Below the pieces are notes generated by a model. That model saw nothing but the letters and a program-made list of their open reading frames with translations, had not been told where the DNA came from and did not search any database. A DNA stretch of 64,000 nucleotides. It comes from a virus. Lineage: Duplodnaviria > Caudoviricetes. The DNA lies in the IMG/VR virus record IMGVR_UViG_2609460327_000001, positions 128,001 through 192,000 of that record, one strand, 5' to 3'. The translations under genes and the position numbers were made by a program. Below, in pieces: positions 1 to 64,000 of the stretch (position 1 is the first letter of the stretch; every line of letters starts with the position of its first letter).

Positions 1-1
1 G

Positions 2-763
2 GCAAGTGCCAGCAGTGAATGGGTTGGACAACCCGCGTTTAAAGCCTTTGATGGCAATATTTCGAATGCAGGCAATGCTTGGGTGACTAATTCAACAATA
101 GGCGGATGGTTACAATATGATTTTCCAGAGCCTAGGGTTATTACAGGATACGCAGTATGTCCTCAAATTTCAAATCTATTAAGAAGCCCTAAAGACTGGA
201 CATTTGAAGCATGGGATGAAACTGAGTCAAGATGGGTTATTCTCGATCAACGAATTGGCATTATTGGGTGGGCGAGCAATGCATTCATGAATTTCTCATT
301 TGCAAATAAAAAGGTTTATTCCAAATATCGAATTAATGTGTCTGCTAATAGTGGAGATGCTACATATCTCTCTATTCAAGAGATGCAGCTATTCGAAGTC
401 TCAGGAGTAATTAGAACACTTACAGGTGGAGTTGCCTTCGCGGATTCTGAAGGAAATAAAGCTTTAACTGAACAGAATCCACCACAGGGAGCTTGGCCGA
501 CCAATAATGAATGGGATCGCTATATCACAAAATATCCAGAGAGCCGAATACAAGAAGGTAAAACGTTAAATGACATATTTCATTTTGCTGAATGTATGAC
601 ATGGACACAAGACACCGGTTCTGACGGAATAAGCTCAGGATCAGCAGCTAGGAGAGTTATAAGAGGCGGATCTAATGGGGTCGCTTTCTATAACACTTAT
701 AGTTCTGATAATGCCAACATTCAAGTTGGATTCCGTCCAGTGCTTGAATATAAGGAGGTGTAA
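2..763 (+). CDS. 5'-truncated F5/8 type C (discoidin) domain protein with C-terminal C-type-lectin/FGE-like domain; putative virion fibre/adhesin
   Basis: The frame is open from base 2 (ASASSEWVGQPAFKAFDG...W...WLQYDF...PKDWTFEAWD...YRINV, discoidin pattern), so the gene starts left of the window. It ends WTQD...RVIRGG...GFRPVLE. Confidence 0.75.
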   Translation, partial: ASASSEWVGQPAFKAFDGNISNAGNAWVTNSTIGGWLQYDFPEPRVITGYAVCPQISNLLRSPKDWTFEAWDETESRWVILDQRIGIIGWASNAFMNFSFANKKVYSKYRINVSANSGDATYLSIQEMQLFEVSGVIRTLTGGVAFADSEGNKALTEQNPPQGAWPTNNEWDRYITKYPESRIQEGKTLNDIFHFAECMTWTQDTGSDGISSGSAARRVIRGGSNGVAFYNTYSSDNANIQVGFRPVLEYKEV

Positions 764-766
764 TAT

Positions 767-3700
767 ATGGCAACAATAGGACAAACATTAACTGCTCCAG
801 AAACAGGATGGAAACGTATTGACAATACAGATAGTAAATTTGTTTTGTCTGGAAGTTGGGGAAGCTCAACTAATGAAGGTCATTACGGTGGATCCGGGCT
901 ATATAATGGATCAGCTAATGCGAATGCGAAGGTATCCTTCAGATTTTATGGGACTAAAATAAGATGGATTGGCTACAATTCGAACACAGAAGATTATCAT
1001 GAATCAGTAAAAATCACTATAGATGGTATATCTGAAACATTTAGCTCCGTAGGGGGTAGCACTTTATTTCAGGCATTACAGTATGAAAAGAATGGGCTTC
1101 CTTTAGGCTTCCATACCGTTGAGGTTAGTGCGGACTCTATTGCTAAGTACTTCTATTTTGATGCTATTGATATTGATGAAGGTGGATATTTAACGGTATT
1201 GATTGGTGGCCAATTAACCAGCCCGGAAGCTGGATGGAAGCGTATAGAGAACAATGATCCGCTTATTCAATATGCTGCCAATAGAGTATCAAGTGATATT
1301 AACTATAATGCAGGTACAATAAAATTTAGGTTTTCAGGCTCGAAGCTCAGACTTTTATATAATTATAATGTTTTCGATGTCTTAGATATTGATGGAGTAG
1401 AATATGAACTGCTTCCGGCTGCTAATGAGTCAAATAAAGTAGTATTTGAAATACTTGATCTCACCGACTCAAATCATGTAGCAACAATTACAACCCACAC
1501 AGGGAGTGATTGGTACTCACAGTTTAATGCGTTTGATATTGATGGAGATGGCAGCATACTTCCTTTAATAGGAGGAGCGCTAACTGCACCGCAGGATGGA
1601 TGGAAGAGATATGATGATCAGTATCCAGGTTTTAAATATAAAGGGAGCTGGACTGCAAATAGCGCAGGAGATACAGGAGCATACAAAGGTGTAACCAGAG
1701 TCTGCAATAACGCATCTGTAGACACAGATGTAATATCATTTCGTTTTACGGGCGATCGCATTCGCATTATTGCTAAAACAAACACAAAACATTCAAATAA
1801 TGTGATAGTTCGAATAGATGGTGTCGAAGAGGTTTTCTCTATTAGAGATACACTAATGCAACAAAGACTAGCCTACGAGAAAACTCTCTCTGACAGTAAT
1901 GAGCATGTAGTTGAGATTACAGGGACGGGCTTAATCGTCTTTGATGCTGTTGATATTAAAGCTGATGGCCGCCTTCTACATCCAGATGAAGCAACCGATG
2001 TTGCTAATCTTGAAGTAGGCAAGCGCATAAGATGTAATTACGTTGTAACGACCAGCGGGACGGTGGGAGCGTTTAGTAATCTCGGGAAAGAGACAGGCGA
2101 TTTCCTAGCGCCATCTGGCCCATCTGTGCCAAATGGAGACTTCTATTTCATTATGGTTGAAGATTGGAATGGCAAGAAGATTCTTATTGCAGACCGAAAT
2201 ATTCAAACTAATATTACATGGAATGAATTAAATAGCTCGGGCGTTGCCTCTGGAAGCGGTGTTAAGGCGCTTGTCTCTGATAATGGCAGCGAAGGCACAG
2301 TGCGTTTAATGACTGGGGGTAATAGTTCTGCCAATAAAGATAACCAATGGGATATATATATCGTCAACTCTTCATTAAACGGGGCAATTACAGCCGGAGA
2401 TAATAATGTTTGGAATTATGGTGTTTATGGTTCATGGACTTCTACAACTCACAACAACAGTGCGACCTACCGAACATTGAGAGGAGGCGGCACTGTAACT
2501 GCAATGGGCGCATCAGCTACGTCTAGTGCTGCACCGGGATTTAGACCAGTCTTAGAAATCGAGCCGCCACCTATCATTCAAAAGTTCCTTATACAAGATG
2601 GAGAAGAGATTAAAAGGCTTGTATTTGCCGAGAATCAATCTTCTGTAAATTTAGCAGGGAGCCAATATGTAGAGGCTCCTCTTTCCAATAGTCTGAATAT
2701 TGGTGGAGACTTTACGCTGCAAGCGTGGGTTAAATTAAATGCCAGCGGTATTTCAGGGAGTGTTATCTCTAAATGGGGAGCAGCAGGCTTAGGGAATGCT
2801 TCCTATCTGTTAACAATTACCGAAGGTAAAGTTCAAGGCGCCACTCATAACGGATTCAGAACTTCATCGGTAGCTGGTGCGACATTGCTTCCCGTCAACA
2901 CTTGGGTCAATATTGCTGTGGTCTTACAAGGAACTGCCCTGTCTGTTTATGTTAATGGGGTTATCGACGGAGTTCAGAATAATGTTGTTCTTCCGCAGGC
3001 TGCTTCTAATTACAAACTAAATCTAGGTCGTGAATCCAGCGGATTAAACCTCTTTAATGGATTTATTGATGAGGTTAGTATTTGGACAAGAGCGCTTTCT
3101 CCTGATGAGATAAAGAGAAATAGTGAAGTTCTCTTAACTGGAAAAGAAGTAGGATTGGCAGCTTACTGGGACTTTGAAGAAGGAGAAGGAATGACTATTG
3201 CTGATAAATCAGATAACCATAATGATGGACATCTAACATCATCCTCAGTTTGGGTTGCAGATGCTTCGCCAGTAAAGGGAGATAAGTTCTGGAAAGTAGT
3301 CGGGGCGACTCCTGCTGCAAAAGATTATTTTGACTTAGATGGAATGGATGATTTAGAAATCATTAAGAATGAGGACATTTTATCTTTAACTTCTTCCACT
3401 CCTAAAGTTTTAGTCTGGACGGATTATACAGAAGTCAATCCAGTTTTAAACACAGTGGCTTTGCCTAAAGAGAAAATAATAATGCCAGTAGGCGATATTG
3501 AAATCCCTGAAGAAGGCATTAATTCTATTAACCTGAATGCTACTGGAATTAAGGCTATTGCAAGTATTGATCAAGGGCAGACTTGGAAGGCATGGGATGG
3601 ATCGAGTTGGATTACGGTCACGCCTGATGCTCCAGGAGTTAAGACAAGCGGAATGACACCAGAAATATTCAACAGCCTTAACAGTGATCAGTGGAGTATG

Positions 3701-4300
3701 CTGATTCAATCCTCAGATACAATCCGTTTCGCTTATTATCTTGAAATGGAATCCCTGCAGGATGAAGTATACGCAGATGAGATTAGCTTTACTGCTAATG
3801 CTGTCACAACTGTAACGCCTTACATTGAGTCGATAAAAGTGACTTATGATGAACTTACAATCAAAGGGCGCCTTGAGGATCTGGAGCGAATCAACACGAT
3901 TAATATGGCAAAGCTCAATTTTAAGAGTAATGCTTTACTTGTCTCAGAAAAATACAGTCTATATGACCTGGTGATCGATACATTCGAGACAAATGGTGGA
4001 ATAGACGCATCGCTGACCACGGCAAACTATGATACAATCAACAAGAGATATAATGGCTCAGGTGTGATTGTAACGCCATACGAAGAAGTTAATTCATATC
4101 GGAAACAGCTATTGATTGTGGCTGACGCAACATCTGATGTGCAAGTCGCTTATTCTATGAATGACGGCGGCACATGGAAAACTGGGGCGCTGAATACCCT
4201 GATTGACATTTCAAATGACACAGGCAACAAGCTGAAAATAAAAGTAACATTGCCGGCTGCCGGTTCGAATATTACGGCACTGGCTTACTCTTGGGCGTAG
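767..4300 (+). CDS. 1177 aa multidomain lectin-like fibre/appendage protein (3 tandem beta-sandwich repeats, CLec-like domain, LamG domain, C-terminal scaffold module)
   Basis: RBS AAGGAGGT. Three repeats IGxxLTxPExGWKR. ILIADRNIQ...RGG...GFRPVLE domain. LamG motifs FTLQAWVK, WVNIAVV, YVNG, FNGFIDEVSIWTRALS, LAAYWDFEEG. Confidence 0.75.
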   Translation: MATIGQTLTAPETGWKRIDNTDSKFVLSGSWGSSTNEGHYGGSGLYNGSANANAKVSFRFYGTKIRWIGYNSNTEDYHESVKITIDGISETFSSVGGSTLFQALQYEKNGLPLGFHTVEVSADSIAKYFYFDAIDIDEGGYLTVLIGGQLTSPEAGWKRIENNDPLIQYAANRVSSDINYNAGTIKFRFSGSKLRLLYNYNVFDVLDIDGVEYELLPAANESNKVVFEILDLTDSNHVATITTHTGSDWYSQFNAFDIDGDGSILPLIGGALTAPQDGWKRYDDQYPGFKYKGSWTANSAGDTGAYKGVTRVCNNASVDTDVISFRFTGDRIRIIAKTNTKHSNNVIVRIDGVEEVFSIRDTLMQQRLAYEKTLSDSNEHVVEITGTGLIVFDAVDIKADGRLLHPDEATDVANLEVGKRIRCNYVVTTSGTVGAFSNLGKETGDFLAPSGPSVPNGDFYFIMVEDWNGKKILIADRNIQTNITWNELNSSGVASGSGVKALVSDNGSEGTVRLMTGGNSSANKDNQWDIYIVNSSLNGAITAGDNNVWNYGVYGSWTSTTHNNSATYRTLRGGGTVTAMGASATSSAAPGFRPVLEIEPPPIIQKFLIQDGEEIKRLVFAENQSSVNLAGSQYVEAPLSNSLNIGGDFTLQAWVKLNASGISGSVISKWGAAGLGNASYLLTITEGKVQGATHNGFRTSSVAGATLLPVNTWVNIAVVLQGTALSVYVNGVIDGVQNNVVLPQAASNYKLNLGRESSGLNLFNGFIDEVSIWTRALSPDEIKRNSEVLLTGKEVGLAAYWDFEEGEGMTIADKSDNHNDGHLTSSSVWVADASPVKGDKFWKVVGATPAAKDYFDLDGMDDLEIIKNEDILSLTSSTPKVLVWTDYTEVNPVLNTVALPKEKIIMPVGDIEIPEEGINSINLNATGIKAIASIDQGQTWKAWDGSSWITVTPDAPGVKTSGMTPEIFNSLNSDQWSMLIQSSDTIRFAYYLEMESLQDEVYADEISFTANAVTTVTPYIESIKVTYDELTIKGRLEDLERINTINMAKLNFKSNALLVSEKYSLYDLVIDTFETNGGIDASLTTANYDTINKRYNGSGVIVTPYEEVNSYRKQLLIVADATSDVQVAYSMNDGGTWKTGALNTLIDISNDTGNKLKIKVTLPAAGSNITALAYSWA

Positions 4301-4319
4301 GGGCTTTCCCTACTCCCAA
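4291..4319 (+). other. Stem-loop overlapping the stop codon (weak terminator or mRNA-stabilising hairpin)
   Basis: TTGGG-C-GTAGGG GCTTT CCCTAC-T-CCCAA inverted repeat with only a short T tail. Confidence 0.5.
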
Positions 4320-4337
4320 TTTATAAGAGGTGATCTA

Positions 4338-6203
4338 ATGGATATTATATCGCTACAAAAGGCAACAAAGGCAAAACGAGAGATGAAGAAAGTAAAGGAT
4401 CGTCTTGGCGATGGTGTCCAGTCATCGTTTGCTAATGTCAAGGGTAGGCTGGAGGCACTGGAAGCCAGGAAGATCGGAGAGAATGCAGCAACGTATTTAA
4501 TCAGCACTGATGATCAGTGGAAAGCCGGGACAATGAATAACGTCCTTGCTGCTGACGGTGTCCTGACTGGAGCAGGATCTTGGATTGGTGAGATCGAAAT
4601 TCCAGACGCCGTATCACTATCTAAAATCGGAATAGAGACTAAAGTCTTACAAGCCGAGGATTATACCCCTCTGATTCAAGGTATGACATCTGGAACAGCA
4701 CCGGCTCCGCAGGTCGCTACCGCATCGAGTGGTTCTGGTTATGCTATGTTCTCTGATTCGGGAAGCGCCGCGTGGAGATCGTCTGGTGGTGTGATTAGAA
4801 ACTCATGGGTCATGATTGATTTGGGCTCTGCTAAAAACGTTACACAATACACAATGTCTACCGGGGTGGAAAATTCCACTACCAATACGTACTCTAATTC
4901 AATGCCAGGATCATGGAGGCTTGAAGGAAGTAATGATGGCACATCTTGGACCACGATCGATACAAGAACCGCCACCGCGGCTGATTGGGGCGGTTGGAGA
5001 AACTGGTCTACTAGGATTACGAAAACTTTCCAGTTTGCCAATGCCAATAATTATCGGTATTATCGATTCTATTTTGTGCAAACATGCGATACAAGCAGCA
5101 GCACATATACCTTTATCGTTGGCCGCACGCAGTTGTATGAGCAAGGCAGCGCCCAGCCAATTTATGTGAACGATGATTTCTCGACTGCAGATGTTACGAT
5201 CGATACAGGAAGGGGATTCGAAGCGCTCGGATCGAGTGGTATAATCAACTCCAAATTCAATACGAACATTAAGGTGAAGATTGCGGCGCCAAGTGGAAAG
5301 ACGCTGAGCATCAGCAAACTATCGATCACGTATCGCTCCCGTCCAATCAATATGCGGATATCCGAAGTGGAAAAAATGGTTGCAATCAATCTGAACAAGC
5401 ATAATCTCCGGGTTGCAGCGCTTCTTAACAAAGCCAGATACAAGCTGACAGATATGGTTGTTGACGACTTCGCGGACTTGTCGGGTATTGACACTGATAA
5501 ATCCACGGGGTATGCGTATGATGGTACATTGAAAAAAATATCGGTGTCTGATAATCAAGACACAGCGGAAGTTGTCACAGTAGCAGAAAAGCTTGACGCA
5601 GTTCCGGAGATGTTATTGCTTTCAGAAGCGTCGGCTGGAATATCCACAAGCACCAAATCACCTGATTTGGCTTCTGGAACAATGAATGGCACGGATTTTA
5701 TGAATGGTGCAATTAACCTTCATGTTGTCGGAGAAACGAGCCAGAAGGTTTATGCGACATCAGGGACATATGAAACAGCGGTTATCGACATGGGCGATAA
5801 CTATAAATCATTCAACCAGGTTACAGTGCTATCAGATATTCCGACCGGATCTTCTCTGAAGGTATCATCCTCTACTTCCGAGGATGGCGTTGCATTTACG
5901 CCGTATACTCCATTGAATCCGGATGGGTCTGTTGCTTCTCCAAACGGTAGATATATTAAATTCCGTTGCGACATGGAGTCGGGCACGACCACGACGAATG
6001 AGACGCTTCAGGATTTCACTTCAGATGAGGTAGATCGATTTGAAACGAATCCGTATATCCAGTTTGACGGGGCAGCTAAATTTCGCTTCTTTTATCGATC
6101 GGATATGCAGAAGGATTCAAGCTTTGCTGATTCAGGTAGCGTGTTCAGAGGGAAGATTAAGAAGTCCGAGTTTCAAGAGCTTAAATCGATAGAGGTGAAC
6201 TAA
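4338..6203 (+). CDS. 621 aa discoidin (F5/8 C) domain structural protein
   Basis: RBS GAGGTG. WVMIDLG...PGSWRLEGSNDGTSWTTIDT...YRYYRF. Shares N-terminal and internal modules with the 9440 ORF. Confidence 0.7.
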   Translation: MDIISLQKATKAKREMKKVKDRLGDGVQSSFANVKGRLEALEARKIGENAATYLISTDDQWKAGTMNNVLAADGVLTGAGSWIGEIEIPDAVSLSKIGIETKVLQAEDYTPLIQGMTSGTAPAPQVATASSGSGYAMFSDSGSAAWRSSGGVIRNSWVMIDLGSAKNVTQYTMSTGVENSTTNTYSNSMPGSWRLEGSNDGTSWTTIDTRTATAADWGGWRNWSTRITKTFQFANANNYRYYRFYFVQTCDTSSSTYTFIVGRTQLYEQGSAQPIYVNDDFSTADVTIDTGRGFEALGSSGIINSKFNTNIKVKIAAPSGKTLSISKLSITYRSRPINMRISEVEKMVAINLNKHNLRVAALLNKARYKLTDMVVDDFADLSGIDTDKSTGYAYDGTLKKISVSDNQDTAEVVTVAEKLDAVPEMLLLSEASAGISTSTKSPDLASGTMNGTDFMNGAINLHVVGETSQKVYATSGTYETAVIDMGDNYKSFNQVTVLSDIPTGSSLKVSSSTSEDGVAFTPYTPLNPDGSVASPNGRYIKFRCDMESGTTTTNETLQDFTSDEVDRFETNPYIQFDGAAKFRFFYRSDMQKDSSFADSGSVFRGKIKKSEFQELKSIEVN

Positions 6204-6205
6204 CA

Positions 6206-9200
6206 ATGGCAGTTAAAGTAGGCCAAGTATTTACCGTCCCATACTCGGGAGCAAAAGAAAACTGGGTGGTACCTAATGGCGTCACTAAGGTCCGCATTCA
6301 ATGTTACGGTCCTGTAGGTGGCGCGGCTTCCAGCGGCTATGCCGGAAACCATTATGTTGCACCGACGAATGGGGCAATCACGTACTATGATGTGAAGGTG
6401 GCGTCTAAGGAATCATTTAGCTGTTACGTAGGACAGGTTGGAATAACTGGAGGAACCGGTTCATACACGCCAGGACGATTGGGCCCAGGAGGAGGCGGTG
6501 GCGGCAGCGGGGCAACTCAGGTATATAAAGACGATGCCCTCATTGTAAGTGCCCGTGGTGGCGATGGAGCACATGGCGGAGATGGCAACACATCCAACTC
6601 TTCTGGCTATGGGTTGGGCGGAGATGCTGGATGGTCAGGACCCAATGGTATTGGTAAAAACGGAAAACGCGCGAGCTCTCTAAGCGGCGGCGCTGGCGGT
6701 GCTGGAGGTGGAACTAGTATTGGAACATCTACAGGTGCGACCAATAGTAGCGTAGGTAAGATTGAATTTATCGTCTTGGAAATCGCCAACTCAAAATATC
6801 TTTTCCAAGATGGATCGGATATTAAGAAGTATATGCCATATCAACCTGCAGTTGCGGGAAGCAACCAGATACCAAGAATGACTTCATATACAGCTCCATC
6901 TGGTGCAGTTTCCGCCAGCGCTTATCATATACAAACAGGATATGCTGCATGGAAAGCATTTGATGGTACGGAAACTGGTGTTTATCAATCTCCATCCGGA
7001 GCATTGACAGTCTGGGTAGAATATGACTTCCAGAGACCTGTTTTAATTTCGAAATATGTAATTCATGCAGGACAAAACGCCAGCTATTTGCCATTATCAT
7101 GGGATTTCGAAGGATTTGATGGGGAAAACTGGATTGTATTAGACTCTCAAGATGGGCAGACAAACTGGGTGAATGGCGATATAAAAAGCTATTTATTTAG
7201 CAATACAGTGAGCTACAACAGGTATCGCATAAATATGAAGTCCGGAAGAAGCGACTCTTATTATCTTCCAGAGCTTGAAATGCATTCACCAAGCTATCCC
7301 GAGCAGCCAGCCAGATGGGAGGTAGTAGGAACAACTCCTGTTACCAAGGCGATGTTTGATGCAGACGGTATGAACGATACAGACCTAGCAAAGGTTGATC
7401 ATGCAGCCATTCAATTGCTCAATTCTGAGAATATCGATCTGCTAGTGTGGACCGATGAAGTTGGAGCAATCCAAAGCTACTCTCAAAACCAGTGTGTGGC
7501 AGGAATACCATATGCAATTGGTAGCTTTAGCTCATCATCATATCCAGAGTCCTATGCATTTGATAACAACAGCAACACGAAATGGGTTGCCACTCACGCC
7601 ACATCAATCGGAAATGGGGCGATTGGATATCAATTCCCAAGCCCGATTGAAATTCGGAAATTCGTTATTCAAATGTCGAATAACCTTATGACGGCATTTA
7701 AGGTGCAATACTCTGACGATGGGGCAGCGTGGACGACAGCCACATCCGTATCAGGGATTACAGCAAATACGACCGAAATTAAAATCGGCTCATTCGGCGC
7801 ACACAGCTACTGGCGGCTGCTTAATGATACAATGACTAATTCAATGTGGGAAGTAGTCGAGCTACAAATGATGACTGGTAATCCATCCCCTCCGAGTCGA
7901 ACGATGGACATAACAGCAATCCCCTTCAGGCAGCTACTTATTCCAACGAGCGATCTTACCGTGGGAGAAATCGATAAAGTGCGACTTGATATTGTCAATA
8001 AAAAACCTGAAAATGCTATACCGCTCATGACAAGCAATACCGCTCCAAGCGGTAAAGCAAGCTCCAGTACGTATCAAACTGGAAGCGAAGCTTACAAAGC
8101 CTTTGACTCCGTTCGTACTGCCGGATCGTCATCATGGTTAACCGCATCGAATGTATTAACAGGCTGGCTTGCTTACGAGTTTCCTACAGCCAAGGTCATC
8201 ACTTCATACATGATCATTCCGTACACGGAAAGCTTATCACCAAAAACGTGGACGTTTGAAGGCAGTAATGATGGAATCACATGGGATGTGCTAGATCGGC
8301 AGGCCTTAGCAGCGTGGGCCGATTGGAGTCCAAGAGGAACTAGTTTGACCTACTCGTTTGCGAATGATGTTGCATACACGAAGTACCGGCTAAATATTAC
8401 GGAATCCTTCGGAACTGCTTATGTCGGCATCGCGGTTCTGGAAATGTATGAAAAACCAGTCGGCACGGATCTCAAGGTATTGCTAAGTGGAGATAGTGGG
8501 CTTACCTGGAAAACGCTTAAAGGTGGCGGAGAATTTTTGCCAGCGATGACATCTAATTCAACGCCAGCTCCTTACCTGGTTGAAGCATCCTCTGTTTTGA
8601 CTGGTGCGAGTAATTATCAGCCATGGAAGGCATTCAATAAAACAGTAACTGATTATACCGACTCCTGGATAAGCGATGATAAGGTCGGATGGGTATCAAT
8701 TGATCTAGGCAGCAGTGGAAGTAAAAAAATATCGGAATATTCTGTTACTTGTCGAAATTGGAACGATAGTCAAGCTGACAAAGAAACCACGGCACCAAAA
8801 TCTTGGACCTTTGAAGGGTCAAATGACAATGCAAATTGGGCTATACTTGATACGCAAGTTAACCAGATATCTTGGACAAAAGCGCAAAAGAGATCCTTCA
8901 AAATTTCCAATAGTGGTATATATCGTTATTATCGATTAAACATCTCAGATAATAACGGAGCGTACTATGTAGCAATTGGAGAGATCGGGTTAATTGAAGC
9001 TCCATCTTTCCAAACGGTTAATATTGCAGATATGGCAGCTGTAAAATCCAGCGGAATGACGCCGGCACAAGTTAATGCGATATCTGCATCTGACTGGTCT
9101 AATCTTGTGAGCAGTGGCAAGCTTCGTCTAGCTTTCTACATGGAGCTTAACAATATGACCGATATTCTTGAGATCAGAAAACTGGACGTAAATCAAAAGA

Positions 9201-9427
9201 TTCACACGATAACGCCAAGCCTAAGTGGGATTTCGGTGATATACAATAACCTAAAGATCTCAAAGCCCCACTTTTTTGTATCAAGAGATGATGGCGGAAC
9301 ATGGACAGAAGTATCGCCAGATGCTCTGACCAAATTAGACGGCATGCCAGAGGGCAAGATGCTCAGGGTGAAAGCTGTTCTAAGGAACGGCGAAGAGGTT
9401 CAAGCATTATCATATTCCTGGGTGTAA
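6206..9427 (+). CDS. 1073 aa glycine-rich plus four F5/8-discoidin domain fibre/adhesin protein
   Basis: N-terminal Gly-rich domain (VPNGVTKVRIQCYGPVGG...GGGGG). Four repeats of AFD...W...FEGSND...W..LD...YRL. Confidence 0.75.
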   Translation: MAVKVGQVFTVPYSGAKENWVVPNGVTKVRIQCYGPVGGAASSGYAGNHYVAPTNGAITYYDVKVASKESFSCYVGQVGITGGTGSYTPGRLGPGGGGGGSGATQVYKDDALIVSARGGDGAHGGDGNTSNSSGYGLGGDAGWSGPNGIGKNGKRASSLSGGAGGAGGGTSIGTSTGATNSSVGKIEFIVLEIANSKYLFQDGSDIKKYMPYQPAVAGSNQIPRMTSYTAPSGAVSASAYHIQTGYAAWKAFDGTETGVYQSPSGALTVWVEYDFQRPVLISKYVIHAGQNASYLPLSWDFEGFDGENWIVLDSQDGQTNWVNGDIKSYLFSNTVSYNRYRINMKSGRSDSYYLPELEMHSPSYPEQPARWEVVGTTPVTKAMFDADGMNDTDLAKVDHAAIQLLNSENIDLLVWTDEVGAIQSYSQNQCVAGIPYAIGSFSSSSYPESYAFDNNSNTKWVATHATSIGNGAIGYQFPSPIEIRKFVIQMSNNLMTAFKVQYSDDGAAWTTATSVSGITANTTEIKIGSFGAHSYWRLLNDTMTNSMWEVVELQMMTGNPSPPSRTMDITAIPFRQLLIPTSDLTVGEIDKVRLDIVNKKPENAIPLMTSNTAPSGKASSSTYQTGSEAYKAFDSVRTAGSSSWLTASNVLTGWLAYEFPTAKVITSYMIIPYTESLSPKTWTFEGSNDGITWDVLDRQALAAWADWSPRGTSLTYSFANDVAYTKYRLNITESFGTAYVGIAVLEMYEKPVGTDLKVLLSGDSGLTWKTLKGGGEFLPAMTSNSTPAPYLVEASSVLTGASNYQPWKAFNKTVTDYTDSWISDDKVGWVSIDLGSSGSKKISEYSVTCRNWNDSQADKETTAPKSWTFEGSNDNANWAILDTQVNQISWTKAQKRSFKISNSGIYRYYRLNISDNNGAYYVAIGEIGLIEAPSFQTVNIADMAAVKSSGMTPAQVNAISASDWSNLVSSGKLRLAFYMELNNMTDILEIRKLDVNQKIHTITPSLSGISVIYNNLKISKPHFFVSRDDGGTWTEVSPDALTKLDGMPEGKMLRVKAVLRNGEEVQALSYSWV

Positions 9428-9439
9428 GGAGGATTTTAA

Positions 9440-10498
9440 ATGAGCATGGATATTATTAGTTACGGGGTCGCCAACAAGGCGGCCTCCGATCAAAAGAAAA
9501 CTCGGGATACAACGCTCGGCGCAGGCGTCGAGGGACAGGCCCATAACCTCAAGGAAAGAATCGACCTAGCCGAGAAATATATCCAGGGTGTCGTTCGGTT
9601 AGCAGACAGTATAATCGTTAAGGATACCATCAATATCATGAAAGCCAACGCCAGACTGAATGTGATCGCAAAGTCCAAGCGCTACAAACTGGCAAACATG
9701 GTCTTTGAAGACTTCCTAGACGACTCTGGAATTGATGCTGCGAAAAGCACGAACTTCTCACTGGACATAACACTCGGGAAAGTGAGCTCTGTGTCCGGCA
9801 CAGCAGTTATCACAAGCACGGCTGAGACTGCTGATGCTGTGCCGAGCAAGGCCATCCTCGTTACTGAAGAGAATATGCCGCAGAAGACGCCGCTGATTCC
9901 AACGATGATAAGCAATATTAGGCCGATTCCATATGTCGCTAGTGCATACGACCAAACATATTCGTCTAATCAGGCATGGATGGCCTTTGATGAAACAAGT
10001 AATTATTTTATGGGGGGCGTCAACGCAAAGCTTCCGTATTGGTTGATGATCGATCTTGGCACAAATGCGGAGGCTGCCAATCAATTGGAGATTATTACGA
10101 CGGGCTATGGTACACCGCAAGGCGGATTGATACAGGGCAGTATGGATGGAAAAACCTTCGAGAATTTGGCGACGCTTCCAGCAAGTATGGCCTACTACAG
10201 AACCTATCTAATTGATTTCGTAAACACCGTAAAATACAGATACTACCGTCTAATTCAAACGACGTCAGGTCTAAACCGCATGGAAGTCAATAAAATGCAG
10301 CTTTATAAGGTGACTAGTGAAGGCGCGCAAGTCGGAAAGTACTTTATTTCAAGAGATGACGGAGTGACGTGGGAACCGATCAACCCGGGGGAGCTCTTTT
10401 ATTTCGGAGGAAACACACCTGCTGGCACAAAAATCCGGACCCGAATTGAAATGCCAGACAAATCAGAACTATTAAACTACGGACTCACCTGGTCCTAA
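9440..10498 (+). CDS. 352 aa discoidin-domain structural protein, paralogous to the 4338 ORF
   Basis: RBS AAGGAGG. WMAFD...WLMIDLG...IQGSMDG...YRYYRL. C-terminal ISRDDGVTW module. Confidence 0.7.
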   Translation: MSMDIISYGVANKAASDQKKTRDTTLGAGVEGQAHNLKERIDLAEKYIQGVVRLADSIIVKDTINIMKANARLNVIAKSKRYKLANMVFEDFLDDSGIDAAKSTNFSLDITLGKVSSVSGTAVITSTAETADAVPSKAILVTEENMPQKTPLIPTMISNIRPIPYVASAYDQTYSSNQAWMAFDETSNYFMGGVNAKLPYWLMIDLGTNAEAANQLEIITTGYGTPQGGLIQGSMDGKTFENLATLPASMAYYRTYLIDFVNTVKYRYYRLIQTTSGLNRMEVNKMQLYKVTSEGAQVGKYFISRDDGVTWEPINPGELFYFGGNTPAGTKIRTRIEMPDKSELLNYGLTWS

Positions 10499-10513
10499 AG
10501 GAGACGATCGACT

Positions 10514-10960
10514 ATGGCAAGAGAGCGATTCACACTGGTAACAGACGAAGTAAAACGCGAGGAGGATATTCGCCGGCAGATTGAAACCGGCGAAATGAAT
10601 CCGGGAGTATATGCCACGCTGTCTGATGACGATAAAACAGCAGTATCTAATGTCCTGTTCGAGATGTCTTCCGAGAAGATCGAGCCGAACCAAGGCACAT
10701 CTGCATTGGAGTTTATTCTGTTTGCTTTCATGCGTATCACCAACAAGAAACTGTCCGGCATGAGCCTTACCGCAGAGGATCAGGAAGTAGAAGACGCGCT
10801 TCAAGTGATTCTAGGCAATCACCAGATCACGGATGGCACCACACCAAAAGCAGATTGGCTCTTCGATTACATGAGCTATGCGCAGGCCAAATCGGCCGAG
10901 TTCCTGCAGAACCGCGCAGAACACATCGACCGTAAGAAGAGCACCATCGGAGTGATCTAA
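10514..10960 (+). CDS. hypothetical protein (148 aa)
   Basis: RBS AAGGAG; TAATG coupling to the next gene. Confidence 0.6.
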   Translation: MARERFTLVTDEVKREEDIRRQIETGEMNPGVYATLSDDDKTAVSNVLFEMSSEKIEPNQGTSALEFILFAFMRITNKKLSGMSLTAEDQEVEDALQVILGNHQITDGTTPKADWLFDYMSYAQAKSAEFLQNRAEHIDRKKSTIGVI

Positions 10961-11460
10961 TGGATTTCGAGGTCGGTGACATCTTAATGATACGCGGAGA
11001 CACTTTTATGGTGTCTCCCATCATCAAAGAAGTCCTTCATTCCGAGTTCTCCCATGTCGCTATCGCTGTCGGAAAGAACCACATCTGCGAGATCGATGCC
11101 TTCAAGCGAATGCGGATCGTAAGTAATCCATATACCGATTACGACCTATACCGGATCAACACCGGACTAAAAGCAGCAGAGAAGCTAAAGATGCAGACGT
11201 TCCTCCAAGAGAAGTGCAGAACCATAAAGGGATATGATTGGCTGCGGATCATCGAGATCATCTTACGTCGGTATCTCAAGTGGGAAGTTTCTCTCAACAC
11301 CAAGAATCGGTACATCTGCTCGGAAGTAATTGACGCCGCGTATGCGGCCATCGGAATGAATCTGGTGCCGCAGCTCGAAGATGAGGACGTAACTCCGATG
11401 GATATCTTAAAATCGCCCTACATTGTTCAGATCAAAAATACCCTTGCAAAGAGTGTGTAG
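10960..11460 (+). CDS. YiiX/YebB-like circularly permuted NlpC/P60 papain-like amidase
   Basis: GDILMIRG...FSHVAI...GYD...YICSEVIDAAY...VTPMDI: His-before-Cys order typical of the permuted family. Confidence 0.8.
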   Translation: MDFEVGDILMIRGDTFMVSPIIKEVLHSEFSHVAIAVGKNHICEIDAFKRMRIVSNPYTDYDLYRINTGLKAAEKLKMQTFLQEKCRTIKGYDWLRIIEIILRRYLKWEVSLNTKNRYICSEVIDAAYAAIGMNLVPQLEDEDVTPMDILKSPYIVQIKNTLAKSV

Positions 11461-11484
11461 CAATTCGCTATGCACTCTTTCTTT
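11448..11484 (+). terminator. Rho-independent terminator
   Basis: AAAGAGTGTGTAGC-AATTC-GCTATGCACTCTTT followed by CTTT. Confidence 0.75.
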
Positions 11485-11500
11485 AAATGTAAACAGGCTT

Positions 11501-11527
11501 TATAATGTAATAATGTAACGTATTACA
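11501..11527 (+). promoter_or_regulatory. -10 box TATAAT followed by palindromic operator TGTAACGTATTACA
   Basis: TATAAT at 11501-11506; palindrome at 11514-11527; upstream of the RBS of the 11546 ORF. Confidence 0.6.
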
Positions 11528-11545
11528 AAGAAAGGGGGATATGAT

Positions 11546-12991
11546 GTGGATTATACATTGGATATCGATGGCGTCCTTTTCGCGAGCAATAAGCCATTCT
11601 CTGCGACCCTCGCCGTACTGGAAGACCTCCAGGATGACAACGTGTTTACGGAAGAACGAGACTACGCCTCGTTCGAGAAGACCCCGCTTCAGTACCAGAT
11701 CACCTCAGAGACCGGAGACGATATTATCCAAGTCACAATTCCGTATTCCAATCGCCTGAGTGATTCAGATGCCGCACATGCCGTAGTTTGCTTCCATGAT
11801 GGTATCAGTAACTGGCGGCCGGTCAAGACCGACTGCGACCAAGATGGGCGCACTCTGCAAGCGACATTCGTGGGAAAAAAACTGACGATTGGCTTATTCC
11901 TTAACGAATATTTCTATTCAGAATATACACAGTACATGGCAGATGAGTTTCCTACATGGACAACGCTGCGCGGGAAAAAGTTCAGTCTTGGACAAAGATT
12001 TTTAAACTACTTCGGGATGCAGTTTGAACGAGGCATGGGTGATCTTAAAGATATCCGCCGCCAGCGATTCATCGACACGCTTGACCCGAACATGATGGAC
12101 TGGGTTTATATCTATCCAATCCCTAAGATTTCATCTACAGACAGTCTAACGATTTATGATCAAGAAAATGCTGACCTTCGTAAGCCGGTTCCCATCTTAA
12201 GCTCACTAAAAGAGTTCTTTTATAACATGGAGCAGAAGGGCGTCATTATTGATTACGAGTCTCGAGTCATGTACTCCATTCGTCGATATGAAACCATTCT
12301 AGGTGTAGTCGAGAATATTGATAACCGGCAGGGCTTCCGATCAACACCGACACCTCATTTAATCTGGAATGCCTTTGATGAGTTCGGGCTTTTAGTCGGC
12401 GTGAAGCGCCTGACGCTTGAGCGGAATGCAGAGTATCGTGAGCGCATCAAAGATGCTTTCCGTTACCCGGCAAACAACAGTGAGCTGGGGCTAACCCATG
12501 CACTCGGCCGCGAGCTTGGCTTAATCCGGAGATTCGTGTGGAAAGACGATACGAAGAACTTGTACATCAAAGGCAGCGGACTAGACCACCGCACGATCCG
12601 TGTGGATGGCCAGAAGATTGAACCTAACATGTACGCAGTAGATCGGTTCGGCAACATCATGATTCAGGCTTTCCGTGAAGGAAAAGAGCATACCGTCTCC
12701 ATCATCAAAGATGTCTTCAAGCATCAGCTGTACGATAAACAGGATGAAGAATTGTACAAAATGATGTTCGGTGAAGATGGGCAAGCCACAGACAAGCTAA
12801 TCAATTGGGTGAATTACATCAACGAAGTAGCTCCTGTGATGTGGGGGAAATTCAATTGGGATGAAGGATACTGGGATACGATCAGCAGAGACCTGACGGG
12901 GATCGGGTATCTTCCAAACATTTGGGATTCAGATATCAAGGTCTGGGACGATTACACATTCAGACTAGATCTAGCGAAGGAGAAGTTTTAA
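11546..12991 (+). CDS. putative baseplate wedge-like structural protein
   Basis: FDEFGLLVGVKRLTLERNAEYRERI resembles the LDxxGxxxGxxRxxxExDxxYRxRI motif of myovirus baseplate wedge proteins. Confidence 0.55.
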   Translation: MDYTLDIDGVLFASNKPFSATLAVLEDLQDDNVFTEERDYASFEKTPLQYQITSETGDDIIQVTIPYSNRLSDSDAAHAVVCFHDGISNWRPVKTDCDQDGRTLQATFVGKKLTIGLFLNEYFYSEYTQYMADEFPTWTTLRGKKFSLGQRFLNYFGMQFERGMGDLKDIRRQRFIDTLDPNMMDWVYIYPIPKISSTDSLTIYDQENADLRKPVPILSSLKEFFYNMEQKGVIIDYESRVMYSIRRYETILGVVENIDNRQGFRSTPTPHLIWNAFDEFGLLVGVKRLTLERNAEYRERIKDAFRYPANNSELGLTHALGRELGLIRRFVWKDDTKNLYIKGSGLDHRTIRVDGQKIEPNMYAVDRFGNIMIQAFREGKEHTVSIIKDVFKHQLYDKQDEELYKMMFGEDGQATDKLINWVNYINEVAPVMWGKFNWDEGYWDTISRDLTGIGYLPNIWDSDIKVWDDYTFRLDLAKEKF

Positions 12992-15900
12992 TGGCCATAA
13001 TCAATTTCGATTATAAAATCAAAGCAGAGATTATCCCAACGTGGGAACACCCATTTCATTTCGCCGTCTATGCTGACGTAGAGAAGCCAAATGGAGATAG
13101 ATATAACGATAAGCTATATGAGGGGCGTGGAGTGCTTAATCAGCAGCACACAAACTATGATAGCAAAGCTCATATCGAATTAGATGGCGTAGTTATTGAA
13201 CTCGAAGAGGGAGATGTCATCCAAGGATATACGGCTATCTCACTAGACCCGAATGTATCCATCGTGGTGAACGAGAGCAGTATTGATTCCGTTTATGCTT
13301 GGATCGAATCCAGAGCAGCTGTGCCGATTGCAACCGAAACAAAATGGATTACAGCAGAGCAGATCGACACTAACATTCACGGTACTAAGGAAACGGCAAA
13401 GACTTTAAATCGTACTGAGCTGAAGCAGCTGCTTGAACGCAACAGCGAAATAGAGTTCCCTCTTCGCTATGATATTCGATCCCTTGAACTTATCAGCAAT
13501 AAAGAGAATGTAATTATGGAGCTTTCTGAGGAGGGTATTGAAGTCTTTGGTTTTGATGCTTCTCTGATTGAGAATGTCATCGGAAGCATAAGTGTAAATG
13601 AGATCATTGTCACTCACCGAGAGACTATCCCTGTTCCGCTTTTCCTTGATGTTGAAAGTGCTTCAGGCATACAGTTAAATCTAATTGAAGGCATCATCGA
13701 TAACCGGAATATCGCAAGAGTGGCTTCAATTAAAGAAGACAAGATTTGGATTGAAGGCATGGGCGTTGGCGAAACAAGCATTCGTATCAACTATGCAGGG
13801 GTCCTGATTGCTGAAACACCGATCCGAGTAGAGAAGCCAAAAGCGATTATCCATACTTCTCTGGATAGCAAAAACTTTTATGTAGGTCAGCCTTTTCAAA
13901 TCCACTTGATGCCAGAATATACGAATGGAGATGTCTTTGAAACTTCCACCTGCGAGTATGAATTGCAGGGCGGAGAAGTAGAATCTCAACTAGATACGAC
14001 AACGCTTAGTATCATTCCTCATACTGCAGGTGTTTTAATAATGCAGGTTCGTCTTGTTAGTAAGACAGGGGAGGTGGTGGAGGCAACCATAAAGCTGCCG
14101 GTGCGGGATAAGCACCTGTATCGATTCCATGTTCAGCCTGAAGAAGCTACGATCGTTCAAGGCGATAAGCTATCTCTTTCTGCTCAATATCAAAACACAT
14201 CGGCCGGCATGGAACATGATGACTCTTTAATTGAGTGGAGTGTTTTAGAAGGCACTGAGTTTGTTCAGATGGAGAATAGTAAGGGAAGAAGTGTCATCCT
14301 TGGTGGTTATGGATCAGGAGTCGTCCGGCTTAAAGCAAGCGTTTATGATAATGAAGCTGAAGCCACGATCCATATCGTAGGACAGACGCAACCCATCCTG
14401 CACTTTGCAGAAACCAATATACTCATGGCGCCAGGAGAGCGAAAATCGATCTATCCCGCTATCGTAAATGATGATGGTCGCAGCCGGCCGATTGCGTGGG
14501 ACATCCAGCAAAACAGCTGCCTTAATATCGTAGATGAAGGCGCAAGTAAACTTGTGTTTGAAGCTATCACGAATGGCAGAGCCACAATCATCTGCAAAGC
14601 AGGGGATCTGAAGCAACAGATTTATGTCGATGTATCCGAGAACCGGATTCAAGCGTTCAGCACCGAGGCAGTAGATGGATCGATTTATATTCCGACAGAA
14701 GACTCTCCAGAACAATGGACGGATGTAGAAAAAGATCCGAATTATATTGAGAGCCCAGGGATGCTGACGAGCATGTATACCCGGACAAGCGGAGAAGAAG
14801 ATCCGAACTATGCTTTCCACTCAGGGATCGGGGATCAAGACGACCTGCTGGTGAAAAAGCCTCAGCTAGAAAACAGCGTCCAGCCATTCCAATATGCAGC
14901 ACGTCTGCGCGGGAAGAAACGCCATTCCATTATGATCTATCCAGAAATCGCATTCCAATACAGCGTTCAGTATAAAGGCGATCTCTACGTGACCTATAAC
15001 GAGTCTCCATTCAAGGTGAGCATTGATGCTTATCCAGCGAAGAAGTTCGAGTTTACGATCAAAGAAGACCGCAAGCTTGAAACAATCAAGGACTATGAGG
15101 TTGAAATGTCCGTGGAAGGGCAAGTTACGAAAAAGGATTTGGAGTACGCCGTCAACTGGAAAGCAAATGTGGAAGTGAATGATGAAGGTGACGTAAAAGG
15201 ATTGTTCGTTTCTGGAGGAGACAAAGGAGACTTCATCGGTAGCGGCACCGCGTTGTCTTGGCGACTCGGAAGCGGATACGTCTATGACACATACAACCTC
15301 AGCCGGTTCAGTGGCGTTGTGGCAAAGAAATACTATGACTACACTAGCTACGAAGCTGAGTTTGATTACAAGCCAATTGCGGGCGACTCATCAGGCATTG
15401 CAGACGATGACCTTATCGGACTGATCTTCAAAGCAAGAGATAAGCGAAACTTCTACATGCTGCTGATTGAAAGCCATGAGCGTGCAAGAAACTCAAACCG
15501 TACAGGCGACAACTTGGAAGGGTTCAATATCTACACTGGGACACCGGAACAATGGAACGCGCGATCTGTAAGAGGAGCCAGCTATCAGACCGAATCAGAA
15601 TGGCGGCTATATACGCAGAGCATGGGGTGGAAGACACAGCATAGACGCGTCTACAAAGTAACCGATGGAGTAATGAGTCGGGTTAATGTAAATGATCTAG
15701 GCGGCGGCAATGGATGGGATTTCAATGTCATGCAGAGCATGATGGTCCGCTCCATGGGTAAGAAGGTAGAGCTTCATGTCCGCCACAGCTTAAGCGGCAA
15801 CTATGCAAAAATATTCGAGTTCAATACGGATTGGGAAGAGGGAAGCTTTGGGATGTGTAATATCTCTCAGGCTGTTCAGTTCCATGGGATTCGTGTGCGG

Positions 15901-18900
15901 GAATGGAATCAGATCGAAGGGCGCATTCCGGAAACCGGCTATGACAAATATACGGGGATCGGAAGTAAAACGATCTCTTCTTCTGGTAGAGAATACGTGA
16001 AGACTCAAGTCGTATCTAAACTCAGCTCGCCATCACAGAAATATGAAGTCACAGAAGTAGCTGGCGAATTAACGGATAGCTCTGCTGGCAGTATCACGGC
16101 ATCTGTCACAGGAGCCATCGTGGTGAAGTCCAACAATCCGCCTAATGCAGGAGAGCCGATCACGCAGAAGTTTACGAAGAGTGGCCAGATTCGAATTACG
16201 CCCGACAACATTGATTTGAATACGGCTGCCGAAGTCTATACGAATGCTCAAGAGTTCTTTAAAGCAGAGCTGTCTAAATTCAAGAGTGATCATCCGGAAA
16301 TGTCTGCAAGCAGTGTCGTGCCGACCTTTACGCTAGTTAAGCCGGCTGTTGATGATGCGGAGAAAGACTTTACGCAAGAGCGCCTATTGATGTGGGAGAC
16401 TGAACCCGAGATTGTAACAACCGAGATTGATTATGAGCATAATGTATTTGCTTATGAAGGATGGGTCGCAGGACGGCCTCTGACGGACTTTGTAGGCGGT
16501 AACTGGGCAACCTACACATTAACCTTCCATGATAACTCAGGGACCGTCAACGAGCAGTATGACGCTTGGAAGTGGCAGAACAGCGGAGCAGTCGACATTC
16601 ATCATGATCCGTCCGATGTGCTCATGCTCAAAACAACAGAGTGGTACAAGGGGATATTCCCTGCCGATATCCTGAATGAAGGAATCGTTAATAGTGAAGA
16701 AGACAGCTTCGTTGATATCCCGCCAAGCCATGAACATTACATCGAGCCGTATCTAAGCACACCGATGCCAGGCATCTATGACAACGTTCATTATCTTTTG
16801 TATAAGGAGCCTATCGGCAAGCAGACATTCACTTGGATGTATTGGGAAAGCCAGCCGGGAATCACAACCCGCAACAGCGGACTTCCTATTAATCAGTTGA
16901 CCGGCAAACCAATCATCAAGACAGATCGTCAGAATGATCGCGTTGTGGTGAAGTGTGATGAAGATCCAAGATACATCCCTTATACAACGGGGAAAGAAAT
17001 TGGATATGGAAAAGTTAATGGCAAGCGTCCATTCTTCGGAGACTCAGCTGGGCGAGCAAACATGATTGGGGTTCCAACAAACACAGTGTTCATCCCTGAG
17101 AATATGGTCAACATTACAGGGCCGTATATCGAAGTTAGCGACGATCGTGTGAGCTACAGCATCGATGCCGGAGGAAAGACGGTTACGTTCAGCTCTGATT
17201 TCAAAGACGCTTACGTTTGGCATACCGATTGGTATACGGGCTGGCATGAAGATGAGAGAGGTTTCCATGCAGATCTGAATACGACAACAACCATAGGCGA
17301 TCCAATCTCCATCAATCCGGAGGATCAGGAAGACTATGATGATAATGTCTCTATCGAAGGCGTTGAAGTCATCAGCAACAATCCGTTTGTTTCTGTCTGG
17401 CCAACTCAAGCAGAGGGAAGTTCTTCAGGACTCTTGGGAACGTACTATCGCTACCCACAAGAGATTGAGAACTTGCTTGAGAAGTTTGTTGTCGGCGGTA
17501 ACTTCCAAATCAAAGAGCAGGTCTTTGTCATTGAAGAAGCGGTGGCTCCAGTAAATACGCCAGGATTACCTGCATCCGAAACGTTCATTCCCGGCAGTGC
17601 GCCGGTGAGAGGAACCATTCAAGGAGTTACGGAGTTCGAGGTAGCGACAGTATATGTTCCTGCAGGAAAGCCAATCCTTAAGATCGCATCGAACTTCATG
17701 ATTGATACTGGAAATAAGTATCCTGACCTGCTTGTGACTGCGCCGAACGGTGAACAGTTTGGTGTTAAATACATGAATGGGACTTGGTCTGCTTCAGGAA
17801 CAACTGCATCCGATTTCTTAAGCTGCAGACAGTACACGCACTCTGGAGATAGCGGGCATGCAGAAGTGATGACCTTCACGCTGCCGATTGAGGGGACATG
17901 GACCATTAGCGTATTCAACCAAGGGAATGCACAGACCGCTTACATGGTGACAACTAACATTGGTACCGATGTACGTAAGGTGCTGAGCCTGAGCTATGTA
18001 CCAGACCCTGATTCTGTTTCGGTCAAAGTGAACGGCATTTCAATTACAGCTTTCGCTATGGATCGTAAGGATGTCATTATTACAGCGCCGATCGTGAACG
18101 AAGATGTCATTGAGGTAAATTACTCTGCAGGTGGAATCAAGATCAAAGAGCTGCCTATGCAAACAGACTTCCCGATGTATGATGTGCCGCCTTACAAGGT
18201 GCTGTCAGTCAGAAAGAATGATGTGGAGATTCCGGAGAGTACAACAAACGGATACTCCATTGATGGTCAGACCTTTAAGATCAGAGGAAGCTATGTAACG
18301 CCAGGCGTTATTCGAATCAGATACGGTGTTGGTGAGATTGATAACACATTTGATTTAGCCAATGATCCGCAGCTATCTCCGGAAGTTTATCTAAATGGAA
18401 CGAAGCTGGATGAAACGAAATACAGCATCAGCGGTCGTGTTCTTACAGTGGATAAAGAATTGCTCATGCCTAAAGATTGGATTCACTTGCAGTCTTACAG
18501 AGTGGCCAAGCGTTTCGATCCTCAGAAAGAAAACTACTTGGGTGATGTGAAAATGTCCCGCGTCGATCCATTCATTAACTTTAATTGGGGAACGCAATCA
18601 CCGTTCACAGAGAGCCTGGAGCCTGCCGGCTTCCGCATGATGGCCGTCATTCCAGATCAGATTAAATTCAATCTGAATGTTGAGATGGAGATCAGTTATC
18701 CTTCATCTGAAGTCATCGACACCAGCAACTTCACAGGTGTATGGAGTAAGTTTGACGAGAACATCGGATCGAATGTAGGGGATTGGCATGGACCACCGGA
18801 AGCTGGATACGACAAAGTAACAAACCTTGCTAACCAGAGCTACCGATCCGGATGGTATAACCCTGAGCATGCAGATATGACAGACTATGATTTTGAGTTC

Positions 18901-21354
18901 ATGGTGCAGGAAATTGGCTCCGGGGATGACGATATGTATGGAGCTATTTTTAGGTTCAATCCATCCACTAAAAACTTCTACTCATTCGAGTGGGATGCCA
19001 ATGGGATGGACACGAAAGGGATGGCTGTTTATCGAAACATCTGTACGAACCCATCTCAATATGGAACTGCGCTTCTGTCATATAACAAAGTGAAGCTTGC
19101 TCACCTGCCAGAGCCTTGGGCGTATGGTACCGATCAAACGAATAAGATCAGAGTTCGAGTAGTAGGGCAGTCCATTCAAGTCTACACCAACGATGTACTG
19201 AAATTTGATATCGTAGATAATTCACCAGACGCACTGATTTCAGGAGCGTGGGGTCCAGTGACAATGTCTCAACCGAGAACATACTTTTGGAATTTCAGCA
19301 CCTCGAAAATTCTAAAGGAAACAATCCGGAAGCCGATGAGCGCAGAGAAGATGAAGTCACTAACGGACAGTATCCGAACCGAGGAAATGCTAGTTAGTGA
19401 CCAGCGAATGATTGATTTCTTTAGCAGCGAATTAAGCAGCTTCTTGAGCGCGCATGGATTCAATCGAAGTGATGTATCCCTACAGTACTTTATCAAAAAC
19501 GATACAAGTGATTACAAGACGCACTTTACGACAAGCGGTATTGTTACATCTAGTGATGATGCCAAAGTATCGGCTACTGTGATTACACGTCCCGCGTCCA
19601 CGCCGGAACAACCTGCTTGGCTGGATTACCGTGAAGTCAACCGAGGGCACTTGCCACCAGACACATCGGTGGATGTTTACAGTCCTGATCAGCCAGAGCC
19701 TTACATCGATCCGATTCAGCCGGCCGATGAAGGGACACCAAATGATGGCTTTGCGATTAACTGGAAGGGCAGTATCTATGCACCAGTATCAGGAACCTAC
19801 ACCTTCTACTCCACATCGGATGATGGCTTCCGACTCTGGATCGATAAGAAACTCATCATTGATAAGTGGGTTCTGCAATCTGCAACGACTCATGTCGGCA
19901 GTATTGAATTGCAGGGAGGCAAATGGTACGACTTCAATGCTAACTACTTCGAGAACGAAGGCACAGCCAGCGTGAAGTTGGAGTGGTCACATCCGGCAAC
20001 AGAGCGGGCAATGATCTCACCTGATTTCTTCACTCCTCGTTTAGGATATGCAGTGAATGCCAGAGTGAAAGAAGCAACACCGCTGCCGTGGAGCCCGATG
20101 ATTCATAATGGCTATTACTACTTCAAAGATAAGGAACATTACTTGTATGCGAAGAAGACGCGCCATGTGATGACACCGGTCGATCACCAGCTTCTCATTC
20201 AACCACGTCCGCAGCAAGGAGCGCCAATGATCGTGAGAGATAACGAAGGAAATATTCTTCGCAAGACGGCTTTCTATGAAGAAGTCTTTAATGAGAATGG
20301 CTTGCTCATTGATATCCAGCAGACATTGACTTATAAAGAAGAGCTGATGGGCAATGGATACAGTAAGTACTATCTAACCTATAAGGGGATTGATCCGGAT
20401 AGTCTTATAATTAAATTGAATGGCATTACAATTTCAGCAGATAAATATGTATTTGATGCAGAGAAATCATCGATTCAGTTCATGAACAATGTAGGAAACC
20501 GTGATATAATGAACTTCGAATATAGCTTGATGTACAGCTATTTTGTAGACTACAACCATGATCCGAATAATGATGTCGCCAAGATTGTTCTTCATCCGAA
20601 CTATGATCCAGACAAGATGAAAGATATGGAGATCATTTATGAAGGCGATGCGTTTAGTCCGTTCTATCGAGCAAAAGAAATCGCACTGAATCCGCTGCTC
20701 ACTCATAATCACAAGGGCTTCCTATACTTGACCAACAAGATATTGGATACACCAAAATCTGTGGATATCAATGTATCACCAAAGACACTGTCTTCCGATG
20801 GATTAGGAAAGGTTCTAGTGACAGGGAAGGTACTGGACAAATACAACAATCCTATTCAGAACAAGAATGTGGACGTATATCGTGATGGAGAATTAATCTA
20901 CAGCGGTCCAACGAACCGTGCAGGAGAAGTCTACGTTTACGATAAGCCGGTGCCTAGAGCTGAAATGATCAGCGTATATCAGATTATTTGCGAAGACTTA
21001 AATAACCAAACACTTCTAAATTTCTATGTTCCTAATATGAAGGATCGCTACTTCCTTGAAGTGAAGACCAGTAAAGCAGCGATCCAAGCGGGGCAGGATG
21101 ATAAGGCGACCATCTACATCACGCTTCGGAATGAGAACTGGGAGAACGTGGCTGGGGAGAGAATCAAGATCGTTTGTCGTAATACGAAAGGTGAAATCAC
21201 TACTTCTGAAATGACGACAAATGTCTATGGCCAAGCAGAGTGGACAGTCTCCGCTTTGAATGAGCAACAAGGCAATATTACTGTAACAGCTTCTTACAGT
21301 ATGGAAGGTGAAACAGCAAGCAACTTCATCTACCTGAAGGTAATAGGGGCGTAA
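12991..21354 (+). CDS. giant (about 2790 aa) virion structural/adhesin protein: Ig-like repeats, two thrombospondin-C-like lectin domains, PA14 domain, C-terminal Ig (Big_1-like) domains
   Basis: Start moved to ATG 12991 (RBS AAGGAG, TAATG overlap with upstream stop). DDDLIGLIF/DDDMYGAIF motifs. PA14 motif WKGSIYAPVSGTYTFYSTSDDGFRLWID. VLDKYNNPI, TNVYGQA. Confidence 0.75.
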   Translation: MAIINFDYKIKAEIIPTWEHPFHFAVYADVEKPNGDRYNDKLYEGRGVLNQQHTNYDSKAHIELDGVVIELEEGDVIQGYTAISLDPNVSIVVNESSIDSVYAWIESRAAVPIATETKWITAEQIDTNIHGTKETAKTLNRTELKQLLERNSEIEFPLRYDIRSLELISNKENVIMELSEEGIEVFGFDASLIENVIGSISVNEIIVTHRETIPVPLFLDVESASGIQLNLIEGIIDNRNIARVASIKEDKIWIEGMGVGETSIRINYAGVLIAETPIRVEKPKAIIHTSLDSKNFYVGQPFQIHLMPEYTNGDVFETSTCEYELQGGEVESQLDTTTLSIIPHTAGVLIMQVRLVSKTGEVVEATIKLPVRDKHLYRFHVQPEEATIVQGDKLSLSAQYQNTSAGMEHDDSLIEWSVLEGTEFVQMENSKGRSVILGGYGSGVVRLKASVYDNEAEATIHIVGQTQPILHFAETNILMAPGERKSIYPAIVNDDGRSRPIAWDIQQNSCLNIVDEGASKLVFEAITNGRATIICKAGDLKQQIYVDVSENRIQAFSTEAVDGSIYIPTEDSPEQWTDVEKDPNYIESPGMLTSMYTRTSGEEDPNYAFHSGIGDQDDLLVKKPQLENSVQPFQYAARLRGKKRHSIMIYPEIAFQYSVQYKGDLYVTYNESPFKVSIDAYPAKKFEFTIKEDRKLETIKDYEVEMSVEGQVTKKDLEYAVNWKANVEVNDEGDVKGLFVSGGDKGDFIGSGTALSWRLGSGYVYDTYNLSRFSGVVAKKYYDYTSYEAEFDYKPIAGDSSGIADDDLIGLIFKARDKRNFYMLLIESHERARNSNRTGDNLEGFNIYTGTPEQWNARSVRGASYQTESEWRLYTQSMGWKTQHRRVYKVTDGVMSRVNVNDLGGGNGWDFNVMQSMMVRSMGKKVELHVRHSLSGNYAKIFEFNTDWEEGSFGMCNISQAVQFHGIRVREWNQIEGRIPETGYDKYTGIGSKTISSSGREYVKTQVVSKLSSPSQKYEVTEVAGELTDSSAGSITASVTGAIVVKSNNPPNAGEPITQKFTKSGQIRITPDNIDLNTAAEVYTNAQEFFKAELSKFKSDHPEMSASSVVPTFTLVKPAVDDAEKDFTQERLLMWETEPEIVTTEIDYEHNVFAYEGWVAGRPLTDFVGGNWATYTLTFHDNSGTVNEQYDAWKWQNSGAVDIHHDPSDVLMLKTTEWYKGIFPADILNEGIVNSEEDSFVDIPPSHEHYIEPYLSTPMPGIYDNVHYLLYKEPIGKQTFTWMYWESQPGITTRNSGLPINQLTGKPIIKTDRQNDRVVVKCDEDPRYIPYTTGKEIGYGKVNGKRPFFGDSAGRANMIGVPTNTVFIPENMVNITGPYIEVSDDRVSYSIDAGGKTVTFSSDFKDAYVWHTDWYTGWHEDERGFHADLNTTTTIGDPISINPEDQEDYDDNVSIEGVEVISNNPFVSVWPTQAEGSSSGLLGTYYRYPQEIENLLEKFVVGGNFQIKEQVFVIEEAVAPVNTPGLPASETFIPGSAPVRGTIQGVTEFEVATVYVPAGKPILKIASNFMIDTGNKYPDLLVTAPNGEQFGVKYMNGTWSASGTTASDFLSCRQYTHSGDSGHAEVMTFTLPIEGTWTISVFNQGNAQTAYMVTTNIGTDVRKVLSLSYVPDPDSVSVKVNGISITAFAMDRKDVIITAPIVNEDVIEVNYSAGGIKIKELPMQTDFPMYDVPPYKVLSVRKNDVEIPESTTNGYSIDGQTFKIRGSYVTPGVIRIRYGVGEIDNTFDLANDPQLSPEVYLNGTKLDETKYSISGRVLTVDKELLMPKDWIHLQSYRVAKRFDPQKENYLGDVKMSRVDPFINFNWGTQSPFTESLEPAGFRMMAVIPDQIKFNLNVEMEISYPSSEVIDTSNFTGVWSKFDENIGSNVGDWHGPPEAGYDKVTNLANQSYRSGWYNPEHADMTDYDFEFMVQEIGSGDDDMYGAIFRFNPSTKNFYSFEWDANGMDTKGMAVYRNICTNPSQYGTALLSYNKVKLAHLPEPWAYGTDQTNKIRVRVVGQSIQVYTNDVLKFDIVDNSPDALISGAWGPVTMSQPRTYFWNFSTSKILKETIRKPMSAEKMKSLTDSIRTEEMLVSDQRMIDFFSSELSSFLSAHGFNRSDVSLQYFIKNDTSDYKTHFTTSGIVTSSDDAKVSATVITRPASTPEQPAWLDYREVNRGHLPPDTSVDVYSPDQPEPYIDPIQPADEGTPNDGFAINWKGSIYAPVSGTYTFYSTSDDGFRLWIDKKLIIDKWVLQSATTHVGSIELQGGKWYDFNANYFENEGTASVKLEWSHPATERAMISPDFFTPRLGYAVNARVKEATPLPWSPMIHNGYYYFKDKEHYLYAKKTRHVMTPVDHQLLIQPRPQQGAPMIVRDNEGNILRKTAFYEEVFNENGLLIDIQQTLTYKEELMGNGYSKYYLTYKGIDPDSLIIKLNGITISADKYVFDAEKSSIQFMNNVGNRDIMNFEYSLMYSYFVDYNHDPNNDVAKIVLHPNYDPDKMKDMEIIYEGDAFSPFYRAKEIALNPLLTHNHKGFLYLTNKILDTPKSVDINVSPKTLSSDGLGKVLVTGKVLDKYNNPIQNKNVDVYRDGELIYSGPTNRAGEVYVYDKPVPRAEMISVYQIICEDLNNQTLLNFYVPNMKDRYFLEVKTSKAAIQAGQDDKATIYITLRNENWENVAGERIKIVCRNTKGEITTSEMTTNVYGQAEWTVSALNEQQGNITVTASYSMEGETASNFIYLKVIGA

Positions 21355-21372
21355 CAACCCCTATTGCTTTTT
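21339..21372 (+). terminator. terminator-like hairpin between the two giant genes
   Basis: GGTAATAGGGG-CGTAACAA-CCCCTATTGCT followed by a T run. Confidence 0.6.
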
Positions 21373-21399
21373 ACATAGGTGAAAGAAGGGAGATTAAAA

Positions 21400-24300
21400 G
21401 TGATTAAAGACTTTTATCGCATCGCATGCATTATCTCAGTAAAGGATCAGAATGAACTTGATAAGGTATTTGTATATGACGATTACTTTACGATTAACGA
21501 AACCATGAATCAGGCTGCAATCGGACAGGCGCTTTGCGGTGGAATGAGCATGCAGGAAGTATTCCAGAATCAGATTGATGATTACATTCAGGAATATGGG
21601 ATTCAACCGAACAGAGTCACGGTCGTTGGCTATCAAACTAAATCAGGCCACAAGGATATTTCAGTCGTTTTCTATAAAGATGGAGTTGAACAGAAAGTTC
21701 AAACAGCTGACGGATCCATGAAAGCAGTAGCTTATTATCACAAGGATGAGCGATTAGACTACGGGCTTGAATTGTTTGAGTTTGATAAGGCGCTGCCTAA
21801 CGGTAAGCTCTCTCTCAGAGTGGGTGAGCAGGTGCCAACTGGCGATGTGAATCTGGCTTATATCCATAGCCCGCGAATCAATGTAGAAGAGAACGTATCT
21901 TTGATTGATACTTCTTCAGTCAATGAAAATGTAATCCCTATTGATCAGATTGAGTCCTTAGTTGTGCCGGATGCAAACGGTGTTCTCTCTTATGCTGATG
22001 TGGTTTCCGATGATCAGCCGATCATTATGCGTCCGCCATACAGCAGGTTTCCATCCAAGAATATCAACATCACTAGACGATTTACGCAGAACGAAACTGT
22101 AATATCCAATGCACTGTTCTATAAATTTGAACTAAAGTATCATTACGACAGTGATCCGGGAGAAGCAGGAAAGGTAATACGTTACACTGGCAGCCAAATT
22201 CAGCTAACCGATGAGAACGGAAACCTGCTAGGACCTGAGTTTAAACGTCTGATCTATGCTCAAGCGACTGAACAGAATCCTAAGATCTATTGGGTGAAGA
22301 TTTATATTCAAAGCAATACAGATGAAGAGCAGACCTTTAAGGTTCGCTACAATCATGTCGAGACTCCTGCTCCAGATGAAGAATTAAAGAGTACCACAAA
22401 AACGGTGGAGCTTTATTCTAATCAAGGGAACGTTGGATTGATTGAGGGTGGTAAGCTGCGAGTGATCAATGGGATCGGCGCGTACGAGCAGGTAACAGCA
22501 GAAGACCTGCGGGCAGCCGAGGACATTCAAGAGGTGTATTCGATTGAGGAATATCCGGATAAGGATGGATATAAAATTACGGTACCGCAACGTTCTATGA
22601 ATGACCCAAGAGCACGTAACGCATTCAACTATAAGCTGTCTGCCACCTATTTGGATGACAAGAACAACCAGCGCACATTAACCTTTGGATACGTAAGCGA
22701 TTGGACAATGAATGCAGACGCCCTCCTTGCTCATGAGAAGCTTGAGTTTACCGGAGAGTATAAAACCTTGGGCGTGAATATTGGCGGCGGATACGTAGAC
22801 GCACGGAGCCTCATTCAATCGATTATGCCAGTAGACATGCCTTCTCTTCCGATGGATGCCATATTTAAAATTGAAGATGCCAGCGGGAACCTGCTCTATA
22901 CAACTCAAACCGCTTCAGACAATGGATCAGTAGAAAGCATTGTAGCAGAAAGCGGAAGCTCACCGGCACAGGCAAAATCAAATACGACAACTGCTAAGTG
23001 GACGGGAGCCAGCGGAAGCAATGTGAAACTGAAGAATAACCCAATCGAACATCAGGTTACGGTCTATCCTGAACAGCAGAAGTCAGAAGTAGACTTCACA
23101 TGGGAAGCCAGCGGATCAGGAGAGATCATTACTTCGCAAAGCTATCAAGGACGATGGAAGGTATGCCAAAACGTAACGATCGAAAAAGCCTTCACAGCAA
23201 AGCCGATTGACGTATTTACAGGATGGGACTTTATCGGCTCCAATGAGACACGAGGCAAATGGGAATATAACAAAGCCAGAGATGTACTTCTGCTTACGGT
23301 AAATAAAATCGAAGTCAGTGGCTACTACAATGGTGCCCACAAAGATAAAGAGAACTACATTTTCTCTGCATGTGTTACGGTAAACGACCACAACGATGAT
23401 GACGTGATCGGGATTCAGTTCCGAGTTAACAATGATAAAGAGTACTATTGCTTCCTATGGGAAAAAGATCAGCTCATGCGCGAGCCAGGAGCCAACGGTA
23501 ACGGCGTAGGTCGCGTACTCGTGGATGAACGCGGCGTATCTGCGGTGCTCTACTACAAGAATCCAGACCCTAATAAATTTAACAGCGCCTATGAAGCTGA
23601 AACGAATATGACAAAGTACATGTCAGACTACGGATTTAAAAACCGTAAGAAGGGTATATTCAAAGCCAGCCCGACTACACTTCCGCCTTACTCTGATGCA
23701 CTGCATCCGAACTGCCAGTACAAATCAGACCGGACGGGATCATCCTTTGAGAATATAACGAGCAACGTAAACTATAATGCGAAAGGATGGGTACCGGGGG
23801 AGACATATAAGATTCGTGTCGTGGTTGCCGGTAGTAAGTTCCAGGTCTACATCGGTAACGATACTTCCGATGATGCATTAGGAACATTGGTTTGTGAAGC
23901 TGAGGACAGCACCTACAGCAAAGGCTCTTACGGAATCTGTAATATCTCTCAAGAGAATGCGCTATGGTCTAAACTGAAATTCACAGAACTGGATGTTCAC
24001 GAACTCTGCACAGACTGGGAGAACGTGACGCTAACTAGTAACGATTGGGTTAAAGTGTCCGACAAGAAGCCGGCCGACATTTTAACCCCACTCATTGAAC
24101 AATACATGAAAGACACCTATGGTAATGACATGCCTTATACTGTTACGACTCCAAGTGTTGTCGGTGATCCGGCAGACCTTAGAGCAGAGGTTCGAAACGA
24201 TGGCTACATTTGGGCAGTGACGAACAGCAGCCAGGCAGGAGGGACGTTAAGTACTCCTTGGCTAACCAGTGATAATCGCAAGAATATTACCGGCACAGGC

Positions 24301-26550
24301 AAGGCGGTCATGAGGGCAGACGGCGTTATGGATGTAACACTCACCCCGCCAATGCTAACGAAGGATAATATACCGATTGAAGTTCAGAACTTCTCTTGGA
24401 ATCGAATATGGGCAACAAGCGGTGAAGGCGTAAACATTCGGATTAACGGTGACAACTCTGTTTCTGCTGAGGTCGATGTGCCGCCGATCATTCCGATTGG
24501 AGCACCACTCACCCTGCCACTGGAAGGAACAGATAAGATTTATAAGCAGGAAGGTATGAAATCGATGGGCCTTCTTTTCGGGACAGGAAACATTCTCGAG
24601 AAGCTAAACATTTCATCCAGTGTTCCTGCAAATGAATTGCTTCTGCGTATCGAGAGAGGGGATTCAGCGGGTAACAATCGGGAGAATCGAGTGAACTATC
24701 GCTGGCATTATAACTGGCAGAACCGAGAATACTTCGAGGTGGATCAGGCAAATCGAGGCGTTAACCGGATGCGCATGAAAAACATCCTGCAGCCGGGAAC
24801 AACAAATGTGATCGAAGGGCTTACGGCTGACCTTGTAGCGTGGACAACTTTCGAAGAGCTAGAGTCAGTGCCGGTGTTGGCCATTAAGATTGATGATGAT
24901 AAAAAGATCGAAATGGAGAAGCCAAAGGTTGAGCGAGACAACACGGAGATCGACAACTGGTATGTACGGGTGAAGAACGGCAGGGTGAAGAAGCGATATG
25001 TCCTTCCTTATTATGAGGCTGGTGAAAAAGTCCCGCAGCTCTATGTATCCTATCCAGAATTGATTCCATACGCTCCGATGAATCCGGAAGAACGAAAAGA
25101 AATCATTATGGATTATACGGTGCCGGAATATACGAACCAAGAGTTCTACAATGAACCGGTCATTCTGATTGATCGAGAGCATCCTGTCATTCTCAATGAT
25201 AAAGCGATTCAAGTTGGATTCACGCCAATTGCGATGGCATCCGAAGCTGGCGTAAGCTATCTCGAAGTCGAAGCGATCCGAATGAATCAGTCTCGTAAGC
25301 TAAGAGTTTCCGACATCGATGCGAAAAAAGGTATCATTTATCTGCACGATAGGATTCGAGATCAGGACGAAGTGATTGTACGATATGCTTATGTAGAGGA
25401 TTGGTACACGTACCGCGGGTACAATCGCAGCGGAGAGTTCTTCCATCTGGACTTAAACCCAAGTCCAGGACACCGATTTACGATGGCCCAAGATGGATTT
25501 CATGAATGGGTGCCGGGAGATGTGACGCTGCGCGAATCGTACACAACGACCGAGAAGCAAAGCAATGAATTATTAGTTAGACAAATGCACGTCTATCTAA
25601 GACCCACATCCATCTGGATACAAGAGGAATCAGGACCTCAGCTCATTAGTGGTACAACTCGTAATCAAGCGATCTTCCATACGGATGACAACTACTGGTT
25701 TGAGCCAGATGATTATAACTATGATCCATCCATGCTTCGACTAGGGAAAGTAACAGTCCAAGCCAACTCCAGCCTTAAGAAAGATGTGGTCATTATGGAC
25801 ACCCGGACAAGAGGCGGTGGTCTGGATGAAGCATTATCTAAAGCGGTCATTGCCAAGGTAAATAAAGAATCACTTTACCATTGGGATATCGGCTACTTTG
25901 ATGGAGAAGCGTATCAGGAAAATGGAGTCATTATTGTTCGGCTCCCGCGCAGTATCCTAGCCACTCCAAATAATCCAAACGGATTTAGTGAAGCTGAAGT
26001 GCAAGCAGCTGTAGCGAAGCATAAAGGATACGGAATCCTGCCGATCATTGAATACTATGATCTGCAGCCAACCGATCTTAACGTGCTTGGTAATCCAGAG
26101 TTCCTTTACGGCAAGCACCTGAATGAATATAACACGAATCTATCAAGCGGATTATACTTCATTAATCAGCAAGACCTCGGTACTGGCGACAACTCTATCC
26201 TTCAAATTGAAGAGGGAGGCGTATACGGCATCCTGCTATCCACAGCCAATCTGGAGTACAGTGATTACACTTTGGATATCAAGGCGAAGAAGATGTCTAA
26301 GGCGGAGGATCGTTCGGCAGCTGTCATCCGGTATGTATATCGAAACGGAGAAACGGCAGAAGTACCGATGGCCACAATCAACAGTGAAGACTGGATGATT
26401 TATACGGCTGACATTATGAATGACGGTAATATTGATTCCATCATTATTCAGGTGAACAGCAAGGAAGCTAAAGGTGGCATTCTTGTAGACTATGTTAAGA
26501 TGTTCCCGAAATTTACGGAAATAGATGGAGTGGAATTTATAGAATTGTAA
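21400..26550 (+). CDS. large (about 1716 aa) virion structural protein with thrombospondin-C-like lectin domain and C-terminal carbohydrate-binding-like domain
   Basis: GTG 21400 has RBS GAAGGGAG (the ORF track starts at 21379). NDDDVIGIQFRVNNDKEYYCFLWEK motif; DTRTRGGGL motif. Confidence 0.7.
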   Translation: MIKDFYRIACIISVKDQNELDKVFVYDDYFTINETMNQAAIGQALCGGMSMQEVFQNQIDDYIQEYGIQPNRVTVVGYQTKSGHKDISVVFYKDGVEQKVQTADGSMKAVAYYHKDERLDYGLELFEFDKALPNGKLSLRVGEQVPTGDVNLAYIHSPRINVEENVSLIDTSSVNENVIPIDQIESLVVPDANGVLSYADVVSDDQPIIMRPPYSRFPSKNINITRRFTQNETVISNALFYKFELKYHYDSDPGEAGKVIRYTGSQIQLTDENGNLLGPEFKRLIYAQATEQNPKIYWVKIYIQSNTDEEQTFKVRYNHVETPAPDEELKSTTKTVELYSNQGNVGLIEGGKLRVINGIGAYEQVTAEDLRAAEDIQEVYSIEEYPDKDGYKITVPQRSMNDPRARNAFNYKLSATYLDDKNNQRTLTFGYVSDWTMNADALLAHEKLEFTGEYKTLGVNIGGGYVDARSLIQSIMPVDMPSLPMDAIFKIEDASGNLLYTTQTASDNGSVESIVAESGSSPAQAKSNTTTAKWTGASGSNVKLKNNPIEHQVTVYPEQQKSEVDFTWEASGSGEIITSQSYQGRWKVCQNVTIEKAFTAKPIDVFTGWDFIGSNETRGKWEYNKARDVLLLTVNKIEVSGYYNGAHKDKENYIFSACVTVNDHNDDDVIGIQFRVNNDKEYYCFLWEKDQLMREPGANGNGVGRVLVDERGVSAVLYYKNPDPNKFNSAYEAETNMTKYMSDYGFKNRKKGIFKASPTTLPPYSDALHPNCQYKSDRTGSSFENITSNVNYNAKGWVPGETYKIRVVVAGSKFQVYIGNDTSDDALGTLVCEAEDSTYSKGSYGICNISQENALWSKLKFTELDVHELCTDWENVTLTSNDWVKVSDKKPADILTPLIEQYMKDTYGNDMPYTVTTPSVVGDPADLRAEVRNDGYIWAVTNSSQAGGTLSTPWLTSDNRKNITGTGKAVMRADGVMDVTLTPPMLTKDNIPIEVQNFSWNRIWATSGEGVNIRINGDNSVSAEVDVPPIIPIGAPLTLPLEGTDKIYKQEGMKSMGLLFGTGNILEKLNISSSVPANELLLRIERGDSAGNNRENRVNYRWHYNWQNREYFEVDQANRGVNRMRMKNILQPGTTNVIEGLTADLVAWTTFEELESVPVLAIKIDDDKKIEMEKPKVERDNTEIDNWYVRVKNGRVKKRYVLPYYEAGEKVPQLYVSYPELIPYAPMNPEERKEIIMDYTVPEYTNQEFYNEPVILIDREHPVILNDKAIQVGFTPIAMASEAGVSYLEVEAIRMNQSRKLRVSDIDAKKGIIYLHDRIRDQDEVIVRYAYVEDWYTYRGYNRSGEFFHLDLNPSPGHRFTMAQDGFHEWVPGDVTLRESYTTTEKQSNELLVRQMHVYLRPTSIWIQEESGPQLISGTTRNQAIFHTDDNYWFEPDDYNYDPSMLRLGKVTVQANSSLKKDVVIMDTRTRGGGLDEALSKAVIAKVNKESLYHWDIGYFDGEAYQENGVIIVRLPRSILATPNNPNGFSEAEVQAAVAKHKGYGILPIIEYYDLQPTDLNVLGNPEFLYGKHLNEYNTNLSSGLYFINQQDLGTGDNSILQIEEGGVYGILLSTANLEYSDYTLDIKAKKMSKAEDRSAAVIRYVYRNGETAEVPMATINSEDWMIYTADIMNDGNIDSIIIQVNSKEAKGGILVDYVKMFPKFTEIDGVEFIEL

Positions 26551-26559
26551 TGCGTTACA
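26546..26559. promoter_or_regulatory. palindromic operator TGTAATGCGTTACA
   Basis: Copy of the recurrent TGTAA-YGYR-TTACA motif; overlaps the stop codon and is followed by TGATAAT. Confidence 0.6.
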
Positions 26560-26577
26560 TGATATGATAATACACAG

Positions 26578-26606
26578 CAGCTCGCATATACTGCGGGCTG
26601 TTTCTT
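26578..26606 (+). terminator. terminator-like hairpin
   Basis: CAGCTCGCA-TATAC-TGCGGGCTG followed by TTTCTT. Confidence 0.5.
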
Positions 26607-26622
26607 ATAAGGAGGAAAAGGT

Positions 26623-27681
26623 ATGCCAATCACAGATACAAGGAATATCGTGCAGTTTGTGAATGAGCTTGAATCGAGGATTAATAACTTAGATCAGGAC
26701 CTTTTGGATTGGGAGAATAATAAAAGCCAAATTCTAAATGCCCTGCCTCAGATCAATCTCAACCGCACGAATGCCATCACTGCAATCGTTAAAGCAGAGG
26801 ATGCACTAGCAGAGCTTAATACGGCAACTTACGGTGTCGTTGCGGCTAAAGGGCAGCGCCTTAAAAAACTGCTCGATGATCTGAAAGCACAAGTCATTGA
26901 GATTGCCGAGAATGCACCAGGCAAAGGCATTGAGATTGACTCTTACATTCAAGATGAAATCAACAATGCGATCGCCGGTGTAGACAGTGCAATTCACGAT
27001 GGATTAAAGCTGGACTATCGCATTAGGCAAGTTCAGGATATGGCTCAAGAAGGAGTAGAGTTTGCTCAAAAAGAAATCATTCTTCCTTTTAGCCATAAAA
27101 CAATTAATCCATTAAATCATTATGAGGTTCAGCTCGAACCGCAAGAAGGCGTAGAGTATGTCAAAGGGGATGTGACAGTACTTGATGCCGGCGGGGATCG
27201 CGTTGTGCTTGGAACGAATCAAGAAGCCATTACTGGAACGATCTATGAGAACGGAACGATTATTCTTTCTGAGTCTCCTAAAGTGCCAGTAACGCTGATT
27301 TATCCAGCACGGCTAAACTTTAATGATGTGCCAGAAGACTTCTTGTATTACACGTTGCAAATGATGCTATCGAAGTCTAGTCCAACCCTTACATTCGTTC
27401 AGAAAGTTGAATCGATCGTAACGGAAATCCTTACAGATATCCGGTACATGAAGGGAACGAACTGGACAGTAGATCACAGCATTATGCGTAACCGAAAGGA
27501 CATACTGCTGGAAAGTATCACGCCTAAAGGTTTGCAGGTAGATGTCCAAAACGGAAATGTTCACGCTATGTTCAGCTACAACGATCATCCGAACTTGAAA
27601 CACTTTGTTCTGGAGAAGTTAAATCCAGAAACGAATGAGTTCGAGCCGTATGATGGGGCTGAGGGGATTATTTCTAAATGA
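26623..27681 (+). CDS. hypothetical coiled-coil protein (352 aa), possibly structural
   Basis: RBS AAGGAGG; N-terminal heptad pattern; ATGA coupling to the next gene. Confidence 0.6.
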   Translation: MPITDTRNIVQFVNELESRINNLDQDLLDWENNKSQILNALPQINLNRTNAITAIVKAEDALAELNTATYGVVAAKGQRLKKLLDDLKAQVIEIAENAPGKGIEIDSYIQDEINNAIAGVDSAIHDGLKLDYRIRQVQDMAQEGVEFAQKEIILPFSHKTINPLNHYEVQLEPQEGVEYVKGDVTVLDAGGDRVVLGTNQEAITGTIYENGTIILSESPKVPVTLIYPARLNFNDVPEDFLYYTLQMMLSKSSPTLTFVQKVESIVTEILTDIRYMKGTNWTVDHSIMRNRKDILLESITPKGLQVDVQNGNVHAMFSYNDHPNLKHFVLEKLNPETNEFEPYDGAEGIISK

Positions 27682-28412
27682 CCGAGTTGATGAGCCGATA
27701 CCAGGAATTGAATGCAAGAGAAAAACCCGAAACTTCTAGCCGAGGGAAAAGAAATATGGCTGGTATTATTGTCAGTGAAGGATTTGCAGAACACATGAGA
27801 GTTACCTCAGGAGATCATGAACTTACGCCTGTAAGAATATCTGTCGACGGAACTGTTGCTCCTGCAGATGAAGAAACATTCTTAGCATCTAGGGCAATCC
27901 CAAGCAGAGGTAGGGGGTATAACTTTCCTCAAGAAATATTAGGAACCTTTTTTGATGGGTTGAGGACTAATATAAGGACAGATGATCTTCCGTATTATCC
28001 AGGAGTGAATCCTATTGAATTTGCTGACGAGGAAGTGCCAGAAGATGCATATACGCGCCAAGAAAGTTTCGACGATTATGCTGTATCTATTTATGCAGGT
28101 GGAGTACCTATTCCTGGAGTCTTGAGATATGAAATGACAGAGCAATTTGAAAACAGGAGAATTGAAGGCTACTTAGAACTACAGCGTTTTGGCGGCGATT
28201 CGATTTTGTATCAGGTTGCCAGGGAGCAGGAATCCCGTATCCGAACTATGATGATACGCATGATTAGAGACAGTGGTGAAGTGATAACCCAAGACGTGAC
28301 CAATGTGCACTGGATTCGCCGGACAATCAGCAGATCGGCAGGCGAAGACATGGAGACTGAGCGCTTTTATTTTACAGCTAATTCTATCAGATCATATGGT
28401 AGTGAAAATTAA
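27678..28412 (+). CDS. hypothetical protein with MTELMSRYQE leader
   Basis: ATGA overlap with upstream stop; shares its first 10 residues with the 28428 ORF. Confidence 0.6.
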   Translation: MTELMSRYQELNAREKPETSSRGKRNMAGIIVSEGFAEHMRVTSGDHELTPVRISVDGTVAPADEETFLASRAIPSRGRGYNFPQEILGTFFDGLRTNIRTDDLPYYPGVNPIEFADEEVPEDAYTRQESFDDYAVSIYAGGVPIPGVLRYEMTEQFENRRIEGYLELQRFGGDSILYQVAREQESRIRTMMIRMIRDSGEVITQDVTNVHWIRRTISRSAGEDMETERFYFTANSIRSYGSEN

Positions 28413-28427
28413 AGTGAGGGATTATAT

Positions 28428-28874
28428 TTGACGGAGTTAATGAGTCGATATCAGGAAAATGCAGTTCAGAAGCGAATACATCTTCAGGGGATTTTGAAAT
28501 CTGGCGAAGACGGGATGAAGTTTGAAGATGGCTATGATACCATTGCCCGAACGATTGCCGGTCAGATAGCGTCTTGTAATGAATCCAGGCATCAACCGGA
28601 AGATGATTATCGATCAGATTATTCCCTTTGTCTACCGGAAGTTTTCCTCCGATTCTATTTGAGTGACAAGAAAGTCTCGCTGGAAGAAGCAGAAGAAAAG
28701 CAGATTATGATGTCGATCGGGGAGCTTGATATTTATACGGAATGGTACGGCTATTCAGAGTATACGATTGAAGGGTATTGTGTCGAAAACTTCACCATCG
28801 GTAACCATGACATTGAATCGATCCTGAAGACGTATAAGGGGAAATACGCACACATCATTATGGAGATTTATTGA
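28428..28874 (+). CDS. acidic hypothetical phage protein with MTELMSRYQE leader
   Basis: TTG start with GAGGG RBS. Confidence 0.6.
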   Translation: MTELMSRYQENAVQKRIHLQGILKSGEDGMKFEDGYDTIARTIAGQIASCNESRHQPEDDYRSDYSLCLPEVFLRFYLSDKKVSLEEAEEKQIMMSIGELDIYTEWYGYSEYTIEGYCVENFTIGNHDIESILKTYKGKYAHIIMEIY

Positions 28875-28896
28875 AGGCAGCTCGTAGGCTGTCTTT
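28874..28896 (+). terminator. short terminator-like hairpin
   Basis: AAGGCAGC-TCGTAG-GCTGTCTT-T. Confidence 0.45.
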
Positions 28897-28917
28897 ACAT
28901 ACGAAAGGAGGAGTGAC

Positions 28918-29232
28918 ATGTTAAAGACTTTAGCTAGGGTGCCACTATTTTGGTTACTGTTTTCTTGGAATATAGGAGTAGTCATCCTTGCTGGTGTTAT
29001 TATTTATAAGTTATTCTTTTGGATTCTTGGGTTTTGGAAGTGCAAGACTTGCAAGAAAGCACATTGGGCTGACACATTATCTTGTAACTATGAGAGCGCA
29101 AAAGGATATGTATCAGGTCCTTTCTGTGAAAGTTGCTACATTGTTTTTTTGGAAAGTCGCACAATTAAACCGCCACCGCCCAGCTGGCGACCATCGAAAC
29201 CAGCACCACCGAAACCAAGGAGTGGACAATAA
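28918..29232 (+). CDS. small membrane protein with CxxC...CxxC zinc-finger and Pro-rich tail
   Basis: RBS AAGGAGGAG; hydrophobic N-terminus; CKTC and CESC. Confidence 0.6.
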   Translation: MLKTLARVPLFWLLFSWNIGVVILAGVIIYKLFFWILGFWKCKTCKKAHWADTLSCNYESAKGYVSGPFCESCYIVFLESRTIKPPPPSWRPSKPAPPKPRSGQ

Positions 29233-29234
29233 AG

Positions 29235-31706
29235 ATGAGTAACTATTTAGACCAATTCCTTTCCACGCTCCCGCAGACTCAAAAGCAAAAGCTTATGGAG
29301 CTTCTGGAGTTAAAGCAAAGAGAAGGATACATCAAGAGTGATACCGAGTTCCAAGCCGAACTCGAACGGCTGCTTAAAGTCTTGGATTCAGCGAATGCAA
29401 CGCCGACTTTTCAAGCTCGACACCAAACCGGCAAGACGGATTCCAGAAGTTATAACAGTAACCTTGAAGAGATTGCATTTGATCTCTCTACAATATTTGC
29501 AGCTTCGAACCAGATCGACAGCTTAATGGATGATAATCAGCGGTTGTCACGGTCAATGCTTGCAGACATTCGCAAGAAAATCTATGCCCTTGAAGCAGAG
29601 GTTGAGAAGCAAGCATTGATAATGAAGAACACAGATGGATTCGTAGAAGGAGTCCATGAGCAATTCAAAGCTCCCCAATATACTGAAACTAGCGAATCAT
29701 CGCTTGCAATTCTCAGAAAAGATCGCTATGGCCAATATCTAAATAACAAATACAGTGCTGAGATTGTCAGTGACTCACTACAGCTTGCTTCATTCGAAAC
29801 GATAGACCAGCTTAAGAATCCCTATGGAAGAAAGCTGGCATCGATTCAGGTGTTGAACCGGATCGGAACAGTGGCCACAAATAATAATCATCCAATATCT
29901 AATGCCATAGATGGTTCGCAAGAAACCTTCTGGGCAGAAGTCATTCTGGCCGATGATGTGATTACGCAAAATATCAGTGATCTGTGGACACATGACTATG
30001 AAGGCTATGAGATGGATGGGGCAATGTGTGAGCTTGAAATTAGGCTGAACGGTATTACGACCGTATCTGAGATTAGCCTTGATCCGTATGCTTCTTATCC
30101 TCTTGAGATTGTGGCCATTCATGGATATGAATCTTCCGATTACGCAGGGAAGACTTACAAACTCGTTACGCCTAATCATGAGAATCCGCATCAGCGAAGC
30201 AAGAAGTCTGTAGGACAGATGACATTCCAATTCCCATCGGTCGATGTGGCCAAGATTCGTATCCTGCTTCGCCAAGAGAATTACGTAAAAGAAAACTATC
30301 TGGTGAATGTAGATGAGCAGAACAACATGGAGCTGTGGAATAAAATTGCAGGTTCCGCAGAACTTATGCAGCTCGGCACCGATGCTATTGCCGATCAACG
30401 GGAGCCAGGGGAAACCATTGCTGAGTTCGATAAGAAGAATCAGCTTACAGGCTGGAGCCAATATCTCACAGCGCTTCAAGAGTGGGCTGAAAAGCAGGGC
30501 GACAAAGCGAAGTCTGTTCTAAGTGCTGCCAAGTCAGCCATGGAGCAGGTCAGAATGGGTAACTATCAAAACCCTATGATGCTTGCTCTGCGTTCGATCA
30601 GTGCAAATACGAATCAAGCTACAGTGGATGAAGGCACACTGAGTCAGCAATATATTGCAGCCAACAAGCTATCCTATCTTTATGGCTTATACAATGTCAG
30701 CATTACCGGGCGGAAGTATTTGCAAAGATCGATCTACGTGTCTGAAGGACTGCCCGTGTCCGGAAATGTGAAACGCATGTCTCTTGTTACAGAGGAGAAG
30801 CATCATGATATGGATTTAGAGAATGGGGATAAGGCACGGATCACGGATGTTGAGTACTACATCAGCTACAAAAAGAATCCAGAGCCAACTGCATGGCATC
30901 CTATTATGCCGGCTGGCAAGGATTATGTAAGAGGCGAACTCCTGCTAGGCAGCTCGGTTGGGGGCGATGATTATCTCCTGCAGAACACCATTAACTTCAG
31001 CTTTCGCTTCCCTGTCATCTCTAAAGATACGGTTACTGTCCGGAGAGATGGCGTGCCAATCGGCGGTGACCAATATGTCATTACGGATGATGGAAAGAGA
31101 ATAGGGATCAGGCAATCATTCTATTCTGCTTCCAGCATCTACACTGTAGACTACAAGCCAGCGAACGAGGCTTATTACGTTGACGTGGATGCAGAGACTG
31201 TACAGCCAATGCAGTACATTAACCCACAAGGGGAAACAGGTGAATATTTCAACGGCGTGAATGCGAACAACACGATCACGCTGCAGCATACTCCTTACGT
31301 TTACCGGAGTGAGATCTTCAATTACGACTCACAGAATGACCGCTACACACAAGACAGCAGTCAGCTCAGCATGGATAAACTTTACTATCCGGTTATCGTC
31401 CGGGTTGGCGGAGTGGAGTACAAGAATATCACAGACTATGCTAGTGGCACTTATGATAAGAACCGGCTCCAAAACGAGAACGATGGCAGGAACTTTGCTC
31501 AAATTGGCAACACCCTTTACTTCCCTATTTCCACATTTGATGGAGAGCTGAAAGATATTGTGGTGGACTATTACTACCTCACAACAGACGTTCGATTAAA
31601 AGCGATCCTGCGTAGAAATAGTGCCGGTTACGAGAGCGTTACACCTTCCGTATATAGCTGGTCCATTCGTTGTCAGACTTATGATCAAGAGGTGCGAGAT
31701 GAGTGA
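29235..31706 (+). CDS. 823 aa structural protein (paralogue family member 1)
   Basis: N-terminal S-x-x-YN...D-L coiled-coil motif; discoidin-like NAIDGSQETFW; C-terminal VTPSVYSWSI. Confidence 0.65.
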   Translation: MSNYLDQFLSTLPQTQKQKLMELLELKQREGYIKSDTEFQAELERLLKVLDSANATPTFQARHQTGKTDSRSYNSNLEEIAFDLSTIFAASNQIDSLMDDNQRLSRSMLADIRKKIYALEAEVEKQALIMKNTDGFVEGVHEQFKAPQYTETSESSLAILRKDRYGQYLNNKYSAEIVSDSLQLASFETIDQLKNPYGRKLASIQVLNRIGTVATNNNHPISNAIDGSQETFWAEVILADDVITQNISDLWTHDYEGYEMDGAMCELEIRLNGITTVSEISLDPYASYPLEIVAIHGYESSDYAGKTYKLVTPNHENPHQRSKKSVGQMTFQFPSVDVAKIRILLRQENYVKENYLVNVDEQNNMELWNKIAGSAELMQLGTDAIADQREPGETIAEFDKKNQLTGWSQYLTALQEWAEKQGDKAKSVLSAAKSAMEQVRMGNYQNPMMLALRSISANTNQATVDEGTLSQQYIAANKLSYLYGLYNVSITGRKYLQRSIYVSEGLPVSGNVKRMSLVTEEKHHDMDLENGDKARITDVEYYISYKKNPEPTAWHPIMPAGKDYVRGELLLGSSVGGDDYLLQNTINFSFRFPVISKDTVTVRRDGVPIGGDQYVITDDGKRIGIRQSFYSASSIYTVDYKPANEAYYVDVDAETVQPMQYINPQGETGEYFNGVNANNTITLQHTPYVYRSEIFNYDSQNDRYTQDSSQLSMDKLYYPVIVRVGGVEYKNITDYASGTYDKNRLQNENDGRNFAQIGNTLYFPISTFDGELKDIVVDYYYLTTDVRLKAILRRNSAGYESVTPSVYSWSIRCQTYDQEVRDE

Positions 31707-33534
31707 ACCTATTAAGAATAATTCGCAGCTCCTGTATGAGCAGGCGAAAGCACAATTCGATGCAGCTAAAGCCGCATTCGATGATGGAAGCATTAAGACA
31801 AATACGAAGCTGATACAGACTGTCTTCCAAGCGTTCGAGAGCTTCTTCACTTCGATAGGGCAACCGCAGATGGTCTTGCGGCTTGCTCCCGAAGGCGGGC
31901 CGCCATGGTCAGAAGATTACAACAACATGATGGATGAGATTAAAAAAGACATGGAGATTATGTATCAGGAGATTGATCTGATCGGCAGGGCGCTGTACAC
32001 GGATTTCAATCATAACATGGTACAGCACAGCATCCTGCAAAGTCAGTTCGGTGTGATACAGGATAAGCTAAAAGACCTTCAGCTTCTATCTTCTAATATG
32101 CAGTCGAACGGAAAGATCACTTTCCACCGCAATGACTTTCTGAATAACGATAAGATTGATTATGATCGCACAACCGGAACGGCAGCTAGTATTGAGAACG
32201 GGATTGTGACGTTACCGCAGACGGACAGTATCAACTTAAGTCAGGTGGCACAGGTTACGATCATTCCAGGAAACAAGACTTACGACAGCTTCATTCTCGG
32301 CACGGAGTCCAACGGATTCCCTGGCAATAATCATGAGGTGACAGTGAGCGGAGGAAACACTCAGAATGACTACACCTACCAGTATGTTGGCGGTAAAAAC
32401 AATCACGCCGCATACGGATCCGTGCTTGATGGAAACCCGGATACATGGTTCGAATACGAGTTGGTGAATATCCGAGATCATGATAAGCAGAACGTGGCCA
32501 AGAACCTAGGCTTTGCTTATCAGGTGCATGGAAATCAAAGATTGAATTGGGCAAGAGATCCGGAGAATGGCGTGCTGAAGCTTCATATGCAGATCATCTT
32601 GAATGAAGCGACAACCGTAAATGCAATAGATGTTGAGATGTATACACCTCCGAACCAAGGTGCAAGAACAGCAATCGTAAAAGACATTCTTATTTCAGAC
32701 GGCAGCGGGATGCCAGAATCCGTAATCGGGTCAAATAAAAAAGATGATGATTATGTATTTCATTTTGCTCCACGAACAGCCAAAGTCATTTCTGTACTGT
32801 TTGAACAGCGAACAAAGTATTACACCGATATTGGCCATGAGTACTATGAGCAGAATCAGCAAGCCGGAAGCGATATTGACTATGCCATGAATACCGCAAC
32901 CAAGCAGGTTAAGCCAGGCTATCTTCCCCGAGTGGAAGGTCCGCTCATGGCACTGCAAGATATCGGTGTTGAAGTTAGCGTAAAGGATTCATCTGTTAAC
33001 GCCTACTATCCGCTTCAAGGTGAAGACGCTTCAAGTCCGGTGCTCGATGATGCCATTACTTCTTTATCGAGAGGCATCACACAGCAGACGATTGATATCG
33101 GCACAGAGCGCTTCGAGGGCTGGCGCTACACTATCGGCATCCGAAACATTAATGTTTACTCCTATGAGTATGAGCAAAGCGGAGAGATCGTAACAGAGCC
33201 TTATTTCTTTGAGCAGCCGCTAGAGAAGATTACGCTGTCTGTCGATGAAGACAATCCTCTCATGATTGAAAATGCACAGCCAGGAACGGAGTATAAATGG
33301 ATTAAATACTTTATCTCCATCGACGATGGTGCAACGTGGTATCCGATTTCACCGCTTGAGCATCAAGAGTATAACAGTGGTGGGGAAGAGGCGCCGCCTA
33401 AAATATATACGGTGCAGCAGGTAGAGAAGTCGAGCCAAGCACTTACGACAAAGACCGGCTATATTGAATCAGAATATCCAGTATATAGTCTCAGATTAAG
33501 AATGCTATTCGAAAGACCGGAGGATGAAGAATGA
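31699..33534 (+). CDS. about 611 aa structural protein (paralogue family member 2)
   Basis: Start moved to ATG 31699 (RBS GAGGTG). SEDYNNMMDEIKKDMEIMY; VLDGNPDTWF; ISIDDGATWYPISP. Confidence 0.65.
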   Translation: MSEPIKNNSQLLYEQAKAQFDAAKAAFDDGSIKTNTKLIQTVFQAFESFFTSIGQPQMVLRLAPEGGPPWSEDYNNMMDEIKKDMEIMYQEIDLIGRALYTDFNHNMVQHSILQSQFGVIQDKLKDLQLLSSNMQSNGKITFHRNDFLNNDKIDYDRTTGTAASIENGIVTLPQTDSINLSQVAQVTIIPGNKTYDSFILGTESNGFPGNNHEVTVSGGNTQNDYTYQYVGGKNNHAAYGSVLDGNPDTWFEYELVNIRDHDKQNVAKNLGFAYQVHGNQRLNWARDPENGVLKLHMQIILNEATTVNAIDVEMYTPPNQGARTAIVKDILISDGSGMPESVIGSNKKDDDYVFHFAPRTAKVISVLFEQRTKYYTDIGHEYYEQNQQAGSDIDYAMNTATKQVKPGYLPRVEGPLMALQDIGVEVSVKDSSVNAYYPLQGEDASSPVLDDAITSLSRGITQQTIDIGTERFEGWRYTIGIRNINVYSYEYEQSGEIVTEPYFFEQPLEKITLSVDEDNPLMIENAQPGTEYKWIKYFISIDDGATWYPISPLEHQEYNSGGEEAPPKIYTVQQVEKSSQALTTKTGYIESEYPVYSLRLRMLFERPEDEE

Positions 33535-36500
33535 CCCAGAAGAATAAAACGCCTCTCTTAAAAGGCTTCACGATTAAAGCATACACTGGCGCGGAGGCTT
33601 CCGATAGCGAAGCTTCCCTGCGCAGGGCAAGTACAAGCGAATCCGGCAGCGGTTCTGACGTTGTTGATCCGCCGTATTATCCGCCAGAGCCTACGGATCC
33701 GTCTGCGCCAGATAACCCTGGGGGCGGTGGGACGAATCCAACCAATCCAACTGACCCAGAGAATCCAGGAGGCGGCGGAGGATCGGGTGACGAAGATAAC
33801 CCAGGAGGCGGAAGCAATCCTGACAATCCGGGCGGAGGCGGCGGAACGGACGACCCAGAAGATGATCTTCCTGACGACCCTAGTGATGGTGTCTCGAGTA
33901 ATGGGCGCATCTATATTAGAATCCTTGAAAGAAAAGACAATCCGGATAAGTACTGCTTAGGAATAGATTATCCTGTTAAGGTGCGTGCTTGGACAGCGAG
34001 TGAAGAAGAGAAGATTATAAAAATTGTTCTCAAATTCAAAATGCGGCACAAAGGTGGCAAGCTAACAGAGTTTGTTTATAAAGAATACACCTATCCTGGA
34101 AGTGTTGAAGAGAGCATTGAACTCGTCATACCAAAGGCAACATTGGATGAATGGGGAGTTAAAGAAAGAACTTATCTGCAATTGATTGCTGTCGTTTATA
34201 CGGACCAAGGAAGAGATACACACACCACAGACTATGTGAGATTCGAAAACTGTGGGGAAGAGGAGGATGATCCAGATAAAGATACAGACGGGGATGGGAT
34301 TCCAGATAAAGATGATCCTAATCCTGAGCAGCCAGATGAGCTGCAAGTCACCATCACACCTAAGACAACAGAGATATGCTATGGTGATGATTTAATCGTG
34401 TCTGGAGTGGCTGACGGCCCGTATCCAATTACGAAAGTCGTTATGCTTGTCAACGGAACACCTCTTGAAGATATCGTCACAGAGGAGCCTACAGAGCCGG
34501 AGACGCCGACTGAGCCGAACACGCCGAACAGCATCAGCTATTTTGTAGACGGCTCAATCTCACCATCAAGTATTAACCAAGATTACTGGACAGGAAATAA
34601 AGCCTTTAGCGGGAATGTCCAAATTACTGCAGGTAATATCGTGCCACTGAATATACAGCCTAACTTCTTTACCGGAAGAAACCAATGGCTTGATTTCATG
34701 GAGAAGGTTAGACGAGCGCTTGCTCCTGAAGAAGATACGATCTATACCAAAAGCAATATCAGTATTCAGAATTTTCATGCCTATCTATGGAAGTTCCATC
34801 AAGACAACTTAAGAGGACTAGTCACATTACCTCAGCCGTGGTCGACGTTTAAGTCGTGGGCGGTAAGTAATTTACCGGGATTGACGGAGCTTCAGCTGGG
34901 CAGCATCTATGCAACCTATAAGATCAAGGCCATCAGCTTCTTCTTCCCAAGTGCAAGCTCATATCTTTCAGGAGATATTATTGATACGTTGTCTGACCTT
35001 GTGGCCAAGACGAATACGTACACCTATCACTGGATCGACTTCAATGATATTCAAGGTAATCCGAGTGTCGCGGCTTGGGCGAAGGATGGGGAGCTGCCGC
35101 AATTTTATTCCTTTATTAATTTTGAACCTGATGCCTTGAATGCCAGTGTCATCAATCTTATGGCATACCGGCCAACAGATTATACGTCTAACTCTTCAAG
35201 GGATGAGAGCGACACGCTGACGCCGCTGGACAAATACAAGAGCTACTGGCTCCCAGTAGGATCGCTAGGAACAGCAGACCTGCAGACACTCAACAACAAT
35301 CAGCCCGCATGCCGACCATACATTGCAGGAGAGATTGCAATCCATGAGATTGGACATGCTGTTGGATTCTACGGGGCGGACTATTATAAGTTTGATGCTG
35401 GCCATAAATATGCAAGCGACATAGGTAAGAGCCTGCACGACTACAGAGAATGGCAAGAGATTAGCGGGTGGGACTCCATCAACTGGTCGGGTATGAGACA
35501 ATACTACAAGCTAAATAAATCGAATCCGGGAACGAAGCTAGACAACGGAAAAGAAGCACCTGTCACTGCTTATGGATGTACGCAGCCCGCAGAAGGATTC
35601 GCTGAAGCTTACAGATTGTACATTATCAATCCAAGTTTCCTGAGAGACAACTTCCCTAAGCAATACGCATTCATGGAGAAGTACGTTAAGAACATGGAAT
35701 CCATTGATGTAATGAGCACGGCAAGCTTCAGAAGAATGAGTGAGACGGTTGTGATCGATGGCTACCATAGTCCTTTCTGGATGGCTGCTTCGCCTTATGA
35801 ACAAACCTTCAACTTCCGATACCCAACGCTTGGTCATGAAGTAGGTGACAGCTTTGTGGTTGAAGTGAAGGCTTATGATAGCGAAGGTAACGAGGCATCC
35901 GACAGCATGACGGTCACAGTGAAGGATTGCTCAATTGATCCGGAAGGACCGAAGGTGAGAGACTGCTTAATGTTCGATACACTGCATGTGGAATACTACG
36001 ATGCCAATCTTCAAGACATTAAAAAGTTTGATATTCCTGCCGACTGGCTCCCGTATGAAATTAACAATGGTGACGGGGCAACGGCCATGTTCGGATGGGG
36101 AGAAGACGACACGATTACTGCATGGTTTAAAGATGGAGGAAACAGCAGTGGCTACGGATTCCAGCTCAGCTCGATTGGCGTCAATTATTTGGATGAACAC
36201 AATAATGCAAAAACAGCCTGGGCATCCAACATCTATTACGAAACCGCAGGTGTAAAGAACAGCAGGAAGATGCTTGGTGATCCTACAGGTAAAGATACTT
36301 CATGGATGAATCAAATCCTCACAAGCGGCAGCTATACGGAAAGCCCATCGATCGGATCGAAAGGTGACTATGTTAAATTCAAATTCCCTTCTGCTTGGAG
36401 TTCGAATCAATGTCCGATCAATAAAGATATTATCCGTCCAGAAGATGATGACTCGCCAGAAGAAGATCCAACGAACCCGAACGTTCCAGATTATGATCCG

Positions 36501-38513
36501 GAGAAGAATCCAGTCCGCGACTGCTTGATGCTAGATAAGATCATCTTCCAGTATTACAGTGACGTGACCAAAGAAATGCAGACGAATATTGTGCCTTTGG
36601 AATGGCTTGTAACTCAGGAGTTGACGATCGAGACGAAGGCGGGGCCTGTTACACTGGTTGCAGGATGGTCGGATTATTATAAAGGCGTATCGCTTATGAT
36701 CCGGAATGCAACCGGCGCAAACAACATCTTCCTAACGGGAGTCGGCATCATCTTCAAAGACTTCTATGATGATTCGAAAACCGCATGGGCTTCGGATATT
36801 AACTTCAAGACAGCAGGAGCAAAGAACACCGGCTGGATGACTGGCGGGCCGAAGAACTTAGATGAGCTGCCATGGGTGGCAGAAGTAGATGCAGGAAACT
36901 ACGGCAATGCCCCTGTGATCGGTAAGACAGGAGACTTCATTGTAAGCAAGCACATGGATTTATTTACTTCTCAGGTCTGCTCCATTGATCCAGAGCATAA
37001 CTCTGACCCGGAAACAGGGGTAGGAGCTGATCCAATTCTTGAAGTCACTGTGCCATCACTTAATCCGGAAGAGATTACGCATTGTAATACAGACCCATTA
37101 ACCATTGGAGGATATGCAGAGATTGCACCTAAAGTTACTGAGATTAAAGCGACATTCAATGGAGAAGAGTTCTATCAACGAAATGGTAATGCGTTTCACG
37201 AAGACTTTAACTTCACGATTCCTTCAAGAGCGTTTGGAGAAGGTGGATCAGGAGGAAGCAGCGAAGGTGGCATTGCAGATATTATCTTCTTAATTGACTA
37301 CTCCGGAAGTATGGGTGAACACATTGCCTCAGTTGCAGACAATGTAAACAACTTCATCAGAAGGCTGAACGATGACAACGTAGACTATCGACTTGGATGT
37401 GTGCGATACAGCGATATTAACTATAGTGAACCGACTACCAAGACATCGTTGACCACAAGCGCTTCAGAGTTTGAATCCATGCTAAGAGCAATTGTACTGG
37501 CCGGTGGAGGAGATACAAGAGAATCGGTTCTGGAATCCATTATGGATCCTGTGAATGGGGCACTCACTTATGATTTTAGAGAGAATGCTGCGAAGCACTT
37601 TGTCTTAGTGACCGATGCGCATTTCCACGATAAAGAAGTGGATGGAATGTCTATCTATACCGCAGCTCAAGCCATAAGTGCTATGAGGGAAAAAGGTGTT
37701 ATCATCAACATCATTGGTCCGATGGGTGAAGGAATGTTCACGCTAAAACAGCTTAGTGATGGAACTGGTGGACAGTACCTTGATATCAAAGGAGACTACG
37801 GAAACCAGCTCACGAGTATTTCTGGCCAGATATCAGAGGATGCAGGTGAACTCATATCTGGATACGTAGTTATTACAGCAACCGGCACAGATGGCAAGAC
37901 TGTAACACGCCGAATTAAAATCAATGTAGTGGATTGCTCGGTGCCACCGCCAGGGTCAACACCAGATGAAGGAAACATCGAAAACAGCTACGACTTACTC
38001 TTTAGATTAAGATGGGGCATTCCAACAAACACTGCCTCTGACGCAAGATCAGATATGGATCTTCACGGATACCTTGATAGAGATGAGGCTAAGCATATAT
38101 TTTACGGCTCTCGCGTGGATGCTGAGTATCCGGGTTATCGATCATATATTGAAGGAACGAATAAGATTTATCTAAACTTTGACTATGCTGACCATATGAG
38201 AAATAGTGGGATCGACCATTGGAATAATGAAGTGGAAATCATTACAGTAGATGGGTTTGTTAACCGAACACTTACTCTTGTAGTCGATAAATATTACGGC
38301 GTGGATGTTTCTGATCTTGATCGAGCACCGCAGGTTGAAATTGTGGATGCAGGAACAGGATCTATACTTCAGACAATCGTTCTGAGTCCTACTGACTTCA
38401 ATTCGAAGCGTTCTATTATCGTCTGTGATATTGCTCTAAAAAACCCTGGTCAAACTAAAATATCTGATATTACAATAAGAAAAGAACCAAGAGATTATCC
38501 AACTCCAAATTAA
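33531..38513 (+). CDS. 1660 aa multidomain protein: Pro/Gly linker, TSP3-like Ca-binding repeat, HExxH zinc metallopeptidase, duplicated domain, von Willebrand A domain
   Basis: DTDGDGIPDKDD; IAIHEIGHAV...EGFAEAY; two VRDCLMxD domains; DIIFLIDYSGSM (MIDAS)...VLVTDA. Confidence 0.75.
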   Translation: MTQKNKTPLLKGFTIKAYTGAEASDSEASLRRASTSESGSGSDVVDPPYYPPEPTDPSAPDNPGGGGTNPTNPTDPENPGGGGGSGDEDNPGGGSNPDNPGGGGGTDDPEDDLPDDPSDGVSSNGRIYIRILERKDNPDKYCLGIDYPVKVRAWTASEEEKIIKIVLKFKMRHKGGKLTEFVYKEYTYPGSVEESIELVIPKATLDEWGVKERTYLQLIAVVYTDQGRDTHTTDYVRFENCGEEEDDPDKDTDGDGIPDKDDPNPEQPDELQVTITPKTTEICYGDDLIVSGVADGPYPITKVVMLVNGTPLEDIVTEEPTEPETPTEPNTPNSISYFVDGSISPSSINQDYWTGNKAFSGNVQITAGNIVPLNIQPNFFTGRNQWLDFMEKVRRALAPEEDTIYTKSNISIQNFHAYLWKFHQDNLRGLVTLPQPWSTFKSWAVSNLPGLTELQLGSIYATYKIKAISFFFPSASSYLSGDIIDTLSDLVAKTNTYTYHWIDFNDIQGNPSVAAWAKDGELPQFYSFINFEPDALNASVINLMAYRPTDYTSNSSRDESDTLTPLDKYKSYWLPVGSLGTADLQTLNNNQPACRPYIAGEIAIHEIGHAVGFYGADYYKFDAGHKYASDIGKSLHDYREWQEISGWDSINWSGMRQYYKLNKSNPGTKLDNGKEAPVTAYGCTQPAEGFAEAYRLYIINPSFLRDNFPKQYAFMEKYVKNMESIDVMSTASFRRMSETVVIDGYHSPFWMAASPYEQTFNFRYPTLGHEVGDSFVVEVKAYDSEGNEASDSMTVTVKDCSIDPEGPKVRDCLMFDTLHVEYYDANLQDIKKFDIPADWLPYEINNGDGATAMFGWGEDDTITAWFKDGGNSSGYGFQLSSIGVNYLDEHNNAKTAWASNIYYETAGVKNSRKMLGDPTGKDTSWMNQILTSGSYTESPSIGSKGDYVKFKFPSAWSSNQCPINKDIIRPEDDDSPEEDPTNPNVPDYDPEKNPVRDCLMLDKIIFQYYSDVTKEMQTNIVPLEWLVTQELTIETKAGPVTLVAGWSDYYKGVSLMIRNATGANNIFLTGVGIIFKDFYDDSKTAWASDINFKTAGAKNTGWMTGGPKNLDELPWVAEVDAGNYGNAPVIGKTGDFIVSKHMDLFTSQVCSIDPEHNSDPETGVGADPILEVTVPSLNPEEITHCNTDPLTIGGYAEIAPKVTEIKATFNGEEFYQRNGNAFHEDFNFTIPSRAFGEGGSGGSSEGGIADIIFLIDYSGSMGEHIASVADNVNNFIRRLNDDNVDYRLGCVRYSDINYSEPTTKTSLTTSASEFESMLRAIVLAGGGDTRESVLESIMDPVNGALTYDFRENAAKHFVLVTDAHFHDKEVDGMSIYTAAQAISAMREKGVIINIIGPMGEGMFTLKQLSDGTGGQYLDIKGDYGNQLTSISGQISEDAGELISGYVVITATGTDGKTVTRRIKINVVDCSVPPPGSTPDEGNIENSYDLLFRLRWGIPTNTASDARSDMDLHGYLDRDEAKHIFYGSRVDAEYPGYRSYIEGTNKIYLNFDYADHMRNSGIDHWNNEVEIITVDGFVNRTLTLVVDKYYGVDVSDLDRAPQVEIVDAGTGSILQTIVLSPTDFNSKRSIIVCDIALKNPGQTKISDITIRKEPRDYPTPN
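33705..33885 (+). repeat. coding low-complexity repeat (NPGGGG / TDP units)
   Basis: Four to five imperfect D/E-N-P-G-G-G repeats in the translation. Confidence 0.7.
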
Positions 38514-38526
38514 GAGGTGATGAGCT

Positions 38527-40593
38527 ATGGGCATCCGGCAGACACAGCTGTCGCGCACAGTAGAAAAGATCGTAAGGTCCTATCTGCAGCGCGGAAGATA
38601 TCCCAGTATTCAAACCATCACTTATCATCTAGGGCAGTGGCTCCGGGAGCATACTCCTGGGGCTCCGTCCTTTTCGCCTCGTAAGGTTCTCCGCAAAGAG
38701 AAGTCGGACAGCGAAAGCTACAATGATAATGTGATGATGATTAGACAGGACATTGGCGATCTGTATGACGCCACAATTAATCAAACCATTCGAATTATGA
38801 ATGACTTTAACTTTGCCGAGACAGAACGCGCCAAAATCAATCATGAACTATCGATGCTATCGAAGAAGATTGATCAGCTTCTCCTTGTATCAGGCGCAGG
38901 CAGCAGCTACCTAGATACGGTTATTGAAGACTTCATTGATACGAGTCGGATGAATACCGGCAATAGTACAGTAGCCATTGATCTGAATAACGGTCAAATC
39001 ACATTGAAAGAGAATCAAAGGCAGAGTAATAAAGTTTTACTATCAGGATCTCAAGCAACTTTTAATGCACTTACACCTAACGTAAAGCAGTCTGCTATCG
39101 AAACGATCAACAATGCGTTCGATGATAATATTAATACAGCTTGGTGGCATGTAATTAAAACGACAGGGCCAGGCACCGTAAAAGCAGAGCTGACGATCAG
39201 GTTGGCCAGTGTAGAAGAGATTAATGAAATAGAGTATATTGCTCATCACGGTAAACCAGTTTTGATCCAAGTAGAATACTCTCTTGATGGATCGACATTC
39301 ACACCGCTGCCTGAAAAGAATAACAAGCAATCCGTAAGTAATCGAGCGGTATGGAACTTCTCTCAGTTGAAAGTGAAGGCAATTAAGTTCACCTACGAGA
39401 AGAAGGACCATGATGATAATTCTGCCGGCGTGTATAACTACTACTTCGGTGCAAAGAGTATTTCGATTTCAAAGAAAAGCTATCTCAGCGAAGGCACCTT
39501 AATTACGCAGCCATTTGTATTTAGTTCTGATAACATCAATATGGTTTCGCTTAGCGCCTCACAGGATATCCCTTTCGGGACAACGATTGATTATGAAGTT
39601 GCGCTAACGAATGAAACAACTGCACTGGATAGCCTAATCTGGTATCCGATCAGCCCCTCTGAAGACACAACTCCTAAATATTCGAAGACAGTAGAGTTTA
39701 ACGCTCGCGCATCGAAGAATATAGAGTTTGGACAAGCAGAAGCTACGCAGGAAGTAAAGAATGGCATGAAGGTATTTAGGCTCCTCAAAGATGACAAAGA
39801 CGGCACCCTACCAGAAAGCTTTGACGATATCCAGAATCCTATCCTGCTTCGCGGAATTAATCAGTGGAGAAGAGAGCGGTCTTATATTAAGTTTGACGGC
39901 ACCATCCCGCTGAACAGCACATGGAAGTCACAATATGATAACCGGCCAGATTCAATCCGTACTGACTATCAAGCTATCGGCAACCAATTAAATTTGCGCC
40001 GTGAGAATGGCGGCAAGTCCGATAATTTCTATCGCTTCACCACTTGTGTGTATAGCGAAGAAGCCAGAGTAGAACCACTATCCCTGGCTGTCATTCAGAC
40101 TGTATCCGGCGTAAGAAAACGTATTGGAACATATGCAGTATATGTAGATGGTAAACGTATGGTACCGTCCAATGAAGAAGTAACTTTGACATTGGCAGCA
40201 GGATGGAGTGAGATTCAAATCCTATTCCATTGGGGAGATATGCAGCTTCGGCAGGATTTTACAGATGGCGATCTGCCTAATGAAACCCTGCTAGGCAAAT
40301 TCAACTTCCTCTTGGAGAAACGGGTAAGGGCAGATAAGGATAGTCTCAAGATCGTGGACGAGCATTCACTGTATTACAATATCTCCCCGAATAATAGAGA
40401 CTACTTCGCGATTTATGAAAACCAAGTCGTGCTGAATTACCTACCAACAAATTGCATCTTCCAGTTGGTCTATGAAGTCATTGATAGTTCTATTCAGAAT
40501 AATCAAGTCGTGATGAGAGCTTCGATGAGGCGGGAAGAAAGTATTCCACACATCACGCCGAAAATAATGCGTCTGCAGCTGCAAGCGAAGTGA
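38527..40593 (+). CDS. 688 aa structural protein (paralogue family member 3)
   Basis: RBS GAGGTG. SDSESYNDNVMMIRQDIGDLY; NAFDDNINTAWW; C-terminal ITPKIMRLQL. Confidence 0.65.
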   Translation: MGIRQTQLSRTVEKIVRSYLQRGRYPSIQTITYHLGQWLREHTPGAPSFSPRKVLRKEKSDSESYNDNVMMIRQDIGDLYDATINQTIRIMNDFNFAETERAKINHELSMLSKKIDQLLLVSGAGSSYLDTVIEDFIDTSRMNTGNSTVAIDLNNGQITLKENQRQSNKVLLSGSQATFNALTPNVKQSAIETINNAFDDNINTAWWHVIKTTGPGTVKAELTIRLASVEEINEIEYIAHHGKPVLIQVEYSLDGSTFTPLPEKNNKQSVSNRAVWNFSQLKVKAIKFTYEKKDHDDNSAGVYNYYFGAKSISISKKSYLSEGTLITQPFVFSSDNINMVSLSASQDIPFGTTIDYEVALTNETTALDSLIWYPISPSEDTTPKYSKTVEFNARASKNIEFGQAEATQEVKNGMKVFRLLKDDKDGTLPESFDDIQNPILLRGINQWRRERSYIKFDGTIPLNSTWKSQYDNRPDSIRTDYQAIGNQLNLRRENGGKSDNFYRFTTCVYSEEARVEPLSLAVIQTVSGVRKRIGTYAVYVDGKRMVPSNEEVTLTLAAGWSEIQILFHWGDMQLRQDFTDGDLPNETLLGKFNFLLEKRVRADKDSLKIVDEHSLYYNISPNNRDYFAIYENQVVLNYLPTNCIFQLVYEVIDSSIQNNQVVMRASMRREESIPHITPKIMRLQLQAK

Positions 40594-40601
40594 GGTAGCT
40601 T

Positions 40602-42551
40602 ATGCCAACAATAGAAAAAGTACTATTTTATTTTGATGATGATAATGTATTTCCTTACGAAATGGACTTCGCTGATGTGCTTGGCAATACCGGTATCAGT
40701 ACATCGGAAGGCTATAGTATTGTGCCTGAGATTCAGAGCGCAGACAACCTGACAATCCGCATTGTAAACTTTGCTCCACCGTTGTCCTCACCATCAAGCA
40801 AGTTCGGCAGTCTCTTGGGGATTGCTTATGTTTACGATAATGGGGTAAAGAGTTGGATAGAAGAAGTTGTTCGGTACGGACCTAATTCAAGCAATCTGGA
40901 AGTGGCAATAGGGGATTGGGTTGACGGAAAAACGATCAGCCAGGTTCGAAGCGATGCCCGGTACCGAAAGCCATACATCGGATATGTTGAAGCACAGGAT
41001 TATGTAGAGTACAGAATTGAAGCGTATCAGGACCCACCGCCACCGCATGTACCACTATCAGGAACAATTGATCCTCCCGAAGTACGTATCCGGATTGGAG
41101 AAACGGCCAGCTTCAAGATTACTTTAACCGGTAGCAATACAACCATTAGAGATTGCGATTGGTTCTATGATGCAGACTCAACCATTGTAAGGCCGATCTC
41201 GTTCACGGATTTAACCAATAGTGCTCGTTTTAGCAGAGCAGGAACATATCACGTAACGTATAATGTGAATAATACAATAGGTGAAAATTTCACAATAAGT
41301 GCGCCCATATATGTCGCTGATCCTGCGCCTATACTCGTTGATATCCTTCAACCAAGTACACACTCTTTGTCGCAAGGTGAGAGTTTGGCCCTCGATGCTA
41401 TTGCCGAATCAGAAGCCGAGATTAGTCTCAGGCGGTGGGATATTCCGACAGGAGTAGATATTCTTAACCAGAATGGGGAGCAGGCTATACTCAGCTTTAA
41501 TCGTCTTGGAACGTATACGATCAAGTTCTATGCTGAGAATGTAGAGGGATCGCACGGCGAAGATTCAGTTGTCGTTTCCGTATTGGAACCGCCAAAGAAA
41601 AAGCCAGGAATAGAATTATGGATTGGCACTAATGATGGCCAGGTGCAAGTTAATCCTTCGATTATGATGAATGAGCTGCCGATCAATAAGGATGATATTT
41701 TTCTATCCTACAAAAATAGCGGAGATTCGGCTTGGAAATTTGTCGAATTTAAGGTAGAGGTCGGTGCAGAATCATTCACCTACATGGATGGGCGCACTCA
41801 GATACAAGAATCGGTAACGATTGCTGCCGGTGGAGAATACCGAATCCGCGCAGCACTGCATGATTACGATGCTCGTAAGAGGTATACGATTATTCTTAAG
41901 GCTGTCATGAATGATGATCAAGGACAAGCACTCACGAGATTCTATGAATTAAGATGGATCGCCACGGCAGATGACGGATACGATCTAGTGATCGTAGAGC
42001 GCAGGGATGATAATTACCACTACCCAAATATCATGAAGCGTAATGCAAGATATCGGGGGCAGCGCGAATCAGAGAAGGTATTATCTGATCACCAAGAACA
42101 GATTTTAGACATCCGATTGAATCACATGATGATAGAAAATCATACGAAAAATCAAGATGATGCCGTAAAATCGTGGTTTCAGGGGGAAAACGAAGCTGGA
42201 GTGGAAAATATTACGTATTCTGCAGTAAAAACGTTCAGTATAAATATGGAACAAACCAGTTACCCTCTCATGCCTGGAGTGGCAGAAAGCTCTTTTTCAA
42301 GGCTTGTGGTATTCTTAGATGGAGCAGAACTCAATAGTCCTGGGGATTTTGTGTTCGAAAACGGATATATCAAATTAAAAAGTAACGCGTTACAAATTGG
42401 AGATATGAAAGTCGAGTACACTGTAACGGTTGCGGTGGCCGAACAGAAGATGAACGGCCTTTATCCTGTGGCAAATAGGATGAATCAGATGAATGAGCAT
42501 TTGGCTGAATTAGAGAGGAGACTTCAGAGCTATGAGAATGCCTACAAGTAA
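40602..42551 (+). CDS. 649 aa structural protein with PKD/Ig-like repeats (family motif in C-terminal half)
   Basis: FSRAGTYHVTY and FNRLGTYTIKF PKD-like strands; PNIMKRNARYRGQRESEK motif. Confidence 0.65.
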   Translation: MPTIEKVLFYFDDDNVFPYEMDFADVLGNTGISTSEGYSIVPEIQSADNLTIRIVNFAPPLSSPSSKFGSLLGIAYVYDNGVKSWIEEVVRYGPNSSNLEVAIGDWVDGKTISQVRSDARYRKPYIGYVEAQDYVEYRIEAYQDPPPPHVPLSGTIDPPEVRIRIGETASFKITLTGSNTTIRDCDWFYDADSTIVRPISFTDLTNSARFSRAGTYHVTYNVNNTIGENFTISAPIYVADPAPILVDILQPSTHSLSQGESLALDAIAESEAEISLRRWDIPTGVDILNQNGEQAILSFNRLGTYTIKFYAENVEGSHGEDSVVVSVLEPPKKKPGIELWIGTNDGQVQVNPSIMMNELPINKDDIFLSYKNSGDSAWKFVEFKVEVGAESFTYMDGRTQIQESVTIAAGGEYRIRAALHDYDARKRYTIILKAVMNDDQGQALTRFYELRWIATADDGYDLVIVERRDDNYHYPNIMKRNARYRGQRESEKVLSDHQEQILDIRLNHMMIENHTKNQDDAVKSWFQGENEAGVENITYSAVKTFSINMEQTSYPLMPGVAESSFSRLVVFLDGAELNSPGDFVFENGYIKLKSNALQIGDMKVEYTVTVAVAEQKMNGLYPVANRMNQMNEHLAELERRLQSYENAYK

Positions 42552-43770
42552 ACCAGGAGGCGCCCAGTTTCGGGGCGCTACTTCTTCCTCGGATTACAAT
42601 AACAACGAAGATAATAAATACCTAGAGCTTGTAGAGCTGTATCGACAAAGCAATCTGAACATCCAGAATCTTTCAGAGGCTCATCAGATCATCCTTGCAG
42701 CGAATACAGCCCTACACAACTATGCGATGATGCTTGAGCGAAAGACCGTAGAGTTAGAAGCACAGATGAATCGAATTGAATCAGCAGGGCCTTACGAGCC
42801 GATCTTCTTCAAGACCGGCTTCGTACAGGATATGACAACGGTTTACCCAAACATCTCCCAAGAGAACGGAGAGACAAGCCTGCGCTGCGATGTGGACTTG
42901 AACTACCGCTATGCAACAGTACCTCTGATTCATCAGATACCAAAGACGCACACGGTCAATGAAAAGAACGGTGCTGTGGTTGTTCCTACGGAGCTGAAGG
43001 TTCAAGTAGGTCGCACGAATACCAAGGGCGAAGTCATTGACAACAACCTGCTTAATGCATTCAACGGAGATAATGAATCTTACTGGCACAGAACAGTAAC
43101 ATATAATATTGCTGAATGTCCGGATCAAGAGGATGTCATCCTTGAGATTGAACTGCCTAGTCATCTAGTAAACAATCTCAACATAAACACGGTGCAGATC
43201 CATCCACATCCGGAACGTGGCATTCAGGTCAAGAATGTGGAGATTCATTATAACAGCGCTTGGAATACCATTCAGGGATTTATACAGCCAGATATGGCTG
43301 CTGTAAACAGCAACGAGTATACACCCCGCAAGAAGTGGTTCTTCCCTGGCGTTCCCGTTCAGAAGATTCGCATTACGTTGGTTCAAAAGAATCCTCTTGA
43401 TATTGGCGGTAAGAAAGTATTCGTTCTCGGAGCGCAAGAGATCGGCGTTTACTTGACGATGTTTGAGCCAGGCGGCGGCACAATATTAACACCATTCGAT
43501 ATGGAAGGCATCTATAACATTGAATCTGTAGAGCACGTCTTTCTCAATCGCGATGCATTTGGTATTGATCGCAACTTGGATCAGCTTATGGAGGGACGAG
43601 TTTTTGAGTACGAATTGCTGAGAGAAGAAGCCGATGGCTTCCTTACTCCCCTCAAGAATACTGAATGGTCAGGTCAGTTTTCGGAGCGGATCTGGGTTCG
43701 TACAAAGCTGCTGATGTACAATGGCGTGAATCCATGCCTTCATGCGGTAAGGCTTAATTATTCTCGATGA
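42532..43770 (+). CDS. 412 aa structural protein (paralogue family member 5)
   Basis: RBS GAGGAG; FRGATSSSDYNNNEDNKYLELVELY; NAFNGDNESYW. Confidence 0.65.
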   Translation: MRMPTSKPGGAQFRGATSSSDYNNNEDNKYLELVELYRQSNLNIQNLSEAHQIILAANTALHNYAMMLERKTVELEAQMNRIESAGPYEPIFFKTGFVQDMTTVYPNISQENGETSLRCDVDLNYRYATVPLIHQIPKTHTVNEKNGAVVVPTELKVQVGRTNTKGEVIDNNLLNAFNGDNESYWHRTVTYNIAECPDQEDVILEIELPSHLVNNLNINTVQIHPHPERGIQVKNVEIHYNSAWNTIQGFIQPDMAAVNSNEYTPRKKWFFPGVPVQKIRITLVQKNPLDIGGKKVFVLGAQEIGVYLTMFEPGGGTILTPFDMEGIYNIESVEHVFLNRDAFGIDRNLDQLMEGRVFEYELLREEADGFLTPLKNTEWSGQFSERIWVRTKLLMYNGVNPCLHAVRLNYSR

Positions 43771-43786
43771 GAAAGAGGTGAAACCG

Positions 43787-44275
43787 ATGAGTCGCTTTGA
43801 GCTCGGAAAAACACTTAGCTTAGATAATATGGCTTCTTCATCAACTGCAGTATGGGCAACAATAGGTGGAGTTTTCGGGTCAATCGTAGAAACCGTATAC
43901 GGCGGCGGAGAAGAGCGGAAGTTTATGATTGCCATCTATGCATTCTTTATCTTTATGGACTGGATCAGTGGGATCGCCGCTTCCAAGAAAGATGGAAGTT
44001 ATTCTTCCGAATATGGTATCAATGGCGTACTGAGGACTTTATTCATACTTTGTTTTCCGGCAGCAGCCAACATGCTTGACTATGTATTAAACACGCCAGG
44101 CGTTATCTTCTATTTTGTAACGACGGGCTTGATCTTCCACACCTTCAACAGCTTAACGGCTAACTCTGTACGAGCTGGATGGGAGAAGTGGATTCCAAAC
44201 AGCATCATTAACTTTGTTCAATCTGAGATTGAAAATAAATCTAATCGATCTTCCAAAAATACGGAAGAGAAATAG
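43787..44275 (+). CDS. phage holin (Phage_holin_4 / toxin-secretion holin family)
   Basis: Several TM segments; MDWISGIAAS...SSEYGINGVLR motif; charged C-terminus; ATG 43787 after GAGGTG. Confidence 0.75.
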   Translation: MSRFELGKTLSLDNMASSSTAVWATIGGVFGSIVETVYGGGEERKFMIAIYAFFIFMDWISGIAASKKDGSYSSEYGINGVLRTLFILCFPAAANMLDYVLNTPGVIFYFVTTGLIFHTFNSLTANSVRAGWEKWIPNSIINFVQSEIENKSNRSSKNTEEK

Positions 44276-44286
44276 GGGGAAACGAA

Positions 44287-44565
44287 ATGTTAACAAGCGT
44301 TCGCAAAGCTCTTGAATATCTAGCAATTACGCCGGCTGTCGTTCAATTGGTCTTCACCTTGGTTGCTCTTTTCGAAACAGAGGGCAACGGTGCAGAGAAG
44401 AAACAGGCTGTTCTTGATACTGTCAGAGTAGTCTACGCAGAGGTTAATGGAGTGTTCGCACTTAAAGTCTCTGAGTCGTTCGTTCTGAGAGTTGCAGGAA
44501 GCACTGTCGATATTGTTGTCAGCTTCCATAATCTCGTTGGCACGTTTAAAAAGAAAGAAGCTTAA
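44287..44565 (+). CDS. small holin-like/lysis accessory protein
   Basis: Hydrophobic N-terminus followed by GAEKKQAV motif as in small Firmicutes phage holin-associated proteins; adjacent to the holin. Confidence 0.45.
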   Translation: MLTSVRKALEYLAITPAVVQLVFTLVALFETEGNGAEKKQAVLDTVRVVYAEVNGVFALKVSESFVLRVAGSTVDIVVSFHNLVGTFKKKEA

Positions 44566-44582
44566 TACTTCTATCTCTTTCT

Positions 44583-44616
44583 AGCGCAAGATATCTCTCG
44601 ATATCTTGCGTTTTTT
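44583..44616 (+). terminator. strong Rho-independent terminator ending the structural/lysis operon
   Basis: GCGCAAGATATC-TCTC-GATATCTTGCGT followed by TTTTT. Confidence 0.85.
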
Positions 44617-44627
44617 CAATTTTTCTC

Positions 44628-44678
44628 TTGATTCCTAAAATTCAGCGTGCTATCATACAAATGTAACGCATTACATTT
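44628..44678 (+). promoter_or_regulatory. sigmaA-type promoter with operator over the start site
   Basis: TTGATT (44628-33), 17 bp spacer with TG extension, TATCAT (44651-56); palindrome AAATGTAACGCATTACATTT at 44659-44678. Confidence 0.75.
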
Positions 44679-44742
44679 AGGTGTTGCTTCGGCATCTGTT
44701 GAAGAATATAATAAGAAAGCAGTCAGTATACAGGAGGCGTCT

Positions 44743-45945
44743 ATGAGACCTACAATTGAGAAATACCTTCCGGACATGGATCAGATCAAAAAGATCCGTG
44801 AGTCTTTGAAGGAATGTAAGGACGAATGGCTAGAAACCAAACCGGGGAGCGGAAAGAAACCTGCAAGTAAGTATATGGGCGTAAACACCGTTCGCCAAAT
44901 TTTAGATAACGCTGTGTCAGGATATACGTATTGGGACTTCGGCTTGATTGATAATTGGAGAGAAGAAGTCTACAAGTATGATAAGGATTCCAAGACATGG
45001 TCCTTTGATGGATATGTTTATCACGCTCGCGGCTTCCTGTTCATTCCCGGACTTGGCCAGCGTGAGCAATATGGTTGCAAAATTGCTGTCGGCGGCAAGG
45101 ATAATCAAGACAGTGCTTATAAGGCAGCTGCTTCTAATGTCTTAGTAAAAGCGGCATCACTCTTTGGCGTAGGCGAGTCTATCTATTCCAAAATTAAAGT
45201 CGAAACGGATGCTGATGAGGAACAAAACGCTTATGATCAAATGCAGCAAAGCGGACAGTATCAATTCCAACACCAACCGCAAGGTGGGTTCCAGCAGCCG
45301 CAAGAAACTTATGCTCAGCCTCAGCAAAGCTTCGGACAGCCTTATACTGATCCGTATCAACAACAGCAACAGCAAGCTTATTTCCAACCTACGCCTGAAC
45401 AGCAGCAGCAGTTTTCACAACAACAGCAAGGTGGCTTTAACGGACAGTGGGGCGCACCACAACAGCAAACGAACTGGGCTGTAGATGTAAATAACGAGGC
45501 TAACGGAAATTTTAATGTAGCGCCAGAGCTTCATGAAGATCAATATCCATTTAATCCTCATGAGCCAAACACACCAGAAGCCATTGCTTGGGATCAGCGC
45601 AATCTGCCGAACAAGCAACCAGAAGCTGCTAAAGAGCAGTCGTTCCAAGCGACCCCTCAAGCGGAAGCAACGCCGCAAGCATTCAAGGCTGAAGCTAAAC
45701 CAGTTGGCGCGCCGGTTCAAACTGAGGCACAGAGTGCTCCGCAGCAAAGTGCTATTCCGCCGCAATGGGATCAGGTTGAGATACAAAAGATACATCAGCA
45801 CAAGGCAAGGCTCAATATACAAACCGATAACGACATGCTTCCTTTACTCAGAGAGTTCTTGAAGAAAGAGGATGCAGTTCCAGGCGATTTAACTCCGGGG
45901 AATTTAGCTGAATTTAATATCTTCTTGGAGAAGTTTGCCGCCTAA
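44743..45945 (+). CDS. Rad52/Rad22 (Sak)-like single-strand annealing recombinase with Gln-rich linker
   Basis: Start moved to ATG 44743 (RBS AGGAGG). YMGVNTVRQILD...W.F...AYKAAASNVLVKAASLFGVGESIY matches the Rad52-family KxAxTDALKRAAxxFGVGxxLY motif. Confidence 0.75.
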   Translation: MRPTIEKYLPDMDQIKKIRESLKECKDEWLETKPGSGKKPASKYMGVNTVRQILDNAVSGYTYWDFGLIDNWREEVYKYDKDSKTWSFDGYVYHARGFLFIPGLGQREQYGCKIAVGGKDNQDSAYKAAASNVLVKAASLFGVGESIYSKIKVETDADEEQNAYDQMQQSGQYQFQHQPQGGFQQPQETYAQPQQSFGQPYTDPYQQQQQQAYFQPTPEQQQQFSQQQQGGFNGQWGAPQQQTNWAVDVNNEANGNFNVAPELHEDQYPFNPHEPNTPEAIAWDQRNLPNKQPEAAKEQSFQATPQAEATPQAFKAEAKPVGAPVQTEAQSAPQQSAIPPQWDQVEIQKIHQHKARLNIQTDNDMLPLLREFLKKEDAVPGDLTPGNLAEFNIFLEKFAA

Positions 45946-46631
45946 TGAATCGAGATGGGTTGATTTATCAGCTCTCAGGATGGTTCGTATGCACGATAGT
46001 CGGTATTCCGATACAGAATGCCGACTCTCGTATCCGGACTAACATATCATCTATTCAGAAATTAGTTAAGGATGGATGGGAGCTGGAAGAGATTCAAGCA
46101 GAGATCGAGAAGTTTGCCCAAGATTACCCGGATATGGTCAAACGAATTTATATGCTTGAAGAGATTTTCGCCACAAAGAAACCACCGAAGAATATCATGA
46201 ATCCGGATATCTTCTACTATCACAACCGGCTGAGGGAAACTTCTCCTGCGCCTAAGATGCGTAAAGGACCGGACGGCAAATATATTCAAGAAGTGGAGCC
46301 GTTCTTCTTGGAGATGAAGAAACGCTTTACGATGGAAGAACTGCTTGAGTACTGGTATGAAAAGATGAACATTCAGAGCAATCCTCATATGATTAAGCAG
46401 GATGAAGGAAAATTTAATTACTTACTCGGCATCTATGATCTGGACGAAATCCTGTTTGCCATCGATGAAGCAAAGCGCATTCGCTTAAGCTGGCAACGGA
46501 GCCTTCTTCGAAACGCTTTTGATATTGAGAAATATGTAGATGAAGCTAGAGAGACGATATCACAAAAGAAGAATATTCATCAGATACATGGGATTAACCG
46601 AGTGATTCGAAAACAGGTGATCGCACAGTGA
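45945..46631 (+). CDS. hypothetical replication-module protein (228 aa)
   Basis: TAATG/GTGA coupled between recombinase and primase. Confidence 0.6.
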   Translation: MNRDGLIYQLSGWFVCTIVGIPIQNADSRIRTNISSIQKLVKDGWELEEIQAEIEKFAQDYPDMVKRIYMLEEIFATKKPPKNIMNPDIFYYHNRLRETSPAPKMRKGPDGKYIQEVEPFFLEMKKRFTMEELLEYWYEKMNIQSNPHMIKQDEGKFNYLLGIYDLDEILFAIDEAKRIRLSWQRSLLRNAFDIEKYVDEARETISQKKNIHQIHGINRVIRKQVIAQ

Positions 46632-47725
46632 ATGAGTTCCAGCTTTTTGTGGAATGCGGAGCGGACACCAATTCGGAAAAGTTTCCATTTACACGAAAGC
46701 ATTATATGCATCCTTCCGAGACCATCAAGTTTCGGAATTACTACAACAACATAGGCGTCTATGAGACTGTAATGCAATACATTAACCCTGAGTTCTTTCA
46801 AAATGAAAAAGGGAAATGGGTATTGAATGCAAGGGATGCTCTGAAATGGGGCGATCTTTATCTGGACTTTGATAAGCCATTAGAGACAGAAGAGGATTAC
46901 ACCAAATTAAAGTATGACGTGCATATTGCCTTTCGTTATCTTAAGCATATTCTTTCAATCGAGCCTGATCAGATCAATGTATTTTATTCGGGACACAAAG
47001 GGATTCACTTGACTGTCAGCGGACATGTGCTTGGGCTAAATCCGCACGTATCCCTGAATCAAATCTACCGTGAGATTGCACTTGATATCGCGAAGTACAC
47101 ACTGTTTGGAACAATGGATACAGCAATATACGATGATAAGCGCATGTTTCGAATGGTCAACTCCTTCAATAAGAAGGGTGGTCATTATAAGATACCCATA
47201 ACGCAGCAGGAGCTTCGCACTTGTACACTAGAACAAATTAAGGAACTGGCAAAAGAACCGAGATTCCTTCAACCTGCTCCACTGGTAACATCAAATAGAG
47301 CTAAGTTATCCCTTGATCGGTACATCCAAAAATGGACCGAACGGAATATAAAAGCAAAGGAATACCAAGGGAAGATTCGCAAGCTAGAAACTCTGCCGCC
47401 ATGCATTCAGACCATGCTTGAGCGTACATTTAAAGAAACTGTGGACGAGCGTAATAACTCTGGGACTGCACTTGCCAGCTTCTATATGCAGCAAGGAATG
47501 GAACGAGATGAAGCAATGGCGCGGATGCTCATATGGGGCGAAGAGAACTGCATGCCTCGATTGAACAGAAGAGATATCGAAACTATTGTGAACTCAGTTT
47601 ATAACGGACAATACCGATACGGCTGTGAAGCTTTTGCTAGACTGAGCGGCGTATGCGATAAAGATAAATGTCCTCTCTTTAATAAAGAGTTGAATAAAAA
47701 AGCAGAGGAAGAGAAAAAGGCCTAA
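46628..47725 (+). CDS. archaeo-eukaryotic primase (AEP/Prim-Pol) with PriCT/PriL-like Cys-rich C-terminal domain
   Basis: Motif I DLYLDFD, motif II YSGHKGIH, motif III DTAIYDDKRMFR; C-terminal LPPCI...RNNSG..LA...YGC...C....CP. Confidence 0.8.
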   Translation: MNEFQLFVECGADTNSEKFPFTRKHYMHPSETIKFRNYYNNIGVYETVMQYINPEFFQNEKGKWVLNARDALKWGDLYLDFDKPLETEEDYTKLKYDVHIAFRYLKHILSIEPDQINVFYSGHKGIHLTVSGHVLGLNPHVSLNQIYREIALDIAKYTLFGTMDTAIYDDKRMFRMVNSFNKKGGHYKIPITQQELRTCTLEQIKELAKEPRFLQPAPLVTSNRAKLSLDRYIQKWTERNIKAKEYQGKIRKLETLPPCIQTMLERTFKETVDERNNSGTALASFYMQQGMERDEAMARMLIWGEENCMPRLNRRDIETIVNSVYNGQYRYGCEAFARLSGVCDKDKCPLFNKELNKKAEEEKKA

Positions 47726-47877
47726 GCGTCCCTTAGAGGGTTGTGTTTTTATACGCACCTTGTAAGGGGCAGCTTAGGACCCTGCTCGAACCTCAACTTC
47801 ACCCAACACACAACACACAGGGATCTCTCCCTGTGTAATGCTTACGAACACTCGCAGGTATTACACGGGAGAGAGAT
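47721..47877 (+). ncRNA. structured intergenic element (two long G-U-containing hairpins plus an alternative stem)
   Basis: Hairpin 47721-47778 and hairpin 47823-47877; competing perfect 9 bp stem 47815-47836. Function unknown. Confidence 0.5.
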
Positions 47878-47899
47878 AAGCCGTATGGAAGGAGCAGCT

Positions 47900-49003
47900 A
47901 TGAGCAATACACAGCCAGGACAATTTAGTTTTACGGACATCATGCATCAAGTTGAAAGACAAATGCAGCAAGATCCAAATGCATTCGGCTTTGAGCCCGA
48001 AATGAGAAAAAAGGTTATTGTTACAAATGTCGAGGGAATACTTGGTCGTCCGTTAAACAGAATCGAAGAAAAGATGCTCCGCAATATCATGAATATGGAT
48101 GCTCACTCATGGGCCAGAGGGAAAAACGGGGGATTAATTTCAGGGTTGCAATCATTCGATGACGCCTTTGAAGGCGGGGCTCAGCCTGGGCTTATCTTAT
48201 TTGCCGCTGCACCAAACGTCGGTAAATCCGCCTACATGCTTCAAGTATGTAAAGGAATATCAGAGAGAAATGAAAAGGTCTATGTTTCGTATCATTCGCT
48301 TGATGATGCCAATAACGATCTTATGCCGCGCTATATTGCCAACGATCAACAAATCACGATCGGCCAAGCAAAGTCGCCAGCTAAGTATGAAGACGATGAA
48401 GAGATTATCAATAAGCGTAATGAAGGAATCAAGAACCTGTATCGCAGAGTAGACCGCTTCGGCATGTTCGATTCCAATGATATGACCAGCGTTGAAGCCA
48501 TTGAAGAGCACATCAAGGATATTAAGATGACGATGCCTGAAGGCACTCGAATCGTAATTGCAATTGACTCCTTCAATGACTTGACAGTAGAGAGCAAGAC
48601 CTTCAGCAACAATGATGATAAGACGGCTCACGTATCTAAAACGATCAAAGGCTGGGCTACAAGATTTGATGTTGTCGTTATGTGTACAGCTCACTTGCGT
48701 AAAACGAACGGCAAGCGTCCGATAGAGGATGATCTGAAGGATACAATCACTCTTCGTTATGAAGCAACAATGGTCTGCCTTATGTACAACGAAGTCGGCA
48801 TCAAGGAAGAGAATGCTGAAATCTATTGGGTCGATGAAGATGAAGACTTGAAGATGCCTGTCGTGGAAGTGAAGTTCGCTAAGAATAAGCACGCATCCAT
48901 GAAGAGTACTAAGTTCTTTAATTTTATTCCCGATTACTCTCTGTTTATCCAAGCGGAAGATGAAGCTCAGCGCCGATTCGCCTCTAAGATTTATCAAAAC
49001 TAA
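47900..49003 (+). CDS. DnaB-like (SF4) replicative helicase, ATPase domain
   Basis: ATG 47900 after GGAAGGAG. Walker A AAPNVGKS, YHSLD, IAIDSF, TAHLRK, DLKDT, AKNK. Confidence 0.75.
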   Translation: MSNTQPGQFSFTDIMHQVERQMQQDPNAFGFEPEMRKKVIVTNVEGILGRPLNRIEEKMLRNIMNMDAHSWARGKNGGLISGLQSFDDAFEGGAQPGLILFAAAPNVGKSAYMLQVCKGISERNEKVYVSYHSLDDANNDLMPRYIANDQQITIGQAKSPAKYEDDEEIINKRNEGIKNLYRRVDRFGMFDSNDMTSVEAIEEHIKDIKMTMPEGTRIVIAIDSFNDLTVESKTFSNNDDKTAHVSKTIKGWATRFDVVVMCTAHLRKTNGKRPIEDDLKDTITLRYEATMVCLMYNEVGIKEENAEIYWVDEDEDLKMPVVEVKFAKNKHASMKSTKFFNFIPDYSLFIQAEDEAQRRFASKIYQN

Positions 49004-49015
49004 GGAGGAATTGAT

Positions 49016-49534
49016 TTGGATCAAATTAAGATCATGGCCAACACGCCAGACCAGAACCGGAACTATCTCCGGACTTACCTACAGGAAGAAATCTCCCAAA
49101 AGATTCGGCTAGAAGAAACCATTAAGCTTTATGAGGTGCAGTTGGACGAGCTAACTGAGGAAGTCGTTGATCAGGCGGAAACCATGCGGGCTATGAAGAA
49201 TGATGAGATGGCTGATAAAGCGTCAAGCCGATTGAGCCGTATGGAGCTCATGAAATTCACCGTTCAAAAGTATTTGCAGCATTTGAAAGAGCGGAATCAT
49301 GAAATGGTAGAAGATAGCCAGGCTCACATGGTTGCTTTATCTGAAATCGAAATAGAACAAGGAGGCTTTGTTGCACTCCTGTTTGGCCTTCGAGACAATG
49401 TAGAATTTGAGCCAGTATCACAAGGGCTCACATTCGAGCCAGGGGGCAGCGTTGAATCTATTATCGGTACATCCCTAACCTCTTGGAAGGACAGCTCTCA
49501 GCTAAAAATAACCCTAATACGGGAGGGGAACTAA
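49016..49534 (+). CDS. hypothetical coiled-coil protein
   Basis: TTG start with RBS AAGGAGG. Confidence 0.6.
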   Translation: MDQIKIMANTPDQNRNYLRTYLQEEISQKIRLEETIKLYEVQLDELTEEVVDQAETMRAMKNDEMADKASSRLSRMELMKFTVQKYLQHLKERNHEMVEDSQAHMVALSEIEIEQGGFVALLFGLRDNVEFEPVSQGLTFEPGGSVESIIGTSLTSWKDSSQLKITLIREGN

Positions 49535-51286
49535 TTGAGATACTCTTACTTCTTTAATGAAGAAAAGTCACACCGCATTGATTACTCATTCGAAGTCCAA
49601 AGCTATCGAGCTAGAAATAATGGAGACATTGAATTAGTCTTTATTGCTCGTGTAACTGAGTTCATTGATAACACACAAGCTCGAACAGAATCAAAGACAG
49701 GCACTTTCGTATTTCCTGCCGGTAATTCAAGTCATGACGTTGATCTGCAGCGCATCCGAATTGCTGAGCAAAACAAATGGGTCTTCCATGTGAAAAACAA
49801 TAAGAATGCCTCTCAAGATGTGATTGTAGGGCTAATTAGTAAGACGGCTGCTGCCAACCCATTAGGAGAAGACATTTACCATGATACTCCAAGCTATAAG
49901 GCAGAGCTGAAAGCAAACAACTTGGCCGTCCTTGAACAGGAGTATCAGCCGCCAGTGCTCACACAAACGCTTGTGTATACAACGTTTGCTACACCTGAGT
50001 ACCCGATTGGCTTTAGCTCCGAAACGGCTGAATATAATAGTCAGCGCTTAATGTATCAGTTGAAAGGATTCGAACAGATCCTCCCGCAGGAAATCGATGC
50101 TTATACTGCTTTCTCTGTTGAGATGAACATTGCTCCGCGCAATGTAGTTCCTAAAGGAAATTCAATCTTCTGGATAAATATTGATGGCGTCGGTCGCTTT
50201 GACTTCCAAAAAGAGAACATGGTGTATGTGAACGAAGGGGATGATTACAACAATGCTATTAAGATCCCTCTGGAAACAAGACTTACTCCAGATTTGTTCT
50301 ATTATAATAATGCATTTGTCCCTGCATCGAAGCTTACAATCTCCGGCAACGGCACTGGCAAGCTCACGATCACTTATTTTAACAAGCAATTTATCGTGGA
50401 TTACAATGCCGGCCAAACAATTCAGTTCGTCAACCTGATTGCACAGGAAGCCGAAATTAACGCTATGGCATTTAAAACGATGGCAGCTGCGACAGATATC
50501 GATCTAACTGAAGGATCTGAAGTGTTCAGCGGCGGGGATCGACTTGGCATTGCTGGTGAATGGGATGCCAAGAATGCAATTGATAACAATGAAACTACAG
50601 CTTGGGGATCAGTGCAAGCCGGTAACGTAGACGGTCTGGCATGGATTGGTTTTGATCTAAAGGTGCCAACCGGACTGCGGAACATTACATTTAAGCAGTC
50701 AGAGGATTGTGGGGTAGACCTTATAGATATCGAAACATCTGAAGATGGCAACACATGGACTTATGTTGAATCTGTCAGCACCCACAGTCAGCCACTTGTA
50801 TCTATCGATCTAAGCGTCAATGCCATAGCAAGATACTGGCGCTTAGTAGCTGCCTCACCGATCGTCAGCTTCCCTGATACCGGGGAAGCTTGGGAAGCGC
50901 GCATGGTGGATCAATCCTGGATCATTCATGAAGTTGAAATGTATCAGGCGCTAGAAGAGTCACTTCCGGCTCCAAGCGACCTGCAGGCAATTATCCAAGA
51001 GGATAACACCGTCAAGCTCACATGGACTTATGATGGTCCAGATGCTACCTTCCGTATTTATAACCGTGGAGTATTCCTTGGGATAGAAGTGGAAGGAGTT
51101 AATGAGGCGATTCTTTCTAATCTGATTGAGGACAAAGAATACAGCATTCAGGTTACAGCAAAATCAGGATCTATCGTATCTCCATCCAGTGAGCCTGTTA
51201 CTTTTACATTGGATGATCCCCAAATTGAATGGGGAAATCGTATTCCGGTTTACCTCGATAACCTGGTCATTAAATTCTACAAATAA
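49535..51286 (+). CDS. 583 aa protein with F5/8-discoidin and fibronectin type III domains (structural-like)
   Basis: NAIDNNETTAW...WIGFDL...IETSEDGNTWT...ARYWRL; PAPSDL...VKLTW...YSIQVTA. Confidence 0.7.
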   Translation: MRYSYFFNEEKSHRIDYSFEVQSYRARNNGDIELVFIARVTEFIDNTQARTESKTGTFVFPAGNSSHDVDLQRIRIAEQNKWVFHVKNNKNASQDVIVGLISKTAAANPLGEDIYHDTPSYKAELKANNLAVLEQEYQPPVLTQTLVYTTFATPEYPIGFSSETAEYNSQRLMYQLKGFEQILPQEIDAYTAFSVEMNIAPRNVVPKGNSIFWINIDGVGRFDFQKENMVYVNEGDDYNNAIKIPLETRLTPDLFYYNNAFVPASKLTISGNGTGKLTITYFNKQFIVDYNAGQTIQFVNLIAQEAEINAMAFKTMAAATDIDLTEGSEVFSGGDRLGIAGEWDAKNAIDNNETTAWGSVQAGNVDGLAWIGFDLKVPTGLRNITFKQSEDCGVDLIDIETSEDGNTWTYVESVSTHSQPLVSIDLSVNAIARYWRLVAASPIVSFPDTGEAWEARMVDQSWIIHEVEMYQALEESLPAPSDLQAIIQEDNTVKLTWTYDGPDATFRIYNRGVFLGIEVEGVNEAILSNLIEDKEYSIQVTAKSGSIVSPSSEPVTFTLDDPQIEWGNRIPVYLDNLVIKFYK

Positions 51287-51297
51287 GGAGAATCACA

Positions 51298-51663
51298 ATG
51301 TTAATTGGTAAACATTTTACAACCGAAGAGCTTATGACAATCATGAAAGACAAGATTACGGATCTGGATATGGAGACTCGTAAGCTGCAAAAAGAGTACA
51401 ACGATTTAAACAAAGATATGGCTTCTAATCCACCTCAGAAGAATAAAGATGACGAACGCCCTATGAAGCTGAAGCAGCTTAGGGAGATCATTGAAGACAA
51501 AATGAATGAAGGAGTTTGGCTAGAGCAAAAAGTCGATGAAGCTGAAAAAGCCATCGAAAAAGATCCTAATGTAGCCAGCCAAAAAACAATGTTGTCTCTA
51601 AACGACATGCTCCGCCTAGGTGTTGAAGATCCGGAAGAGCCTGTTGTAGAAAACGAAGAATAA
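51298..51663 (+). CDS. hypothetical coiled-coil protein
   Basis: RBS AAGGAG. Confidence 0.6.
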   Translation: MLIGKHFTTEELMTIMKDKITDLDMETRKLQKEYNDLNKDMASNPPQKNKDDERPMKLKQLREIIEDKMNEGVWLEQKVDEAEKAIEKDPNVASQKTMLSLNDMLRLGVEDPEEPVVENEE

Positions 51664-51678
51664 AGGGGATTTAAGTTC

Positions 51679-52272
51679 ATGGATTTTATGGAGAAAGCCT
51701 ATCAAGGCGGCCTTACAGAGAGCGATCGCAGAGAGATGCTGGAACAATACAAAGCTGGCATGATGAAGCAGGAAAGCTTTAAGGCACCGAAAGGGAAGGT
51801 ACTATCCAAAGAAGATCCGCTGAATATGCCAAGACATCAAGTGTACGGCGAGTGCATTCGTTTCCACGAATGCCCGCTGTGCTTTAAATGCAGAAACTTC
51901 AATTCTTCTGACTCCGAATGCCGCAGCTGTATCCTCTTTGAAGAGGGCTCCATTTGCAATACAGAAAAGCATAACGAGAAGATTCTGAACATGATGATCC
52001 GCAGGCAGCGTGTTGATTTGGATGGAACTGACTTCAAATTATTTGATGTGCATTGCGAGGATGGCCACAGCGGGGTGCACAAGATTATCTTGCCTGGTGG
52101 CAAAGTTATTTTACGCAGCGAAGAAGAGTCGGATGCTGATACATCAACGATGATCCCATTCATCGGGCAGAAGCTTGAGTACTTCGTTAATAACGAATCC
52201 CAAGGCAAATTCATCCTGAAAGATGCTGACCATTTAGGCGTCTTCTCTTTAAAGGAGGTTAACGCAAAATGA
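51679..52272 (+). CDS. hypothetical Cys-rich (zinc-binding) protein
   Basis: ECIRFHECPLCFKCRN...CRSC...C...H cluster. Confidence 0.6.
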   Translation: MDFMEKAYQGGLTESDRREMLEQYKAGMMKQESFKAPKGKVLSKEDPLNMPRHQVYGECIRFHECPLCFKCRNFNSSDSECRSCILFEEGSICNTEKHNEKILNMMIRRQRVDLDGTDFKLFDVHCEDGHSGVHKIILPGGKVILRSEEESDADTSTMIPFIGQKLEYFVNNESQGKFILKDADHLGVFSLKEVNAK

Positions 52273-52445
52273 ATCTAACAGTAAAAGAACACATGGATTA
52301 TATTCAACTGCTCATAGATGCTCGCAATTCGGGGCTTCATGATGCTGAGGGTCCTCTTAGGAACGCGATTATTCTATTCGATCGCAGATATATCAGGCCA
52401 CCGAAACTTGAAGAGCCAGAGGTAAGACCTAGTGAAAAAGAATAG
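52269..52445 (+). CDS. small hypothetical protein (58 aa, absent from ORF track)
   Basis: RBS AAGGAGGT, ATGA overlap; MNLTVKEHMDYIQLLIDARNSG... Confidence 0.6.
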   Translation: MNLTVKEHMDYIQLLIDARNSGLHDAEGPLRNAIILFDRRYIRPPKLEEPEVRPSEKE

Positions 52446-52449
52446 CCCT

Positions 52450-52653
52450 ATGAGCTTTGAGCAGATTATGATCCAGCAATCTTATCAAAGCGTTGAGCAA
52501 CCTGTGTACTGTCGCTTTTGCGGAATGAATGTAAAAACCCCAAGCAGCAATTCTCCAGGAGGAAATAATGGAGCTTGGAGAAGAAATTTGGATTGGGAAA
52601 TTAAAAATCATTGCCATGTAAAATGTGCAAGCGAAAATCAAGGAGGACGCTAA
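52450..52653 (+). CDS. small zinc-finger-like protein
   Basis: CRFCG...HCHVKC. Confidence 0.55.
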   Translation: MSFEQIMIQQSYQSVEQPVYCRFCGMNVKTPSSNSPGGNNGAWRRNLDWEIKNHCHVKCASENQGGR

Positions 52654-52654
52654 C

Positions 52655-53140
52655 ATGTCAGAAGTAAAGCCAGCCGTACTTATTTTTAAAGAGGAATTGG
52701 AGCAATTTAACGATCCTGAGATTCAAAGTTTTACTCAGAATGCATTATCTATGGCGCCAGAAAGCTTCTACAATGATGAGGAGCTCGTTACTTATACAAA
52801 GAACGTATACCGCATACTTATGGGTTTCTTGGGGGAAGAGTCCAAGATTCGAGGCCTAGCCGATGCATTCCGTGCAGGAGCTTTACTTCAGGATCTGTGC
52901 TTCAATGAAACTGGCGATGCGTATCGTCGTATTCATCCGGTTATGGTCCGCACCTTCCTTGCACCTCTGAAAAAAGATCTTCAGACTAATATCTTTGATG
53001 CCATTCTTGGCATGGTCGAAAGCCATGAGGCCGATCAATCTCCGTCCCCGTTGCTGGAACCAAAGCCAACAAATTCCGCTTTTTTATTGGCAATGGCCAA
53101 CAAGGTTGCACGCTTCAATTTCATTGAATTTAAAGACTGA
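52655..53140 (+). CDS. HD-domain-fold protein with degenerate active site
   Basis: RBS AAGGAGG. APESFY...LVTYTK...ALLQDL...HP...ESHE...LAMANKVAR follows the phage HD family layout with metal ligands substituted. Confidence 0.55.
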   Translation: MSEVKPAVLIFKEELEQFNDPEIQSFTQNALSMAPESFYNDEELVTYTKNVYRILMGFLGEESKIRGLADAFRAGALLQDLCFNETGDAYRRIHPVMVRTFLAPLKKDLQTNIFDAILGMVESHEADQSPSPLLEPKPTNSAFLLAMANKVARFNFIEFKD

Positions 53141-53154
53141 GGAGCTGTATTTAA

Positions 53155-53484
53155 ATGGACAAAAATGTTGTAGCAAAAAAAGTAGTTGATCGCATCTCTC
53201 TAATCGAAGTGGAAACTGGCAAAGTCATCTTGGAAGTTGATGCTGATGACAATAGCGAAGAAATAAAAGGGCTGATAGAAAAATATACTTTTGACTTTAC
53301 GATTGCTCATAAAAACGTGGTTGATCAATTAGCGAATGCTTTAATCATCTTAAAAAAGATGCCGCAGGATCATGATACGAGACGAATGATGGATTCAGTC
53401 AAGGATGCAATACAAATTGCAGATAGCATCTTCATAGATCATTACAGAAGCAGTCATCCGCAATACGAAAAAGAAATCAAGTAA
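53155..53484 (+). CDS. hypothetical protein
   Basis: RBS GAGGAG. Confidence 0.55.
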   Translation: MDKNVVAKKVVDRISLIEVETGKVILEVDADDNSEEIKGLIEKYTFDFTIAHKNVVDQLANALIILKKMPQDHDTRRMMDSVKDAIQIADSIFIDHYRSSHPQYEKEIK

Positions 53485-53509
53485 AGTTTAAATGAAAGCA
53501 GGGGAAGAA

Positions 53510-53815
53510 ATGAAATTCGGACATGCACTTGAGCTCTTAGAGAAAGAAGAAAAGTTAAGACGCGATTCTTGGGCACCTGGCAGCTTCATTGTAATGATGC
53601 CTTCTCTTTATCTGCCGCCTTTTAGTACAGCTAGTACATTTTTGAAGGTTAACGATCGCACAGCAAAACATATTGGTGTAAATACGCCTCTTAATTCGCA
53701 GCCGTATATCGCATTTTTTAATGGCGAAACGGATGAATGGCAGCCAGGCTGGCTTCCTGCTCAGGCGGATTTGTTTGCCTCAGACTGGTATGCAACCAAG
53801 CAAACGCCATATTAA
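53510..53815 (+). CDS. tad2: Thoeris anti-defence 2-like (DUF2829) nucleotide-sponge protein
   Basis: MKFGHALELL..LRRDSW...QPYIA...PGWLPAQADLFASDW matches the DUF2829/Tad2 pattern MxFxxALxxxKxGxxVxRxxW...WxxSQxDxLAxDW. Confidence 0.75.
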   Translation: MKFGHALELLEKEEKLRRDSWAPGSFIVMMPSLYLPPFSTASTFLKVNDRTAKHIGVNTPLNSQPYIAFFNGETDEWQPGWLPAQADLFASDWYATKQTPY

Positions 53816-53830
53816 GGAGCAATTAATTAA

Positions 53831-53995
53831 ATGGATCACATTATGCTTGCAGTCAATATTTTAATTTTAAGTCTTAGTGCACATTTTTATGGGGATAGCC
53901 GTAAGCGCAATTTAAAAATTCAATGGGTCTTTTTAGCTTTCACGATTGTTTATTTGCTATTAGTTGCGGCTCGTCTCAAAGAAATCTGGGGGTAA
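53831..53995 (+). CDS. small two-TM membrane protein (54 aa, absent from ORF track)
   Basis: RBS AAGGAG; MDHIMLAVNILILSLSAHFYG...WVFLAFTIVYLLLVAARLKEIWG. Confidence 0.6.
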   Translation: MDHIMLAVNILILSLSAHFYGDSRKRNLKIQWVFLAFTIVYLLLVAARLKEIWG

Positions 53996-54009
53996 AGGAA
54001 GAGGTATAT

Positions 54010-54303
54010 ATGGGAGAAAAGAAGAGAAAAGAGAGCCTGCCGATAACACGAGGCGGGGTAATCCCCATCTCTCGCGAATTGCTATCTCACATCTTAAGTG
54101 AGAAGTTGGGTGTGCAGGTCCAAGTAAGCCACGCAGAAAGCTTATACTATGCAGATTGCATCGGGTTCGCTGTGAAGACCAAAGATGAGAGGTTTCCAAT
54201 AGTCTATCCAGGTAGTCGATTGGAAAACATATCATTGGAACAGCGTATAGATTCAGATGGAAAAATTCATATAACGAACGTCACGCCGTTTAGCGAACTA
54301 TAA
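54010..54303 (+). CDS. hypothetical protein
   Basis: ATG 54010 after GAGGT. Confidence 0.55.
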   Translation: MGEKKRKESLPITRGGVIPISRELLSHILSEKLGVQVQVSHAESLYYADCIGFAVKTKDERFPIVYPGSRLENISLEQRIDSDGKIHITNVTPFSEL

Positions 54304-54342
54304 AAACTGCGTATAATTAAGATTTTACGCAGTTTCTGTTTT
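54304..54342 (+). terminator. terminator-like hairpin
   Basis: AAACTGCGTA...TACGCAGTTT followed by CTGTTTT. Confidence 0.6.
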
Positions 54343-54371
54343 AAGCAATTTTTTTCTGAGGAGGTGGGCAG

Positions 54372-54539
54372 TTGGACGTAAAAATCGTTCAGAAAGAAGG
54401 GCTTGAAAAACCCTTTTATCAACCAACTCTTTCCAGTAGAGAAATTAAAGAGATGTATGACTATTTTTATCCAAAAAGATGGAGTAGTAAGTACGCCGAG
54501 CAGATACTCAACATACTGGAAGACCACCTCTCTTCTTAA
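54372..54539 (+). CDS. small hypothetical protein (55 aa)
   Basis: TTG start with strong RBS GAGGAGGTG. Confidence 0.5.
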   Translation: MDVKIVQKEGLEKPFYQPTLSSREIKEMYDYFYPKRWSSKYAEQILNILEDHLSS

Positions 54540-54585
54540 TATTGCGTAATTGAAATGCATTGCATTTTAGAAAGGTTAGATAAAT

Positions 54586-54705
54586 ATGTATTGTAAAGAT
54601 TGTATGTCTTTTTTTGTTAGCTGCCCCTGCTGTGATGAGCACTTCTGCCCAGACTGTCAGAAGCGTGAGGAAGATATCGAAGAGGAAGAAGAGGAGGAGG
54701 AATAA
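54586..54705 (+). CDS. 39 aa Cys-rich microprotein with poly-Glu tail
   Basis: RBS AAAGGT; MYCKDCMSFFVSCPCCDEHFCPDCQKREEDIEEEEEEEE. Confidence 0.6.
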   Translation: MYCKDCMSFFVSCPCCDEHFCPDCQKREEDIEEEEEEEE

Positions 54706-54710
54706 TTGAC

Positions 54711-55190
54711 ATGACAAGAGGTAGACCGCCGAAAAATCCGGCCGATCCAGGTAAACTCCCTTTTCAGCAAGGGTTGCAGACTAGGCAAGTGACACCCGAA
54801 GAAGCTGAAAAGTATGGGATCAAACTAGAAGATATTCCAAGCAAAGAAGTTGAATGGTATTCCAATAGTATCAATGTCAAAGATCCAAGCATTGGTTTTC
54901 AAAAATCTGGAGGAATCCATATTAATAAAGAGGCTGGCGCACTTCTAGGAATTAAAGAAGGTGACAAGATTCAGATTGGATTCAGAGGCAACCCTCGTCA
55001 AATCGTACTAAGAAAATCAGAAGACGGTATACGTCTTGGAGCTATAAAAGGTAATAACAAAGGCAGTGGTTTTAAATGCTCTAACGCTGGACTCGTGAAG
55101 TGGATAGCTCAAAAAGGAGCCGAGACAAAGCGCTATGTCATTCGTTCAACCGATGAAGAAGGAATTTTTGTAGCAAACCTATATCAATAA
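54711..55190 (+). CDS. putative DNA-binding protein (AT-hook plus AbrB/swapped-hairpin-like domain)
   Basis: N-terminal RGRPPK; GIHINKEAGALLGIKEGDKIQI resembles the AbrB/MazE pattern. Confidence 0.5.
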   Translation: MTRGRPPKNPADPGKLPFQQGLQTRQVTPEEAEKYGIKLEDIPSKEVEWYSNSINVKDPSIGFQKSGGIHINKEAGALLGIKEGDKIQIGFRGNPRQIVLRKSEDGIRLGAIKGNNKGSGFKCSNAGLVKWIAQKGAETKRYVIRSTDEEGIFVANLYQ

Positions 55191-55209
55191 GCAAGGAGAG
55201 GTTATTAAA

Positions 55210-55590
55210 ATGAAATCAGCATTAGAGCAATACTTACTTAATCTAAAGAAAATTAAGAACATGGACGAAATGTATGATGAGATCGGTGCCCTTACTGAAG
55301 ACACTTTCAGCAACCATTTCTATGGAGGATACCTGACTCGTGCTTTGGAAACATTCAGCAATTCTGTCGATGGCAAAGACCTGAAACTTGAAATGGTTGT
55401 GTTAACTGAAGCACTGGTCAACAATACTCCTGAAGATGGGGAAGGCGACCCTGTCTATAATGAAGAAGAACGCGATCTGTTTATATTCAAAAAGCTGCGT
55501 TCGATTGGATCAACCGTAACAATGGAGCAGATCAGAGAAGTATGTGATGCTGAAGGAGAATACCTTGATCAGCTTATGAGGACAGAATAA
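55210..55590 (+). CDS. acidic hypothetical protein
   Basis: RBS GGAGAGG. Confidence 0.55.
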   Translation: MKSALEQYLLNLKKIKNMDEMYDEIGALTEDTFSNHFYGGYLTRALETFSNSVDGKDLKLEMVVLTEALVNNTPEDGEGDPVYNEEERDLFIFKKLRSIGSTVTMEQIREVCDAEGEYLDQLMRTE

Positions 55591-55994
55591 TGAATTTAGT
55601 CGTATTTAGTGCCTTATTTATTCTTCAATTTGTTGGCCACAGGATAGGAGATTTTATTCTGCAGACGGATGTTCAAGCTCAAAATAAAACAAAAGACTGG
55701 AAGGCCAGATTACGCCATTGCTTTTCTTACTCTTTATCGGTAAGCCTGCTAACATGGATCCTGTTACCGATACATTATCTCCCTATCATATTCTTAATAA
55801 CGATCGTCGAGCATTTTATCATCGATGATCGAAGATTTGTTGTTTGGCTTAAAACAAATATCGAGACAAAAATCGCCAAACAGAAGGAGTTTAATATTAG
55901 TACGGTCCCTGGATTTGTAATTATCGAGATCGATCAAACCATTCATATGATCCGAATGCTATTAATCGCAATTCTTTTCAGCTATATTATGTAG
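55590..55994 (+). CDS. DUF3307-family membrane protein
   Basis: GHRIGDFILQT...K...H...HFIID...DQTIH signature. Confidence 0.75.
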   Translation: MNLVVFSALFILQFVGHRIGDFILQTDVQAQNKTKDWKARLRHCFSYSLSVSLLTWILLPIHYLPIIFLITIVEHFIIDDRRFVVWLKTNIETKIAKQKEFNISTVPGFVIIEIDQTIHMIRMLLIAILFSYIM

Positions 55995-56008
55995 CCTTGT
56001 ATCAAACG

Positions 56009-56039
56009 AAAGGCCTCAGCACTATATGTTGGGGTTTTT
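56009..56039 (+). terminator. Rho-independent terminator
   Basis: AAAGGCCTCAGCA-CTATA-TGTTGGGGTTTTT. Confidence 0.65.
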
Positions 56040-56070
56040 CGAATGTCAAGACTTTAAATGTAGAAAAATA

Positions 56071-56112
56071 TAGAATACAATAACAATTGCACACTAAATG
56101 TAATGCGTTACA
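56071..56112 (+). promoter_or_regulatory. candidate -10 (TAGAAT) and palindromic operator TGTAATGCGTTACA upstream of the nrd operon
   Basis: TAGAAT at 56071-76; palindrome at 56099-56112, identical to the 26546 copy. Confidence 0.6.
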
Positions 56113-56128
56113 AAAAGGAAGGTTTCAC

Positions 56129-56473
56129 ATGTTATTGAGTTATTATTCTTTATCTGGCAAAGCAGAAAGTTTCGTTAAAGAAACAGGAATGCATGCCGTA
56201 AGGATTGGCCCTGCACTTCGAATGCAGCAACCTTATGTGCTGATTACAAGCACTGAAGAAACAGGCAGCTTTCCCGAGGAAGTATCCGACTTTCTTATAC
56301 ATAACCATAATCTTATGGTTGGGTGCAGCATTATCGGCCAACACAACAGGGAAGAACTTCATGAATTGAGCCTGGCTGTTCCATACATCTCATCAGATTC
56401 TGTTGAGAAATTTATAAAAGAGGTGAATCAAATTGAGCGCAACACCGTTGAAAGTTACAAAGCCCAACAATAG
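56129..56473 (+). CDS. nrdI: NrdI-like flavodoxin (divergent)
   Basis: YYSLSGKAESFVK...PYVLITST..TGSFPEEVSDFL; directly upstream of the RNR alpha gene. Confidence 0.7.
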   Translation: MLLSYYSLSGKAESFVKETGMHAVRIGPALRMQQPYVLITSTEETGSFPEEVSDFLIHNHNLMVGCSIIGQHNREELHELSLAVPYISSDSVEKFIKEVNQIERNTVESYKAQQ

Positions 56474-58760
56474 AGAGCTGGCATTTGACGTCAACCGAAT
56501 CCAAGTATTCGCTGAACGTATTATGGCAGGTTTAAAAGATTCGCAGGGAGAGACCCTGAATATACAGCGCCTAATGCGTGGCGTATTATCCAAGCTCAGA
56601 TATAAAGAAGTAACTGCAGATGAGATTACAAATGCATTTACTATGTCTGCACTGGAACTGATTTCAAAAGAAGAACCGAATTGGAAGTTTGCAGCCGCTC
56701 GTTCCTTTTTAACATCGTTATATAAAAAGGCGGCTTTCAATCGTAATTATAAATCCTATACAGATAAACCTTATGGCTCCTTCTATAATCTGATTACTAC
56801 AATGGTAGAGAAGAACCTATTCAGAAAAGAACTGCTAGAAGCTTACACCAAAGAAGAGATCGAGGAGCTAGAAGCTACAATATCTCCGGAGAATGATTTG
56901 CTGTTCGACTATATTGGCCTAATGACATTGAATGAGCGATACCTAACCAGCGACTATGACGGCAATGTGATGGAGCTGCCGCAAGAGCGCTATATGGTTA
57001 TCGCCATGTTCCTAATGCACCAGGAGCCAGCAGAGAAGCGTATGGAGCTGGTTAAAGAATCTTACTGGGCTATGAGCAACCTGTACATGACAGTCGCAAC
57101 GCCGACTTTATCCAACGCAGGTAAAGCCACAGGAGGACAATTATCCAGCTGCTTTATCGATACTGTGGATGATTCCCTCGAAGGGATTTTTGATTCCAAT
57201 ACAGACGTAGCTCGCCTTTCTAAAATGGGCGGCGGCATCGGCGTATATTTAGGCAAAGTTCGATCCAGAGGCTCCGACATTCGTGGTCATAAGAATACTA
57301 GCTCTGGCGTTGTTCCATGGATTCGCCAATTAAATAATACAGCAGTCAGCGTAGACCAACTGGGCACTCGTAAAGGCGCTGTAGCTGTCTATCTGGACGT
57401 TTTCCATAAAGACATCCTGTCCTTCTTGGACCTTAAATTAAACAACGGTGACGAGCGTATGAGAGCGCATGACATCTTCCATGCTGTCTGTCTGCCGGAT
57501 CTATTCATGGAAGCAGTCCGTGAGCGCGAAGAATGGCACCTGTTCTGCCCTCATGAAGTGAAGAGCATTATGGGATGGACAGATGCAAAGGGGCGTAAAT
57601 TGGGCTTAGAAGACTTCTATGATGAGAACCTTGGAAGCGGATCGTTCCGTGAGAAATATGCCGAAGCTGTGGCCAACCCGCTGCTGCCACGCATTACCGT
57701 ACAAGCGATTGATATCATGAAGCGTGTCATGAAGTCTCAGCTTGAGACAGGAACACCGTACATGTTCTATCGTGATACAGTAAACCGGGCGAATCCGAAT
57801 AAGGCGCATGGCATGATATATTCTTCAAATCTCTGCACAGAGATCATGCAGAACCAATCGCCAACAGTGGTCGAGTCCGAAGAGCTTGTAACTAAAGATG
57901 GTGAGACACGAATCATCATTTCCAAAATTCCAGGCGACTTTGTTGTATGTAACTTGAACTCAATCAACCTATCCAGAGCCGTTCCAGATGATGTATTAGA
58001 ACGCCTCGTTCCAATCCAGGTTCGCATGCTGGATAACGTTATCGACATTAATAACATCGAAGTGCTTCAAGCACAGCATACAAACACTAAGTATCGTGCC
58101 GTTGGTCTTGGAACATTCGGTCTCCATCATTTGCTTGCTCTGCTGAAGATTCGTTGGGAGTCCGATGCGGCTGTTGATTATAACGACACTCTCTATGAGA
58201 AAATCAACTTCCTTGCGATTAAAACAAGTATGGAGCTGGCTAAAGAAAAAGGAGCCTATCCAAAGTTTGAAGGCAGCGAATGGCAAAGCGGAAATTACTT
58301 TACAGATCGGAACTACAACACTGCTGAGTGGACTCAACTTGCCGGAGATATCCGTAAATACGGTATCCGCAATGCGAATCTAATTGCAATAGCGCCAAAC
58401 GGCACCACATCCATTATTGCAGGTTCTACAGCTACGATTGACCCTATTTACGAACTCGTTTCTTATGAGGAAAAGACAACGTATAAAGTGGCCAATCCTG
58501 CTCCGGATCTGAATAACGATACTCTTTGGTATTACAAAACAGCATTCCTGATTGACCAGCACGCCAGCATTAAAATGGCCGGTGCTCGATCAAGACATAT
58601 TGACCAAGGACAAAGCTTTAACCTTTATGTAACTCCAGACATCAAAGCAAGTGACCTTTTGAACTTGCATATGGCAGTTTGGGAGAACGGGATCAAGTCC
58701 AGCTACTATCTCCGAAGCCGCGCATTGACAATTGAAGAATGCGAGAACTGTGCTTCATGA
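56433..58760 (+). CDS. nrdA: class I ribonucleoside-diphosphate reductase alpha subunit with ATP cone
   Basis: ATPTLSNAG, QLSSCF, SNLCTEI, VCNL, IAPNGT, KSSYYLR, C-terminal CENCAS. Confidence 0.95.
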   Translation: MSATPLKVTKPNNRELAFDVNRIQVFAERIMAGLKDSQGETLNIQRLMRGVLSKLRYKEVTADEITNAFTMSALELISKEEPNWKFAAARSFLTSLYKKAAFNRNYKSYTDKPYGSFYNLITTMVEKNLFRKELLEAYTKEEIEELEATISPENDLLFDYIGLMTLNERYLTSDYDGNVMELPQERYMVIAMFLMHQEPAEKRMELVKESYWAMSNLYMTVATPTLSNAGKATGGQLSSCFIDTVDDSLEGIFDSNTDVARLSKMGGGIGVYLGKVRSRGSDIRGHKNTSSGVVPWIRQLNNTAVSVDQLGTRKGAVAVYLDVFHKDILSFLDLKLNNGDERMRAHDIFHAVCLPDLFMEAVREREEWHLFCPHEVKSIMGWTDAKGRKLGLEDFYDENLGSGSFREKYAEAVANPLLPRITVQAIDIMKRVMKSQLETGTPYMFYRDTVNRANPNKAHGMIYSSNLCTEIMQNQSPTVVESEELVTKDGETRIIISKIPGDFVVCNLNSINLSRAVPDDVLERLVPIQVRMLDNVIDINNIEVLQAQHTNTKYRAVGLGTFGLHHLLALLKIRWESDAAVDYNDTLYEKINFLAIKTSMELAKEKGAYPKFEGSEWQSGNYFTDRNYNTAEWTQLAGDIRKYGIRNANLIAIAPNGTTSIIAGSTATIDPIYELVSYEEKTTYKVANPAPDLNNDTLWYYKTAFLIDQHASIKMAGARSRHIDQGQSFNLYVTPDIKASDLLNLHMAVWENGIKSSYYLRSRALTIEECENCAS

Positions 58761-58969
58761 TCGATGTATCAAGCGAAATATTGATCTGGTATGTATGGGC
58801 CACCGCCATCATCGGTGGCCTTACAGCCTTGGGTCTACTCATATGGTTCATGATCTGGGTCTGGGATCATACACTCAATTCCATATTGGTCATGTTTAAA
58901 ATCAAGATGCTATTTGCTGAATTTATGCGTGACCATTACAGGGGAAAACAAAACAAGAGAGAAGAGTGA
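58757..58969 (+). CDS. small single-TM membrane protein between the RNR subunits
   Basis: ATGA overlap with the alpha stop and GTGA overlap with the beta start; long hydrophobic segment. Confidence 0.55.
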   Translation: MIDVSSEILIWYVWATAIIGGLTALGLLIWFMIWVWDHTLNSILVMFKIKMLFAEFMRDHYRGKQNKREE

Positions 58970-60006
58970 ATGAAATGAAAATGCAAAAAATTTTTAACAC
59001 CGAGGCGCCAAATAAATCTACTCGGATTATCGAAGGCGAGAACTCAGGGATTCTTAACTGGAACGATATCCGTATGCCACATATGTATAAACTCTATAAG
59101 GTTCTGCTGTTGAACCATTGGATCGCTGACGAGATTCCAATGTCTAAGGATGCACAGCAATTCCCGCTACTGGATGCAGAGGAGCAGCGCACATTTAAAA
59201 TCAATATCGGACTGTTGGCAGTTTTGGACTCCATGCAAACTATGTTTGTCGGTGATGTAAAGCGTTACTTTACAGACTCTTCACTTGAAGCAATCTCAGC
59301 TATTATCGGGCAGCAAGAAGTTGTTCATAATCAATCCTACTCCTACGTGCTGTCGTCATTAGTTTCTGAGCAGGAGCAGCGAGAAATCTTTGAATATTGG
59401 AAGCATGATCCGGTACTGCTGGAACGCAATACATTTATCTCAGAAATCTACCAAGAGTTCCGTGATGAGCAGACGCCACAAACTTTCTTTAAAGCTATGG
59501 TAGCTGATCTAATCCTTGAAGGCATCTTCTTCTACAGCACATTCGCATTCTTCTACAACCTGGCTCGCGACCAAAAGATGATGGGTACTAGCCAAATGAT
59601 TTCATACATCCAGCGGGATGAAAATCAGCATTGCTACTTCTTCGCAGAAGTATTTAAGCAGCTGCTTGCAGACTTCCCTGAACTGAATACGCCAGAGAAC
59701 ATTCAGTACGCTTATGACACTATTGATCGTGCCGTACAACTGGAGACCAATTGGGCTTACTATACACTAAAAGAAGTCCGTGGTATCGATCTTGAAGAAT
59801 TGTCTGACTACATCAAATACATGGCCAACCGTCGCCTGAAGATGCTCGGTCTGGAGAAAGCTTACGAAGGCGTGGATGTAAACTGCATGCCGTGGATTAA
59901 GCCATTCTCTGATGAAGCATTGAATGCTACTAAATCTGACTTCTTCGAAACCAAGTCTCGCAACTACGGAAAAACCAGTGACGATAACGGCTTCGACGAT
60001 CTATAA
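58966..60006 (+). CDS. nrdB: class I ribonucleotide reductase beta subunit
   Basis: LDSMQ, QEVVHNQSY (radical Tyr), LEGIFFY, RDENQH, DFFE...Y tail. Confidence 0.95.
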   Translation: MNEMKMQKIFNTEAPNKSTRIIEGENSGILNWNDIRMPHMYKLYKVLLLNHWIADEIPMSKDAQQFPLLDAEEQRTFKINIGLLAVLDSMQTMFVGDVKRYFTDSSLEAISAIIGQQEVVHNQSYSYVLSSLVSEQEQREIFEYWKHDPVLLERNTFISEIYQEFRDEQTPQTFFKAMVADLILEGIFFYSTFAFFYNLARDQKMMGTSQMISYIQRDENQHCYFFAEVFKQLLADFPELNTPENIQYAYDTIDRAVQLETNWAYYTLKEVRGIDLEELSDYIKYMANRRLKMLGLEKAYEGVDVNCMPWIKPFSDEALNATKSDFFETKSRNYGKTSDDNGFDDL

Positions 60007-60033
60007 GAATAATAAGAAAAGAGGATAAACAAC

Positions 60034-60483
60034 ATGGAATTAATGCAACCGTATCAATACGAAGGCAAAGGACTAGACTACGCTTACGACCAGGTGAAAG
60101 CTTTCCAAAAAGCGTTTAATCATCCAGTTAGCGAACTGCCGACATTCATGAATGCAGAGCGTGCGGCAAAGCGAATGAATTGGGTTAATGAAGAAGTACA
60201 AGAGTTTTTGGATTCTAAAAATGTTGTCGATCAAGCTGACGCTATGATTGATGTGATCTACTTTGCTATTGGCACACTGGTAGAGCTAGGCGTAAAACCT
60301 CAAGAACTCATGGATATCGTTCAGAATGCAAACATGAGCAAATTATGGCCAGACGGCAAACCTCATTACAAAGAAGACGGCAAAGTAATGAAGCCTGAAG
60401 GATGGGAAGATCCTTACGAAAAGCTCGCTGCAGCGATTGCCCGTCAATATGATACAGCAAGAGAGAACCTTGCGGGAGCTTAG
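60034..60483 (+). CDS. MazG-like / PRA-PH all-alpha NTP pyrophosphohydrolase (possible dUTPase)
   Basis: VKAFQKAF...EEVQEF...DAMIDVIYFAIG...NMSK...GKVMKPEGW. Confidence 0.8.
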   Translation: MELMQPYQYEGKGLDYAYDQVKAFQKAFNHPVSELPTFMNAERAAKRMNWVNEEVQEFLDSKNVVDQADAMIDVIYFAIGTLVELGVKPQELMDIVQNANMSKLWPDGKPHYKEDGKVMKPEGWEDPYEKLAAAIARQYDTARENLAGA

Positions 60484-60509
60484 GCTCCTCTTGGTACATA
60501 GGAGGCCAT

Positions 60510-60698
60510 ATGGCTTACGAAAATGCAATCCGCTGCCTCGAAGAACGGATCGGTGTATATCGCCGGATGAGAGATCGACATATGAGAACGAGCTATAACA
60601 TAAACACAAGGATTGGAGAAATGGAATCAGCAGTTCGCGTCCTTAAAACAGCTCAGAGTAGACAAGAAAAATTTGAGAAAGTCAGCCAGAAGCAATAG
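60510..60698 (+). CDS. small hypothetical protein
   Basis: RBS AGGAGG. Confidence 0.55.
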   Translation: MAYENAIRCLEERIGVYRRMRDRHMRTSYNINTRIGEMESAVRVLKTAQSRQEKFEKVSQKQ

Positions 60699-60714
60699 TC
60701 CAGGAGGACCGCCT

Positions 60715-60924
60715 GTGGAGTTAATGAAAAAGTATTATGAGCGCTGCGGCGTGATTAATGATCCGCCTAAGAAGCCAAGAGTAGTAGTAAGTGAGAAGGC
60801 TTTCAATTGCCTTCATGGCGGACAGGGATATGACTTAATAAGGGAAGCTGTTGAACTAGAAGTCGAAAGACGCATTCGGCTACAAGAAGCTCACTTAAAA
60901 GCGTTCAACTCGTTATTTAGATAG
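60715..60924 (+). CDS. small hypothetical protein with MELMKKY leader
   Basis: GTG 60715 with RBS AGGAGG at 60702-07. Confidence 0.6.
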   Translation: MELMKKYYERCGVINDPPKKPRVVVSEKAFNCLHGGQGYDLIREAVELEVERRIRLQEAHLKAFNSLFR

Positions 60925-60939
60925 AAAGGAGTCATCACT

Positions 60940-61272
60940 ATGGAACTTATGCAGGAATACAGAAAGAGATTTAGACAATCAACTGCTGCGGAAATCCTGG
61001 AAAGAATTAAGTCAAGCGGAATAATCGAAGGAAGAATGAAAAGAAGTAATGAATATGGAAAAAATCTGTTTGAAGAAGAGATTCAAGCTGAACTTGAAAG
61101 AACCCTAACTAGAAGAGTGAGTGATGCTATTGAAGTTCCATATGTAGGCATGCCGAATAATGAGTTAAATAGACAAAGACTAACGGGCGAAGTGCAGAGA
61201 ACGCTTGAAGATCTAAGAGGGGGAAACCTGCGTGGAACTATTCCGCCCGTATTTAAAACGTCACGTCTATGA
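60940..61272 (+). CDS. hypothetical protein with MELMQEY leader
   Basis: RBS AAAGGAG. Confidence 0.6.
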   Translation: MELMQEYRKRFRQSTAAEILERIKSSGIIEGRMKRSNEYGKNLFEEEIQAELERTLTRRVSDAIEVPYVGMPNNELNRQRLTGEVQRTLEDLRGGNLRGTIPPVFKTSRL

Positions 61273-61537
61273 CAACATGGGAGTCAGTAATATGGTTTCT
61301 GAAATCGCAAATGAAACGTTAAGAGATATGCAATATCTTATGCTGACTCCCGAAAACCTACAGATCATGGGCAAAGAGATATCAAAGAGGGCAGCAGGAA
61401 GGTTGTCTGGTCTTATGGATGACAAGCTTTACTTCGATGTTATGGTTGTATTGGGTCAAAACAATAGCGCGAATTTAATATGGGATATTCGGGATTGGGA
61501 AGGCAGAGCTGTAGAGGTAGAAAGGTTGATACCATGA
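61232..61537 (+). CDS. hypothetical protein with MELFRPY leader
   Basis: GTG with RBS GAGGGGG; overlaps the previous gene by 41 nt. Confidence 0.55.
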   Translation: MELFRPYLKRHVYDNMGVSNMVSEIANETLRDMQYLMLTPENLQIMGKEISKRAAGRLSGLMDDKLYFDVMVVLGQNNSANLIWDIRDWEGRAVEVERLIP

Positions 61538-62277
61538 CTGAAATTACAATAGAACAGCTGTACGATTTTAAAACCTGCCCCTTGCAATATAAGTTTACAA
61601 ATATCGATAAACTGCCTCGCTTAAAGACAGAGGAAAGCAAGGGGCTTCGTGAAGTTATGCTGGCCACGATCAGCTATTATTATGTCAACCTTCATGAAGG
61701 TAAATTTCTTACACTGAGTCAGCTGAAGGATAAGTTTACAAGCCTTTGGTATGACAAAGATAAAATCTATAAGATCAAGTTCGACCAGAAGCAGAATCAG
61801 CGTAAGAAAGAGCTTGAGGCTTTCGGCATGCTGGCACTATTCCATCGACAGCAGCAGTACAACCCGGATAAGACCGTCGGTGTTAATGTGGACTTCCGAC
61901 TAAAGATCGATCCGGACTTTCATATTGTGGGGCGTATTCCTGTGATCAGGGAAACGCCAGGCGGTAAACATGAGATCGTAAACTTTCAAACAAGAGTACA
62001 GCGCCCCACCGAGTTCTATCAGCGGACAGATATGGGCATCACACTACAGGCATTAGCTTTTCATTCAATGTACAGAAAAGAAGTAGATACGTATGTATTG
62101 CATCATTTAAAGACCTCTCAGTCCATCTATGTAGATCGGAAGCGTGCAGACTATCAAAGACTGTATAAGTCAGCTCGAATGCTTAAGAAGTCGATGGACG
62201 AAGGCTGGTACTACCCTCGGGAAGGTTTCCACTGTGATAGCTGCCCGACTCAAAAATATTGCATGGAGTGGCGCTAA
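61534..62277 (+). CDS. Cas4/AddB-like PD-(D/E)xK-fold protein with 4-Cys Fe-S motif, catalytic residues substituted
   Basis: ATGA-coupled start. FKTCPLQYKF...GRIPVI...EIVNFQT...QALAF...CDSCPTQKYC. Confidence 0.7.
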   Translation: MTEITIEQLYDFKTCPLQYKFTNIDKLPRLKTEESKGLREVMLATISYYYVNLHEGKFLTLSQLKDKFTSLWYDKDKIYKIKFDQKQNQRKKELEAFGMLALFHRQQQYNPDKTVGVNVDFRLKIDPDFHIVGRIPVIRETPGGKHEIVNFQTRVQRPTEFYQRTDMGITLQALAFHSMYRKEVDTYVLHHLKTSQSIYVDRKRADYQRLYKSARMLKKSMDEGWYYPREGFHCDSCPTQKYCMEWR

Positions 62278-62639
62278 TGGAATTAATGAGAAGATATAGG
62301 CTAAATATCAGCGAAGCAGAGGAAAAAAGCAACGACCAAGTAATGAGACTGGCTGGAAATATCGTTTATGATGTATTAAAACGTCGTGTCATAATGGATC
62401 GCTTTGGCGGTCCCTCGGTAATAAATAGAGCAGATATGGAAAAAGAAATTTATGATAATTTACTGACCGCTGGTCTTGCTTATCATGTTCGTGTCTTAAT
62501 AAATAGGCAATATACTAACTGTCAGATTCGCTATATGAGATCCAAAAAAGCGGGAGATTTAACAGGCGTAATGGATGAACATGATCTTGAGCGATACAAG
62601 GAAGAAGGGATAGTTCCACCTCATGGAATTAGATGGTAG
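62277..62639 (+). CDS. hypothetical protein with MELMRRY leader
   Basis: TAATG coupling, RBS GGAG. Confidence 0.6.
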   Translation: MELMRRYRLNISEAEEKSNDQVMRLAGNIVYDVLKRRVIMDRFGGPSVINRADMEKEIYDNLLTAGLAYHVRVLINRQYTNCQIRYMRSKKAGDLTGVMDEHDLERYKEEGIVPPHGIRW

Positions 62640-62645
62640 AAGCCT

Positions 62646-62906
62646 ATGGAGATGATGAAAAGATATCAAGATCGTCATAGGAACGTGACAAAGGTTCCTA
62701 CGTCTACACCAAGAACGATAGGTATGGATCGGCCAAAGGGTACTATTGTGCATGAAGGAGTACGTCCACAAGGCAGAGGAACGAAGAAAGTAAACACATG
62801 TGGGTGGCCAGAAGAGGATAAAGCGTTTCGGAGATTTGGGTGGACAATGGTAGGGGTTGGCATACTCGTTATCATTTCGTTTATTGTTCAGAACTTGGGG
62901 GAGTAA
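62646..62906 (+). CDS. small protein with MEMMKRY leader and C-terminal TM helix
   Basis: FGWTMVGVGILVIISFIV. Confidence 0.6.
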   Translation: MEMMKRYQDRHRNVTKVPTSTPRTIGMDRPKGTIVHEGVRPQGRGTKKVNTCGWPEEDKAFRRFGWTMVGVGILVIISFIVQNLGE

Positions 62907-62910
62907 TCAT

Positions 62911-63405
62911 ATGGAGCTTTTGTCAAACTACCAGCAAAAGGTAAGGGATGAAATTAAAGATATATATTTAAGAGGACACAAGGGCACTGGGCAGATTATA
63001 GGTTGGAATATACCGGTGCCGGTTGATGTGAGAGAAGAGATAGAGCGAATATCCATACAACCTGCGACTATTCTTCAGGACCCTGGAAGTGTTACGTATA
63101 TACCGGAAGAAATACGCAACTGGCAAGATCTACTCGAAGAAGAGCAGCGTCGTTCCGGGGATTCCGACATTGTAGATTATAGTCGAGAAGCTGAGAGAAT
63201 ATTCGAAGATAGAAGGCTTGAGGATGCTAGGCGACGGGCGCAAGAAAGAGAAGAATTAGCAGCCAAAGCACTTGCTGACTTAGAAAAAGCTGCAAAGACA
63301 AGAGAAGCCACAAAAAAGAAAGAAGACCGAATATGGCGGATCACAATAGTTACAGGATCTTTATTGATATTATCATCAGTCATAAATGCATTTCTAAACT
63401 CATAA
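62911..63405 (+). CDS. protein with MELLSNY leader, coiled coil and C-terminal TM helix
   Basis: ATG 62911 after GGGGGAG; IWRITIVTGSLLILSSVINAFL. Confidence 0.6.
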   Translation: MELLSNYQQKVRDEIKDIYLRGHKGTGQIIGWNIPVPVDVREEIERISIQPATILQDPGSVTYIPEEIRNWQDLLEEEQRRSGDSDIVDYSREAERIFEDRRLEDARRRAQEREELAAKALADLEKAAKTREATKKKEDRIWRITIVTGSLLILSSVINAFLNS

Positions 63406-63420
63406 AAGGAGCGAATTAAT

Positions 63421-63789
63421 ATGTCAACAATAACAAGCAGCACCCGCAAAGAGTCTTTCGATCTGGTTAAACAGGATGTAGCAACTCGTCAGAACATCAT
63501 ACATAGCTTTCTTCTTCAATATGAAGATGGCTTAACAGCTAACGAAATTGCAGCTAAAATGTACGAGGCTGACCTCTTAAAAGGATGGGATCGCAATCTG
63601 GTTCATCCGAGACTAACAGAAATGACAATGTCCGGAAGAGTAAGAGTTGAAGAAAGAAGAAAATGCAGTATTACCGACCGATCTTGTGGAGTGTATATAG
63701 CTGTTACTGATGAAGAACTCCAGGCTTATATGGATCAAATCAAAGAACAAGACCTCTTTATAGATTTTTCACAAACTACTGAAAAGTAA
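63421..63789 (+). CDS. winged helix-turn-helix DNA-binding protein
   Basis: RQNIIHSFL..GLTANEIA...RNLVHPRLTEM...GRV...R.C..T.R pattern common in phage wHTH proteins. Confidence 0.65.
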   Translation: MSTITSSTRKESFDLVKQDVATRQNIIHSFLLQYEDGLTANEIAAKMYEADLLKGWDRNLVHPRLTEMTMSGRVRVEERRKCSITDRSCGVYIAVTDEELQAYMDQIKEQDLFIDFSQTTEK

Positions 63790-63791
63790 AA

Positions 63792-63805
63792 TGTAACGTG
63801 TTACA
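63792..63805. promoter_or_regulatory. palindromic operator TGTAACGTGTTACA
   Basis: Copy of the recurrent motif upstream of the subtilisin gene. Confidence 0.6.
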
Positions 63806-63848
63806 ATTATAGAAGATAGGATACAGGGTGAAAACATAGGAGGAAACT

Positions 63849-64000
63849 ATGAGTGACACCCAAACGGACTATAAAGTCGTCCAAACCCATGGCGCAGAGA
63901 TGCGCGATGACATTATTGATTGGGGCATTGAAGCCGTAAATGCACCCGATGTATGGAATACCACAACCGGTAAAGGAGTCAAAGTGGCTGTCCTTGATAC
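63849..64000 (+). CDS. S8 subtilisin-family serine protease, N-terminal part (3'-truncated); no signal peptide
   Basis: RBS AGGAGG; DWGIEAVNAPDVWNTTTGKGVKVAVLD contains the subtilase catalytic Asp motif. Confidence 0.8.
   Translation, partial: MSDTQTDYKVVQTHGAEMRDDIIDWGIEAVNAPDVWNTTTGKGVKVAVLD

Follow-up and report, generated by a model that had tools for sequence, protein, structure and literature searches.

Between the genes for an AEP-type primase and a DnaB_C-type replicative helicase in a 206-kb Paenibacillus phage-plasmid (genome 206,307 bp) lies a folded spacer of 174 nt, and the question raised by this locus is what such a stretch does at this position. A preliminary description had proposed a cis-regulatory RNA switch for helicase expression, a small RNA, or a single-strand origin or primase assembly site. 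On a crude ORF map, only one gap in the window (the whole 64,000-nucleotide stretch of DNA that was analyzed) is longer, that of 207 nt at position 61273, in agreement with the earlier placing of the spacer among the longest intergenic gaps. A blastn search of the region against phage records gave no match, and 85 homologues of the helicase were found. The coordinates of the features are collected in Table 1. In the window, primase and helicase are in one frame with a single TAA between them, and the spacer is otherwise open. A primase-helicase fusion arising from readthrough or bypass of the stop codon was rejected: in L001, a TAG is found in frame 4 codons farther on, and the open frame was treated as chance.

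Table 1. Features of the primase-helicase spacer and its flanking genes
Feature	Position	Strand	Evidence and details
Upstream cistron, AEP-type primase (PriCT_1)	46628..47725	+	Pfam PriCT_1, E 1.2e-7; same CDS on NZ_CP118109.1
Hairpin 1 (segments 1:2)	47719..47781	+	MFE; 26 pairs, -38.3 kcal/mol alone; covariation
Alternative hairpin 2:3	47767..47787	+	GGGCAG 47767-72, 9-nt loop, CTGCTC 47782-87; shares the 3' arm of hairpin 1
Linker, C/A-rich, G-poor	47782..47814	+	2 G in 33 nt; aligned YCYTCC (anti-SD-like) motif, A2 columns 101-106
Alternative hairpin A:B	A 47815-23, B 47828-36	+	loop TCTC; 0/1000 shuffles as low; inverted-repeat I5
Hairpin 2 (B:C)	47823..47877	+	MFE; 24 pairs; 5' arm includes B; covariation
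Helicase translation start region	47885..47902	+	SD GGAAGGAG 47887-94, ATG 47900-02; CDS start as in annotated plasmid record
Downstream cistron, DnaB_C-type replicative helicase	47900..49003	+	367 aa; Pfam DnaB_C, E 4.8e-23

The Two Long Hairpins of the Spacer

On the + strand, the region 47719-47877 is predicted to fold into two long hairpins, designated 1:2 (hairpin 1) and B:C (hairpin 2), with an MFE of -85.2 kcal/mol and a z-score of -7.93; none of 200 shuffled sequences folded as well. The - strand of the same region gives -72.8 kcal/mol (z -4.81). At -0.443 kcal/mol per nt, the spacer ranks first in structure among the 61 gaps of 70-400 nt in the genome, for which both strands were folded, and no comparable twin hairpins are present in any of the others. 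All of the stems that had been assigned to the two hairpins are present in the sequence, and the accompanying details of the preliminary description also stand: the primase stop codon (TAA, 47723-47725) is buried within the 5' arm of hairpin 1, the linker is C/A-rich and nearly free of G (Table 1), and hairpin 2, whose 3' arm C terminates in GGGAGAGAGAT (47867-77), ends 9 nt before the helicase SD, where about 10 nt had been given. Neither hairpin has a U-tail, as had been noted; the bases 3' of hairpin 1 are ACCCTG and those 3' of hairpin 2 are AAGCCG, and no terminator-like site was found on the + strand within 47700-47900. An extra in-frame ATG is located at 47885-87, 8 nt past hairpin 2.

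The helicase SD is not predicted to be sequestered by these structures. Its predicted unpaired probability of 0.456 is average among the 44 genes in the window, 25 of which are less accessible. The region from -40 to -18 of the helicase gene, which corresponds to the standby region, is the fifth least accessible of the 44 (predicted value 0.225), and low standby accessibility is common to four other genes in the window.

Competing Stems and Their Conservation among Relatives

Of 31 related helicase loci, 14 have the element; these 14 fall in a single 22-row clade, and the minimum history of the element on the helicase tree comprises one gain and two losses. The carriers are large phage-plasmids of Paenibacillus, Bacillus, and Alicyclobacillus, with one copy per genome. 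The element is missing from the 8-row outgroup, among whose members are phage 0305phi8-36 and a 235-kb B. thuringiensis plasmid. It is lacking in 17 of the 31 relatives, which have the same primase-helicase pair. The 14 leaders comprise two groups: (i) 10 contain the full element, and (ii) four, L010, L012, L003, and L002, are core-only and lack the linker entirely. The 3' end of hairpin 2 is 14-37 nt from the helicase start codon in all 14, and in L002, L003, L012, L016, and L046 the gene upstream of the element is not a primase. The position of the element is linked to the helicase start, not to the primase. A model (R1) trained on 10 leaders matches, on the + strand, only those 10 and an identical plasmid copy (L042). 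Further copies were sought in IMG/VR by DNA pattern and discounted, the four matches being the known L007 record and three that are apparently due to chance, in unrelated sequence.

In nine of the 10 full elements, the upstream stop codon is located between 4 nt inside and 12 nt before hairpin 1, the exception being L043 (22 nt). In a compact genome, a stop codon next to the first stem would be expected in any case. The number of pairs in hairpin 1 is 19-28 in nine of the 10 full leaders; in L008, this hairpin is branched. Hairpin 2 forms a stem without branches (19-40 pairs) in 10 of the 14 leaders; its basal stem is kept, and its apical part varies from 4 to ~70 nt. The linker of the relatives is ~30-45 nt long and pyrimidine-rich, being U/A-rich rather than C-rich in the Bacillus lineages, and its YCYTCC motif is conserved in the alignment together with an unpaired GCATA 3' of hairpin 1.

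Comparison of homologous spacers, which the preliminary description had suggested, showed that both long hairpins covary. The sample consists of 10-14 leaders (12 distinct) from about seven lineages. Compensatory changes were identified by RNAalifold in 18 of 26 pairs. The hairpin 1 helix (columns 24-35/68-79, 10 leaders) is 87% paired, with double changes in 7 of 11 pairs, and that of hairpin 2 (columns 145-151/224-230) is 88.6% paired. Hairpin 1 and B:C taken together have 83.8% of cells paired and a score of 0.450, as compared with 0.255 for shuffled controls (0/500) and no more than 0.23 for slid controls. Wobble G-U pairs outnumber A-C mismatches by 20 cells to 6 in 21 covarying pairs, in line with the earlier suggestion that the many G-U pairs point to RNA-level structure on the + strand. 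In 10 of the 12 leaders compared, the + strand fold is also the more stable of the two.

Each of the long hairpins has a shorter competitor that reuses one of its arms. A:B is a perfect 9-bp stem, ACACAGGGA/TCCCTGTGT, that overlaps hairpin 2 over 47823-47836 and can be extended to 11 pairs across 47811-47840 (-14.7 kcal/mol). The mutual exclusion of this stem and hairpin 2, of which B is the 5' arm, had been pointed out for the window; an equivalent is present in 14 of 14 leaders with differing sequences. At least nine different arm sequences form A:B stems of 7-16 pairs, for which 0-12 of 1000 shuffles are as low, and the proportion of B bases that also pair with C ranges from 6/9 to 17/17. 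The second competitor, 2:3, shares alignment columns 77-79 with 1:2. Its aligned helix is 88.6% paired and has a score of 0.663, as compared with 0.336 for shuffled (0/500) and no more than 0.24 for slid controls. Relative to shuffled linkers, 2:3 is no better in the window (594/1000 as low), L001 (301), L008 (259), or L011 (257). Column 78 illustrates the use of two partners: pair 25/78 is UA in six leaders and CG in four, and pair 78/98 is AU in four and GC in four. Each alternative hairpin is built on an arm taken from one of the long hairpins, and arm 2 and arm B therefore both show covariation with two partners. The MAFFT alignment of the A:B hairpins (A4) was excluded from the column counts because it was structurally inconsistent.

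Other pairings fared less well. The proposed pairing of the linker with hairpin 1 corresponds to a real complementarity (GTTGTGTTTT/AACACACAAC, 47740-49/47805-14, 90% complementary, inverted-repeat I4) but is treated as unsupported because the apical sequence of hairpin 1 is different in L001. Pairing of B with the first helicase codons (47831-42/47903-14) is strong in the window, where it reaches -18.7 kcal/mol and none of 16 background windows is as low, but is not so in L001 (11/16) or in the majority of the other leaders, and it was discarded. In several relatives, B matches the SD instead of the first helicase codons. A kissing interaction of the conserved 2:3 loop with the coding sequence for the GVCD motif of the primase was also discarded, with complements of at least 6 nt being inconsistent and L044 and L045 having none.

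The balance between A:B and B:C varies among the leaders. B:C is favored by 14.5 kcal/mol in the window; the range extends from B:C by 15.7 kcal/mol in L011 to A:B by 8.6 kcal/mol in L043. In MFE folds of successively longer prefixes, which reflect thermodynamics only, A:B predominates in 10 of 11 leaders until C appears, and the switch to B:C takes place 22-99 nt after B; L043 is the exception and stays A:B. Masking of the stop-codon region, which mimics a ribosome, brings 2:3 into the MFE structure of the window. In 12 of 13 leaders, masking of the upstream stop raised neither the equilibrium P(A:B) nor the standby accessibility, a rise being seen only in L010; it follows that there is no thermodynamic coupling between the two toggles. 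Masking of the upstream stop, of A, or of B produced no consistent change in the predicted SD accessibility across 14 leaders. A scheme in which the SD is occluded at equilibrium and a thermodynamic domino links both toggles was rejected as unsupported by the accessibility and masking folds.

Relation to Known Systems and Alternative Explanations

The Rfam search that had been suggested for the locus gave no family at its gathering threshold in the window or in 11 relatives. With Rfam 15, the segment 46500-49000 of the window had four matches with E <=10, the best with 18.7 bits against a threshold of 48, and the 11 relatives (65.8 kb) had five with E <=1, all to miRNA-precursor models and with no more than 35.3 bits against thresholds of 50-99. 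Riboswitches, T-box, ribozymes, leaders, and RF01691 were not found at threshold, and the matches were to generic miRNA/snoRNA hairpin models only. RF01691, the Bacillus-plasmid motif, is listed as a structured RNA for Bacillus (PMC2864571, Table 1); it and the leader are both structured RNAs on Bacillus extrachromosomal elements, but there is no covariance-model match between them.

Functional metastable hairpins that covary are documented for aapA3, hok, and MS2 in the passages of PMC6733600 that deal with these RNAs. There, as in the leader, one strand has two covarying partners, an early hairpin of the nascent chain is replaced by a stabler helix, and timing relative to transcription and translation is the point of the design; in these RNAs, the SD of a toxin or maturation gene is masked by the transient or the final helices, and the circuit is completed by processing or an antisense RNA (PMC6733600). 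The coupled covariation of one strand with two partners that is typical of hok and aapA3 is present in the leader. In contrast to these systems, the leader precedes a replicative helicase within an operon, its SD is predicted to be open in all states, no antisense partner was found, and there is no sequence homology. There is no pair of type I toxin gene and antisense RNA, the downstream gene being the DnaB_C helicase, and no consistent antisense promoter was found.

In ermC and cat attenuation, and in the R1 tap-repA and ColIb-P9 repY-repZ systems, expression is coupled to a leader peptide: a ribosome in the upstream frame covers segment 1, and either a sequestered SD (segment 4) is freed or an activating pseudoknot is formed. 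The leader resembles these in its 1:2/2:3 toggle and in preceding a replication gene of an extrachromosomal element, and, judged by stop position only, a ribosome that ends the upstream frame would cover segment 1 in nine of the 10 full elements. It differs in that the place of the leader peptide is taken by the end of a full-length gene and that a second toggle, A:B/B:C, lies between. An SD or start codon that is paired and then released was not found in the unpaired probability of the window or in the masking of 14 leaders given above. Mutually exclusive helices that share a strand, as in attenuators, are present both as A:B and B:C (14/14) and as 1:2 and 2:3; the U-run of intrinsic-terminator attenuators (trp, pT181, T-box type) is lacking on the + strand of 47700-47900.

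The R sites of T7 and their counterparts in SP82 are RNase III processing hairpins between phage cistrons in early transcripts. Like them, the leader lies between cistrons of a large phage operon and has duplexes of ~20 bp or longer without U-tails (26 and 24 predicted pairs in the window). It could be a processing or stability module, rather unlikely as this appears to us, in which duplexes of at least 19 bp are targets of RNase III or another RNase, or barriers to decay; such a module would separate the primase message from that of the helicase and determine the half-life of each, and the alternative stems would only guide folding. The lengths of both hairpins in the relatives and the free apex of hairpin 2 above a kept basal stem are consistent with this explanation, and an SD that is predicted to be accessible fits a role other than SD occlusion. 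However, processing leaves unexplained both the retention of A:B in 14 of 14 leaders and the constant proximity of the end of C to the start codon. The twin hairpins also occupy a single site in the genome, unlike the recurring T7 sites, and have conserved competing stems.

An operator, at which a trans-acting factor chooses the fold, is improbable. The factor could be an RNA-binding protein, as in autoregulation by the helicase or primase, or an antisense RNA. The widely differing A:B/B:C equilibrium would suit an external selector, and the conserved GCATA and YCYTCC also speak for an operator. With regard to an antisense RNA, A:B is terminator-like on the - strand in the window and L012 only, and in L003 and in L016/L046 a promoter-like site scoring 9/12 points leftwards from the 5' end of the helicase gene. 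However, - strand promoter-like matches of at least 8/12 are present in only 8 of 14 leaders, close to the background rate of 0-1.9 per window, and none reaches 9/12 in the window; an antisense promoter thus gains no support from enrichment over background in the 14 leaders. The - strand tails after A:B are inconsistently U-rich. The conserved multi-helix junction expected for a ligand pocket is absent, as is any Rfam match.

Known single-strand initiation signals take the form of strand-specific hairpins, and the spacer might act as DNA, its hairpins extruding on the single-stranded + strand to form a priming site, a helicase-loading site, or part of an origin. The location between primase and helicase and the stable fold of the - strand would be compatible with such a signal, which is nevertheless quite improbable. 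A fixed distance to the helicase start, kept even where no primase is adjacent, is expected of an expression signal and not of an origin, and the 17 relatives that lack the element have the same gene pair. At the spacer, there are no iterons or initiator boxes (the sole direct repeat found is an 8-mer in a coding region), no AT-rich unwinding element (G+C is 51% as compared with 43% for the genome), and no skew switch, the cumulative GC-skew minimum of the genome being at 62-66 kb with no skew change at 175.8 kb.

Control at the level of transcription, in which no intrinsic terminator takes part, is very improbable. The linker would be a Rho loading site, exposed in 1:2 and hidden in 2:3, so that helicase transcription would depend on translation of the upstream gene, a logic that resembles that of tna; alternatively, the hairpins would modify RNA polymerase. 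The base composition of the linker, its pyrimidine-rich counterparts in relatives, the sequestration of its 5' part by 2:3, and the stop codon abutting arm 1 would all suit Rho, but the linker is short, is not C-rich in the Bacillus lineages, and is missing from the four core-only leaders. Finally, a small RNA gene in its own right, or a selfish hairpin that has no part in helicase expression, is scarcely credible: only the weak matches to generic long-hairpin (miRNA-precursor) models speak for it, and the element has neither an upstream promoter-like site nor a + strand terminator, is present once per genome, is fixed in position and orientation relative to the helicase start in 14 leaders, and has a distribution that tracks the helicase tree.

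A Possible Role in Helicase Expression

The conserved folded stretch probably acts in RNA, where it would tune helicase production. Among the three readings in the preliminary description, the cis-regulatory switch for helicase expression gives the best fit, through the conserved exclusive stem with its compensatory changes, the excess of wobble pairs, and the linkage to the helicase, although the SD is not predicted to be sequestered; the small RNA and the single-strand origin lack support, with no promoter/terminator pair, iterons, skew switch, or second copy having been found. With a likelihood that we place somewhat below even, the spacer may be a cis-acting 5' leader RNA of the helicase in which a programmed folding pathway serves as a gate for translation.

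The two long hairpins (1:2 and B:C) and the two alternatives (2:3 and A:B) would encode this pathway. A:B would form first on the nascent transcript and be displaced by B:C only once C has been transcribed, 22-99 nt later. Because the stop codon is in or next to arm 1, 2:3 would be possible only while the ribosome that is ending the upstream gene covers this arm. In the transient state, the purine-rich C strand would be single-stranded; in the stable end state, a long duplex would lie 14-37 nt from the start codon, within the 30S landing (standby) surface. The leader would thus favor initiation of helicase synthesis on fresh mRNA that is being co-translated and reduce it once the mRNA is mature, and helicase output would be uncoupled from the tight stop-start coupling of relatives without the element.

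We know of no natural switch with this architecture in the work on standby sites. The proposed states resemble those in the standby-site experiments of PMC3936740 in having a large hairpin that abuts the ribosome landing region and a single-stranded, purine-rich alternative; the part of that study bearing on this point used synthetic 5' UTRs in E. coli, and structured standby sites there can shift initiation >100-fold (PMC3936740). A more specific version of the folding-pathway leader, in which it is a relay timed by both ribosome and polymerase, and the helicase is made mainly for a brief period on nascent co-translated mRNA in the manner of the MS2 maturation gene, is distinctly unlikely. 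If true, such a relay would set how much helicase is made per transcript, or the proportion of primase to helicase, and through this replication or copy number.

Should the element be merely a pair of processing hairpins, it would be an ordinary one. With no Rfam match, and with literature searches that did not surface such an element, the leader is a candidate for a new family of cis-acting structured RNAs, and it is an example from nature of coupled covariation, in which a single strand covaries with two partners; this occurs twice within 180 nt. If it sets the dosage of the helicase, it would be a control point for the replication of 200-kb elements.

Structure and setting of the primase-helicase spacer

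The spacer between the gene for an AEP primase with a PriCT_1 domain and the downstream gene for a DnaB_C-type helicase folds on the + strand (47715-47905) into two long hairpins with a predicted energy of -85.2 kcal/mol (ViennaRNA). This fold has a z score of -7.93, with none of 200 dinucleotide shuffles as good (average -50.4 ± 4.4), and the opposite strand is weaker (-72.8, z -4.81). Among 61 gaps of 70-400 nt compared on both strands of the complete 206,307-bp record (window, 128001-192000), the spacer has the most structure per nucleotide (-0.443 kcal/mol/nt; runner-up, -0.382). Two gaps of -0.38 kcal/mol/nt on the - strand outside the window, at 60532-60891 and 64594-64893 of the whole genome (G000), flank a - strand gene of 1233 aa, and one of them has a 24-pair hairpin. 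All stems named in the preliminary description exist between the primase stop and the helicase start; the perfect 9-bp stem (47815-47823/47828-47836) and the other inverted repeats were recovered by an independent repeat search, and the reported lack of a U tail on either hairpin agrees with the absence of a terminator-like site from the + strand of the spacer.

Features of the leader and of the region 5' of its genes
Feature	Position in the window	Strand	Basis
13-pair terminator-like hairpin with T-run, followed directly by two overlapping promoter-like sites	44583-44656
Primase stop TAA	47723-47725	+	sequence
Hairpin 1 (segments 1:2), 26 pairs	47719-47781	+	ViennaRNA fold of 47715-47905
Alternative hairpin 2:3	47767-47787
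Alternative hairpin A:B	47815-47836
Hairpin 2 (strands B:C), 24 pairs	47823-47877	+	ViennaRNA fold of 47715-47905
Helicase start ATG	47900	+	sequence

Both genes lie within a long + strand gene run that appears to begin at the terminator-plus-promoter pair, which is likely the operon boundary 5' of the primase/helicase block. Further upstream, 12922-38513 holds very large + strand ORFs of 2810, 1723, and 1660 aa. Primase and helicase (46628-49003) share one reading frame, interrupted solely by the primase stop; the frame is otherwise open throughout the spacer, and an ORF at 47741-49003 is in the mechanical ORF list. The shared frame looks accidental because the related locus L001 has a second in-frame stop four codons further on.

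A 214,846-bp circular Paenibacillus urinalis plasmid has an identical helicase, an unannotated spacer, and phage genes (a holin) near the helicase locus. Helicase homologues occur on ~190-230-kb contigs, plasmids, and jumbo phages of Paenibacillus, Bacillus, Priestia, and Alicyclobacillus, with distant relatives at 33-36% identity in Bacillus phage 0305phi8-36 and a 235-kb B. thuringiensis plasmid. Therefore, given these large plasmids and jumbo phages and the phage genes nearby, the element belongs to a phage-plasmid-like jumbo replicon. By annotation of the near-identical plasmid, ORF 43787-44275 is a phage holin and a small ORF at 53510-53815 (11612-11917 in that copy, L042) is an MW1434-family type I toxin-antitoxin toxin.

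Distribution and covariation of the element

Helicase-homologue loci were gathered from IMG/VR, metagenomes, genome contigs, PLSDB, and phage records. Removal of same-record duplicates (L004=L001, L006=L002, L022=L015, L024=L011, L026=L012, L055=L007), partial loci (L027, L030), and matches at ≤ ~32% identity (L017-L021, L033-L040) left 31 helicase loci that comprise three groups. (i) The window, L001, L007, L008, L011, L043, L044, L045, L016, and L046 have the full element (10/31). (ii) L010, L012, L003, and L002 have only the 3' half, the A/B/C core (4/31). (iii) The other 17 have no element, and their helicase SD lies ~10-60 nt past the upstream stop. The 14 leaders (12 distinct) represent about seven lineages; some 50 further homologues were proteins only. 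In a maximum-likelihood helicase tree all 14 carriers fall within a single 22-row clade, and the element is missing from the outgroup of 8 rows and from two inner subclades, one of 6 rows and one of 2; its absence costs three changes on the tree, e.g. a single gain plus two losses. Every leader has the 3' end of hairpin 2 at 14-37 nt from the start of the helicase gene, and the element keeps its position in L002, L003, L012, L016, and L046, where a non-primase gene is directly upstream; its linkage is thus with the helicase gene and not with the primase. On the partial metagenome contig L027, whose helicase is a more distant relative (47% identity), the primase stop is followed by a hairpin-rich spacer of a different kind. 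In Alicyclobacillus L002, positions 2349-2405, directly 5' of the core element, hold a promoter-like TTGAAG-17-TATACT and a small T-run hairpin; there the core may begin its own transcript.

The Infernal search suggested in the preliminary description recovered no known family in Rfam 15 for the window spacer or 11 relatives, the sole matches being to miRNA-precursor, snoRNA, and EBV sisRNA models, all far below threshold. The spacer DNA is single-copy, and a covariance model built on hairpin 1 plus the linker matches the genome once and has no match elsewhere in 11 further records, including those with an element-less helicase. The literature searched, in searches not designed to prove absence, yielded no description of this leader.

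In a MAFFT alignment of the 10 full leaders, sequence homology runs through hairpin 1 and the linker, and 18 of 26 pairs predicted by RNAalifold have compensatory double changes. Covariation across homologous spacers is present: for hairpin 1 and the base of hairpin 2, 83.8% of 240 cells are paired, 13/24 pairs have double changes, and the score is 0.450 versus 0.255 for shuffled columns (0/500 as high), dropping to ≤0.23 with partners slid by 1-3 columns. These figures are conservative because the alignment places hairpin 1 of the window and L001 one column out of register. The + strand is the stabler in 10 of 12 distinct leaders, and the 21 locally paired columns contain 20 G-U versus 6 A-C cells, which are not independent. 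The G-U excess and the predicted strand stability lean toward a single-stranded + strand molecule; G-U pairs as a sign of + strand RNA, proposed earlier, are qualified by a - strand MFE that is likewise rich in them.

Alternative pairings

When each leader is truncated after the 5' arm of hairpin 2 and so lacks C, an A:B hairpin of 7-16 pairs is predicted in all 14, with at least nine clearly different arm sequences; when A and the loop are shuffled, an equally low energy is reached in 0-12 of 1000 trials. When A is omitted, between 6/9 and 17/17 of these B bases are paired to C. Since B pairs with A or C in each leader, its two-partner complementarity is kept family-wide, and the alternative to hairpin 2 pointed out from the window sequence is no accident of this genome. 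On the modeled folds, A:B is solid in the window. Its balance with B:C is not conserved and extends from a 15.7 kcal/mol preference for B:C (the window has 14.5) to a preference of 8.6 for A:B. The predicted folding order is kept: in 10/11 leaders the lengthening transcript folds best as A:B until C emerges; C appears 22-99 nt after B where A:B gives way. In the window, 12 nt of the 5' arm of hairpin 2 (47831-47842) also show 92% complementarity to helicase codons 2-5 (47903-47914; duplex, -18.7 kcal/mol), a match not conserved in L001.

Full elements have a second toggle, in which segment 2, the 3' arm of hairpin 1, is able to pair with segment 3, where the linker begins; the intervening loop measures 8-9 nt, or 14 nt in L011. 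This 2:3 helix is 88.6% paired on the alignment, with double changes in 6/7 pairs and a covariation score of 0.663 versus 0.336 shuffled (0/500 as high; ≤0.24 when slid); columns 77-79 are common to it and hairpin 1. Composition alone lets a G-rich arm pair readily with a C-rich linker, and 2:3 clearly beats shuffled linkers only in the Bacillus lineages (4-22 of 1000), is marginal in L007 (53), and is no better in the window (594), L001 (301), L008 (259), and L011 (257). In the window, support for 2:3 comes from the comparative signal. In 9/10 full elements the upstream stop falls between 4 nt inside hairpin 1 and 12 nt ahead of it, and with the stop-codon region masked the nascent window leader is predicted to take 2:3. 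Equilibrium coupling of the two toggles (A:B/B:C and 1:2/2:3) was not found in folding tests.

Helicase start region and role of the leader

The predicted probability that the helicase SD is unpaired is 0.456, and 25 of 44 window genes are less accessible. Across the 14 leaders, SD accessibility shifts inconsistently when A, B, or arm 1 (the last to mimic a terminating ribosome) is forced unpaired; a simple SD-occlusion switch is therefore unsupported. Positions -40 to -18 before the start are mostly paired in the final fold (0.225, fifth lowest of 44, the same stretch in other genes being ribosome-unwound coding sequence). By eye, most leaders have a second start-like codon (ATG or GTG) 0-10 nt past strand C (noted in the window, L001, L043, L016/L046, L011, L007, L012, L044/L045, and L003). 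In the window (47885-47902) and several relatives, this codon shares the frame of the annotated start and precedes it by 5-11 codons; in L044/L045 and L003 it opens a 4-5-codon mini-ORF whose end is at, or immediately 5' of, the helicase ATG. Strand C might act as the SD for this codon, with poor spacing in the window (about 12 nt).

The main rival reading is a processing or stability module of the RNase III type, which would be compatible with gating at a standby site; in most leaders the two stems are each longer than about 19 bp. Operator, Rho-dependent, origin, and small RNA readings rank lower. No iterons were found at the spacer, its G+C is above that of the genome, cumulative GC skew turns at 62-66 kb and not there, and - strand promoter-like sites near the helicase start are no commoner than background.

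The best-supported reading is that the spacer would act in cis as the RNA leader of the helicase cistron and would follow a programmed folding pathway. Systems for comparison are ermC, R1, ColIb-P9, the T7/SP82 RNase III sites, and tna. Covarying metastable hairpins acting during transcription are documented for aapA3, hok, and MS2 (PMC6733600), and structured standby sites can alter initiation more than 100-fold (PMC3936740). For the helicase leader we favor gating of 30S loading through the standby region, in which a transient open state timed by transcription and translation, with A:B formed and C free, would be followed by B:C as the closed end state.

Follow-up and report, generated by a model that had tools for sequence, protein, structure and literature searches.

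A short N-terminal tag on otherwise unrelated proteins in a clade of large Bacillota phages, with a putative intracellular reader

Tagged genes in the window, the genome and the clade

The window, i.e., the whole stretch of DNA analysed here, comprises 64,000 nucleotides (positions 128,001 to 192,000 of IMG/VR record IMGVR_UViG_2609460327_000001) and is part of a 206,307-bp phage genome, hereafter G000. The phage is distantly related to 0305phi8-36 and is not T4-like. Nine genes of the window open with closely similar peptides (Table 1); all nine starts are present in the sequence as the earlier note described them, and three use alternative start codons that it left unmentioned (two GTG, one TTG). 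A Pfam or PHROGs family could be assigned to two of the nine proteins, the MazG-like one and the phrog_20281 one, and no relative of the 120-aa protein was found in IMG/VR. The two tagged genes of the tail/baseplate module differ over codons 2-10 at four synonymous and no non-synonymous sites. In the downstream array, the GTG start at 61232 lies within a 41-nt overlap with the preceding gene, with an alternative ATG at 61292, and 62646 is preceded by a weak Shine-Dalgarno sequence. The gene for the PD-(D/E)XK nuclease has tagged neighbours on both sides in all five genomes compared. As the earlier note proposed, the last two tagged proteins have hydrophobic C-termini in a Kyte-Doolittle scan, the hydrophobic window of the 86-aa protein spanning residues 63-86; the related genomes G001 and G005 carry tagged membrane proteins at the position equivalent to that of the 164-aa protein, upstream of the S8 protease gene.

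Table 1. Tagged genes of the window, with the PD-(D/E)XK nuclease and the S8 protease
Position	Strand	Product	Start and tag	Remarks
27678..28412	+	244-aa protein, no family	ATG, MTELMSRYQE	within tail/baseplate module
28428..28874	+	148-aa phrog_20281 protein	TTG, MTELMSRYQE	within tail/baseplate module
60034..60483	+	MazG-like (PRA-PH) pyrophosphohydrolase	ATG, MELMQPY	tag of 8 codons, 60034-60057
60715..60924	+	69-aa protein, no family	GTG, (M)ELMKKY	GGAGG 7 nt upstream
60940..61272	+	110-aa protein, no family	ATG, MELMQEY	
61232..61537	+	101-aa protein	GTG, (M)ELFRPY	
61534..62277	+	PD-(D/E)XK nuclease	untagged	Pfam PDDEXK_1, 2.4e-10; clade-conserved
62277..62639	+	120-aa protein, no family	ATG, MELMRRY	start coupled to upstream stop by TAATG overlap
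62646..62906	+	86-aa tail-anchored membrane protein	ATG, MEMMKRY	N-terminal 60 residues polar
62911..63405	+	164-aa tail-anchored membrane protein	ATG, MELLSNY	
63849..64000 (genome 191849-192742)	+	intracellular-type subtilase (S8), 297 aa		extends past window end

When the window was searched in six frames for E[LM][MLF]..Y, 11 matches were obtained, every one of them on the + strand; nine correspond to the starts already described and two are internal (at 51733, and at 56829 within the RNR large subunit). Over the whole of G000, E[LM][MLFI]..Y matched 33 times in six frames, 21 of them directly at an ATG, GTG or TTG that opens an ORF of 50 aa or more, whereas the identical scan of the reversed sequence gave no start-codon tag. 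In G000, 21 genes open with M-E-[LM]-[MLFIV]-x-x-Y. The strict motif occurs internally at 7 of 62,186 positions in 274 crudely called ORFs, and against this internal-frequency background 0.03 N-terminal tags are predicted, compared with the 21 observed (Poisson P 3.6e-52). With a looser motif and a Shine-Dalgarno filter the number of tagged genes rises to 23. The tag covers about 8% of the ORFs of this genome, as called by a simple ORF/Shine-Dalgarno caller rather than a trained gene finder. Two tandem arrays stand out, with six tagged genes at 57187-58671 and seven at 188034-191405 (genome coordinates).

The scan was extended to five related genomes, in which the tag takes the form M-E-L-[I/V/M]-x-x-Y-[L/I/M] and has 3 to 15 strict matches per genome. 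Strict and relaxed counts are 21 and 25 in G000, 8 and 12 in G001, 8 and 10 in G002 (a genome 59% complete), 11 and 19 in G003, 3 and 4 in G004, and 15 and 17 in G005. Five additional related records contain 2-4 matches to the DNA pattern each, compared with 0-2 in controls, and no tags are present in the outgroup (0305phi8-36, Moorella MTATph1 and Jenst). The tag is therefore a trait of one clade of ~200-kb phages and prophages of Bacillota with spore-forming hosts, where between 3 and more than 20 proteins per genome, unrelated in other respects and for the most part small and non-structural, begin with it. The decoration-protein marker, encoded beside the major capsid gene, is only 58-74% identical between genomes.

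Selection on the peptide and its position ahead of folded domains

A logo of 76 curated tag sites carries information only at positions 1-4 and 7-8, positions 5 and 6 being free. Tyr7 is found in all 76 sites and Leu3 in 72; position 1 is Met or Thr, position 4 includes 22 Ile and 18 Val, Ala is the commonest residue at position 6, and position 8 is Leu, Ile or Met in 50 sites. The underlying codons vary synonymously, as the earlier note had seen in the window: Glu is encoded by GAA (37) or GAG (28), Tyr by TAT (53) or TAC (23) and Leu3 by six codon types (16, 13, 12, 12, 12 and 7), in shares close to the genome-wide ones for all three residues. These proportions, together with retention of the motif in orthologues that are 25-57% identical, show that the peptide is under selection; codons 2 and 3 are under amino-acid selection. 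It is thus well supported that we are dealing with a portable peptide-level tag, and not with a DNA repeat or a gene family.

The concern that translation might begin at the ATG inside the motif is allayed in part. That ATG is not conserved, Ile or Val being the usual residue at position 4 in relatives, and a Shine-Dalgarno-like match is present at 66 of the 76 sites with a spacing to codon 1 that peaks at 7-8 nt; the starts themselves are computational calls. Four tag variants read M-[T/S]-E-L and, given the established specificity of MetAP, would share the same register from the free N-terminus once Met is removed.

Position 4 differs between genomes: Met predominates in G000 (18 of 23), Val in G003 (9 of 16) and Ile in G005 (8 of 15), and orthologues show the matching genome-specific shift. 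Such concerted drift across the tags of a genome is expected if all of them track one reader, but it could instead come from the spread of 5' ends within genomes.

When the first 10 residues of 48 tagged proteins were removed, BLASTP left five small orthologue groups and 35 singletons, with no BLASTP or Pfam relationship of the bodies to one another. At the level of BLASTP and Pfam/PHROGs, then, the downstream sequences are as unrelated as the earlier note held them to be. In the MazG-like protein, Pfam PRA-PH (PF01503; 7.4e-17, 62 bits, gathering score 21.3) covers residues 21-100, and the tag is indeed an extension in front of the family core: among its best 119 database homologues 9 are tagged, all but two of them close clade members, and 110 are not, including that of Jenst (57.5% identity). 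Likewise, the domain of a tagged dUTPase of G001 begins at residue 36, a tagged Tad2-like protein occurs in G003 (35 bits), and the homologue of the phrog_20281 protein in Enterococcus phage EF24C, ORF196, starts untagged with MRKQILKGWV. It is well supported that the tag is an add-on in front of MazG, dUTPase and Tad2-like domains, which occur without it in homologues from outside. It has been gained by genes entering the clade genomes and is absent from their homologues elsewhere. AF2 models place the tag outside the folded body, residues 1-10 having a pLDDT of 58-59 compared with 84-98 for the body in the two proteins modelled; the MazG-like model is all-helical with a coil at residues 1-10 (pLDDT 59, and 94 overall), whereas that of a core 154-aa tagged family shows a helix at residues 2-9. 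The hydrophobic pattern at positions 3-4-7-8 is equally compatible with an amphipathic helix and with a protease substrate.

A proposed common reader and the competing accounts

The explanation that we favour, and to which we would give about an even chance, is that Met-Glu-Leu-[Ile/Met/Val]-x-x-Tyr-[Leu/Ile/Met] serves at the N-terminus as a portable tag for recognition, being a short linear motif with one common putative intracellular reader. A single trans-acting partner would read it in the cytoplasm of the infected cell, bringing docking, clipping or turnover as a common fate to fast-changing accessory proteins and proteins of nucleotide metabolism. In this regard, tagged genes adjoin those for PolC, helicases, RNR and MazG, and the oldest ones, found clade-wide, lie by PolC and the helicases.

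The earlier note named four possible functions without preferring any of them and drew its analogy from the internal proteins of T4. To our knowledge, the T4 capsid-targeting sequence (CTS) is the only well-studied case of a shared address peptide in phages; it is a 10-residue N-terminal peptide carried by IPI-III and Alt and, like the tag, it sits at the extreme N-terminus of unrelated, fast-evolving proteins that are often encoded in tandem. By analogy, the tag would bring changing small proteins into the prohead, from which they would be injected together with the DNA, and the head protease would perhaps cleave it off. This account agrees with the tandem arrays, whose small and rapidly changing genes have the N-terminus alone in common, with the two tagged genes inside the tail/baseplate module and with the counter-defence-like appearance of some tagged proteins (the Tad2-like protein of G003 and sub-threshold Tad2/Tad6 matches in G000). 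Nevertheless, the analogy is weakened on several sides, and we regard T4-like packaging as quite improbable here. The presence of membrane anchors in some tagged proteins makes it less likely: TM-like segments occur in 5 of the 76 (4 if G001 128917, possibly spurious, is set aside), three of them as C-terminal anchors, and such proteins could not be cargo of a capsid interior, whereas soluble cargo would be expected from a CTS. Moreover, 21 of the 23 tagged genes of G000 belong to replication, nucleotide or accessory modules and not to the head module, nucleotide enzymes among them, and the oldest lie by PolC and the helicases, as noted above. None of the head, scaffold and portal proteins of G000 opens with or contains the motif, and no tagged protein matched a virion family in PHROGs. 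The sequences of tag and CTS also differ, and no head-protease cut site is recognisable; of the 18 relaxed matches located internally in G000, none falls in a head, scaffold or portal gene, which is a weak test.

An account in which no reader exists is less probable again. The first eight residues would act in cis, tuning the start of translation or early elongation, Met/formyl processing or intrinsic stability, and the tag would spread as a good "expression cassette". The strict attachment of the motif to start codons with a Shine-Dalgarno sequence, the acquisition of the tag by horizontally acquired MazG, dUTPase and phrog_20281 genes, and the established influence of first codons on yield are in its favour. 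However, conservation follows the degeneracy of the code, so that any effect would pass through the peptide and not the mRNA; the invariant Tyr7 and the almost invariant Leu3 beside free positions 5-6 form the pattern of a binding motif and not of a compositional ramp; and most genes of the tagged genomes, highly expressed structural ones included, go without the tag. Very improbable, finally, is a historical by-product, with recombination or duplication scars at gene starts or diverged paralogues leaving a peptide without present function: the ten residues shared by the tail/baseplate neighbours, three in-frame tags on one ORF of G003 and the genome-specific position 4 do suggest that the tag spread by copying of 5' ends, but the amino acids are retained over randomised synonymous sites at the divergence given above, the bodies show no relationship, and the MazG tag persists in both G000 and G003.

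Shared address peptides give many unrelated proteins one fate, in viruses as in cells. A common reader would make the tag a second such system in phages, unrelated in sequence to the T4 CTS, in large Bacillota phages and prophages of a clade about which little is known. The tagged set includes counter-defence-like and dNTP-sanitising enzymes, and the tag would mark hypothetical genes as members of one functional set and display how newly acquired genes are wired into the phage programme. Its eight residues offer a handle for pulling out the reader and, if portable, possibly a tool for addressing cargo in infected Bacillus or Paenibacillus cells.

Known address peptides and a candidate reader

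Encapsulation peptides of PduP, PduD and EutC, like the cargo-loading peptides of encapsulins, are terminal amphipathic helices with a flexible linker that address unrelated enzymes to one protein assembly. At ~18 residues they are longer than the tag, and no shell genes were found among the Pfam/PHROG results obtained in a non-exhaustive scan. Ligands of sliding clamps resemble the tag as terminal motifs of 5-8 residues that share one hub; the phage encodes its own DnaN, its oldest tagged genes lie by PolC, and positions 4 and 7 of the tag fit the spacing of the PIP box. The bacterial motif QL[SD]LF does not appear in the 76-tag logo, and neither does the PIP box Q-x-x-[LIM]-x-x-[FY]-[FY]: the tag has no Gln, position 1 being Met or Thr and position 8 mostly aliphatic, and the phage clamp is of the DnaN (beta) type, whose ligands do not resemble the PIP box. 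As clamp clients, membrane proteins and a Tad2-like protein would be odd, and 0305phi8-36 has a polIII-beta homologue, according to PMC3201878, yet no tags.

As leading candidate for the reader we consider, weakly, the S8 protease encoded beside the tagged genes, although it is unlikely to be the one. The gene matches Pfam Peptidase_S8 (PF00082; 9.7e-59, 199.5 bits), its translation carries the Asp, His and Ser motifs VAVLDTG, HGTHVAG and GTSMATP, it aligns with subtilisin BPN' at 3e-56, and it lacks a signal peptide. Subtilisin specificity is dominated by P4 and P1, and the tag matches it in having high information at positions 4 and 7 and low at 5-6, with Ala commonest at 6. Tyr7 would occupy the S1 pocket and residue 4 the S4 pocket, after which the protease would either cut away the seven leading residues of the tagged protein or keep hold of them. 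In five of five clade genomes tagged genes lie at most 6 kb upstream of the S8 gene on the same strand; this synteny may reflect only a hypervariable insertion zone beside a conserved gene. Moorella MTATph1, which has no tags, encodes the protease too (50% identity), as do many Bacillus phages where the tag is absent or at background level, so that the phyletic pattern of the protease does not track the tag.

[quoted passage not shown] However, the ISP motif ([LVI]-[IFLV]-P-[YFH], at residues ~6-9) is on the protease itself, whereas the tag is on other proteins, has no Pro and places one extra residue ahead of the aromatic; none of the tags fits the ISP pattern. A more elaborate version, which we hold to be improbable, is a viral "proprotein" network in which the phage intracellular subtilisin would read the seven-residue peptide on up to one tenth of the phage proteins, with Tyr7 as P1 and residue 4 as P4. 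Clipping or holding would set when rapidly exchanged counter-defence, nucleotide-pool and membrane proteins are activated, relocated or destroyed, and captured genes would join by gaining eight codons.

Comparison of the S1 and S4 residues of the S8 proteases revealed no change that parallels the shift from Met to Ile/Val at position 4 of the tags. The residue equivalent to Gly166 of BPN' is Cys in G000, which may narrow S1. The N-terminus of the G000 enzyme, MEFKLADF, reads like a variant of the ISP propeptide, and the form ..L-A-D-[FY].. is found there in 16 of 40 homologues matching [VLIMF]xx[YF].

Start-anchored tags across the phage clade

All nine starts at which the earlier note had read a common N-terminal peptide (tag; M-E-[LM]-[MLF]-x-x-Y on otherwise unrelated proteins) were found in the sequence (9/9). 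In six frames of the window, the pattern E[LM][MLF]..Y matches 11 times, nine of them directly at a start codon. When the N-terminus scan proposed in that note was run on the full replicon (206,307 bp, 42.8% G+C, of which the window is bases 128001-192000), 21 of the 33 strict genome matches fell at a start codon, and the same scan of the reversed sequence returned no start-anchored match. From the internal motif frequency in 274 crudely called ORFs, 0.03 N-terminal cases are expected (Poisson P 3.6e-52). With the looser variants MDLMFGY and MNLMEVY, the curated set of this genome (G000) comprises 23 genes, about 8% of called ORFs; three looser hits without a Shine-Dalgarno (SD) sequence, or out of frame within another gene, were dropped.

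PHROG and Pfam scans of G000 recovered a structural module of myovirus type that includes giant fibre-like proteins, replication genes for a PolC-type polymerase, DnaN, primases and helicases, and additionally RNR, ThyX, a sigma-like factor, an actin-like protein and a subtilase. The marker used to find relatives is encoded beside the major capsid gene and is a homologue of the ORF124 decoration protein of Bacillus phage 0305phi8-36 (29.1% identity; 41.8% to Moorella phage MTATph1). It identified 20 related loci in IMG/VR, at 58-93% identity, of which five records were taken whole. The labels on database homologues read Alicyclobacillus shizuokensis, Bacillus sp. ILBB4 and Paenibacillus spp., and relatives measure roughly 200-240 kb.

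Tagged starts in the genome set (start-anchored scan; reversed-sequence controls gave 0-1)
Genome	Record	Strict	Relaxed
G000	this virus	21	25
G001	216 kb	8	12
G002	117-kb fragment, closest relative	8	10
G003	197 kb	11	19
G004	191-kb provirus	3	4
G005	198 kb	15	17

The tag is present in all five related genomes. In five more related records the DNA pattern gave 2-4 matches each, against 0-2 in controls; in 0305phi8-36, MTATph1 and phage Jenst it gave none, and no MTATph1 ORF begins with the tag. The tag is a clade trait. Terminal address tags are a known kind; here the sequence is new, as is the phage clade, and full-text word searches of open-access papers found no description of the motif.

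Bodies and location of the tagged proteins

The tagged bodies are unrelated, as had been claimed: trimmed by ten residues, 48 tagged proteins fell by BLASTP into five small orthologue groups and 35 singletons. Pfam names few of them, namely MazG/PRA-PH in G000 and G003, a dUTPase in G001 and a Tad2-like domain in G003. The view of the motif as an extension in front of the MazG-like core also held, the Jenst MazG homologue (57.5% identity) having a different N-terminus. EF24C ORF196, a homologue of the tagged protein at window position 28428, begins MRKQILKGWV, without tag; the homologues checked outside the clade lack it. Among the 119 best MazG homologues of a large database nine carry the tag, seven of them among the closest and on contigs up to about 230 kb, and shorter, more distant homologues start at the enzyme core. 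In AlphaFold models of the core 154-aa family and of MazG, residues 1-10 have a pLDDT of 58-59 and the remainder 84-98, the tag being modelled as a helix (2-9) followed by coil in the former and as coil in the latter. Foldseek of the core family against the PDB gave no match at E <= 0.001, and a related-locus search with the protein starting at window position 62277 found no relative.

Coordinates of tagged genes and of other features (TM, transmembrane)
Feature	Location	Remark
G000 tagged small-gene arrays	genome 57187-58671; 188034-191405	
G000 tagged genes by actin-like gene	genome 67172-69091	
G000 tagged genes by helicases	genome 12245; 43447	
G000 tagged genes directly after PolC	genome 199986; 200330	
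Dropped looser hit	window 52022	MELTSNY, 43 aa
Dropped looser hit	genome 7243	
Actin-like protein	genome 69766-70959 (L004:9766-10959)	ALP_N + MreB-like_C / Alp7A-like; conserved in clade; gene directly follows a tagged cluster, one member of which is a P-loop-like 265-aa protein
Subtilase, 297 aa	window 63849-64000 and beyond; genome 191849-192742; L083:850-1743	without ISP-type LIPY/F motif
Conserved trio DUF2997, DUF1257, classical AAA ATPase (550 aa)	genome 25068-27837 (L002:5068-7837), minus strand	
Major-head-protein match	genome 82500-83615 (L005)	limited to a 230-aa ORF, aligned to the profile's C-terminal half; gene may be longer than called, or interrupted
166-aa protein, fibre/tail module	window 10960-11460	matches PHROG labelled enoyl-CoA hydratase-like; sub-threshold match to Peptidase_C92
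G001 dUTPase	G001 149164-149679 (L044:9164-9679)	Pfam 1.2e-28, domain from residue 36; tagged, 35-residue N-terminal extension
G003 triple-tag ORF	G003 123214-123699 (L054:3214-3699)	three in-frame tag copies, residues 1, 44, 64
G003 overlapping ORFs	G003 124939-125177 (L054)	tagged 47-aa ORF and untagged 55-aa ORF with C-terminal membrane anchor, overlapping in different frames

The tail/baseplate module holds 2 of the 23 G000 tagged genes. PolC is followed by a tagged gene family in G000, G001, G003 and G005; the G001 dUTPase sits after PolC, the place of unrelated tagged genes in other genomes. TM-like segments occur in 5/76 tagged proteins, including G001 128917, which may be spurious. In G000 and G005 the subtilase gene has a tagged tail-anchored protein just upstream of it; in G001 the tagged protein found there is a membrane protein whose TM segment is internal. 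Taken as one, the two overlapping G003 ORFs look like the tagged tail-anchored gene that G000 and G005 have at that place, which probably reflects a frameshift or an error in sequencing. Promoter and terminator scans of two tagged arrays gave the same counts as shuffles.

In this regard, capsid targeting, after the T4 capsid-targeting sequence, appears unlikely: members with membrane anchors, the places where tagged genes lie and head proteins that lack the motif all weaken it.

Selection on the peptide

The motif profile was built from 76 sites, after removal of three PolC-internal matches and eight without SD-like sequence. Positions 1 and 7 are invariant (M76, Y76), position 2 is E65/N6/D5 and position 3 L72, position 4 is I22/M21/V18/L8, positions 5 and 6 are free, with Ala commonest at 6 (22/76), and position 8 is mainly L33/I10/M7; beyond position 10 there is essentially zero information. 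Position 4 drifts by genome, being Met in G000, Val in G003 and Ile in G005.

Codons for Glu, Leu and Tyr at the motif match genome-wide proportions, with all six Leu codons used, which bears out the synonymous variation noted previously. Between the two MTELMSRYQE genes, codons 2-10 differ by four synonymous and no non-synonymous changes. The tag is kept in orthologues at 25-57% overall identity and, as M-E-[LM], in 10/10 database homologues of the one clade-wide tagged family, in one of them behind nine extra called residues. An SD-like match precedes 66/76 sites, the commonest spacing to codon 1 being 7-8 nt. The worry that initiation might occur at the in-motif ATG loses ground outside G000: position 4 is mostly Ile or Val in the relatives, and the ATG is therefore no conserved alternative start. 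As judged from these sequences, it is the peptide that is under selection, with translation beginning at codon 1. The three tag copies in one G003 ORF could be what is left of deleted genes, or nested starts, or the ORF could encode a small polyprotein.

A purely cis-acting effect on translation or stability seems slightly less probable still than capsid targeting, as it has to work through the peptide and leaves the invariant Tyr7 next to free positions 5-6 unexplained. A functionless recombination scar is very improbable: between genomes with a marker identity of 58-74%, synonymous positions have been randomised while the residues stay conserved, which contradicts it. Tags have probably spread by copying of 5' ends.

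A putative cytoplasmic reader

We propose that many proteins would have their first eight residues read by some factor. The fixed register from a free N-terminus, the flexible placement of the tag and the genome-wide drift at position 4 point toward one shared reader in the cytoplasm, to which we give about an even chance. The M-T-E-L variants would regain the same register after Met removal.

Several candidates were set aside. A phage sliding clamp (DnaN) is present, but the tag is unlike beta-clamp ligands; a polIII-beta homologue also exists in 0305phi8-36 (PMC3201878), a phage without tags. The 550-aa AAA ATPase is 60-63% identical across the clade, and homologues in 119 records of unrelated phages leave it without a specific link to the tag; mycobacteriophages, Vibrio phages and Pseudomonas phages carry such homologues. 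For the actin-like protein, adjacency to one tagged cluster was the sole support. Phyletic subtraction left 44 G000 genes common to G001, G003, G004 and G005 and absent from MTATph1, too many to name a reader.

The candidate ranked first, though doubtful as the reader, is the phage S8 protease. It has no signal peptide, aligns with subtilisin BPN' at 3e-56 and is encoded downstream of tagged genes in 5/5 genomes. A subtilisin driven by P4 and P1 would select a profile such as that of the tag, fixed at positions 4 and 7, free at 5-6 and with a preference for Ala at 6. The N-terminus of the protease is like the propeptide of Bacillus intracellular subtilisin protease (ISP; PMC6220982), but without the Pro. 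Against this role, the protease is also found in phages without the tag, and comparison of its S1/S4 pocket residues with the position-4 preference gave no pattern. Subtilase homologues occur in 64 phage records, mainly of large Bacillus phages, and many of those in the clade start MEFKLADF.
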